Shown in pieces: positions 1 to 64,000 of a DNA stretch of 64,000 bases. The notes under the pieces are model-generated. The model was not told the origin of the DNA, did not search any database, and saw only the letters and a program-made list of their open reading frames with translations. Every line of letters begins with the position of its first letter. Positions within the stretch are counted from its first letter, which is position 1. A program made the translations under genes and the position numbers. This DNA is from Eledone cirrhosa (Eukaryota), in assembly GCA_964016885.1 (NCBI GenBank), contig OZ024741.1:176266001-176330000 (forward strand). Direction: 5' to 3'.

Positions 1-450
1 CTTGTCTACTTCCCTACAAAATATCCCATCGCGATATGATCTGGGTGACGCTATGGGTGTTGTCCATGTCCACATTTACACATTCGGGAAATCCAGTCGT
101 TATCTGTCAGGCAATTGGTAATGTTTTGAGGCTTTTACACCCACCAAACCTATTTACTAGCCACACATAGTCGCAGGTTGTAGTAGTGAAATTAATATCA
201 ATGATATTGTATTTATAGTTTTGCGAACAATTTGTGAATATTTTTATATGAGATTTTGCAATACAACATTCGCCTTCGGGCTACTTAGGCGTGTAGACTA
301 TTGATATTTAGTAATGTAGAATAAAACCCAATTACATGAATGTGTATGAATGTGAAAGTGTGTTTGTGCGTGTGTAAGTTTGAATGTATAGAGAAAAGGA
401 AAGTACAACCCCCCCCCCCCCTATATATGTATATATATATATATATATAT

Positions 451-970
451 AAAAGACGTAAAATAAGAAAATATCTTTTAAAAAAAATTTTTTTTTAATT
501 TTTTACTTACTTAAATTTTCACTCCAACTAATTAGTTTCTGCAATGGGATAAAGACAGTTACGTAATCCAACTGGCGAGAATTCATTGCGTCATCAGGGA
601 GTCTATTCTCAGTTAAGTCTCCAGGCAATGCGCGGACACTGGCGGCTCATATAAAAATAATAATAATTCGGTAGATCGAACAGCTTGCGAGGACTGGATT
701 CTATGTACCGAAATTCTCACTGCTTCAAGTCAAATGGCCGATTCTAAAGAATCAATCACGTGACACAGAGGCTAGTTAGAAGGAATGGGATGGTAAGATG
801 ACTGACGCCTACTAACACCCCCAAAAAAATTTTTTTAGAAGTGGTTTTGGCAAGTTTGCTCGACAAATCAGTGATTTGGAGATAAATTTAAGTAAGTAAA
901 AAATTTAAGTAAGTAAAAAATTTTAAACAAATTTTTTTTAAAAGATATTTTCTTATTTTACGTCTTTTAT
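451..970 (-). mobile_element. Non-autonomous HHR-bearing element with ~70-bp inverted termini, next to (TA)n
   Basis: 451-520 is the approximate reverse complement of 880-970 (aaaagacgtaaaataagaaaatatctttt / aaaagatattttcttattttacgtctttt); internal HHR on the minus strand. Confidence 0.75.
521..602 (-). ncRNA. Type I hammerhead ribozyme
   Basis: Minus strand reads ACTCC-CTGATGA-cGCAATG..CATTGCa-GAAA-CTAATTAG-TT-GGAGT: 5-bp stem I, canonical core, palindromic stem III, GUU triplet. Confidence 0.8.
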
Positions 971-1087
971 ATTATTGTTCTGCATTCTCCTGCATTGAAC
1001 CACCTATGTACTATGACATAACCTGTGTATTTGCTAGCATGGGCGTGCATCTGTGCGCTTATGTTAGTTGATATATTAAATTATCTA

Positions 1088-1125
<38 letters not shown>

Positions 1126-1127
<2 letters not shown>

Positions 1128-1312
1128 TTATATTTAATTTGTTGGGATACAGAATTGTTGCATTTTTTAAGGGTATGTCAATATTGATTTATAAAACTAA
1201 CCTATATTATATTTTATCTGATGAAAGCGCACCATAGTTTGCCTTGTTGACCCTAGAAATATGTATAATGAAATAAATATGGTTTTATAAATATAGTTTC
1301 CATTTGTTAAAA
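1126..1312 (+). mobile_element. Short dispersed element with a degenerate HHR (1211-1274); a longer copy lies inverted at ~36650-36992
   Basis: ATTTTAT-CTGATGA-aag..cta-GAAA-TATGTA-TA-ATGAAAT; clear reverse-complement similarity to 36650-36800 and 36965-36992. Confidence 0.6.
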
Positions 1313-1329
1313 TATTATATATATATATT

Positions 1330-4300
1330 TATTAAAATAACAGATTAAAGTTTAAGCAAAGAATCGCTGCTTTCTCCCTTAACGGGATCTTCTGAAACTA
1401 ACAAAGTTAATCTGTGAACGCAGAAGTGAATATTTCAAAAAACGTTGCAACCGGAGGAAGACAGGAAGACGATACTTTGGTTCGTGGAAACGTTCCCTGG
1501 CAAAGAACGAGAAAAAACGAATATAATACGTCATTATTTGGAGCGGTGAAAAACAATTACACGCAAAGAGAAAACCACGTTTATTGTATAAAAGAAGTTG
1601 TAGACTAATATTCTATTAGGTGGTTCATAGAGACGTTCTCTGGCAATGAACGAAAAAAACGAAGATAATACGTCATATGTGGATCGGTGAGAACAATAGC
1701 ACGCAAAGACAAAACCACGTAAATGGTATAACTGAAGTTGTAGACTAAAATTGTAACTAGGAAATCGAATGATTCTCGGCTTCAGAGTTAAGAATAAAGT
1801 AAATAAAATACAGAGGTAATCGAAATTAAATAATTACATACACGCATCCATATACACAAGCATACGCGAAAACACTCGCCATAGGTATACAAATACACGC
1901 ACGTACACAAAGAAAAACAAAACCCTCACGCCCATACAGAACCCATGCAACGCCTGTACACGCACGCATACGAATGTATACACCAAATACACATACAAAT
2001 ATATATATTCATCTATATATATGTGTTTGCGTGTATACATATAATTAAATAAACGTATATAAATAAATAAATACGTATATAACAAGCGCACACACATACC
2101 TACATGTAAATACACATTTGTTCGGAGATACTTACGTCAACCAAAACACGAAGTACACATATACACACACCCTACATACGTACGAACCCGCATACTCACA
2201 CAGACGCAAAACTCACGTATACACATAACCAAAAACATATGTACCAGAATATAATATATACGCCAAAACACACAATCAAATATACGTACGAGGAAGTATA
2301 CGTACCTTCACAAAACATACAGGTAATATATACTTACCTATACAAGTAATGGTATATATACAAGTAATGGTATAAACATAACATATACAAATATACCACA
2401 TCAAGACGTAAAATATCCGTGTATAGTTCATACTATCCGTTAGGGTATAATGTGGGGCTGTAATACAGGAAAGTGTTGTGCAATTCATGTTTACAAGCCG
2501 AAATTGCCTCAGATTTTTTGTTTAAGATGTGGTCTTTGGCGTAGAGTATTTCCAGAACATCAACGGCGCAGAGGTCACATGGTCTTTTATTTCCGTTATA
2601 CGATCTAGCCCTAGCTAGGATCTCCCAGTGTAACTTATATTGGGTATGGTTGTCTTTTAGACTCCACATATAAGCTGAAAGTGACGTCATATTCCTTCTT
2701 AAAGGGTAACGAAAAGAATGGGTATTCATGTAAAGACGCTGCTTGAATCTATTGGTGGTTAACCCTATCTAGGCCCTACGGGACGTGGGTGTTTCAAACT
2801 TACATCTGTAGACAATGTTACTAGAGTGGCATTTCCCGGATAGGGGGCAGTCAACCCGATTCCTACAATTACAGTTAGTACTAACTACAGGGTTGCAAGT
2901 GTTCCTACGGCTAGGTAGTTTAGCTAAATTTGAGGTGTGATGTTATGTGCAAGGTTAAGAGTCGTAGAGTAAGACATTTTAATAGTATTTCTATTAAACA
3001 TTTTACTATATTTATGTGTAGGGGGAACATGCTTCGTAATAAGGGAGAGGAAGATCTTAGCTAATGGTGTGGCTACCTCCATAGTATATGTTGGGTTATA
3101 CCATATAATGCGTCGGGATCTATTTCTTCTAGGTCTATTCTCGTACTCTGTATATGCTACCTTATCGACAAATCCACTCCGAGCAAGAGCTTCATTGTAA
3201 TATGTGGAATGGTCGTTGAAAATATGCTCGTTAGTAGATAGACGGGAAAGCCTCAAAGAAAAGTTTCTTACCAGGTTCTTGGTTATGCTGGAAGGATGGT
3301 TAGAAAGCTTACTTTTGTAATTAAGCGTATCATTCGGCTTTCTATACGGGTAATGAAAGCCATTCGATAAATTGAGGGTAACGTCGAGGTAATTAACAAC
3401 CGAGAAGTTGGCCTCAACTTGTATGGAGAGGTTGAAGCCTTTAAAGAAGGCTGTGAGTTCTTTTCTGAACCTGCCGCAAGCACGAGGGCCGCACTTAGTC
3501 ATGGTCAAAAGACCATCGTCACGCTACAAACCACCGCCCACGTTGAGGAATTCTTCCTCGATAGAGAAAAGAAGGAATAGGCCGATAAGATCAGTAACCT
3601 CCGCAGAATCACTGGCGCCCATACTCACGTCCAATGGGGTACTATTGGATTTTTTAATCCAAATAGAGTCGTCGAAATTAATCACCGACTTACGGGCATT
3701 GAGGATGACATCAACTTCGAAATCCTTAACCACTGTGAGTGTTTTAGCGAAATTGATAGCTCTAAGGAGGAGTAGTAATTATTGATGTCGAATTGGATAA
3801 AACGGCAATGTTTCTTGTTGCATATGCCGTTGAACCAATCAATCACCATGAAAGAATTGTTCCACAGTGCAAGAGGGGCAAAACTTCTAATTTCAAGTAT
3901 AATTCTATCAAGAATCCTTTTACTAAGACTACCTAAATCGGAATTCGTAGGGTTAATAAGCCGAATAGAAGGGTTGTTCGGAAAATTGGATGTGTCATCC
4001 TTCAGGGTAAAGTGGGGAGAAATAGGGTCCAGAGGTTCAGTCCGGTCCAGGATGTTGAGATCAGAGGTGGTTTTAAACCCAGCATCGTTGATTTCATTAA
4101 TGACGCTCTGATGAGTTTTACGGTAATCCTTAGTTACAGCATTATATAGCAGTTTATGGTAAGTATTGCGCTCCACTTGATATAGATTGCCAGTTTTGTC
4201 GGAATGGACGTGCACGGCATTAGAATCCTTAATATAATGAATTCTATTCTTCAGGTTCTGCTGGAAGGAATTGCTCCTATTCCGAAATGTTATACTCCGT

Positions 4301-4380
4301 ATGAATTCCAAGACATCATTTTAGAAGGGTAGCAATGCTGAGTTATTCGGAGGGTTATTATAGGTTTTAAACCCAAATGG
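1330..4380 (-). mobile_element. Penelope-like element, 5'-truncated and disrupted (RT, Cys-rich linker, GIY-YIG, 3' UTR)
   Basis: Minus ORF pieces: QFDINNYY (RT motif A), MGASDSAEV (motif B), RDDGL, YLDVTLNL..YRKPN, RRIIWYNP, C-terminal CDLC..LNKKSE..ACKH; ~120-bp duplication in the 3' UTR (1490-1608 / 1632-1748). Confidence 0.9.
1349..1399 (-). ncRNA. HHR-like motif with CAGAAGA core at the PLE 3' terminus
   Basis: AGTTT-CAGAAGA-TCCC gttaa GGGA-GAAA-GCA..TGC-TT-AAACT; related copies at ~18288-18338, ~24030-24080 and 63275-63420. Confidence 0.55.
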
Positions 4381-4384
4381 AATA

Positions 4385-4520
4385 GCCTAGCCTGCTCATG
4401 AAATTAACGTGTGAATGGCTGAGCCTTCCACAGACAGATGCAACTTGTAACTTGGTTCTCAGGGAAATTCAAAGTCATACAATATATGACAAGGTCAGTT
4501 CATTGAATTGAATTCAATTT
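4385..4520 (-). mobile_element. SINE fragment (second family)
   Basis: Reverse-complement similarity to 58060-58130 (tgtctgtggaa..cagcca..ttaatttcat.agcag). Confidence 0.55.
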
Positions 4521-4878
4521 TGCTAGCGGAGTAGACGGGGGGAACGTAAAAGATGTGTCTTGCGTAGAGTGACAACGTGTCGCTTGGTCCGAGAATCGAG
4601 GAAGCAAATTCTCAACGTGTTCCTCTCTTACTCTCTCTCTCTCTCTCTCATACACACAGAGACAGGCACACGCTCACATACACACACATATGTATATACA
4701 TACACATACTCACACACACATATGTATATATATATGTACACACATATAAGTATATATGTATATATATATGTATGTATATATGTATATATATATACATATA
4801 TATATATATGTATACATATATATATATATATATATAATTTTTTATATATACATACATACATACATACATATATATATA

Positions 4879-4913
<35 letters not shown>

Positions 4914-4982
4914 TATGAAGAGAGAAGAAACATTTAGATATAATTAGTAATAAAATGTATCATACCTAAACTGCTCCTAAAT

Positions 4983-5070
4983 TCCTCGACTACGTAGTTT
5001 CGTGGCATAAACAAAAACAATATATCAAAGATATAGGGTCCTTGCGAGGTCTGCCGACTTATCAAGAGGA
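4983..5070 (-). ncRNA. Hammerhead ribozyme, U3-A8 core variant (copy 1)
   Basis: TCCTC-TTGATAA-GTcGGCA..TGCCAC-GAAA-CTACGTAG-TC-GAGGA. Confidence 0.85.
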
Positions 5071-5572
5071 TACCTCATTTTACTAGTCTCAAGAACGCGT
5101 CTACACGACGTGAGAAAGAATCCCAAAAGGCGGAGGGGGAGATAGTCACGCGATATAACGGTCGAGAAACAGAGCTAAGCCTCTTATAACCACGAAGAAA
5201 ATACCACGGAGGCGGAGGGGGTATTCATATCGAGGCCGTAGAAGAGGTAGTGAAGAAGGCGAGAAGTATGAGTAATGGAAGCTTTCCAGTTGTCCCCACA
5301 CTTCAAAGATTGCTCGACCAGAGGGAGTTATTAATATATTTAGAAACACACAGATACATGCGGACACACACATATATACATGAATGCATCCGCACCCAAC
5401 TGTGAGTTAAGGGTGCCAACTTCACCGATGTTGCTCAATGAATGACTGGGACAGACCAATTCAGTTGAACTAGACTGAACCAGTATCAGAGTTAAAAATA
5501 CATTATGAAGAGAGAAGAAACATTTAGATATAATTAGTAATAAAATGTATCATACCTAAACTGCTCCTAAAT

Positions 5573-5660
5573 TCCTCGACTACGTAGTTTCGTGGCATAA
5601 ACAAAAACAATATATCAAAGATATAGGGTCCTTGCGAGGTCTGCCGACTTATCAAGAGGA
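5573..5660 (-). ncRNA. Hammerhead ribozyme, U3-A8 variant (copy 2)
   Basis: Same sequence as copy 1, shifted by 590 bp. Confidence 0.85.
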
Positions 5661-6162
5661 TACCTCATTTTACTAGTCTCAAGAACGCGTCTACACGACG
5701 TGAGAAAGAATCCCAAAAGGCGGAGGGGGAGATAGTCACGCGATATAACGGTCGAGAAACAGAGCTAAGCCTCTTATAACCACGAAGAAAATACCACGGA
5801 GGCGGAGGGGGTATTCATATCGAGGCCGTAGAAGAGGTAGTGAAGAAGGCGAGAAGTATGAGTAATGGAAGCTTTCCAGTTGTCCCCACACTTCAAAGAT
5901 TGCTCGACCAGAGGGAGTTATTAATATATTTAGAAACACACAGATACATGCGGACACACACATATATACATGAATGCATCCGCACCCAACTGTGAGTTAA
6001 GGGTGCCAACTTCACCGATGTTGCTCAATGAATGACTGGGACAGACCAATTCAGTTGAACTAGACTGAACCAGTATCAGAGTTAAAAATACATTATGAAG
6101 AGAGAAGAAACATTTAGATATAATTAGTAATAAAATGTATCATACCTAAACTGCTCCTAAAT

Positions 6163-6250
6163 TCCTCGACTACGTAGTTTCGTGGCATAAACAAAAACAA
6201 TATATCAAAGATATAGGGTCCTTGCGAGGTCTGCCGACTTATCAAGAGGA
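6163..6250 (-). ncRNA. Hammerhead ribozyme, U3-A8 variant (copy 3)
   Basis: Same sequence as copy 1, shifted by 1180 bp. Confidence 0.85.
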
Positions 6251-6731
6251 TACCTCATTTTACTAGTCTCAAGAACGCGTCTACACGACGTGAGAAAGAA
6301 TCCCAAAAGGCGGAGGGGGAGATAGTCACGCGATATAACGGTCGAGAAACAGAGCTAAGCCTCTTATAACCACGAAGAAAATACCACGGAGGCGGAGGGG
6401 GTATTCATATCGAGGCCGTAGAAGAGGTAGTGAAGAAGGCGAGAAGTATGAGTAATGGAAGCTTTCCAGTTGTCCCCACACTTCAAAGATTGCTCGACCA
6501 GAGGGAGTTATTAATATATTTAGAAACACACAGATACATGCGGACACACACATATATATATATCGGCCTCGATATGAATACCCCCTCCGCCTCCGTGGTA
6601 TTTTCTTCGTGGTTATAAGAGGCTTAGCTCTGTTTCTCGACCGTTATATCGCGTGACTATCTCCCCCTCCGCCTTTTGGGATTCTTTCTCACGTCGTGTA
6701 GACGCGTTCTTGAGACTAGTAAAATGAGGTA

Positions 6732-6819
6732 TCCTCTTGATAAGTCGGCAGACCTCGCAAGGACCCTATATCTTTGATATATTGTTTTTGTTTATGCCAC
6801 GAAACTACGTAGTCGAGGA
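6732..6819 (+). ncRNA. Hammerhead ribozyme, U3-A8 variant (copy 4)
   Basis: tcctc ttgataa gtcggca...tgccac gaaa ctacgtag tc gagga read directly on the plus strand. Confidence 0.85.
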
Positions 6820-7321
6820 ATTTAGGAGCAGTTTAGGTATGATACATTTTATTACTAATTATATCTAAATGTTTCTTCTCTCTTCATAATGTATTTTTAA
6901 CTCTGATACTGGTTCAGTCTAGTTCAACTGAATTGGTCTGTCCCAGTCATTCATTGAGCAACATCGGTGAAGTTGGCACCCTTAACTCACAGTTGGGTGC
7001 GGATGCATTCATGTATATATGTGTGTGTCCGCATGTATCTGTGTGTTTCTAAATATATTAATAACTCCCTCTGGTCGAGCAATCTTTGAAGTGTGGGGAC
7101 AACTGGAAAGCTTCCATTACTCATACTTCTCGCCTTCTTCACTACCTCTTCTACGGCCTCGATATGAATACCCCCTCCGCCTCCGTGGTATTTTCTTCGT
7201 GGTTATAAGAGGCTTAGCTCTGTTTCTCGACCGTTATATCGCGTGACTATCTCCCCCTCCGCCTTTTGGGATTCTTTCTCACGTCGTGTAGACGCGTTCT
7301 TGAGACTAGTAAAATGAGGTA

Positions 7322-7409
7322 TCCTCTTGATAAGTCGGCAGACCTCGCAAGGACCCTATATCTTTGATATATTGTTTTTGTTTATGCCACGAAACTACGT
7401 AGTCGAGGA
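7322..7409 (+). ncRNA. Hammerhead ribozyme, U3-A8 variant (copy 5)
   Basis: Same sequence as copy 4, shifted by 590 bp. Confidence 0.85.
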
Positions 7410-7639
7410 ATTTAGGAGCAGTTTAGGTATGATACATTTTATTACTAATTATATCTAAATGTTTCTTCTCTCTTCATAATGTATTTTTAACTCTGATACT
7501 GGTTCAGTCTAGTTCAACTGAATTGGTCTGTCCCAGTCATTCATTGAGCAACATCGGTGAAGTTGGCACCCTTAACTCACAGTTGGGTGCGGATGCATTC
7601 ATGTATATATGTGTGTGTCCGCATGTATCTGTGTGTTTC

Positions 7640-7740
<101 letters not shown>

Positions 7741-8289
7741 AATTGTGTTTGCCTACGCATCTACAAAATTTGATGATTTCGAATGGATGGATATTGATCT
7801 TGGCTGGCTTTAAATTAACTTTGTAAGAGTACTATGATATAATATCTATTCTAATCTAACGTTGTTAATTGTGTGTATGACGGATACTTCTTGTCTCGGA
7901 GAACATAAAAGAAAATTAAAAAACAAAATCTGAAATGAGATTTTATTTCAATTTCTATGATATATCCCATATCGTATAGACATTGACACATCTCACTAGG
8001 TGTCATATTAACCAGCATTTTTCAATGGCTACTCTGTCTCTGGAACATTTATACAGCCTGCGAGTAAATTTAATTAAAGGCACTAATAGAATCAAGTTAA
8101 ATAATAGAAAATAGATTACATTGCTGGTCTGTGATAAACTGGAATCACGCAATGGTCATTGTGTATTGGCGAAAATTTCAGAAAGACAATGCAAAGCAGC
8201 AGGAAAATTCGACTTCAGCTAGTTGTACCAAACACAAAAGCGACACTACCTACACAAATAACTGTAACTTCAACACTACCTACAACATA

Positions 8290-8450
8290 AAGGCTACCCT
8301 CCACCACAACCACCAACACCACCACCAGCATCACCACCATAGGTCCATCTCCACAATCAGCATTAAAACTGCAAACGTTTGCAACAGTATCATCACTAAA
8401 CGTAACAGTAGTTTTTCATTACACCCCCATCATCACAAACACCACCACTG

Positions 8451-8508
<58 letters not shown>

Positions 8509-8570
8509 CTCAAAGAACAACCCAAACAACAACTCAAACAACAAGAACACCTCGACCATCATAACAACTA
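8290..8570. repeat. (CAA)n and (CAC)n low-complexity tract
   Basis: Pure (CAA)n at ~8451-8509 within degenerate CAN repeats. Confidence 0.9.
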
Positions 8571-9389
8571 GTTGTGTTTATGAAAGCATCACTAAAGACA
8601 TGTCCACCATCATCAGCACCACCAGCTGTCATGATATCACTATATTGCCAAGAATGCCATAATTACTTTGATAACGTATAAACCGAACTACCTCCACCAA
8701 TGCCATCACTATAATTACACGAGGTAAATTAGTTGGAGGTGGAGGATACACGTTCGGACGTCGCACATATTCATATATACTCAACCCCTCGCATAATAAT
8801 TGTCTAACTATCAACATTGAATTTTATCTATATTCTAATAGAAAATATTCAACAAGAAAACTAGCACATATCTAGTTATGAAATATTTATGCTGTCGATC
8901 AACATTTTAGAAATCACATTGCACTGTCTTGCATTGGAGAGTATCGTCTGTAGAGTAAAAAAAAGCCAGATAAGATATAAGCGTGAAGCCTGGAATGATC
9001 TTGAACACACGTTGACTCGATGAAGACTTACCTGGAGATTGTGTGAAATAGGAAAAATATGTATATGTTTATAAAACATAAATAAAATTGTTTCTGAGCT
9101 TGTATTAATATACATAAAACCGAGCTCAGCAGTGTTAGCATGTAAGACAAAAGTCACCATAGATTTCAGTTCAGTACTTTTTAGTTTCAGAATTCGTTAA
9201 CTTGACTTCTCTCCCTCTGACGTCTCTAAATAAAGCTTCAGCCGATGTAATCAAATCCTCCAACCTTTGTATTGCTTGACTGAACGTAAATTAGAAACTG
9301 GTATTTGATTGGAAAATATTTTCCATCTCCAGGAATAATTTAGCGGATACACAGTGATAATTTAAATTGACAGGATTGCATATATATGC

Positions 9390-9415
<26 letters not shown>

Positions 9416-9420
<5 letters not shown>

Positions 9421-9773
9421 GTAAACAGAAATAAGAACACAATCGGTGCACAAGTATAGCTCATTTTATAAAACGTTTTTTTGTCTATTTTAGGTAGACG
9501 CGCTCCAGCATCCACTTTTCTAAAGAATAAATCATACACAAAACGCCAGCACCAACATATTTGCAAGAGATTTCAACATGAATGGACCTGTTATTTTTAT
9601 CTAAAGACATTTTTCTCCAATTCCAACCCACCGGTCCCCTCAATCTATCTTATTTCTTATTCCTTCTGCTGATGAAGAAACGTTAAGACCCTCTTCCTGC
9701 TATATCAAGCGTTAACCTAATATATCCTTTCCATATACTCAACCGATTGTGTTGTTATTTATGTTTACCTTTT
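9416..9773. mobile_element. Short element with ~33-bp inverted termini in (TA)n
   Basis: aaaaggtaaacagaaataagaacacaatcggt / accgattgtgttgttatttatgtttacctttt; internal ctgatgaagaaacgtt may be a broken HHR. Confidence 0.6.
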
Positions 9774-10039
9774 ACATACATATATATATATATATCAACG
9801 CTTACGTGGACCTCTCAAAATCCGTTGGATTTTCTAATTGGATTTTCATCCCGAAACTGGATACCAACCCGGAGTACACCTGGACTTCCACCAGGAAATA
9901 TTTTGTATCATTGAAACTTTCTTTGTTTCTTGCATTTAAATATTCCACGACTCTCTACCATTTTTCCTCTACTACAATCTTTTTACACCACCCTCTTCTC
10001 ATCACCCGTCTATTTTTCACTCCCACCCCAGTACCTTCA

Positions 10040-10320
10040 ATATGCCCAATCTCAAATGTTTTCTCTGCCAGATTCTTTCTCCTCTCAAGCGCCTCCTCCA
10101 ACCTCTCCCCTCCCTATATACATCCAATCCTCCCTGCCTCTCTCCAGCCTCATCTTCACCAAAAACGATACAACAGTCACATCACATTTTAAGGCGCTGT
10201 CTCCACCATCAGCACCACCTTATTCCCCGCGGATGCCGCCTCAAGTTTCACCCCACCTCTTACTCTGCTCCCACCACTGAACCCATCCTTATCCGCTACG
10301 GAGAGTGGTAGGTCCTGGGA
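10040..10320 (+). pseudogene. N-terminal remnant of a PLE ORF
   Basis: HHILRRCLHHQHHLIPRGCRLKFHP resembles HIHFLNHCLRLHLIPLGFRLDFHP of the PLE ORF at 37326. Confidence 0.55.
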
Positions 10321-10749
10321 TATGGTGACTACAGTGCAGGGACGTGAGTGAGTGAAAGAGCCGGAGGCAGAGGGGTTAAGGTGGTTGGGAAATGTGTGTG
10401 GTGAAGATTCAGTGGTGGGGAGAGGAAAGTGGGTGGTAGGTAACGGTATAGAGGAGTTATATATATATGTATATATATGTATATATAGATATATAGATAG
10501 ATAATATACACGGGTGTGTATGATTGTGTATAGAAGATTATATTAATAAAAGGAATTCCAACTTTGTCTGATTTACTCGTTTTATTTACAATCCTTTAAC
10601 ATTTATAATGGTATTATAATGAAATAGTATGATAGAATATTAAATGTTAAGTGTTTATTGAACAAGTACTTTCATGCTTTCGCAATCTTCAGGTTCATAA
10701 TGTGTGGTGACAGTCAAGTTTGCAATTTTCAACTGTGTATATATATATA

Positions 10750-10784
<35 letters not shown>

Positions 10785-10804
10785 TATTATATACATATAC
10801 ATAC

Positions 10805-10871
<67 letters not shown>

Positions 10872-11042
10872 AGTAGAATCTTAGTAAAATCGAAGCTTTT
10901 GCTGTGGGCAAGCAAAGTCGACCTACAATAGGAATGAGTTAGCAAAGAACATTGCGGTAGGCAAAACCCAACCAAAGTAACGAAATACCAAAGTAACGAA
11001 AGTACTAACAGGTTAAAAAATACACCTGGACAAATCAAATGA

Positions 11043-11147
11043 TATACGTCTAAAGTGTTTCTATGAATCCGTAATCATTTATCCAACTTCCGTAACACGC
11101 AAGCTCGTGGTATTCCATGATCGAATAGAGGATTCATTTCATCAACA
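11043..11147 (-). ncRNA. Degenerate HHR-like motif
   Basis: TTGATGA-aATGAATCC..GGATTCATa-GAAA-c..cg-TA; 8-bp stem II, weak stems I and III. Confidence 0.45.
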
Positions 11148-11527
11148 AGGATTCCGTTCTGCCTCAAAGCGGAGTGAACAAACAAAACGCTAAGAATGCA
11201 GCCAGCAAACACTTAGTTGTCACGTGGTATTTCCAACACGGGAAGCAAACCCCGGTTTTTGACGGGTAAATACAAAGTGTTAACAAGGGAAATATTATAA
11301 TTTCCGCTCAAACATTCCGAGTAAAAGCTTTCAACCAGATGTTATTAAACAAACATAAATAATTAACCAATCAACAGAATTGTCTAATTAAATTAATTAG
11401 TTAATTATTAAATCTAGGAGAAAATAATACAAGTGGAAATAACAGGAAAGGAATAGTTTTGTTAGTTGAACGAAACGGTCGTAAAAACATTAAGTGGTTC
11501 AATTAAAATCATTGTTAATCTTTCGTT

Positions 11528-13724
<2,197 letters not shown>

Positions 13725-13731
13725 TATATAC

Positions 13732-14182
<451 letters not shown>

Positions 14183-14269
14183 CTTAAAGAACTCCGGATC
14201 CTTTTCCTTTGAGCACATATTTGACAGGGTATATCGAGAGACTATGGGTCCGTTAATTTATCGTTAATT

Positions 14270-16035
14270 TAAAGATTCTTTATCAGAAAACGTGTGTTGA
14301 AACCGATATTGTTATACTTTGGGAGGGTTATGTTGCTAATAAGAAACACACGCACCAGTGGCTTTCACTTCAATTTATTATAAATTAAATTTCTAAATTT
14401 AGGAATTTATAAATTTCTGGTTGGCTGGCTGGTTCCACAACCAGACGATTGTTCAAATATTTTTAAAGTTCTTTCGTCACACATTCTGTTAACTCTTCAG
14501 TGACCGGGATTATTTTCTTTGTTTTTGTACCTCTCTTTTGTTCTGTCCTACGCCATCTTGCTTTTGTGTGTGTTGTGTGCTTAGTTTGCGCATGTGTTAC
14601 ATCAAGGTGTCTGTGTGTGTTTATATTTGTTTATTTATTTGTTTATTTACATGTTACTGGTTGGTTGTTTGTTCTATGTGTGTGTGTGTTTTCATTTTGT
14701 CCTTAATTGTAAGTTGTGATGTTGCTGTTCCATTCATGTTTTCTATTTAATTTTGGTTGGAGTTCATTTATGTTTATTGCCTCTGTGATTTGACTAAACA
14801 TTGCGTCTTTTCTGTGTGTAGATTCTATTTTTATTTCTATATTCTCTAATTTACCCTTATGTTCTATTTTAGAATGTTGGTGGAGTACAGATGATTCTTT
14901 ACTATCTTGAAGCTCTCGCCAGTGCTCATATATCCGTTCCCCTATACTACGAGCTGTCTCACCTATGTACACTATATTCTTATCTCTACATTGTCCTTCC
15001 GTACATCTTATGCTATATACTACATTTCTAGTTTTACAGTTAATATGGGGGCTTAGTTTACAGATTATACATTTCTTATCTATACAGGGAGCTCTTTGAA
15101 AAGGGTATGTATTGCTAATAAGTGTTTTTATGGAGGTACCTGCTCTTTCTACTATCTTAATTTTGAGTTTAGTTTATCTAGGGCAATTCTAAATGTGTAA
15201 GCTAATTAACCTCTAGGGGTTGTATCGATGAACATTACACTCTGGTATTTATTGTTATCATACCATGAGTTTATACTATTAACCTTATTCCTAGTTCTTT
15301 CTATTCTATTCCAAACGTTGCTCCTATACAAGGGGCAGGTCCCATTTGTATCATTATTTATAATTTTTTCCCATTAAGGTTCTGGCTCCTCTATATACTC
15401 TGATTTTATCTCTCTGAGTGTAACCAGAGAACTGCATACGGTGGATGAAGTGTTGTATGTGTCTTTCTAGTTATTTGGGGTTGCACATTCGGGACACATT
15501 TCTCATCACCCGTACCAAATCCGCAATCAGTATGTTGATTTTGGTATGGTCCGAAACAGCCGAGTTTCGGTGGATCAGATATTTGGAAGACATGGGTTTG
15601 GCATAATCGGAATGGAGGATTTGTTATTTGTTATTAATGGTATCCAACCAGAGTTCTGTGTTTAGTACAGGTAATCGATGGTTGGGGTGTTTGCTTGGGT
15701 AGTCTATAGTAACTCAAATACTCTGGTGGATGGAGTTAGCTATTTGTTGGATGCTTTCCATGGTGTTTTTCTCTACTTCCTGACTGTTCTCTAGTGGGGG
15801 TCTTTTTACTACGATGTTTATATCATCACGTAGCAGGAGTACATTATCAGGGTTATGAGGTTGCTGTCTTCTAATTGTTCTTTAAGTTTAAGTTTAAGTC
15901 TATTGTCCCACCATACCATGAATAGGTTAGCTATGTCACCTGCAATGCTAACACCAATGGCTGCTCCCTCCTCTTGGGCATATGTTTTTCCATTAAATTT
16001 GAACATATGTTCCTTAATGGTTAATTTTATATGCC
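14270..16035 (-). mobile_element. Penelope-like element, 5'-truncated and degraded, with 3' UTR HHR-like motif (14463-14504)
   Basis: [24 protein letters not shown]-like motif, YIGETARSIGERIYEH (GIY-YIG); GTCA-CTGAAGA-..GTGAC-GAAA-GAAC-TT in the 3' UTR. Confidence 0.88.
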
Positions 16036-16050
16036 CCCCACCGCATACAT

Positions 16051-16190
<140 letters not shown>

Positions 16191-16223
16191 TATATATAAT
16201 ATATATACATACATACATATATA

Positions 16224-16413
16224 TAATCCAGGTTTAGCAAATTTTATATTCTCCGAGTGAAATGAACCTTCTGACGAGAGTTTTCAATGGAAGCCCGCAA
16301 GGACTATCCATTTATTTTTGAGACTCGAAACCGATTCGGGAAAGGTAACCATAGTAAGTACAGTGAATTTTTTGAAATTTATTTTGAAACTTTTTCCTAT
16401 TTGCTAAACCTTG

Positions 16414-16416
<3 letters not shown>
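16224..16416 (+). mobile_element. ~190-bp element in (TA)n with 18-bp inverted ends and a decayed HHR (16266-16346)
   Basis: aatccaggtttagcaaat / atttgctaaaccttgatt; ACCTT-CTGACGA-GAGTTTTCAA..TTGAGACTC-GAAA-CCGAtTCGG-gA-AAGGT (U16.1 position reads G). Confidence 0.7.
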
Positions 16417-16456
<40 letters not shown>

Positions 16457-16490
16457 GTGACCAGAGATAAAAATATTATTAAAAATAATG

Positions 16491-16571
<81 letters not shown>

Positions 16572-16752
16572 CATATATATATACACGGTGTAAACAATTA
16601 TTATTATTGGTAGTCCACTTAAGTGCAGTCCAGTTATTGTAGTCCGGGTAGTGGATGATATCAACGCTTGGCTAAGTTTGACTCAACAGACGTTTCCATA
16701 GTGATGTTGCGAGTACGCTGTAATTCCTATGTTGTAAACATTTGGAGTAATT

Positions 16753-17460
16753 ATAAATCAGGAAAGAAGAGTGACACGGTTTGCTATACAAGAAAGGTTT
16801 TCAATCTCATTGCTGACAATTGTTTCTCTGAACTGGTAGGTCTAGAGATCGCTACCCGCTTGTTTTCACGTTATTCGATCACCAATACAAAGTTATAACC
16901 AGTCAATTCATCGGAGCTTGTGAGAATGAAAAGAATATACAGGTATGGCTGCTATATATAGTAGTAATGGCATTCAATCAGAACAATAACAACAATGCTA
17001 ACAATGCAAGCAATAAATTATTTGAAATAATCACAACATCAATCTAGGAGGGAAGTATAGTGTATCTACGATTTTACTAGAATTACTGTATATCCTTAGA
17101 AATGTAAAAAGGCTACTCAACAACAAGTTAGAAAGATCAATCTTCTGCAGACACAGGATCGCCACTAAATTCACAAGATTTAAACCTCCGTGAATCGAAC
17201 CGACGTAACTTAGCTTTCAACTTAGGATACCCACTACACTGTACGAACCACCACAGAAATATAATCATTAAGTACATTCTAGCCTTCTTAGTTCTATACC
17301 ACACTAATGTCTGTAAGAACCTTATCAACCCATAAACATATCTCTTCTCAGCTGCTGTCAACACATGAACCTAAATCCAAGGACATTTCAAAATACTACT
17401 ACAGCAGAACTTTACCTTCCTCCTGTTATAATTATAGTCAGCATGTTTTCTCTTTATATG

Positions 17461-17524
<64 letters not shown>

Positions 17525-18182
17525 AGTGTGCGTGTATGAATGTATATATATATATTGCCTCCTTAACCTCTGTATTAACTTGTCTATTATATTGCTACTC
17601 TGTTAATGTTGTCTTATACATGTATGTCATTGATGATGAGAAAGCTAGACAACCCTTTCAACTAATATAGACCATACAAATATTACTATCCTCACTACAG
17701 TGATAAATTCTTCATCTGTCAGATAATAAATGATTCTTACGGTCACCAGACCTACATTGTTTAAAGCCACCGGCTTATCTTTACACTAGATATAATACAC
17801 CCCATGACAGCTTTTACATATCAATTTTATACATCTGCCTCATGTCAGCTAGTTTTACACGCTAAAATCGTAGATATACTATACTTCCCGCCTTGATTGA
17901 TGTTGTGATTATTTCAAATAATTTATTGCTAGCATTGTTAGTATTATTGTTATTGTTCTGATTGAATGCCATTACTACTATATATAGTAGCCATGCCTGT
18001 ATATTCTTTTCATTCTCACAAGCTCCGATGAATTGACTGGTTATAATTTGTATTGGTGATCGAATAACGTGAAAACAAGCGGGTAGCTATCTCTAGACCT
18101 ACCAGTTCAGAGAAACAATTGGCAGCAATGAGATTAAAAACCTTTTTTGTATAGCAAACGGTGTCAGTCTTCTTTCCTGATT

Positions 18183-18187
<5 letters not shown>
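16753..18187. mobile_element. Foldback element with ~290-bp arms (16753-17045 / 17893-18187), each with a CCGATGA-core HHR
   Basis: Arms are near reverse complements; GCT-CCGATGA-atTGACTGGT..ACCAGTTCAga-GAAA-CAATTG-TC-AGC at 16812-16917(-) and 18022-18126(+, triplet mutated). Confidence 0.8.
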
Positions 18188-18264
<77 letters not shown>

Positions 18265-18404
18265 ATATATTAAAATAACAGATTAAAGTTTAAGCAAAGA
18301 ATCGCTGCTTTCACCCATAACGGGATCTTCTGAAACTAAGATCCTGTTAACGAGCCCTCTAAGAGCCCTCTTTGGATTTTAGTCTTCACATGTATTATTA
18401 TTAC

Positions 18405-18488
<84 letters not shown>

Positions 18489-18499
18489 TTATGTATATT

Positions 18500-18538
<39 letters not shown>

Positions 18539-18571
18539 GTATATATATATCTATATCTATATATATCTATA

Positions 18572-18624
<53 letters not shown>

Positions 18625-18957
18625 AACGAAAGATTAACAATGATTTTAATTAAAGCACTTAATGTTTTTACGACCGTTCCGATAGACTAACAAAAATATT
18701 CCATTCCTGTTAGAATAACTCCCCAGAATGAATCAAATACAAATAAATAAATACCTTTCATATACTATTCATATATATATATATATAGTATTAAGGGTAC
18801 TATTTATGGTTATGTATGCAATAAAACCTTTGATGGTAATATATTATATATACACAAACCCTAAATAGTGAGAGATAGTCTTTAATTACTATCCTATTAC
18901 CAGTAAGATAAATAGCTCAATGTAATAACATCAGTTGTTATACAGAGCAGTTATATA

Positions 18958-20240
<1,283 letters not shown>

Positions 20241-20573
20241 GTTTCTACTTTTGGCACAAGGCCAGAAATAACCCAGTACATTGCAGGTACTTTATTTTAT
20301 CAATATATATATAATAGTATATATTGATATTGCTTGAAAATTCCAAATATATCAAAATCTATTTGCAATTTGTAGATAAGTACTAGTCTATAATTAAAGA
20401 ACTGGAGTTTCATGCCAAGGCAATTATCAACCCAATAAATGCCATACCACGATATTTCAGGCATCTGAGTTACTCTTGGAGCAATTTCAGCCAATGGAAA
20501 TTCATATATATATAATTTTATATATCTATATATCTATATATATATGCACACATACAGATACCCACCCCATATC

Positions 20574-20628
<55 letters not shown>

Positions 20629-20795
20629 ATATCTATATCTATATATATATGAGTGTTTGTATGTGTGTGTGTATATATACATATACACACATACATACAA
20701 ACACTCATGTGCATATATGTAAATATATATATATATTTATATATATATATGTTTGTGGGGGTGTGTGTATGTGTGTGTGTGGGTATCTGTGTATG

Positions 20796-20853
<58 letters not shown>

Positions 20854-20899
20854 CGGTGAGTGTATCTGTGTGTATGATACACCCACCGTATATAAATAC

Positions 20900-20951
<52 letters not shown>

Positions 20952-21468
20952 TTATGTGGATAAAGAGTGAGATGAGTTGGGTTAGAGAGACTGTCAATCG
21001 GACAGTTTATATGACAAATTTTTCTTTGCCAGCCAACAAAATAATTGCTAAATCTACCGGAAACCTCTCATGCTACGTCGACAGTAACAGTATTAAGTCT
21101 ATTATCTTAGCATGTCAATGTGTTTGGGCGTGATGCGATAGTAATATCTGAATACCATTCAAAATATTCGGAATGAATATATACTATTCTGAGTTATAAA
21201 ACTTACTGAGTTACATATCGGTAATGTGGTGCGATAAAAAGACTTTCATTCACGCCCGTAATAACCCATTAGTTAGAATTATGATAACGAAAATGTTATT
21301 GAAAGTAATTTAAGATGTGGAAAATGTTACCGGTATATCTAACTTCTAGGGCGCAGGAAAATGTTTCAGAAAATATCTTAACTACACGATTATAGAGACA
21401 GATCCCATATATATGAAGAAAAGAACAAGATATTTTCCTTCTCCCTTTCTCATATTATACGTATATAA

Positions 21469-21509
<41 letters not shown>

Positions 21510-21515
<6 letters not shown>

Positions 21516-22575
21516 TAAAATAATCAATTAACAAAGAAACAGTTCCTTATATTAAAACATTCATCATTTTACGATCGTTTCTAGGATATATATGTTAGTG
21601 TTAGTATGCATATGTAACATTTTTACAAACTGTCAGAGGGAATATACATCCCTACACATATATACGCTGTCATTTAATTTACAAATTAAGGATAATATAC
21701 CTAAAAAAATGTTTAATATCCAAGAGAAGAACTTCCCGCCAAACCACAAATACCATCAAATTTTAAATAGATCAACGGTTAAATTCTCCTACTCAACAAC
21801 CAAAAACATAAAACAAAATATAAGTGCCTACAATGCATATACATGTAAAAAAACCATGAGTATACCACCAGTACATCAAACTAACCATAATATCTCTGAT
21901 ACAGGATTCACGAAAAGTTCTAACTGTAGAAACAAAGCAAACTGCCCATTAAAAGGAAATTGCCTTATTAATAACATAGTATATAAATGTAAAGTTAACA
22001 CTAAGGACTCAATTTATTCATATATAGGAGCTACATCTAAAAAATTAAAGGTAAGATTTAATACCCACAAACATAGTTTTAAAAATGCCGCATTAGCTAA
22101 TACAACACCTCTAGCTGAAATAATTAATAATTATAGAAAGAGAAATATAGATTATCACCTGACCTGGAGTGTGCTCAAAAGGGCCACCCCTTATCAAAAT
22201 AATAGATATGAATGTAGATTATGTTCCCAAGAACTTTTTGAAATAATGAAATCTAAGGATATCCTATTAAATAAGCGACAGGAATTAATAATATCGTGTA
22301 ATCATAAACAGAAAAACCTTTAAATATTATAAACCTAATTAATATACATTTTAGAAATTAATATAAAAATTATTTTTAATATAGTTAACCTATAATTAAT
22401 ATTCTACTACTGACGAACTACATAATTTTACTTTCATTCTTACAACTATCTTTTCCTAAAATTGATACCATTAAGTAAACATATATAATGTTTTATTTCA
22501 AGTTATGATTCTATGTTCCTTGAAATCTCTATGTTTATTACTTCTCACTAATAAATTTAACTCCCCCCCCCCCAA

Positions 22576-22632
<57 letters not shown>

Positions 22633-23535
22633 TTTTTATATTTATTTATTTAATTTTCCCTCGTCTTTAACAGCACTCTTCAATTACATCAAACTCTTAT
22701 TTATCATATCTATATGCATTAATATAGTTTTATCAATATAAATATACCCATCAATTAAATTAATTTATATTCTTTTCATACATGTAAATTCCATATATAT
22801 TTTTTTCACTAACACTTTTATCATAAAATTTTAGTCTCCTTAGATATTTACATTGGCATTATTCTTTTATAACAGCAACTTTTCGTGTTACCTTTTACTG
22901 ACCTGACCTATTTTCACCCCTAAAATAAACTTTTCATTCTTCATACTCCTTCCATTCAAAACTGAAATCTGCCTTCTTCTACACCAAAATAAATTTCAAT
23001 TACTACTATTTTACCATTTGGCCAATTATTACCTTTCTATTGGTTAATTCAAAACCTGTTCCCAAACAAACCTACTATATTAAATCTGTGTTGGTTTTAT
23101 TCAATGAACAAATATAATTATTTCTGAGGTCAGCATATGACCTATTCTCATCCCTAAAATAATCTTTCATTCATAATATTCTTTCCATCCAAAACTGAAA
23201 TCCACCTTCCTCTACCCATAAAGTAAACTTCTTTTACTACTATATTACTATCTTGACCTTCACTATCTTTCTATTCGTCAATTCAAAACCTGTTCCCAAA
23301 CAGAGCTACTGTATTAAATCTTTGTTAGTTTTTTCAATAAACAAATATTATTATTTCTGAAGACAGCATATATATGTGTAGTTATGTATATTCCCTCTGA
23401 TAGTTTGTAAACATTTTACATAGATCTATAGGGTATGCATACCAACACTAACATATATATCCTAGAAACGATCGTAAAATGATGAATTTTTTAATATAAG
23501 GAACTGTTTCATTGTTTCTTCATTATTTTATTAAT
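21510..23535 (+). mobile_element. PLE 3' fragment (Cys linker, GIY-YIG, 3' UTR) with an inverted copy of its 3' end at the 5' side
   Basis: ORF 21592-22323: NCRNKANCPLKGNC, IVYKC..YIGAT..FNTHKHSF, CRLC..LLNKRQE; 21510-21655 is the reverse complement of ~23383-23535; ~237-bp tandem duplication 22900-23370. Confidence 0.88.
23348..23485 (+). ncRNA. Hammerhead ribozyme with long stem II in the PLE 3' terminal repeat
   Basis: TTATTATTT-CTGAAGA-cAGcATATATATGT..ACATATATATcCTa-GAAA-CGATCG-TA-AAATGATGA. Confidence 0.78.
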
Positions 23536-23665
23536 TTATCTTGACTCTGTTTTCCGTTAATTTTCACCGAAAACATTTTTCGAATACATCTCTTTTCATG
23601 ATATTCGGATTACATTGAGTTCTTCATACGGATTGGACACTACCGTACACTTTGGTAGATTTATC

Positions 23666-23718
<53 letters not shown>

Positions 23719-23723
<5 letters not shown>

Positions 23724-23900
23724 AACAAGTAAGACCCCGACGGCTGAGCTCAAGCCGTTTCGACGGCTAATTCTGTCGAAACAGCTTGAGCTCAGCCGTC
23801 GGGGTCTTACTTGTTCCTATTACCCACTCTACTACCCTAAGTATTGAGTACTTTGGTGCGTTATGGTCCACCTGGTTCCTGACCACATTTCTTTCGTTAT
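23719..23900. repeat. Short hairpin (~46-bp arms, 23719-23820) plus a tail shared with 12678-12730
   Basis: taggaacaagtaagaccccgacggctgagctcaag / cttgagctcagccgtcggggtcttacttgttccta. Confidence 0.8.
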
Positions 23901-24107
23901 ATATATATATATATAGATATATATATAGATATATATATATAGTAATAATAATAAATTTAAAGACTAAAATCCAAAGAGGGCTCGATAAGGACAAATATAT
24001 ATCAAATATATAAGAACCCTAGTGCACATATTTCAGAAGATCCCGTTAAGAGTGAAAGCCGCGATTCTTTGCTTAAACTTTAATCTGTTATTTTAATATA
24101 TATATAT

Positions 24108-24138
<31 letters not shown>

Positions 24139-24155
24139 GAGAGAGAGATAGAGAG

Positions 24156-24263
24156 AGAAATGGCTTCTACAAGACCAGCACCGTTTATTCACAAGAAATC
24201 ATTAGGAAAGCAGAGATCATTTCACCCGAATGAAACCGTTCTAGTCCTGTAGAGGCCATTTCT
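24156..24263. repeat. Small imperfect foldback
   Basis: agaaatggcttctacaagac / gtcctgtagaggccatttct. Confidence 0.65.
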
Positions 24264-24566
24264 ATATTGAATAATTATACTCTGCTATGGTTAACCCCGA
24301 TTAAAACCGGGATAAACATATACATATATACACTTATACATACATATAGACACACACTCAGAGACACAAATTCATACGTCCATCATGGTGGCGCTGTTGG
24401 TGGTGGTGAAAATATAAGCCGATTATATCAAGCCAGTACTTCACTTCAACTATACTTTATCGACCTCGAGGGGATTTCCAGTCAGAATCATAATATAATA
24501 TAGGGAGGAGTGCGAGACAGTGTCATGAATATTTTTTTTTAATCCCGTTAGTAAGTTGAATAAATA

Positions 24567-24757
24567 GTTGTTTCTATTTTGCGCACAAGGCCAGCAATTA
24601 CCTAGTACATTACTGGTACTTTATATTATCGACCCCGTAAGGATGAAAGGCAAAGTTAACCTCAGCGGGATTTGAACTCAGATCATAAAGGCGACGTAAC
24701 TCAATGATTCAAAGCATGGTGTACGACCCTCTACCGATACTGCCAATCCACTGACTT
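24567..24757 (-). mobile_element. tRNA-derived SINE with TSD ttgaataaata
   Basis: B-box-like gagttcaaatccc on the minus strand; matches other copies; 11-bp direct repeat on both sides. Confidence 0.85.
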
Positions 24758-25511
24758 TGAATAAATAATGAATGAATATTACATAATTTATGTACTAAAT
24801 TTCGTAGCAGTGGATTAAACATAAATAGTCTTAAGATAATTATTTCATTTCTTGAAAGCAAACAAATCTGCTTTCAGTCGTCAGAATGAAACGACAGGTA
24901 AATGAAATAATTATTCTGTGTTGTTTATTACATAAATATTCTTATATAAAATTATTGCTTATTTTAAGATTCACTTCTTTAAAATGTTCAAATGTCAATA
25001 CTTCCTGTTACGATATAATGGACCCTATATAAACGTTCATATATTTGTATCGTTATATAACGTTTGTATTTCTGTCGCTAATTTTCTCCTTTTTCGTTTC
25101 CATTACGTTTCACCGTAATGCAGTATATATATAATATCGTCTTTTTTAAATTCATGGATTTCTTTACTGATAACAGAAGAGAGTGTAACACAGTCTCTCT
25201 TCAATTTCTGTGCATATTGTCAATTACAATTTTATTTGATGTATCATATCTAGATACATCTATATTCGCATATAATATCACCGAAGGGTGGTTTTTATGC
25301 TAGCGAGTCATAATGTCCAACCCAGTATCGATTTCGTCAGCCATATATTGTGTTATTACTTCATTAACGTGTTTTATACAAATGTTTCTCTGTATTATCA
25401 TACCTATTAATACTAATTGCAACAAGACTATATGGTTCGTTCTGTCTTTCGTGAATTAAAGCAGGAATACGAACAGACAATGAATTAACGACTAAATGAG
25501 TTACTTTTTTT

Positions 25512-25910
25512 GTAAGGACTAGGTTAGCTAGGGTGAAAAAATACTAACTACAGCAATATGGTTTGTCAGAATTAATTGCCAGGCTGCTATTTTTAGTGGC
25601 ACGAGATTTCTAGACGAGCTGGGTTCCGGAGACACGTGCGCTATTTCATATCGCACACAATTCAGTCTTCTAATAGTTTTTAGAAGTGGAAAGATCGCTA
25701 ATTTCTCAACAACTACTGAGGAGCAGCGAAACATGTTGACTTCACTTAATAAGATGTTGCGAAACAGTTTTCAAAAAAACTGTCTAGTTGTTACCAGGCG
25801 TTTGCCCGAAATAGGTCTGTTATTTTTCTTAATTTACTACTTAAAATTAAGCCTGACAAACCATATTGCTGTAGTTAGTATTTTTTCACCCTAGCTAACC
25901 TAGTCCTTAC
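25512..25910. mobile_element. MITE-like element with perfect ~58-bp inverted termini
   Basis: gtaaggactaggttagctagggtgaaaaaatactaactacagcaatatggtttgtcag and its exact reverse complement at ~25853-25910. Confidence 0.85.
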
Positions 25911-26039
25911 GATTAGAAAACATGTATGTTTATATTAGTGTTCACCTCTCTTGTTTATTCAATTATATTACACGGCTTGCAAAGGCTTATTTCTTAGAGC
26001 TATTTAATTGTAAGAGACTACTCTGAGTTTCTAACTCAC

Positions 26040-26072
<33 letters not shown>

Positions 26073-26322
26073 ATTAAATGAAGGTGTATATATATATATA
26101 CGCGTATAGATACAAGTATAGATACATTCGTACATATAGGGTGTCCAACTTATACCGAGTTTGGTTCAATGAGATAGTTAATAAAATTATCAGATTCAGA
26201 GCCTAATTACATCATATATGGAAAAAGCAAACAAGTTAAGAAAAAAGATCTGAAACTGCAGTAGGGTCATTAAAGTGAGTAGGTAAAAATGTTTTCTTAA
26301 CTTGTCTGCTTTATCCATATAT

Positions 26323-26404
<82 letters not shown>

Positions 26405-26624
26405 CTTATGAGAAAAGCAGTATATGATTCAGTGAAACAAATATTGTTATCCCCATTAGGAGAAAGCCAGTGTAATGCAGATTATAAAGGCAAGAGTAAA
26501 CACTAGAGTAGAGTAAATTAATATACCAAAAGTACTGTTGAAACTCTTATCATATTTATCATAATATTTCGAAAGACCACTTTTTCAAAAGAAAGTAAAT
26601 GGAATGTGGTTTGGGAAATGTGTA

Positions 26625-26711
<87 letters not shown>

Positions 26712-29700
26712 TAACTAATAGCAGCATTACTCAAAGGTTCACAAACGTAAATCTTTCCAGGGCCATACTAAAGAAGGTTACACGATATTGACTAATGTAT
26801 AAACTTGAATCAATTTGTCGTAGGACTGCGAGTTCGTGTACTTGCTTCTGGATACAGTCTAAAATCGTCCAAATACTGGCCTCACATGTGACATGAACTA
26901 ACGAATATAAATGGGTATTATACCTCAACCAATGACATTCAGCGTTCATTGAAATGTGAGGTTTGCTTCAATGTCTCTAAAATCTTCGACAACGGGGTCT
27001 TAGATGACAAAGTGTTAATACAAATATTTAATTACCTTGTCATCTTTTGACTGCTCTTTTCTTTCATTTAAGCACCCATCAATATTTGATACTTGTAAAT
27101 AACTAATTTCGCATTGTGTTCTCACACACCGTAAGTATTTTATCCACCAATCAGCATTCATCACTTTATACGCCATTTTCCCAAATATAGTTATATATAA
27201 AGTGGTGTTTTTCTGCTAGCATGTGTAGTGTGCATATTGATATTATACGCAAGCATATATGCATATAGATATGATACATCAAATAAAATCGTAATTAACA
27301 ATATGTACAGAAATTGAACGAAGTCTGCGTTACACTCTCTTCTGTAATCAGAAAGTAACCCAGGATACATTTAAAAAAGACGATATTATATATAATCTGC
27401 ATTAGGAAAAAATTAGCGACGGAAATATATGCAATGTTTTTAATATAACCGGAAGTGTTGACTTTGAAAATTTTAAAGAAGTGAATCTTTAAATAAGCAA
27501 TGACATATATTTCATCAAGAGTTACGAAATTTAGTACATAAATTATGTAATATTCATTCCTTATTTATTCAAAGTAATTCAACTTATTTTACAAACGGGG
27601 GTAAAAAAATATATTCTGGACGCAGTCCAGCACTCCTTTCTTTATTATAGTTAAGATAGGTAACCAACAACATATTTGTACCAAATCTTCCAGCCCATCG
27701 TCACTACTACCTACGATGGTCTACTCATCATGGCAATGCACTGCTATTATTTCCTTTGTCACCCTACCAATTCTGTTAATAAAATAGCATATATTTTGTT
27801 TATTACTCAATCGATTCTGACAATCTACAACCATCATATTGTCCATTGGTTGCACTACCAATTTTACCCTGTTGCCATTGTTATCACCATAACCGCTTTA
27901 TTTAATCTCTTTGAAATGTATCTGTAATAGTCTTACTTTCCTGACAAATGTTGCTACACATTTTAGTAAACATGTATTCAAAACAGTAAAATTAACTAAG
28001 TGTCTGAAAGAAGGATTTATCAATTATATTATTATCTTCAATAATTTCCATTGTTCATTTCTAAATAGTAAGTAAGTACTATACAAGTTATTCATATTAC
28101 AAACGGGAACGACAAACGCATTTCGAACATGTGGTTATAGTTATATAATACAATTGGTATGTCTATTATCTATGCCATCTCTCTTTACTTCCCAATGATA
28201 TTGTCATCGATATACTGTTATGTCAATTAACGTTTTGTTAACTTCGTTATCAATGTAATGATGATTTCTTTTGATCAGATGTAGACGCCATATTGTTTCT
28301 TTCAACTTCGTCACTATATTGTCAAATGCTATTATATTCATTTATTATTGTTGTTGTTGATGATTGAACTAAAATTGATCAAAGCTATTTCAGTTGTATC
28401 CAAACAAGTCAATATTTTACATATGTTTGAGTATATAGTTTAATTTATCAGTTCTTTGAAAGTGGTGGGTGTGTAATTTATGCCAGACTATGCTGCTATT
28501 TCTAGCAAGACGTGTGATGAGATAGAGAACCTCAACTCAGGTTGTATTATATTGGGTGATGTAGAGGTTAGAAACAACAGTACTCTAATATAAGGACCTG
28601 GCATAAAATAGCCCTCTATCTCAGGATTGTGATTTCAAATCTTGGATAATAAAATGGGTGATAGGCTTGGTTGGGTTTATATCTCTATTGTTTCTCAATC
28701 AAGGCCAGCTTGTTCCAGACTCAATTGGGGCACCGCTTATTTATATCAAACGCTCATAGGTTAATATCTTGTAACAGGTACTGCACTGTGCTCATACGAG
28801 ATCTACTTAAGTATCAAGAAACCTGGACCCTTTTATGCAGATACATAAGCTACACTTACACTGCGAATGTCCCATGATGATTACATAAAATAGTTAAACC
28901 TAAAATACAAGCTCTAAATCTTTTATCACAAACGTACACTACTTTAAAACCGAATATATGATTTGGTGAATCATAGAATCCGTGACATTTTCAAAGCCCT
29001 CGGAATTTCTTGGTAGGGAAAGGAAAGACAAAAACACTGATAAGATTCTGTAATAGGAAGCAACATATCGATATATGATGTGGATTAATAAACCATCAGT
29101 TCGTAAATATTGTTCTAGTTACTTGCCACAGTTTTCACTACACAAAAGATACCCAGATGCCAGGAGAGGGTTTTATAGCTGGAAACATTAATTATATCAA
29201 CTAAGATTCACGAAATAAGTCTCTTTCACCATAGGGATATGTAACATTTCTCGGTGTGCCACTGACTTACGAGATATTAATAAACACGCATAACTATCCC
29301 AAATATCTCATAAATAATAAACTTCCAGTTTTAGTAAACCTTCATTTACTCATATTCTAAAATCCTAACCCTAACCCTAGTGATATGTTATATCGTGCAA
29401 CTGTCTACTCTAATAATGTCTTACTCAAACTAACGGCGGGGGATGGGCACAGATGAAAGCCATACTGTATTTGATATAATCGATTTTCTCTTCACCTTTC
29501 GCCTAAATTAGAAGTCATAATTTATTTAAGGGATGAATTGTAAGAATTACTGAGATGTCAGTTGTTAGTTGCAAACATTTATGTAGAAAATTAGAATCGC
29601 GCTGTAGTCAACATTGCCTCCCATCATTCCAAATTAAATTAAACGAAGTACCTGTTAAGTGTTGAGTCGATTTATTCCCCAACTCCCAAGCCAATTGCAT

Positions 29701-29989
29701 AGTGTTATGTCCAGACTAGAAATCGTTAATTCAAGAGTATTTGATTTCCTTGCATTATGTCTGTTCCAATCTCTGGTCAACCGTAAAATGTCTCACATTC
29801 GGAGCCCCATCTAAGCATATTCCTAAATCCCCGTTCCTTCGCTCACATTCTATGCAGCTGACTCCCTGTCTTACTCTTCCAAATACACATAAACCTACAG
29901 AAATTCAAGTAGAGCAAGAATTGTATAGACAAATCTTCATTTTATGAGCATCCTGAATAAATGTTAGGAATCCTGTTTCATTATTGGAA

Positions 29990-30202
29990 TTTGGCAGTAT
30001 TGGTAGAGCGTCGGACACCATGACTCATAGCATAGAGTGACGGCGCTATACGTTCTGAGTTCAAATCCCACCGAGGTTACCTTTGCTTTTTATCCTCATG
30101 GAGTTGATAAATAAATCACCAGTAATGCACAGGGGTCGATTTAATCGACTTTTCCCCTCCCCTTCAAATTGCTGGTCTTGTGCCTAAAGTGGAAACAATT
30201 AT
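29990..30202 (+). mobile_element. tRNA-derived SINE
   Basis: tggcagtattggtagagcgtcgga..gagttcaaatccc..ggtcttgtgcctaaagtggaaacaatta. Confidence 0.85.
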
Positions 30203-31604
30203 CAAAAGAAATGGAAAATACCAAAATCCAAAAGAAAAAGTGAAATAAAAAATATGCCTTAGTAGCCTGTAGTATGAGATGAAATCCTATAAAGAGTATA
30301 TCATAGAGAGAATTGGACTGAGTCCAACAGACTTGACTTTGACATATAGCATCGTTTGTGTTGTTCTAAACACTCAATATTCTATATAAGTCGTGATCGC
30401 TAAATATTTATGTTAGAGATGAAATTGCGCAATCCGATATAAGAGCTTAACTTTATGAAGTTGTTTCATAACAGGAACATTTTAGAAATACATCTCAGGT
30501 CACTTTTAAACGCATAATCAGATTAATAAAACACGATGAAAGATGTCACAGCTACAACTATATTTCAAGTTTATTTCGAAATTATAATCTAAGTGGCTTT
30601 GAAATTGGCTAGACGTTCTGATAAAGTGGTAAACATTTCAACATTTGCAATATATCTGCTACAAGTAGAGGCTGGGGATTTACAATACATACATTGTTAT
30701 GTCGTTATTGCCAGTTATACTGAGAATACATTAATATTCATAGTAAAAGATTTTAATCTCCAGCTGTTCTTCACTAGGCCAAGCAATGTGAATCTCAGAG
30801 TAACGATTACATGCCTGAGTTCGCAGACAAGTTTATATTCTCAAATTCATGCCTGACTTCATAAACAACTTATATATTCTTATATCCATGTTCGAGTTTC
30901 TAGACAGGTTCATATTTTTATATTATTCTTTGAATTCTGAGACAAGTTTATAATAATATATTCATAGCTACGTTCATAGTTACGTTTATATTCTGTGCTC
31001 TGTTGATTAGTTTATGATTACATATGTCAAATTATAATTCGTAGCTGAAACTGAAGATTTGTCTGAAGATTACTACGTATAATTGTAAGAAGATTTCAAT
31101 GTCAGTGAACAAAGAAGATTGCGACGAAGTGCTGAAATATCGTACCACCATGGATCGGAACCAGGGCTTTACGATCATGAGCTGAACACCCTAGCAACTA
31201 AGCTATGCATCGTTACGAGGCCCACATATGAGGCAATATATAAACTGATCAGGATGTGGTCCTAGACAGCTATCAAACATTAATAGCCTATAATTTCAGC
31301 AGAATTGTTCTGGTCATATATAAAGAAACATCTTTCTTTCTCAAACCATTTAAGATAAGAAAGGCATATTAAAATAATGTAGCACCTGATATAATATAAC
31401 AGCAAACATGCGGGATGTATTTATTATATCTTGAATGCCTGTGATCATACATTTGCTCGATCAGCATTGAGCGTGACAAAACATGAACAATATTGACAAA
31501 AATGAAAACTCTAACACCACTACGGGGAAAAATAAAAATCCTATGAACACTCATTAACTCCTACACCACCCACCACAACCCAAAATGCAAAACCATATTA
31601 ATAC

Positions 31605-32151
31605 TGATACAGTATCGGTAGAGGATCGGACGCCATGCTTTCCAGAATAGTTATGCCCCTTTACGGTCTGAGTTCAAATCCCGTCGAGGTTAACTTTTCC
31701 TTTCATCCTTACGGGGTGGATAAAATAAAGTATCAGTAATGCACTAGTTAATTGCTGGCCTTGTGCCAATTGTAGAAACAATTATATAGGGACAAGGCCA
31801 GCAATTTTGGAGGAAGGGACTGTCGATTAAATCAAGCCCAGTGCGTGAAAGGTACTTTATTTTATCGACCCCGTAAAGATGAAAGGCAAATTAACCTCGG
31901 TGGGATTTGAACTCAGATCATGGCGTCCGACTGCTTTCATTGTTAACCACAAGGGTGAGGGCGGTGGATTAGTAGTATCGGTAGAGGGTCGGATGCCATG
32001 CTTTGCAGCAAAGAGTTACGTCCCTTTATGGTCTGATTTCAAATCCCGCCGAGGTTAACTTTGCCTTTCATCCTTACGGGGGCGACACAATAAAGTACCA
32101 GTAATACAATGGGATAATTGCTGGCCTTGTGCCAAAAGTAGAAACAATTAT
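31605..32151. mobile_element. Cluster of three SINE copies (31605-31785 +, 31790-31930 -, 31958-32151 +)
   Basis: Same SINE family; the last copy is flanked by the 14-bp TSD ttaaccacaagggt. Confidence 0.85.
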
Positions 32152-33180
32152 TAACCACAAGGGTTGACATAAAGAATAACATGAAGGACAGCACAGGACG
32201 GTACAGGACGGTACAAATGGGCAATTTCTGCGTATAAAAAAAAATGATATATATAAAAAACAAACACATAGGATGTAACAAAAAAAGAAAACAAGGGGAA
32301 AAAAAACCCTATAAGGGGGGACACTTCCGACACATATCTAGTCCTGGTGGAATCTTGGTAATGCGGGCTTTAACTGTTCTTTTTTCCATGTAGGTGGGGT
32401 ACATTATAACCTTACTGGTTTTGCAAGCGGTCATTGCGTGTTTCATAGCAAGGGCTTCTGACTTAAACATCACCGAGATTGTGCCGTATTGTTCGCCTAT
32501 CGCTATGTATTCCGTATCGTCTCTGATGTACCTCAGGGCAGCCATGACCTCTGCTTCGTGAATGTTGGTTGCTTTTTTTAATCTCAGCTGAGATGCATGT
32601 AAAGACCAGAGTTCTCATCTCCACTGCTTCTATGGCCTCTGACGAGACATTTAAGTTGGCCTTGGTTTGCTCATTTTTGATGAGCTTCGATGTCTGGGGC
32701 AACTTCTGTTCTTTGTCAGACAGGTCCATGCAAAAGCGGCTGTTGCCGCGGTGAAATAGTTTATCTCTTTTTTGTCCTTGCTGTTGTTGTTATTGATGAT
32801 GTTGTCCTTAGTGTTGTTGTTGTCATTTTTGTTGCTGCTGTTGTTTTAATTTTTCTTCACATTTTATTTTCACTGTTATTGATTTTGTTGCTGGACATGT
32901 TGTTGTTGTTGCTGCAGTTGTTGCTATTGTCCTTTTTATTTATATTAGTGTTCTGACTATAGTTGGTGTAGTTGGTGGGGCAGCTATTGGCGACACAGCC
33001 TAATGTGGTGTCGGTGTTCCTATTTGTTGTGGGAGAGGCGGCGTTATTAGTCTCAACGTTTAAGCTGCTGTTACATCACAGGGAGAGAGCGTGTACTTTT
33101 CCAATTACGAATAAAGGACTTGAGATAGAAATATTCCGATTGTGGATGATGAAAACAAACAATCCTTATGATAATAGGGA
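32152..33180 (-). mobile_element. Internally deleted L1/Tx1-like element (ORF1 part joined to 3' UTR)
   Basis: 32152-32330 resembles the reverse complement of 56510-56675; peptide GEQYGTISVMF..VKARITKIPP matches GQKYGTVDVFF..VKIRVTHVPP of ORF1 at 51702. Confidence 0.8.
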
Positions 33181-34043
33181 TTCCGTTAATAACAACATGC
33201 ACACAGAGATTGATACATAACTAAAACACCAGGACTTGCAAACATATACAACGTACTGAAAATAGCGCTACCATCCACTGCACAGGTATTGCGAAGTGTA
33301 CTCTCAAGACAATAGAAATAACAATACCATTGAATAACTCTGCATATAATCACAGAGCAAAATGTTGTTGGAAATGCAGTGACAATACGCAATGAAAAAT
33401 AATGAAATGACAATCTTTCCTACCACCACCACCACACCACTAACACCGTCTTCATGGATGGCGTGGTTGCAAATACCGCTTGCGTCGTTGTTGCCATGAT
33501 TTTTAGTTATTTAACAGCTTATAAATGTTCATGTCCTTAGAAAGAATGCGACATATGTTAGTAAACATGTATTCAATGGAGTAAAATTTAAAACAAACAG
33601 TTCTGAAACAAGGATTTCTCAATGCTGTTAATGTATTCAATTATTTCTCTAATGTAACATAGAAGGTATTGTGATCACAAAAGGGAATGATGAATGTGTT
33701 TCGAATATTTCATTATAGGTTTATAATGCAATACCTTTGTTTATATCTGTTGGATTTCTGCTCACTTTTCAAAGACTTTGTCATCGTTGTATTGTGTTAT
33801 GGCAATGTATAGCATAAACATGCAGTAATATTTTTAAATTAAAATATCATATAATCTTAATTCCTGCTGCCACTCGATAATGTAATTTTTTTTCAATCTC
33901 ATTTAATGCATATATTCAGAATACACACACACAGACACACACACATACACTCACACACACGCTCACACACACACACACACACACACACATCACACACACA
34001 CTCACACACACATCAGACACACACACACATACACACACACACG

Positions 34044-34164
<121 letters not shown>

Positions 34165-34239
34165 GTATATATATATATATATTATATATATATATATATT
34201 AAATGAGTGAAGAATAATGTGGTTGACTGCACAATAGAG

Positions 34240-34303
34240 TTACCGTATATTACCGGCTTTTGAAACTTATCTGTAATTTATTGTTATATATATATACTAT
34301 TTC

Positions 34304-34371
<68 letters not shown>

Positions 34372-34735
34372 GTATATATATATATATATAAAACAGTATA
34401 TATATATATATATGTAATAGTAAATGACTGATAAGTTTCAAAAGGCGGTAATATGCGGTAAAAATCTATAAAGGCCAAAGGATGAAAAACAAAACAAAAG
34501 AAAGTAATGTTTTACCAGCTATATTTCAACATATATCACGGCTATAGACTTTTTTAAAATATGAAGCAAATACAGTACAAAACAAAAACGAACGTACGAT
34601 TTTGTTTTGAGATTTTTGTGCTTCACATTTGGAAGCATCATACTGGAATATGCTGGTTAAAACATTAATTTTTTTGTTATTTCTGTCATCCTTTCTTCTT
34701 TATATATTTCCACCGCATATTACCGGCTTTTAGAA
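34240..34735. repeat. Degenerate foldback complex
   Basis: atattaccggctttt at 34247 and 34717, its near complement aaaaggcggtaatat at 34440; arms 34440-34585 / 34598-34732. Confidence 0.6.
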
Positions 34736-34770
34736 TAAATCACATATCTTATAATGCTTCGTATACACAC

Positions 34771-34805
<35 letters not shown>

Positions 34806-34906
34806 AATATATATTACAATTTAAAAAAATATGATCAACACTAATGTGTTTTTTTTTGCAAAATGACAATAATTTTTTAGCCAGATAGAAATACCTTAAT
34901 TCAAGT

Positions 34907-34949
34907 ATATTGCTGATGAGTTGTAACAACAACGAAACTAGTTCAATAT
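34907..34949 (+). ncRNA. Canonical minimal type I hammerhead ribozyme
   Basis: ATATTG-CTGATGA-GTTG taacaa CAAC-GAAA-CTAG-TT-CAATAT; all core bases present, palindromic stem III. Confidence 0.85.
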
Positions 34950-35196
34950 TCCTTGTCTGGCTTTCTGGAGAATAGAGGAAAGGTGTTTCCTCAAAAACCA
35001 GTATGACTCTAAAAACCGGTTTGTCTGTGTTTACATACAGAATAGCTGGACACTCACAGTAAAGTGACCAGTGAAAAACTTGGTACATCTACATATGTAT
35101 ACGTGTGTGTATTCATATGCATACTAGTATTTCAGTATACATATGTGGATGTACATTTTTAACTTAATTGTTTATATATATATGTATATATATATA

Positions 35197-35304
<108 letters not shown>

Positions 35305-35317
35305 GTATATATATATA

Positions 35318-36008
<691 letters not shown>

Positions 36009-36022
36009 TATATATATATATA

Positions 36023-36078
<56 letters not shown>

Positions 36079-36083
<5 letters not shown>

Positions 36084-36408
36084 CTATGTTGGAGCGAACA
36101 CCTTAGTTCTGTTTCTTGTTCAGGCCGATACAGACTAAGTTTTCAACTGTATTGAGTTCCTGCAGAAAGCAGGGTAAAGGGAAGCACTACTTTGATAACG
36201 ACCACCTGCCAGAAACTGCAGTCGGTAAATTCTTACCTGCTTCTGGTGGAGCTCAGCACCAGCCACCAGCTCCAAAAATTCATATACAAAGGCTTTCAAA
36301 TATTTATTCGTAAATATATGCAAAAATGCACACATAAAGACACACATACACACACAGGCTCACCCATATACACACACACACACAGACAGACACCTACACC
36401 CACCCACA

Positions 36409-36487
<79 letters not shown>

Positions 36488-36625
36488 CTATGTTGGAGCG
36501 AACACGTTAGTTCTGTTTCTCGATCAGACCGATACAGACTAAGTTTTCAACTCCCACTCTCAAAAGCGTGAACCTAATAAACTACCATTTCTACTGCCTC
36601 TCTGTTTTTTGTTCCTGTCTAATAT
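36079..36625 (+). repeat. Partial direct repeat (36079-36149 / 36483-36551) ending in a PLE-type 3' terminus
   Basis: cagctatgttggagcgaacac.. occurs twice; 36553-36620 resembles the PLE end at 41654-41725. Confidence 0.65.
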
Positions 36626-37019
36626 TTAACTATATATATACAATATATTAACAAATGGAAACTATATTTATAAAACCATATTTATTTCATATACATATTT
36701 CAAGGACACTAAAGCAAATTATGGTGTGCTTTCATCAGATAAAATATAATATGGAACAGTTTTATAAACAAGTATTGACATACCCTTAAAGAATGCGACC
36801 ATGCCGGTTGGAAGCTCCTGGATAGTGGGGTTACTAACTTTATTATTGGTCTATTATGCAAATTAGTGTCGGAGAGGATTAAATCCCGTACATTTAAATT
36901 AAGCCGTTGGAATAGGGAAAATAATTTGTTGAGTGCTTTATATCAGTTATAAAAATATTTGCTTGTTGTATCCCAACAAATTAAATATAACTTCTACACA
37001 CATACACACACACACACAT

Positions 37020-40000
37020 TGGCCTTTCCTTCCACGCATTACCTCTATTTGATTTTGTTACTGTACTTGTTTTTTTTCCGTATATGATTCTTTGACTGTG
37101 TTCTTACAATTTTATTTCTATGATTTTTTGTTCACGATCGCCTGTGTTTTACCTTTATGATTTTTTGTCTTTAATTTTCCTGTTTACTCCCCCCTCCCTA
37201 CGTTTTTCTGTTTCATTTTCCCTTCCCCGTCTCTGCCTATCCTTCGCACTCACCCCTTCGTTCACTCCACCCAGCTTCACACCCCTGCCTTCTCATCCCT
37301 CCCCCTGCTTTCACCCACGCCCACCATGCCCAACCTGAGATCCTTTCTCCACCAACTACATAATCGCCTCAAACTTTTCCTCACCCCCCTCCTCCCACCC
37401 TGCTATCTCCCCTCTGCCCTTCAACTCTCCTACCTTCTCTTCGCCAAAACCCGGCACTCCAGCCACATCCATTTCCTCAACCACTGTCTCCGCCTCCACC
37501 TTATCCCCCTCGGCTTCCGTCTAGACTTCCACCCTTCCCCCGCCGCTTCCCCCTCCACGCAACGTATCCTCACCCGATCCTCACGCCTCCTGATGCGCAA
37601 CTCCATCCGCGCCTCCCGTTCCACCCTCCGCCAACTTGACCACCAACAGACCCCCACCCGCCTCCGCCTTAACTCCACCTGTCACCCCCTCCTCGCCAAG
37701 TGATCCTCTCCTTCATCCATAACCTCAACCACAACCTCTTCTCCTTCCTCAGCTCCACCAAAGCCCGCAAGCTACACTCACTCCTCCCAACCCCCCATCC
37801 ACCACCACCCGCCCATCCCCATACGCCCACCACTCTCCACCTCTCCCTCGACCCACACCCCTACCCAATCTCCACCCTCCACATCACCCCTCACCACACC
37901 CCCTTCCCCCCAAACACCCAAACCCCACCCCTTGTTGTCACCATACCTCCCCCTCTCCGCACCTGAGCGCTCACTCCTTAGTAGAGGCCTTCGCTTCATA
38001 CCCCACACTCCGCACAGCGACGAGTTCCGCACCCGAACGGAAGTCGAGCGATTCGTGCGACGCACTAAGCTACAGGCATATTTCGGCCGAACGCCACCCA
38101 CTCCGGAAGCCCCAGACCCGTTTCTCGCCCTGGGCCGACGACCATCTTCTTGGACGCCGGCCCCAGGGCAATTTAGCACCCTGGACGCCTTCGTCGATGC
38201 CAGCCGTAGCGCAGTAAATCGTTTCGACATCCGCCACCGTTCCAAACGGTTCAATATCTCACGGGGCGAACTCCTCGCTCTCCGCTCCCTCCGTAGCCGA
38301 GATGACATCGTCATCAAACCGGAGGACAAGGGAGGCGCCGTAGTGGTGTGGCGCGGGGACCTCTACACGGCCGAAGCCCTCAGGGAGCTCTGTAACCCCC
38401 TCTTTTACCGCCCTCTACCCTCCGATCCCACCCCCCTCTACCAACAACAAGTCTCCTCCACCACCAAAGACCTTATCGCCTCCTCCCTCCTCCCCCCACT
38501 GCTTCCCACCTCATCGTCCGCACCCCCCGCATCCCCACCATCTACTTGCTCCCCAAACTCCCCAAACCCGACAACCCCGGCCGCCCCATCGTCTCCGCTT
38601 GCAACTGCCCCACCGAACTCATCTCTGCCTTTCTCGACTCCCTCCTCGCCCCCCTTGTCACCACCCTCCCCTCCCACATCTCCGACACCAACCACGCCCT
38701 GCGCCTTTTCGACTCCTTCACCTACCCACCCGGCCCACAGCCCTTCCTCTTCACCCTAGACATCAAGTCCCTCTATACCGTCATCCCCCACGCCGACGGC
38801 CCACGCGCCCTCAAACACTACCTCGACCTTCGCCCCTCCCCCATTCCCTCCACCCCACCCTCCTTCGCCGAGCCGAGCTGGTCCTCACCCTGAATTGTTT
38901 CTCCTTCTCGGGTGAGTTTTACCAACAGGTCACGGGGGTAGCCATGGGTACAAGAATGGGCCCGAACTATGCCAACCTTTTTGTTGGCCATGTTGAGGCC
39001 CAAATCTTCGCCCAGTACACCGGCCCCACGCCCGAACTGTACGGTCGTTACATTGACGACTGTATCGGAGCCACGACCCTCACCCGAGAACAGCTCGACT
39101 CCTTTTTCTCCTTCTTTTGCTCCTTCCACCCCTCCCTCCACTTCACCACCTCTATCTCCACCACCCACGTCCACTTCTTAGACATCTCCGTCGCCTTCGA
39201 CCCCTCCCACCCCTCCCTCGTCACCTCCGCCTTCTTCAAACCCACCGACTCCCACTCTTACCTCGACTTCACCTCTTTCCACCCCACCCACACTAAACAC
39301 TCCATTCCCTACTCCCAACTTCTCACGATCCGCCGTTTCTGTTGACGAAATGCTGACTTTGAGTCCCAGGCCCTTTCCCTAGTCAGCCATTTCATCCGCA
39401 GAGGTTACCCCCCTCTCTCGTCCACACCGCTCTCACCCGCGCCCGTGTTGTCCCTCGGTCCACCACCCTCACCCACGCCACCGCACACCCACCCGCCGTA
39501 TCCCCTTCCCCATCACCTACCACCCCTCCACCTTACCCCTCCACCGCACCATCCACCGCCTCTTCCGACGCCTCCAGTCCGACCCCTCCACCTCCCACAT
39601 CTTCCCAATCCCACCACTCCCCTCCTTCAAACGCGCACGCAATCTCCGCACCCTCCTCGTCCACAGCTCCCTACCCCCCCAACCCACGCTCTGTCCCCCC
39701 CGTTTCCTTTCCCTGTTCTAGGCCCCGCTGCAACACCTGTCCCCACCTCACCAACACCACCACCTTCCAGGGTTCCAACGGCCACTCTCTCTCTGTCCGG
39801 CATGCCTTCCGCTGCACCTCCTCCAACCTAGTCTACGGACTTATGTCGGACAGACGGGGCGTCGCCTGGCGGACCGATTCACCGAGCACCTCCGGGATAT
39901 TCGTCTCGGGGGTAGTTCCCCCATCGCCCGCCACTTTGGTGGCCCTGGACATTCCGCACGCCATCTCACAGTCTGTGGTCTACTCCAGTGCCACGGAACA

Positions 40001-41730
40001 CCCGCCAATCGCCTTACGGTCGAACAACGAACTATCTTCATCTTACAGACCCACACTCCCCCCGGCCTGAACTCCCCACCCTTATTCCTTTAGCCTTAGA
40101 CCGCCCCCCTCCCCCATACTTACCCCCTACTAACACCACTAACACACCCCTCCTTTTCACCGCCCACCCCACAACTAACAATACTAACACCTCCACTCCA
40201 CCCCTCATCTGACCACCCTTCCCCAACTAACATACTAACATCCCTCCCTTCTTCTCCTCCTCCCCCTCCTTATCACACGCACACACCCACCGGCACATAT
40301 ATACACGCGCTCACACTAAACACACACCCTACTACCACCACTAACCCTCACCCCCACACATCTCCCCCCATACCCCCATCCCACCACCCCGCAACTAACC
40401 TCACTAACACCCCCTAACCCCAAGCACACGAACACACGCACCCACTTACATCACCCACCCCACACGCAACTAACATCACTAACACCCCGCAACCCCACGC
40501 ACACGTACCCACACACCCTCGTACACCACCAACTCTACACACCCCACCACCATTAACCCCACTCACACCTGCATTCAACCCCTCCCCACCTCCCGTATAC
40601 TAACACCCACTAACACCCCTTCATCAAACTACACACACACCAGTACACCACACTCCCTCCATAGAACCACACACACCCTTCTCTCCCCGCTCCACCCACA
40701 CCCTCGCCCCACACTCACTCATCCCACTAACACCTCTACTAATACACACACACACACCCTCCTCACTCCAACTTTCACACCTACACATACTCGCCCCTTC
40801 ACCATTCCACCGACTGCTGCAATGCGCTCTGACCACCTCCCAGCACAAACTGACACACAACACTCCCACTGCTTGACCACTTCCTGTTGCGCGCGCACCC
40901 CACATCGATCCTCTTCCGACCGTCGCTTCATGGAATACCCGCACGCAGAAATTGACCAACACAAAATCCCCTATACACCTTTGGAATTTACCTACTTTTC
41001 AACCATCCTCTTACGTAATCACCTATATAACTTACCCACACACACACCCAAAAACATTTTTTTCTTCACACGCCACCTACACCCACAACACGCTTAAACC
41101 CCACACACACGTGCTTTCCACCACATATTTACACCCCCAGCCTCCTGATTCCTCTCCCCCACCCCTCTATCCACACACGCACAGACACTCCGACCCACAA
41201 CCCCTCCCCCCACACACACCTCTTCCTGAACATGCAACCCCGTTCTTCCCCCAACCCTTACTTTCACATACACACACACACACGTACACCTACACACACA
41301 CACAACCTTCAGACCTCCCCGCTCGGACACCCCGTCTCCCTCTCCTCACTCGACCCGCCACCACCCCTACACACCCCACACCCTTCCACCACCTGTTTTA
41401 CCCCCCTTTTAATTTCAGTTTATTTTGATCATGCTTTTATATTTAAATTTATTTCATTCCTTGTATTTTGATCATGCTTTATTTTTATTTTTATTTTTAT
41501 CTTTATTTTTTTATTTTTTTATTTTTTCATTCGCATCGTTTCCTTTCGCTATATGTCACTCCACCACTCCCCTACACACCCTTTGAACTCTGTTCCCACA
41601 CACTTCTGACCTGAGGAAGGGCTTATGCCCGAAACGTCGTCCCCCACCAACACCCCACTCTCCAGAGCGTGAAATTAATAAACATTCGTTGTACTGCCTC
41701 TCTGTTTTGTCCCTGTTCAAATTTTTCCAT
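37020..41730 (+). mobile_element. Near full-length, C-rich Penelope-like element (frameshifted RT and GIY-YIG, long 3' UTR, HHR)
   Basis: LLSRGLRFIP, IVIKPEDKGGAVVVW, LPKLPKPDNPGRPIVS, TLDIKSLYT, GVAMGTRMGPNYANLF, RYIDDC, FLDI, FKPTDSHSYL, YVGQTGRRLADRFTEH; AATAAA at ~41676. Confidence 0.93.
41608..41641 (+). ncRNA. Minimal HHR at the PLE 3' end
   Basis: GAC-CTGAGGA-aGGGC ttat GCCC-GAAA-CG-TC-GTC. Confidence 0.75.
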
Positions 41731-42243
41731 TATATATATATATACCAATCATTTGAGCCCACAAATTCAAGTTTGGCAAGTCTGTATCGTACTGACGAGA
41801 ATTTCTACTCCTTGGGTTCTCCTCAGTGCTCCTTCATCATCTCACCTAGGCTATAGGTTGCATCAGTATGTAGAATGGATATAATAGAAATAAAGATTCC
41901 ATCCCACATTGAGCCAGAACAACACTCAGACAAATTAAGGAGAGCACGCTTATAAGAAAGAGAAGACTGAGCTTCAATAGAAAACACGAATGGAACAGTA
42001 ACACCCAACCTCACAGCATACAGACTTATGGCAAAATAGGACACATATGAAAGAGAGAAATAGTGATAACCCTCTCTACCAACACGCACACAAGGCGCAT
42101 ACGCCCATTCACATACCAAGCACAAACATACGCACACGCACACATACACACACACATACACCCACACACCCGCACGCCCACACACAGTCACCCACACACC
42201 CACACGCACACACACGCACACACACATACACACACACACACAC

Positions 42244-42338
<95 letters not shown>

Positions 42339-45300
42339 CGTTTATTCAGTAAGTAGGTGGATTACTCGAGGTGGTACCAATAGAAATAATCTATGCGAAA
42401 TCAGAATGTGTGTATTAACAAGAAAACTACACCGTCTGTAGAACACCCAATCGGCTCACGGTCCATATGGATGATATAGATTAGATTAACCTTATGATCT
42501 AATTCCTTCTGAGATGAATTACCATGTCTGATGAGCAGATCAATTTTGGAGTTGAGTTTATAACATTCCTATTGATTTTGCTTTAATCATGTGTGGAATG
42601 TGCATAACAATATGTTGAACTGCTTGCACAGATTCACCTGCCCCTCTGTCACTCTCCTATTCATCTTATTTGGTAGGTCGGAGGGATTGCAGTTTATGTC
42701 GTGTTGGCTTGTTCTCAGCAAGCTATCCCTTGTGTAGACTCCCACATACAAACCTGTCTTACAATTTAGTCGTTAGATATCCCACAAATGCTCGGCTAAT
42801 CAGCCTCTACATTCTGTCATGATACAGCCCATACTTCATATTTCTATATTCGTTCTATTATATACACCATTCCAGAACTGCTCGGGAATATCATTAAATT
42901 ATTTTGGTTTCCATATCCCGTACGGTATTTCATCAAAACTAAACGCTCTGTTCAATGTCAATTCAGCATCTTCAGAGTTTCTCTGTTATTTGTTAATTAG
43001 TCTTATGGAGGTTTGCAAACACATTTTGGAAGTGATTTCTCCACATTTGTAGCCTTTCTTTTTCAAGTGTTGGTTCGAGTTCTCACTTGGTTGGATTCTT
43101 TTTTCCACTTATTCTAGTGATGGTTTGCTAGGCTGCTGCAGCTTGTTTATTTTCAATTGAAGGTTGAACCAGGCTGATTTTTTGTTGCTGAATACATTTA
43201 TTTTGAACCGTTATATATGTATCAGATAGATCTTTCGAAGCTTTTCCATGACGTTTTGTATTTATTCTTTAAATCTCCAGCTTCATTAAGTGTTTGTCTC
43301 TTTTGTATTATCTTTTGGTTTTCCCATGGAACACCTTTTCTTACTTTAGATTTTTTTAAACATGTTTTTCTGCAGCACTTTTATGTGCTTTCATGAAAAT
43401 ATCGTATCTCTGTGTTTGGTGTTACATTTTTGGATATTTGAAGAGAGAGATAAGGCCATGTCTCACGGAGATAACGTATCTGATGCATGTCTTGATTCTT
43501 TTGTGCAGCTCAATCAGCATTTTGATGGTGTTCTGTATTCTATTTTCGTAAGCTTAATCGAATCTTTGTTGTAAACATTTAAAGGTCAGAATGAGACATT
43601 TGTGGGACTGTAAAATGAAATGATGGTGGACTTTGGATTATCATTAAATGTTGCTACTATAATTCTAGGGTGAACAGTTTAAAAGTTTCATTGCATGGGG
43701 GTTTAGTAGCGTTCCTACACCTCTAATTGTCGAGTTGATTGAATTCTTCCATGCTGAGCCTGAAAGCGTGGTTCAACCTTTTCCACATTCTTCTTCATAT
43801 TTGAGATCAAGATTTTCATAATATATCCAAATTAATATCAATATTTTGAGAGGCTGGAAGTAATGTGAGTTCAGGTCGATGATCTAAATTTCTGGGAGTT
43901 CGAACGATACAAATAGAAATAGGGACTTTCTTTAAGAAGGTATTTTTGTTGACTCTGTAGCTGCTTTTCAGGGACCAAGGCCGGCATGGGAACCTCAGCA
44001 AAACGCGCTCTTTGTTTGCCAGCGGGACGAGCGTTGCGATATGCATTTGAATTGGGAACTTGTGTGTCATAATAAATAAATTAATTAGCTGATTACACCA
44101 CCTTGGACTCCGCTCCTATGGATGTGTTGCCACAGCTCAACTGAAAGATCTTGGTGGTCCTGACCGCTCATCTTATAGGATTCCTCCGCTCAGCAACAAT
44201 GTAAGAAGAACCGTATGCTTTGTTGAGCTCTACGCTGTCTCTACCCAATAAACGACGCTGCAATCGCTTGCCTTTGCCGCTGAACGGCTGCTATGTCTTG
44301 CTATAGGGCAACCCGTATATATGCAGACCATATTTGTCATTCCGTGAAGTATTTTCAAAATACACACAATTTTAAAAATCATATACATTAATACATACAA
44401 AAAGAAAAAAAATATACATACAGAGTTAAATGAATAAACATTGTTGTCTCTGATCGTGATGAAGTGAGAGTGAATTTGAATTCATATAAAAATGAGTAAA
44501 CTAATTTCTAGAACAACCGTTAATACTGACAAATCCTGTCAATGACAGCGATGGAGAAAAATGTTTCAGAGGACAGAGACTGGTGGCCAGTAGTCGCCTG
44601 AGAGACAATCTACGACGGGGGAGGGGACAGGAAGATGAAACACAGAAAAGATTGAAAGAGGAGGAGGGCAAGGAGAGGTGTGCCGGCAAACAGAAGTGAC
44701 TTCAAGTAGGACATAAAGAAAGTCGATATATAAAATAAGTTCACACATATCTTAACACTCATCAGCTCTCAAACCAGCAAAATGAATTCACATGATTTAA
44801 TTGAGAGTACCATTTTCAATTTTGGATCTCAAGCTGTGGTGTCTGTCCTAAATAGAAAGCTAATCATAGCTATGATTAATTTAAATATTTAAACATTATT
44901 GTCTCTGGTCGAGACGAAGCGAGAATATATTTGAATTCATATAAAAATGAGATTTATCGCTAAAATAGTGGTTTGTTGTTGCACGATCCAGCATTTTAAA
45001 ATGGTACACTTGATTAAATTGTGAAACCCTCTAATGAGCGTGAAAATGGTTGTGAAGCAGGTTTGGTGAGTTTACTAGTTTAGTCACCGACGTCTCGATC
45101 ATCTAACATGTTGCACTGGGTTACGTGCGTAACGAGTCGATAATAAAAAAAAATGTTTATGTGAAACTTCGTCGTGTTAAACTTAACACATACACACAGA
45201 CACACACACATACATATACACATCAGTTGAAAGATGAAGATTGTAAAGTTATGTCAAGGAAACTACCCGTGCAATGTGGTTCTATAATCAGTAAATAGAA

Positions 45301-45979
45301 CTAATATATTTATCCAAGGTGTAATACATATCGAACCAGGAATTATATGTTTCCGTGTGAAAATTCAAGGGTATCGTATGATTGTAAGCACAGAGCACTT
45401 GCCAATAATAAATACAGGAAGTATGAAGGAATTTAGGACATTTCTAATAGTCATACACATAGTAAATGTGAAAAATATGGTAAATGTATGAATTCCATAA
45501 TGTTTTAGTGTAGTATGTAGGAGTAAATCCGTATAGAATAGAATAAACTACCTTAACACATAACGTTGAATTCCTTTTATATTGTGAGAGGCATATAAAA
45601 CTTACATGGATTGGTGCAGGAGGGAATCTACTTGCGAAAAATATTCGATTATCACAAGCACATTATGGTGAATAAAAAAAAAATCAATATTTTAAGCCCT
45701 TACTCGAAAAGTGAATACATTTAGATAACACGTAGCAGTAGGTTTATGAAAATTAAATTATGTATATATGTTTCACAAGTTTCATGATTTTTCAAAAATT
45801 AAGAGAGATAGAGAGATGTGAATGTCGTTTCTAAATGGTGTTGGGAAGTTCTTTCATGATAACTGATCCCTATTTTATCTAATATTTATTTAGTAATTGT
45901 AAAGCACATAAAAATATAAGATTATGTATATATATATATATGTGTGCGACTGTAAGAATATGTAATATATATGTGTATG

Positions 45980-46034
<55 letters not shown>

Positions 46035-46041
46035 ATGTATA

Positions 46042-46090
<49 letters not shown>

Positions 46091-46093
<3 letters not shown>

Positions 46094-46183
46094 AGAAAAA
46101 GTGAAGAATAACATGGTCAACAGTACAAAAGAAGGGATTTATTTTTTTGTACTGTTGATTATATTATTCTTCACTTTTTCAAT
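46091..46183. repeat. Hairpin with ~40-bp arms next to (TA)n
   Basis: gaaaaagtgaagaataa..tcaacagtacaaaa / ttttgtactgttga..ttattcttcactttttc. Confidence 0.75.
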
Positions 46184-46347
46184 TTAATTACTCCAAGATA
46201 AACTTACATAGGAATACAAGTGAAATCATAAACTCGCCTCCTATGTAAACCTCTTGTTGATTCAAACAACGCCGTACGCTAAGTTATCCGTGATAAGAAG
46301 TATTCACAACCTCTAACTGGATTACCTATAACGATATTTTGTTATCC

Positions 46348-46377
<30 letters not shown>

Positions 46378-46379
<2 letters not shown>

Positions 46380-46946
46380 ATTTTGCGAGGTTTTTTTATA
46401 TGAAATCGTGTGTCGAAACAAATACTGTTATACTTGGGGAGGGTCATATTTGTGTAATATTGCCAGAATTAATAACAGAACACACTCACTGTTTGGTTGG
46501 TTTTCGCTTCTGTGTCTTTTATATCGGTTAATTTAATTTATTCGGTCCTCAATGTTGCCATTGACTGACCAACGGTCAAACATACAGATACAATATCGAC
46601 ACAAACACATATATATAGTCTATCAAAGTTCTTTCGTTGCACATTTGCAACATCGTCAGTGGTGCTTTTGTTTCCTCCCGTTGCATTGTATGAAAAAGAT
46701 GGCGTAAACATACAATGCAAAGGGAGGAAACAATAGCACCACTGACGATGTTGCAGATGTGCAACGAAAGAACTTTGATAGACTATATATATGTGTTTGT
46801 GTCTATATTGTATCTGTATGTTTGACCGTTGGCCAGTCAATGGCAACATTGAGGACCGAATCAATTAAATTAACCGATATAAAAGACACAGAAAGGAAAC
46901 CAACCAAACAGTGAGTGTGTTCTGTTATTAATTCTGACAATATTAC
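46378..46946. mobile_element. Head-to-head foldback of a PLE 3' terminus with two HHR-like motifs (46621-46664 -, 46737-46780 +)
   Basis: ~240-bp arms; CCA-CTGACGA-tGTTGCA gatg TGCAAC-GAAA-GAAC-TT-TGA; same family as 60268-60340 and 61625-61870. Confidence 0.82.
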
Positions 46947-47720
<774 letters not shown>

Positions 47721-47949
47721 ATTTTTTATATGGTTGATTATGCTAATTGGGAGAGGAAATGGTATATATTTTATCTGGTGATTCTATAGACATGTTTTAT
47801 GATATATATATATATATATATATATATACTTTTCTAATGTATAAATACAGATATAAATTTAAAATAGCAAAGTAGGTGTACTCGTATTAGTGTGTGTGCA
47901 CTGTAGCAATGAATAGAATTGTGTGGTGCTTTGTAATATGTATTGTATG

Positions 47950-49400
47950 TTCTTAGTTCTTACGTTCTTCCGGCGCGTCGTGTAGTAAGTATTTGCCAAC
48001 GGTCAGGATCAGCAGCGACTTTTTTGCGTCCATTCCAAGTGATGTAGTCTGCCATCAGGTCTTTTCGGAACGTTCGTCGCCAAGTGATCCTGGGGCAATC
48101 CCGCCTCCGTTTGCCACCAGGTGGAGTCCAGTTCATCGCTTATTTCGAGTGTCATTCGTTGGCCAGGCGCAGAATATCGTCATCGAGGCGGCACCGGCGC
48201 TCCGTGACCATTCTCTGCAGCGTCGATAACTAGGCCCTACGCAGGATTTCCTCATTTCGCACTTGGTCACGCCAGGACACACGAAGCGGTGAGAGAATGC
48301 AACCCTATCTGACCCCGTCACACCGGATTCAGTTTGCACGCAGCAACTGTAGTTTGCGTACAGTACTTTGGAAATGGTGATAAGTCTTGCAGGAATGCCA
48401 TTCGAGAGCGAGTTATTCCAATGCATTGTTCGAAGATGTTCCGTAGTGTGAAGATCTGTTCGGTGCAAGACCGGTTGTTTCGGAAGCCGGCTTTTTCGTC
48501 CCGATGTACAGTCATCGCAGCAGCACAGTGCAAAACGCCTTGCTTGGGACTGGCAGCAATATGATGCCGCGCCAGTTGTTGCAGTTGGTCAGGTTTCCCT
48601 TCTTCGGCAGTTTGACGATGACACCTCGTTGCCACTCGAGAGGAATCCGACCAACCCTCCAGCAGCGGTTCATCAAATTGGTCAACGCTATTATCATGCT
48701 TCCTTAACCTAATATGAGCAACTCTGTAGAAATCTCATCTAGCCCGCCTGCTTAGCCGTTCCTAAAGTCGCCGATCGCATCTCTTGTTTCCTGCTTGGCG
48801 ATTTGGTCCTCGCAGATCTTGAATACCGCAGCGATTGCTGGATTCTCTGCGGTCAAGTCTATCAGGACGACTCGAGTTTTGTCCTTCACTGGCATGTCGG
48901 CACCGCACGACACTCCCGTCAACTACTTCACAATACCTTTTATGGATCCATTGTTCTTTCCTCGTTCCTCGCCTTCGCCCAACAGTTTCTTGAGTTGCTT
49001 CGGTCATTGTTTTCGCAAACATCGCTCATTGATCTTCCAGATCTGCAACCTCACTCAACTGCTGAAACCGGTTGTGCAGCACCAGTTGTTACAGTCTCGC
49101 CTGACCAGGATCCTTCAGCTTCTCCACTGCATACGGCTTCGATCTTTCCTGTCGTATCAGTTTCTTTAGGCGCAGCTGAAGTTCGGCACTGAGTAGGTGG
49201 TGGTCTGAGCTCGGTATACTCTGACATCACGCCACGAGGTCATCCTTCGCTGGTTGTTGTAGACGTAGTCGATATTGTAGCTTTTCTGGTCCGGAGACTG
49301 CCAAGTAACATTGTGAATCGCCTTGTGTTTGAAGTAGGTGTTGCTGATGCAGAGGCTATTGATGGCGGGAAAAGGTGATTGCAGCAGAACCGAACAGCCC
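47950..49400 (-). mobile_element. RTE-clade LINE, degraded and deleted
   Basis: EWQRGVIVKLPKKGNLTNCNNWRGIILL, AGFRNNRSCTEQIFTLRNI, endonuclease remnant near 49200-49370. Confidence 0.88.
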
Positions 49401-49611
49401 AGTTACCTGTTCTACTCCGTGTCTATTACAGTGAATCTGAGCGTTGAAATCGCCGATCAGTGGTATAATGTCGTAGGGGGCCATATTGACATACGGAGTT
49501 TCTTTGGCATTTTAAGCCTGACTGAACCCGTACATCTCCAGGATTGCGTACAGAGAAAGATAGAGAGTCAGAGAGATAGGAAACGAGAAAGAGATAATGA
49601 GGAAGAATGGA

Positions 49612-49700
49612 CTCAGTACGAAACTGGTACTTTTTTTGATCGACCTCGAAAGGATGAAAAGCAAAGTTGACTTCGGCGCGATTTGAACTCAGAGAGCAAA
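49612..49700 (-). mobile_element. SINE fragment
   Basis: ggtacttt..atcgacc..aaggatgaaa..atttgaactcag. Confidence 0.7.
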
Positions 49701-50906
49701 GAGCCGGAACGAATACCATAAATCGTTCTATCTGATGTTGTAACAATTCGCCGTATGTAACATAGAGATTTTAATATCAGTTAATCTGTGGAGTTGAGTA
49801 GTATAGAAGGTGTACCGTATCATATATGTGTGGAAAAAGAAACAGAAAAGATATACTCCATCTCTGGTGTCGAGGTTAAGTTCTGTACCCAAATGGTACT
49901 CTGGAATTTGGTGTAAGTGCATTTCTACATTGTACTTTCTCTGTTACTCACCTCCCCTAAAAATCAGCTACTAGAATCATTTGTTGCTCTTGTATAGCGT
50001 TTTGATGTTTCTCCCCAATATAAATATCTATGAATTTACAAGACCTTTGTTTTTCTGCAATGTTGAAATGAATCCTTCCTGTTAATCAAACTCTCAGAGT
50101 AATGGTTTTATATCTATGGTGATTAACTCAACATATACATTAAGGTTTAATATAATGGATTGCGTATATTAATTTTAATTTAGGTAAATGTCATCAAATT
50201 TGGTGATATGGAAAATCGATTAAATTGATCTCAGTGTTTGACTGGCACGTTAATGTAACGACCTCATAAGAATGAATGGCGAGTGTCGTGCAAGTATAAC
50301 ATCTTAAAGCTACTTCAGCAGCCAACATTCTTTCAATGTGCGTGCTTCGTTACTCAATGTTCTGTGGCTTATACAGCTCATCTCCATCGACATTACATAC
50401 TGACATATCTTACATTACATTTAATATTCTATGAAACACGAAGCGTATACATTGTGGATAAACTTAATAAATTGTGTTTGTGAATCGAAACCCTGCACAT
50501 GGATATCACTGAACTTACAAAATGATGCTGACAATTAAATTTGTTAATTTATTTCCGAATAATGAAATTTATAGTAAATTTCTGATTAATTCAAATACCC
50601 TTCGGGTGTCAACCACTGCTTCTACTTTTGTTAGATACTACTGTCTATTTTCCTCACGCAGGTGATGGAAATATTGTGAATCATATTCGGTTTAACACAC
50701 AAAAGATCACCACAGAGCTGAAAGGAATATTGCTGTAATGAAGGTTGCAGCATTCTTCCTTTATGCGGAGGACACAGTTACATTAAGTTCATATGATTTC
50801 AAATCATTTCTCACTCAAATGAACCTCAACCTTTTCATTCTTTCGCAATGATTTTAATACAACAATAAAAGCTTGTCTTTGTTTCACCTTTGGGAATAAT
50901 ATAGCC

Positions 50907-50938
50907 TTGTTGTTGTTGTTGTTGTTGTTGTTGTTCTT

Positions 50939-51001
<63 letters not shown>
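50907..51001. repeat. Compound microsatellite (TTG)n(TTC)n(TTA)n
   Basis: Seen directly. Confidence 0.95.
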
Positions 51002-54000
51002 GGCGACCTTCGTAGTAAATCGTATCATCGTGAGCTCCGCAAAGGTTTGTTATTTTCAGTTGTTTAAAATTGCCATTTATGGGAAATTTTTATTGTTAAC
51101 TATATATAAGTTCACATACATTGATTTCTGAAAAGGACACTCAAAAATATTGGGCCCTTGAGCCCAAAATTTAAACTTTTTATAATTACCAAACAAACAT
51201 TTTTCTTTGAAAAATCATGGATGACACAGAGTCACTCCTACTACAATCTAACACCTCACACCGACGCCACCATTGTAAATATTACTACGTTTGCCAACAC
51301 TAAAAATATAAGCAGTAGCAATATTTTAAATTTGTCTCAGGCAGACGTTCATTTCTCGCCATTACCAATAACTGCAGGTGTTAAAGCCGCCACCACCACC
51401 ACCACCGCGGCAACTCCCCCCCCAACCACCACAGCGACAACAGAAACAAAAGAAAAAAATAAATTAACTCGTGATATCAAAATGAATTCAACCAAAATGA
51501 ACTCTTCCACACCGAACACCACTGACGCGACCACCACCACAACTGAAAATAAAATTAACAATAGCAAAAATAACGATAACAACAACAGCAACATTGACAT
51601 TAAGAAAACTACCCTGAGTTTTGCCAGAGTAGCAAAAACGTGCGAAGTTATCCAGGTAACTCTGGAGGAATTAGAAGAAGCAAAAGGAATGGTAAAGAAA
51701 GATGGGTACAGGGACAGCCTCACCCCCACCACCCACATCTAATAAAATGGAGCAACGTCGCCTATGCACCGTGTGTTATCGGACAATTAACATAAAATTG
51801 CGCCGAGTGGAACGGGCATCCGAGTCCCAAATACAAAAAGCTTTGGGACATGTGTGGGCAAAAAAAACTCACATCAGACGTGGGCAGAAGTATGGAACCG
51901 TGGACGTGTTCTTTGAAACACCGCAGGAGGCCAGAAAACACTCCATGGCCCCATTAAGAAGTGACGACTTCACACTCGTCCCAAGCTATTGTGGCCAGAG
52001 AGTTGTGAAGATCAGGGTGACCCATGTTCCACCGGCCATCGAAATTCCCTGGCTAATGGCTGCCGTCCTCGCCGGTATCGAGGCCAACACCAAGATAATT
52101 GAAATAGCGAAAGAAAAGCAGGAGAACTGCTCCGCATCTGGGATGGAGCTCCTGATCCAAGCGGACCATAAAAAGCATTGAGGAGATCCCAGAGGTAATA
52201 GACCTCACTGACGGCAGCGACCTCACCGTAATCGTCGAGGGCAGAAGACCTAGGTGTGTCGTTTGTGCTGAAGGAACCCACCTAGAGGCTTTCTGCCCTC
52301 AGGCTAAAAGGTTGAGGCCACCTCTCTTACCCACACCAGTGACTCAACCATCAAGACCACCAGCAGCAGACATGGCAGCAACAACTGTAACAGCAACAAC
52401 AGAAGCAACTGTAACAGCAACAACCCCAGCAACAGTAGCAAAACCACCACCACCACCACACCACAACCAAAACCAACGCCTGTAGAGGATTTTCCACTCC
52501 CCGGCTTATCGCAACTAGAGACAGATTGTGACGACGAGGAGTGGGAAACGGTATCAGGAAAAAAGAGAAAAAGAAACCAAAAATGAAAAAAATTCTCTTC
52601 CTTCCCCCTCCAAAAACAAAATACAGAGGGAAACAAATAAATTATCAAACAAAAAAGTTAGGACATATATGACACCATCCACAACAGCATCACCAACCCC
52701 ATCACCACAAACACCAACACCATCACCATCATTAACTCCAACACCACCATCACCAACACCACAAAAGTCACCAAAAAGCTAACAGAAACAAACCCACAAC
52801 AAACGCAAACAAAACAAAACAACCAAAACGATACACACTACACAGCATTAAATTTGAACAACAACCAATTATTACACTACATGCAACACAACACCAGCAT
52901 CACAGAAAAAGACTACACAACAACCGAAAAGTTCACACAACCTCCACACATACAAATCACTCGCATCACACAGAAAACGTACACGACACTAAAACAAAAA
53001 TTCCCCAAAGACATCGGAGACTTCCGACAAACACTCTCCAGGAGGATTTATAAGGACATCCTTCCGGAGGAGGCCACAGGCAGTGAACATGGTGGACAAA
53101 CCATCCTTCCTCTACGAGAAGTAAGGTAAGTGGTCTTTCCCATCTTTTCCACTCTATTTCAACATGACCTCACTCAGAATAGGCAGCATAAATGCGCGTG
53201 GCTTGGGGTCGTCATGGAAGCAGGGCCACCTGCTCAACGACCTCACGTCACTAAACATAGATGTAGTGGCCATGAGCGAGACCAGAATCTCCGAAGCACG
53301 GGCCTTCGCACCGATCTTCGGCGGCTACAATGTGTACGCATCTCCCAGCTGTGCTTTTTCGGAGAGGTTTGGATCTCGCCATACGGGCCATCTTCCTGGA
53401 CCCAGAAGGTAAGTTGGTGGTGCTAGACGTGACCAGCGGAGACGGGCAAGCTTTCAGGCTAGTGGCCATCTATGCCCCGACAGGAGCAGGGCGGCCTGAT
53501 TTCTTCCGGCGTCTGGAGACCTTTCTTGGAACGTCCCGCTCTTTAGTGTTAGTGGGCGACTTCGGGATCTTAGATGGGCGGAACGGGATCTTAGATGCAC
53601 GCTAGGACTGTGTGGGATTAGCGGATAGGGGAGGAGGGTACAAGAGCCTCACCAACCTGCTCAGGCGTTTTGAACTGTCTGACAGGTACCGATTGGATTT
53701 CCCGAATGTGCCAATGTGACTTCGACAAAGCGCATAGGATCATCCAGATCATATCTAGATAAAGTATTTTGTAGGGAAATAGATAGGTCTAGCATAGGCT
53801 GTCCACAATTCAAGATAGTCAGCTACACGGACCACAAATTCGTGATCTGTGTGCTTGACTTAGATAGGCTTCATAGACGAGGACCCGGCTACTGGAAGCT
53901 AAACGCGTCCTTACCAGCGCTCAAGGCCTACAGAGACCGGATTAGCGAACTAGTTAAGCGGGCGTTGACGGGGGCCATCGTCAACAACAAGTGGTGGGTT

Positions 54001-56681
54001 GCTCTGAAAAGAGCAATTAGAATAGAGTCGATTAGGTTTAGTAAGGCTTTAGCAGTAGAGAAAAATAGAGCAGAGGTAGAATTAGTTAGAAAATTAGACG
54101 AGGCGCTTAGCAAAGGCATCGCGACCGACGTACTTGCGGAGAAATTGGCCCTTGACCAATTCTTCAATACAAAGCACGAAGGCTGCGTTGTCAGAGCTAG
54201 GGTGCGTGCTCTCAGACACGAGGGGACGAAAGCCGTTCAATGGGCCCGTGTGGCGGAGGCGCGTCGTGGCAACAAAGCCACGATCCGGTCTTAGGTGGAC
54301 CACGACGGACGCATGCTACTCGATCCCGGGCAAATGTGTGAATCTTTTCAGCGACACTTCGCTCAACTGTTCGGGGGCAGCGGCGGGCCGGATCTAGGGA
54401 TGGACTTTAGTGTCTACCTCGACGGACTGCCGCAGCTCGAGTGTTGCGAAAAGCCGATAACAGCCGCTGAAGTACGGGAGGCAATGACTGGCTGCACAAG
54501 GGGTAAATCGCCGGGTTTGGATGGTCTGCCCTATGAACTTTACGTACACATGCCATACTTGTTCGGAGGCCTCTTGGCGGACGGCTACTGCAACTGGCAT
54601 CAGAACGGGAGAATTCCCAGCTCTGTGAGCCGAGGAGCTGTGGCGCTGCTGAGAAAGGATCCGAACAAGGGGGATAACATAGATAATTTCAGGCCAATAA
54701 CTCTGCTAAACACAGAGTTCAAGATTTTTGTCCAAGGTGCTAGCAAAGAGGTTGGCGCTTGTCGTTGGTGGTCTGGTGAGAGAGGCGCAGACGTGCGCCA
54801 TTCCTGACAGATCCATCCACGACTACCTCCACCTCATGCGATACATCGTAGAGAGGGTAGCTAGGGAACCTGGCACGGGTGGGTCCTTGATCAATTTAGA
54901 TCAGTCGAAAGCTTTCGATAGGGTCGACCATCGTTACCTAGCGGCAGTCCTGAGGGCGGCTGGCTTTGGGCCCGTCTTCAGAGGCTGGATCGCTGCCATG
55001 CACAGCGACATCTGCTCTGTGGTGAGAGTGAACGGTCACCTTTCGGAACCGTTCAACATCATGCGCTCGGTCCGCCAAGAATGTCCCCTCTCGTCCCTCT
55101 TGTACGTATTGACTCTCGACCCATTACTGCACAAACTGGAGACTTTGAGGGGAGTCCCGCGCGAAATAGGATGCGGAAGATCCGTGTCAGCATATGCGGA
55201 CGATGTCACCGTAGTGGTGTCGAACGCTAAACACCGGGCGCTGGACGGACGGAACGGTAAATTGCTAGGGGTCTGGTTCGCTACGGACCTCCAGATGGAC
55301 AAAAACTGGGACGAGGTGACGAGCAGGGTGGCTTCTGTCACCTAGAAATGGGCCGAAAGGAAGCTATCCCTGAAAGGTCGATTGGAGGTGGCTAACGCGT
55401 ACATCGCGTCCGTCATCTACTACCGCCTGACCGTCGTACCTTGTCCTAAGCCCCGCCTGACTGCGCTGGAGCGTTTGCTCTTTCGCTTTTTGTGGAAGGG
55501 ACGCGCTCCGATGGTCAGGTTGTCCATCTGCTGTCAACACCCGCTACGTGGAGGGCTGGGCATGCCGTGGCTGATGATGCGCAGACACGCGCTCAGACTA
55601 CGACATCTCCACCTCTTCCTCAACGGTGATCAGGTGTGGTCGCCGTTTGCTAGACACATCTTTCCCCAGCTCGTCTCCTTGATGGAGCTGCAGTCCTGGG
55701 TCAAGCGAAGACCGAGAGGGAGCGCTTGGAGACTGGAATATTTTCAGGCGCTCACAGCCCTCGACCAATCGGGCAATGTGATCGGTGGAAACTCCACCTT
55801 GGCGTTCTATAGAGGATAAGTGGAGGGGAAGAGCGACGACGTACTTGGAGAAATTCTAGGCGTCGACGAAAATCAACTAGCCAATCTCTTCAGAAGGACT
55901 TTCGGGCCGGGGCCTATGGACAACTTCCAGAAATCCCTGGCCTGGCAGTGCTACCGAGGAGCTTTGCCAGTTCGGGATAAACTCTACAGGCATGGAGGTG
56001 CCGTCAGCCGGGCATGTCCGAGATGCGCGTGGGCGACGAAACCGGCCTACACGCACTCGTCTAGTGTCCGAGCATTGCTGACTTGTGGGTTTATGTCGAA
56101 CACCTGCTGTCGCGTGTAGGACGGATCCAGCTATCAGTTGAGTCCATCGTGAGGATTGCCCCGCTCTCTTCCTTTAGCCGGAAGGGCAGGCAGTTTTTAT
56201 CTGTCTGGTGGCCATGGCGAAAGAGATAGTATGGTGGACACGTTTGAAAGGGCTGAAGACGAGCACTTACCTCTTCGGTGATGCCCTGATTAACTTTTTC
56301 AAATTTCATTTGAAAAGGAAAATCAGGGTAGAGAGGGAAGTGCTCTCTTCCCAGCATTTTGTTGAAAGATGGGTGAGAGAAGCAAGTATGGACCGTGTGA
56401 ATGGGCCTACTCTAAGTATGTGTCTGTAAATTAAACGTGGAAAACTGGGAGAGGGCACTTGCCCTGGTGGTCAGGGTCACTGTGGCCTTTTACTGGGCTA
56501 TCTCCACAAATGTCCCTCCGAAGTCTCCCCCCTATTGGGGAATTTTTCATTGTTATTTTTTTGTTACATCCTCTGTTTTTGTTTTTTGCACGCAGAAATG
56601 CCCATTTGTACCGCCCTGTATTGTCCTGTACTCTCCTTAATGTCTACTTTATGTAAACCCTTGTGGTTAATAAAGAAAACA
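51002..56681 (+). mobile_element. Near full-length L1/Tx1-type LINE, disrupted (ORF1 ~51220-53130; ORF2 53164-56429)
   Basis: ORF2 begins MTSLRIGSINARGL..AMSETR (APE), AIYAP, VGDF, YLD, TDH, GPGYWKLN, KSPGLDGLP, NFRPITLLNT, LDQSKAFDRVDH, VRQECPLS, AYADDV, C-terminal CPRC; ORF1 has a CxxC..H...C knuckle near 52255. Confidence 0.93.
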
Positions 56682-56706
56682 TTATTATTATTATTATTAT
56701 TATTAT

Positions 56707-57595
56707 CATTTATCTTGCTTTATGTTTATACGAGTTATCACCAAGTCACAACCAGTGACCTCAAGAGACAACAAGGTCCGCCATGTTCAAGAAAGAACAC
56801 ACATATTCACACATGCATCCTTAGTGTTTAGACTTGTGATGTACTTATATTGACAGGATCTTCCTTAGTATATGGGCAGTTCCCATTAGTACTATCTTTT
56901 GTATTTCTCCTATACGCGGGTTTCCTGGGATTTGCGATAAGTAGTCGTTAGACCCCTTAGGTATCATTCCCAGAGCGCCTACAACCACTGGTATTGTTTT
57001 AGTTCTCAATTTCCACATTTTTCCAATTTCTATCTCCCGGTCCTTATACTTGCTCAATTTTTCAAATGTTTTTATAGATACATTCTTGTCCATTGGAACA
57101 GACATATCAATTAGCAGGCATACCCTCCTTTGAAAGTCCTTCAATATTATATCAGGTCTATTTGCATCTATTTTTCGGTCTGTTTGGATGCTAAAGTTCC
57201 ACAAGATTGAGATGTGATCTTTTTCAAGTATGGGAGGTGGTTGATGCTCCCACCAATTATTTTGATGGGGCAGGTCAAAATGTATGTATTGTGCAGCTCT
57301 GTCATGCCTGTTTAGGTATTCGGTTGGAGCTATAGGACTGCACATTGAAATTATATGGTCAATGGTCTCTGGTTGTTTTTTGCATACACGGCATAATGGG
57401 CTGCACCCATTTTTTATTATGTTGGCTTGGTAATTTTTTGTTGGCAGACACTGATCTTGTGCGGATATAATCAGTCCTTCAGTCTCCGATTTCAGTCCAG
57501 AGGATGCCAACCACTGATGGGTTAAAGTTTTGTCAACATCAGGATTGTTAGCTCGCTCTGGGTATTTTCCATACAGAGGCTTTTCTTGCCATTTC
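56707..57595 (-). mobile_element. Dong/R4-clade non-LTR retrotransposon, 3' fragment (CCHC plus restriction-like endonuclease) in (TAA)n
   Basis: ORF 56845-57510: CRVCKKQPETIDHIISMC, YLNRHD, NRPDIILKD..LIDMSVP, KLSKY, IPVVVGALG; (TTA)n on both sides. Confidence 0.92.
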
Positions 57596-57640
<45 letters not shown>

Positions 57641-57889
57641 CATTCATCTTCCCTTTCTTTATTTTATTCTTATTCTTCGTCATCTTCATTTAGTATCGCT
57701 GCAGCTCACACCCTTCTTCCTCCCACTCATTGTACCACTCTAAGCCTCCTGAGAAAACCCCTCTCGTGTTACATGCGTGGAGAAGGCAGTATTCGACCTC
57801 ATCTACCCTAGTAATAATAATTTTTACATGGATGCAGTGTATAATCTTTATGAAAAGAGAACCGATGTTATAACATTCCTTTATGTCGA

Positions 57890-58150
57890 AGGCGCATGTC
57901 TTGGTGATTAAGATGTTTGGCCCCAGAACGTACATTCGTGTTCCCGGATCCAGATGGCATATTGTATCCCTGAGCAAGCCAATTTATTTCACGTTGTCCC
58001 AGTCCCCTTAGCTGGAAAAGATAAGTTGTACCTTTAAGTGCAATGGTCGGCCTTTTAATACAATTGCGTCAGTCGTGCAAGTGTCTGTGGAACGCCCAGC
58101 CACTTGCACTTTAATTTCATAAGCAGACTGTTTCGTTGTTAAAATAATTG
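57890..58150 (+). mobile_element. Decayed SINE (second family)
   Basis: tRNA-like head followed by gtatccctgagcaagc..tatttcacgttg and a tail shared with 4385-4520. Confidence 0.55.
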
Positions 58151-58552
58151 AAACGATCATCTGAATTGCGACGGAGGTCCAGCATTCTAATATTGTCGCA
58201 TGCAAAGTATTATATTTCAAAATGCAACCTTGAGCTGGAGAATCGCCCACAAAGAAATCTGAGTTGTCAAAATTCCTAATTATGCAAATGTGAATCATAC
58301 AACCATTCTCTAGACTGAACAACAAACTTGTTAGAATAATACTTTCAATTCCTATTTAGTTAATATTGATTAAACTCTGTGTTCTCTAATTCTTTTAAAC
58401 TCGCATTAGTTGCTTAGATAATAGCTCATCCCATTAGAATGAGTGTAATTTTAATCAACGTTTCTTGTCATACTACAATAAATATGCCATTGATTACTTT
58501 GCAAATGCTTCCGGGTATTTCGTCTAGTTATTACTCTATATACGCTACATAA

Positions 58553-58742
58553 TTGTTTCTACTTTTTGGCACAAGGCCAGCAATTACCCAGTGTATTACT
58601 GGTACTTTATTTTATCGACCCCGTAAGGATGAAAAGCCAAGTTAACCTCGGCTAGATTTGAACTCAGATAAAAAAGGGACGTAACTCTATGCTTCAAAAC
58701 ATGGCGTCCGACCCTCTACCGATACTGCCAATCCACCGCCCT
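58553..58742 (-). mobile_element. Full-length SINE with 17-bp TSD tatatacgctacataat
   Basis: Direct repeat on both sides; B-box-like motif. Confidence 0.88.
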
Positions 58743-58813
58743 TATATACGCTACATAATCCTGAATTCTAAGTGATCCTAAATTGTATAATTTTCCCCCC
58801 TTTTCTCAGTACC

Positions 58814-59005
<192 letters not shown>

Positions 59006-59748
59006 CTGAATGGGCATTCCATGAATTTCGTACTATAATGATATTCGTAACCATAAACGCTGGTATTTTGACGAAACTTCTAAATTTCATGATTGCTGTT
59101 AGTAATGACTGCCATGCATTGTTTTGGTGTGGTAATAGGTATCTATTTGGAATCTTATATTTTTACCTCATTGACCCTGTGCCATAATGTTTTGTAGACA
59201 GCTTAGTGTTTCCATATTTTATTATAGATTTATCATTTCAATTCCGAAATAGTCAAAGATGTTTACAAACGTTTTTATTCATTTGTCTAGTGTTATATTC
59301 AAAGCAGCCGCTTTGTTTTATTATATTTTCAAGGGGACTTCATCTACTAAGCAAATTGTATGCTTAATTCTTTTCTTTGAAATAGTAACGTTAATCAAGA
59401 AACACCAATTGGCAAGGTCATTTTCTAAACAGGTTATCAACTTATCGCTATTTCATAAATTCCTTTAACGCAATCAATTGTCTGCTGTTAATTATGAAAC
59501 ATATTGGTAATTATATATTAATAAATAAGGTGCAGTTACTGGTGTATGTAGAATCTAGATAGATTGACTTCTAAATTCGTCTCACAATCCACGAAATCTA
59601 TTTTCATCTGAATACGACAAATATTCCATGAATGCCTTTTTTCACATCATTGAGTTTAATTGTTTGTTTAATTGTGTTTCACTGGATACATTTTTACAGT
59701 ATGTATGGAGTGTTGAAGCTAATTAATAAATGATCAATATATATATAA

Positions 59749-59782
<34 letters not shown>

Positions 59783-60223
59783 AGTGTGTGTTATATAAAC
59801 ATATATTTTTATATTCAGATATAAATACATTTAACTATTAACTATCCTACCTCATTCACACACACAAATTAGTCACATATATTTGCAATTGAACACACAA
59901 ACACACACAAACACACACATATAGATACACACTGACAAACAGACTGACAGACAGACACACACATACACGCACATATATATATATATATATCATCATCATC
60001 ATCATCATCGAAGAACTGATGTAAAACTGAGGTCAGATTGGTATGAAACTTTAATGCAAATTACAACTGTTTTGATATCGATCAGGTCGGGTTTGATCAG
60101 TCGATCGGATCCCGACTTCTAATTAACACCGCTTCAGATATATATGTGTACATGAGTGGTTCCATCCCAACTGTTAACATACACCCCGTGTTCGTTTTAA
60201 ATATATAATGCTGTATTATGGTG

Positions 60224-60260
<37 letters not shown>

Positions 60261-60267
60261 CGGCGAT

Positions 60268-62365
60268 GAATTTGTTTTGCAAGGTTTTTGATATGAAATC
60301 GTGTGTGGAAACAAATATTATTATCTTGGGGAGGATTCATGGAAGTAGTGAATTCACAAGAGGTCCCCTCCAAAACCCGCATGTATATCCCGAACGAGGG
60401 GGAAAAACGTGCTGTTTGCCGCCGATTCTCCACAGACGCAGGGACAGAAACGACCCGAAGCCGCCGATTACCGGAACTGACACTTCTTGGATTTTCACCA
60501 GAGCCCCTTTTGCCGGGTTGCGGCCCTAATACCGCTGGGTGCCAGACCAATCCGCCTTGGGTGGCCCTACCAGGAACCGAAGTTCCAGACGGCATAGCTC
60601 TGACACTACCCGTTGCCACCGCCCTGCCACGTTGAGGAGGAGTTGACTTTAGGTTGGCGTCTCATACAAGGCTACTACCGGTCGACTCGAGCTCGAGTGA
60701 GGGTCTATGTTGGGGAGACGGAGTCGTTCGACGTTGGGACCGGTGTTCGGCAGGGGTGTGCACTATCACCAACTCTCTTTAACTACGCCATTGACTACAC
60801 TCTCAACACAGCGCTCCAGGATTACCCGGGCGTGGAGGTTAGGAGATGGGTCGTGGTAACGGACCTGGCCTACGCGGATGACATCGTGCTGATGGGCGCT
60901 AACGGAACATATGTACAGGGTGCTCTCGAAAGGGTGCACACTGCATCCGCCGCTGTTGGTCTACGAATCAATGCCGCCAAGTCGAAAGTCATGACGTCAC
61001 TGGTCTCGTCTGATGTCTGGCAGCCGATATCTCTTGAGGGCGTGGACCTGGAGGATGTGGAGTCCTTCGTTTACCTAGACGCAGCCGAGGTCAAGCGTCG
61101 CACAAGTGCTGCCAGATCCGCTTTTGGGCGCCTCCAGCGGTGTCTGTGGGACAGAAGAGAGATCACCTCGGCGACCAAAGGGCGAATCTACCAGGCCGTC
61201 GTTCGCACTATCCTCCTCTATGGCTGTGAAACATGGCCTATGAGGGTAGTTGATCAACGAGGGCTGGAGGTCTTCGACAATGACTGTCTCCGCCGCATTC
61301 TTCGCTACCGACGCGTTGATCGGGTACCTACCACCAGTCTTCGTCTTCGCCGGAATCTTCGACCCCTTGCTTCAGTGCTTTTGCAACGGCGCTTGAGATG
61401 GTTTGGTGACGCAGCCCGGCGCCCTGAGGGTGAGCTGATCCGCGATGTTCTCCGCCCACCTCCACCCCCTAACCGTGATTGGCTCGCTATATCCAGTGAC
61501 CTAGCCCGGGTCGCCATGCGTGGGCTGCCATGGTTCGGGATGCCGTCAGGACAAGGGAAGAAGCCGGCTCAACCCGTCCAGAGTGAATGTCGACACAAGT
61601 ACAAGTACAAGTTAGTAAACTTGTTGAGGGTCATATTGTTGTAATAATATTGCCAGAAATAATAACAGAACACACTCACTGTTTGGTTGGTTTTCGCTTC
61701 TGCATCTTTTATATCTCCATAGTTAATTTATGTGCAATCAATGTTTATCATTGACTAACCAACGGTTAAAAATACAGATATAAATATATATAGTTTAACA
61801 AAGGTATTTCGTTGCACATCTACAACAACATCAGAGGTACTATTATCATGTTTCCTCCTATTGTGTTGTGTTTACGCCATTTTTATTTTATTTATTTATT
61901 TATTTATTTTTGTCTCAGTCTCTGCGCATGCGTTTGCGTGTGTGTATAATATTTGGTATGTGTGTTCGCGTTTGGGTGTATGTGTTTTGGATTTGTATTC
62001 TATCTTTGTTTACTAGTGTGAGTTTACATGTGTTTGTTGTTATTGTACTTGTGTATATATTTATTTATTTATTTATTTATATTTCTCTTAAGTCAGTATT
62101 GTTTGTTTGGGTGTGGTTGATGTTGTTATACCATTCATTTTTTCTGCCTAACTTTGGTTTTCAAAGCTCTATTTCGCTCACTTCTCTGATTTGCCCATCT
62201 GTTGGGTCTTTTCTATCTTTAGATATTATTTTAATTTCTATGTTGTCTATGTTACCGTCATGTTTTTGTCTGGCGTGTTCGTATAGTACTGAACCGTTTT
62301 TTTATCCTTTTAATTCCCTCCAGTGTTGGTCTATTGTTTCTCTTATGCTTCGAGCATGCAAATAG
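60268..62365 (-). mobile_element. PLE 3' fragment (GIY-YIG C-terminal remnant ~62130-62360 plus 3' UTR) split by the RTE insertion
   Basis: Minus translation IKIISKDRKDPTDGQIRE..PKLGRKNEW resembles the 14703 ORF; 60268-60340 and 61625-61870 are contiguous in the 46378 copy. Confidence 0.72.
60340..61615 (+). mobile_element. RTE-clade LINE, internally deleted, nested in a PLE 3' terminus
   Basis: ORF 60613: GVRQGCALSPTLF, DLAYADDIVL, GLRINAAKSK, LLYGCETW, RRLRWFG; (ACAAGT)3 tail; degenerate TSD cttggggaggattcat / cttgttgagggtcat. Confidence 0.9.
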
Positions 62366-62656
62366 TTAACGTTGAATTATCTACTATGTTAAAAAGTATA
62401 TTTAATTTTATAGTTTAAAACTATTACATTTTAATCATATTGTTATTGATTAATTATATATGTAATTGATTAATTATATATGTAATTGATTAATTATATA
62501 TATGTATTTGATTAATTATACATTAATAAATAATTGCAGTTACTGGTGGCTGTATATATTATTCAAAGCTTCTAATCTATTGTAAGACTGTATTCGTTGA
62601 GTAATCATCGAACCATATTAATCTTTGGTCATATATATATATATATATATATACAA

Positions 62657-62836
62657 TAATTGTTTCTACTTTAGGCACAAGGCCAGCAATCACCCAGTGC
62701 ATTACGGGTACTTTATTTTATCGACCCCGTAAGGATGAAAGGCAAAGTCAACCTCGGCGGGATTTGAACTCAGATCATAAAGGGACGTAACTATGCTGGA
62801 AAGCATGGCGTCCGACCCTCTACCGATACTGCCAAT
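62657..62836 (-). mobile_element. tRNA-derived SINE
   Basis: Same family as 58553-58742. Confidence 0.85.
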
Positions 62837-63105
62837 AATGAGAGGTATACAGATATATGTGTATACATACATATACATGTATATATAAACATATATTTTT
62901 CACAAGTATGTGAGATTGTACGTTGTCGACCTTAACCAGTGTTGCTCTATGATTATGAGAGACAAGATAATCGAAATAATTAAATTGACACAATATCAGA
63001 GTTATGTAAAATACTATAAAAAGGAATAATATTCTCCCTCCGCCTTTCTGAGATTTTCTCGCATGCTACTGACGTATGTAGTTAGGGCTCTTTCCCCTGA
63101 GGGGC

Positions 63106-63196
63106 TCCCTTGATAAGCTGGCTTACCTCACAACAATGTTACATATCTATGATATAACATATTTGCATAGTGACCAGCGAAACTGTAAAGTCGGGA
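63106..63196 (+). ncRNA. Hammerhead ribozyme, U3-A8 variant, diverged relative of the 590-bp unit HHR
   Basis: TCCC-TTGATAA-GCTGG..CCAGC-GAAA-CTgtaaAG-TC-GGGA; upstream ccctccgccttt motif and downstream aggtat shared with the 590-bp unit. Confidence 0.8.
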
Positions 63197-63241
63197 CTTA
63201 AGAAAAAAATAGGTATATCGTATCTATTATTCCTTTATATA

Positions 63242-63272
<31 letters not shown>

Positions 63273-63274
63273 TT

Positions 63275-63420
63275 ATTATAAGAACAGATTAAAGTTCAAG
63301 CAAAGAATGACTGCTTTCACCCCTACCAGGATCTTCTGATTTCAGAAACTGATTTTCAAAAGATCCCGTTAAGGGTGAAAGCAGCAATTCTTTGCTTAAA
63401 CTTTAATCTGTTCTTATAAT
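63275..63420. mobile_element. Mini foldback made of two 3' termini of the 1330-4380 PLE family
   Basis: attataagaacagattaaagt.. / ..actttaatctgttcttataat; arms match 1335-1398. Confidence 0.8.
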
Positions 63421-63460
63421 ACATATTTGCTTTATGGGTTTATATATATATATTTATATA

Positions 63461-63780
63461 TAATAGAAAACGAAAAATCAGTGATGCATCTGAACTCAGT
63501 TTATTGTGAGTTACAGTTGTTTCTCCGGCGGACAGCTCGAGTTTGATTCTGGACCCGCATGTTCGACGGACACGTCTAAATGATTTCGGTGCATATTCTC
63601 TCAGTCAGAAAATAAGCTCCGAAATCATTAAACGTGTCCGTCGAACCTGCGGGTCCAGAATCAGACAGATCCACACAATGATCCACACAATGATCACACC
63701 TCGAGCTGTCCGCCGTCGAGACAATTGTAACACACAATAAATTTAGTTCAGATGCATCACTGATTTTTCGTTTTCTATTA
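63461..63780. mobile_element. Foldback with ~135-bp arms and a degenerate CCG-type HHR (63634-63733)
   Basis: taatagaaaacgaaaaatcagtgatgcatctgaact / agttcagatgcatcactgatttttcgttttctatta; GTGT-CCGTCGA..GAgA-CAATTG-TA-ACAC. Confidence 0.7.
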
Positions 63781-63847
63781 TATCATACTCTGCTCTGTAA
63801 GTGCTCAACCGGCATACGGCCTATGGAAGTATCTTAGCTGCCATCAG

Positions 63848-63964
<117 letters not shown>

Positions 63965-64000
63965 CCTTATCGAGCCCTCTTCGGATTGTAGTCTTCACAT

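Follow-up and report, generated by a model that had tools for sequence, protein, structure and literature searches.

The window analysed here, 64,000 nucleotides of Eledone cirrhosa DNA, contains a hammerhead motif near its end (63106–63196, plus strand) and homologous motifs in a 590-bp repeat. Both are of the U3–A8 type, with TTGATAA instead of CTGATGA as the core. The locus raises the question of what these elements are, whether their ribozyme structure is under selection and what has spread them. An earlier note had described the two hammerheads, and its sequence statements were all correct when the coordinates were re-read, including the common core, the CCCTCCGCCTTT block upstream and AGGTAT downstream.

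The 63-kb copy belongs to a family termed B, and the 590-bp repeat represents family A. A type I hammerhead motif was recognised in the 63-kb copy by pattern, descriptor, minimum free energy (MFE) fold and alignment. Read from the sequence, it consists of helix I (TCCC, 63106–63109, with GGGA, 63193–63196), the core parts TTGATAA (63110–63116; U3 at 63110, A8 at 63115) and GAAA (63179–63182), a long helix II (GCTGG, 63117–63121, with CCAGC, 63174–63178), helix III (63182–63191) and a GTC ending at 63192, with the predicted cut 3′ of C 63192. The conserved CCCTCCGCCTTT block (63036–63047, plus strand) is the second of two such blocks per full unit and occurs in the 590-bp unit at 6665 and 7255; a promoter role for it would be a guess. 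Located 3′ of the cut, AG/GTAT (63211–63216, plus strand) resembles a 5′ splice donor. AGGTAT is present at 6835 and 7425 in the 590-bp unit, and G/GTA in 30 of 34 aligned family representatives. Two contigs of run X6, the kind of which is uncertain, exit the unit exactly past 6836, at the equivalent site between 6836 and 6837, a mere hint of splice-donor use.

Bare TTGATAA was at chance level in the window (22 observed, 23.4 expected). A strict type I descriptor gave two matches in the 64 kb, 63106–63196 and a motif at 25716–25784 with the core CTGAGGA and an 8-bp helix I; the 590-bp unit escapes this descriptor because of a bulge in its motif. The MFE fold of 63106–63196 displayed the three-way junction at a z of −1.27, not significant by itself, and single-strand folds were no better than those of shuffled sequences (z −0.4 to −1.4).

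The earlier note had also observed that the stems of the two hammerheads differ yet still pair, and had taken this compensatory change as a sign of selection on structure. The pairing is correct, but two sequences alone are thin evidence of covariation: a clean two-sided change was found in only one helix I pair, and the bulge of the 590-bp unit puts the helix II arms out of step. With further families the argument gained ground. Thirty-four hand-picked family representatives (26 U3–A8 and 8 C3–G8), gathered through patterns requiring paired cores, were aligned. Under the hammerhead structure, 87% of the cells were paired and both sides changed in 12 of 16 pairs. Pairing reached 86%, 81% and 91% in helices I, II and III, respectively, compared with 34–48% in slid controls; two C3–G8 rows contain gaps within helix I, and only part of helix II is in register. 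The covariation score was 0.375, compared with 0.188 for shuffled and at most 0.117 for slid alignments, and was reached by 0 of 500 shuffles, a test inflated by the kinship of the rows. Three helices with covariation thus surround the core, although an unguided RNAalifold consensus recovered helix III alone. UGA, A9, G10.1–C11.1, GAAA and GU were invariant, while N7 took all four letters. The core followed YUGANRA...GAAA...UH with a Watson–Crick 3–8 pair (UA in 26 and CG in 8 of the 34 rows, which had been collected by paired patterns). With these families included, the alignment points to selection on hammerhead structure.

Helix III is a 10-nt palindrome, ACTACGTAGT in family A and ACTGTACAGT in family B, and its four inner letters differ between the two. 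The earlier note had overlooked this feature, which marks the dimeric type of hammerhead. The inner palindrome pairs showed two-sided change in 10 of the 34 aligned rows each. ACTGTACAGT was kept in 42 of 46 anchored family B matches; two matches, including the 63-kb copy, had A for C, and two were unrelated. The palindromic helix III/loop 3 of Penelope-like element (PLE) dimeric hammerheads is therefore present in families A and B and disrupted at 63182–63191, where the A at 63188 replaces the C of the family and weakens the calculated self-duplex from −13.4 to −1.8 kcal/mol. As a single truncated arm pair with a broken palindrome, the 63-kb copy would be a poor choice for an assay.

The 3–8 pair was followed through the 3.0-Gb Eledone cirrhosa genome by pattern matching. 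For U3–A8, the pattern TTGATAAG-N45–75-CGAAAC-N6-GT gave at least 7,653 matches (12 in the reversed control), a lower bound because N7 was fixed as T, and nearly all of the 100 matches listed were family A; further patterns revealed more U3–A8 families, with T, C, A or G at N7. C3–G8 hammerheads of like build gave 2,418 matches (control, 23), with tandem periods of 483–486 bp. The unpaired cores were rare: 114 matches for C3–A8 (control, 36) and 266 for U3–G8 (control, 55). Judged by eye, the 100 C3–A8 matches listed were scattered singletons and unrelated repeats, and most of the 100 U3–G8 matches listed belonged to a single unrelated repeat that lacks helix II, the hammerhead members being scattered singletons. 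These counts support that paired cores, U3–A8 and C3–G8, were amplified and that C3–A8 and U3–G8 hammerheads were not. When the core was anchored from upstream, TTGATAA was found in 150 of 151 matches to family A and in 42 of 44 to family B, some copies being counted twice as the loci overlap. In a tree built with columns 3 and 8 masked, two changes of the 3–8 pair were needed, one not being excluded; R-scape would have low power at this pair because the swap amounts to only one or two events in the lineage. Loci L261 (U3–A8) and L130 (C3–G8), 72% identical over 353 nt, form a natural sister pair with the double swap.

Standard searches overlook the motif, as the earlier note had expected. A scan with Rfam models, at the gathering cut-off and at E 10, matched no hammerhead family. 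The Rfam models do not reach this form with its long helix II and U3–A8 pair, and the hammerhead class is set by core and topology rather than by an Rfam score. Scans with CUGANGA only or with Rfam would thus overlook the larger share of the long-helix-II hammerheads of this genome (at least 7,653, compared with 2,418). The novelty that the note had implied for U3–A8 does not stand, as the core variant itself is already known, and so is the element class. C3–G8 covaries to U3–A8 in nature, and the variant is active in vitro (Perreault et al. 2011, PMC3088659). The covariation seen here is like that of those natural hammerheads; what differs is that U3–A8 has become fixed here, both in an intact autonomous element and in the most numerous of the long-helix-II families of the genome. 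U3–A8 hammerheads of the Cercyon PLEs of Schistosoma mansoni had their own search descriptor, with approximately 1,300 matches, as well as a palindromic helix III and low dimer activity (Cervera and de la Peña 2014, PMC4209133). The hammerheads described here share with them the type I topology, U3–A8, G10.1–C11.1, a short helix I, a long helix II and the palindromic helix III, along with many families per genome and opposite-strand pairs 100–700 bp apart. Unlike in that study, helix II is approximately 50 nt longer with an internal loop, the helix III palindrome has 10 nt, G10.1 follows A9 without an extra base, and the carriers are non-coding tandem units of 580–600 bp.

The units of family A (590 bp) and family B (583 bp) are homologous over their whole length (62% across 569 nt; E 6e-33). 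On first look, the genome contained 710 family B and 375 family A candidates, dispersed as monomers up to 7-mers. The units are non-coding, with no long frame in the three plus-strand frames checked for family A, and each carries one type I hammerhead. In these respects the units resemble, at the DNA level, the metazoan non-LTR retrozymes (PMC7229834; Li, Clavereau and Pollet 2026, 10.64898/2026.07.22.740005), which are likewise low in GC and non-coding, carry a single type I hammerhead per tandem unit, are dispersed as monomers to 7-mers and co-occur with autonomous PLEs. The unit exceeds the 170–400 nt of Cervera and de la Peña 2020 (PMC7229834) and lies within the 51–972 bp of the 2026 preprint. 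Unlike metazoan retrozymes, the present units have a U3–A8 core, a donor-like site past the cut and no pLTR homology to the PLEs compared. The preprint regards animal retrozymes as non-autonomous PLE derivatives on the basis of co-occurrence and pLTR homology, and reports that eight of nine predicted dimers failed to cleave; its text includes no mollusc and mentions neither tail nor splice. Retrozymes, PLEs as their likely yet unproven mobilisers and the 3–8 pair are treated in PMC7229834, PMC7761336, PMC6765202 and PMC3884650. Families A and B were not found in the literature searched, though the supplements of PMC4209133 and of the preprint could list such families.

Further evidence came from the insertions in the window. 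The plus arm of the family B copy (63033–63253; 92% identical to a natural unit in L013) is 5′-truncated and ends in (TA)n at a site termed E1, approximately 59 nt past the cut. It lies 5′ to 5′ with an inverted arm (62833–63031, minus strand; 96.5%) that ends at a second site, E2, approximately 230 nt past the cut, with no (TA)n following in this copy. In the same way, a family A arm of 2.8 units (4908–6561, minus strand) runs into (TA)n from E1, which here lies 80 nt beyond the cut. An arm of 1.8 units (6564–7648, plus strand), with hammerheads at 6732–6819 and 7322–7409 (both plus strand), runs into (TA)n from E2, 244 nt beyond the cut. A second family A insertion (11635–12682, minus strand), 97% identical to the first, ends at E1. 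Several other repeats were observed nearby. A dispersed SINE-like repeat (62656–62831, and inverted and 90% alike at 31610–31785) adjoins the family B copy at its E2 end. A near-perfect hairpin between (TA)n runs (63285–63425) recurs near L003, L039, L123, L154 and L334 and resembles a very small two-arm insertion belonging to a further family; miRNA-model Rfam matches at 63290–63400 were rejected as merely reflecting this hairpin. A second inverted-repeat element (63460–63785) contains an internal 12-bp tandem at 63668–63699, and a (TA)n-flanked fragment (63960–64000 and 23955–24000; likewise in L006, L039 and L123) may be the terminal part of a further PLE-type family.

The two ends recurred across the genome. 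Among 162 complete family A arms, from loci picked by similarity or an intact motif and not at random, 86 ended at E1 (80 nt beyond the predicted cut), 70 at E2 (approximately 245 nt) and 6 elsewhere; 150 ran into AT repeats. Of the 53 inverted 5′-to-5′ pairs, 48 were E1+E2, one was E1+E1, none was E2+E2 and four had an unclassified end; independent choice of ends would yield E1+E2 in only about half. Family B arms had 33 E1 and 26 E2 ends, and its 35 pairs comprised 21 E1+E2, one E1+E1 and one unclassified; the remaining 12, with both ends elsewhere, were taken as low-complexity matches and set aside without individual check. Opposite arms of one insertion differed by 0.8% and separate insertions by 2.7% (at least one insertion counted twice); both arms of one insertion derive from one source. 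In run X3, which looks genomic, loose ends into AT were found at 6894 and 7058. Runs X1 and X2 each gave one clean cyclic unit contig (620/621 nt, depth approximately 8, aligned to 6750–7330), under other organism codes than X3; tandem DNA, circles or contamination fit these alike. A look-up for RNA data sets that contain the unit listed none.

These ends bear on the possibility that the families are satellites that arose when old pLTR fragments were amplified locally in the DNA by unequal crossover, with an inherited, unselected hammerhead. Units are more alike within arrays than between arrays, and such a route is suggested for arrays in the 2026 preprint (10.64898/2026.07.22.740005). The arrays are, however, short, partial and dispersed across many contigs, compensatory changes build up among the non-coding families themselves, and the arrays stop in (TA)n at two exact phases, one per arm. 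The fixed ends largely refute this origin, which we regard as very improbable.

A mobiliser of the LINE type (L1, RTE or CR1) using twin priming is similarly hard to credit. L1 twin priming produces inverted 5′ arms, like those seen here, and the fetched loci are rich in LINE fragments. Against this, both arms end at internal unit sites, outward into (TA)n, like the autonomous PLE of the same genome, and neither poly(A) nor a LINE-like 3′ tail was seen. Families A and B show partial tandems, an inverted 5′-truncated arm, a tail at one end and microsatellite targets, the marks of a non-autonomous PLE, in line with the one-ended tail, inverted 5′-truncated copy, tandem structure, microsatellite bias and non-autonomous Chlamys elements in PMC8557442. 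In Poseidon PAc of Anolis, the tail results from two internal reverse transcription (RT) start sites that lie 3′ of the hammerhead (Frangieh et al. 2024, PMC11167929). The present insertions share this arrangement, the AT-rich targets and the extension of both strands. The tail is approximately 165 nt in family A, 170 nt in family B and 80 nt in the autonomous family, compared with 30–40 bp in Poseidon PAc, and the two arms almost always differ in start site, while the strands were alike in Poseidon PAc in vitro.

Candidate protein sources were present in the genome. Locus L254 contains a decayed RT and GIY-YIG element with a U3–A8 motif in its 3′ repeat, and its family carries TTGA[C/A/T]AA in 34 of 38 cores. 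At 21 of 29 loci chosen by the long end (E2), the opposite arm ends at the short end. A younger autonomous subfamily has uninterrupted 784-aa frames, 3,531-bp tandem units and the core TTGAGAA. Pfam and PDB searches of the 784-aa frame gave no match; among its Atlas neighbours (0.96–0.99), some of the members bear HTH_animal, GIY-YIG and RVT_1, and from these and its recognisable motifs we take it to be Penelope-like. The same searches with other PLE frames gave nothing beyond a sub-threshold RVT_1 in L131. This intact element has the core and arm design of families A and B. No nucleotide homology of A or B was detected to the two U3–A8 autonomous sequences compared, so an origin of A and B from the pLTR of the autonomous element is unsupported. 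In one of 53 cases, a lone family A arm was fused 5′ to 5′ to the E2 tail (long 3′ end) of the U3–A8 autonomous family (12679–12734, plus strand); this is suggestive, though it is a single case and the two families have (TA)n targets in common.

The window also contains a small two-arm insertion of the autonomous U3–A8 Penelope-like family in (TA)n (23719–23903, strand unassigned), with the 3′ half of a hammerhead, an E1 arm and an E2 arm, and diverged pieces of a Penelope-like ORF (3573–4047, minus strand; 73–75%). In the autonomous family, short insertions (L282–L310) are mostly hairpins with the junction within hammerhead helix II, as if reverse transcription had stalled or switched template there. 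PLE frames near hammerheads in L123, L131, L137, L141, L272, L274 and L277 were considered as partners and judged to be neighbours because (TA)n targets are shared. Other PLE families have C3–G8 minimal hammerheads with a short helix II (L131:2410–2460 and L141:4960–5060, by eye). Two C3–G8 motifs lie 2,780 bp apart in L121 (G000:C1:58194149 and 58196929), with no PLE frame of at least 170 aa listed between them.

Whether the hammerhead acts as a ribozyme during this mobilisation can be approached from the arms. The predicted cleavage site is spanned by 138 of 162 family A arms, and their 5′ ends are scattered. An apparent excess of 5′ ends at the cut (13 of 88 arms in the first 30 nt) faded in 162 arms and was rejected because part of the 5′ stops proved to be BLAST breaks. 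A comparison of shared variants between circle and multimer (48 of 64 arrays with a shared-type difference) was uninformative because the compared stretch contains the E1 boundary, and a figure for variation in the core relative to the rest, from the same analysis, was discarded as biased by the anchor. Penelope-type mobilisation might therefore use uncleaved read-through multimers, with the hammerhead folded only for protein recognition. This would fit the arms that span the cut and the lack of a pile-up (17 of 156 stops, compared with 6.5% expected, p 0.026, approximately 6 of the 17 being BLAST breaks in diverged subfamilies). It would also fit PMC11167929, in which 3–8 rescue was demonstrated and hammerhead mutants inserted normally in vitro, the hammerhead being dispensable for insertion. 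Yet a circle yields a like crossing pattern, the catalytic positions are invariant in the alignment while N7 varies freely, and positions 3 and 8 change only as a pair. We consider a non-catalytic hammerhead unlikely, if less so than a satellite or LINE origin.

In our best explanation, which we hold with good confidence, the 63-kb element and the 590-bp repeat represent two non-coding tandem families with U3–A8 hammerhead motifs, likely non-autonomous retrozyme passengers of a Penelope-like protein. Spread by Penelope-like retrotransposons is likely because the insertion ends suggest it. A tandem locus would be transcribed, and two hammerheads would pair via the palindromic helix III and cleave, U3–A8 preserving the 3–8 pair. 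An RNA of more than one unit, either an uncleaved multimer or a re-ligated circle, may then be bound by a Penelope-type RT/GIY-YIG protein that would nick both strands of a (TA)n target. Reverse transcription would begin internally, at E1 on one strand and at E2 on the other, and the two truncated cDNAs would be joined head to head. The copy at 63033–63253 would be a dead-on-arrival product that has since lost its palindrome.

A more far-reaching reading is offered tentatively, as we lean slightly against it. The insertion anatomy may be direct evidence that Penelope machinery copies animal retrozymes from multi-unit or circular RNA by a rule of two different internal start sites per integration, with a separate site for each target strand (as in 48 of the 49 family A pairs with both ends classified). 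A further possibility is that the unit is a self-contained mini-gene (GC block, U3–A8 hammerhead and splice donor), in which the donor would splice into downstream sequence and the dimeric hammerhead would choose between transcript and mobile circle. The rule is absent from the text of the papers cited here, and the texts of PMC7229834 and 10.64898/2026.07.22.740005 do not analyse two fixed ends per insertion.

Families A and B are new families of a known class with an unusually clean Penelope-type insertion anatomy. Their value as a test system lies in the combination, in one genome, of a very young non-coding family (97–100% identity) and an intact Penelope-like protein, together with exact predicted RT start sites and, in L261 and L130, a natural pair equivalent to the double swap. 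They bear on the machinery that mobilises animal retrozymes and on the role of PLE hammerheads, both named in PMC7761336 and 10.64898/2026.07.22.740005.
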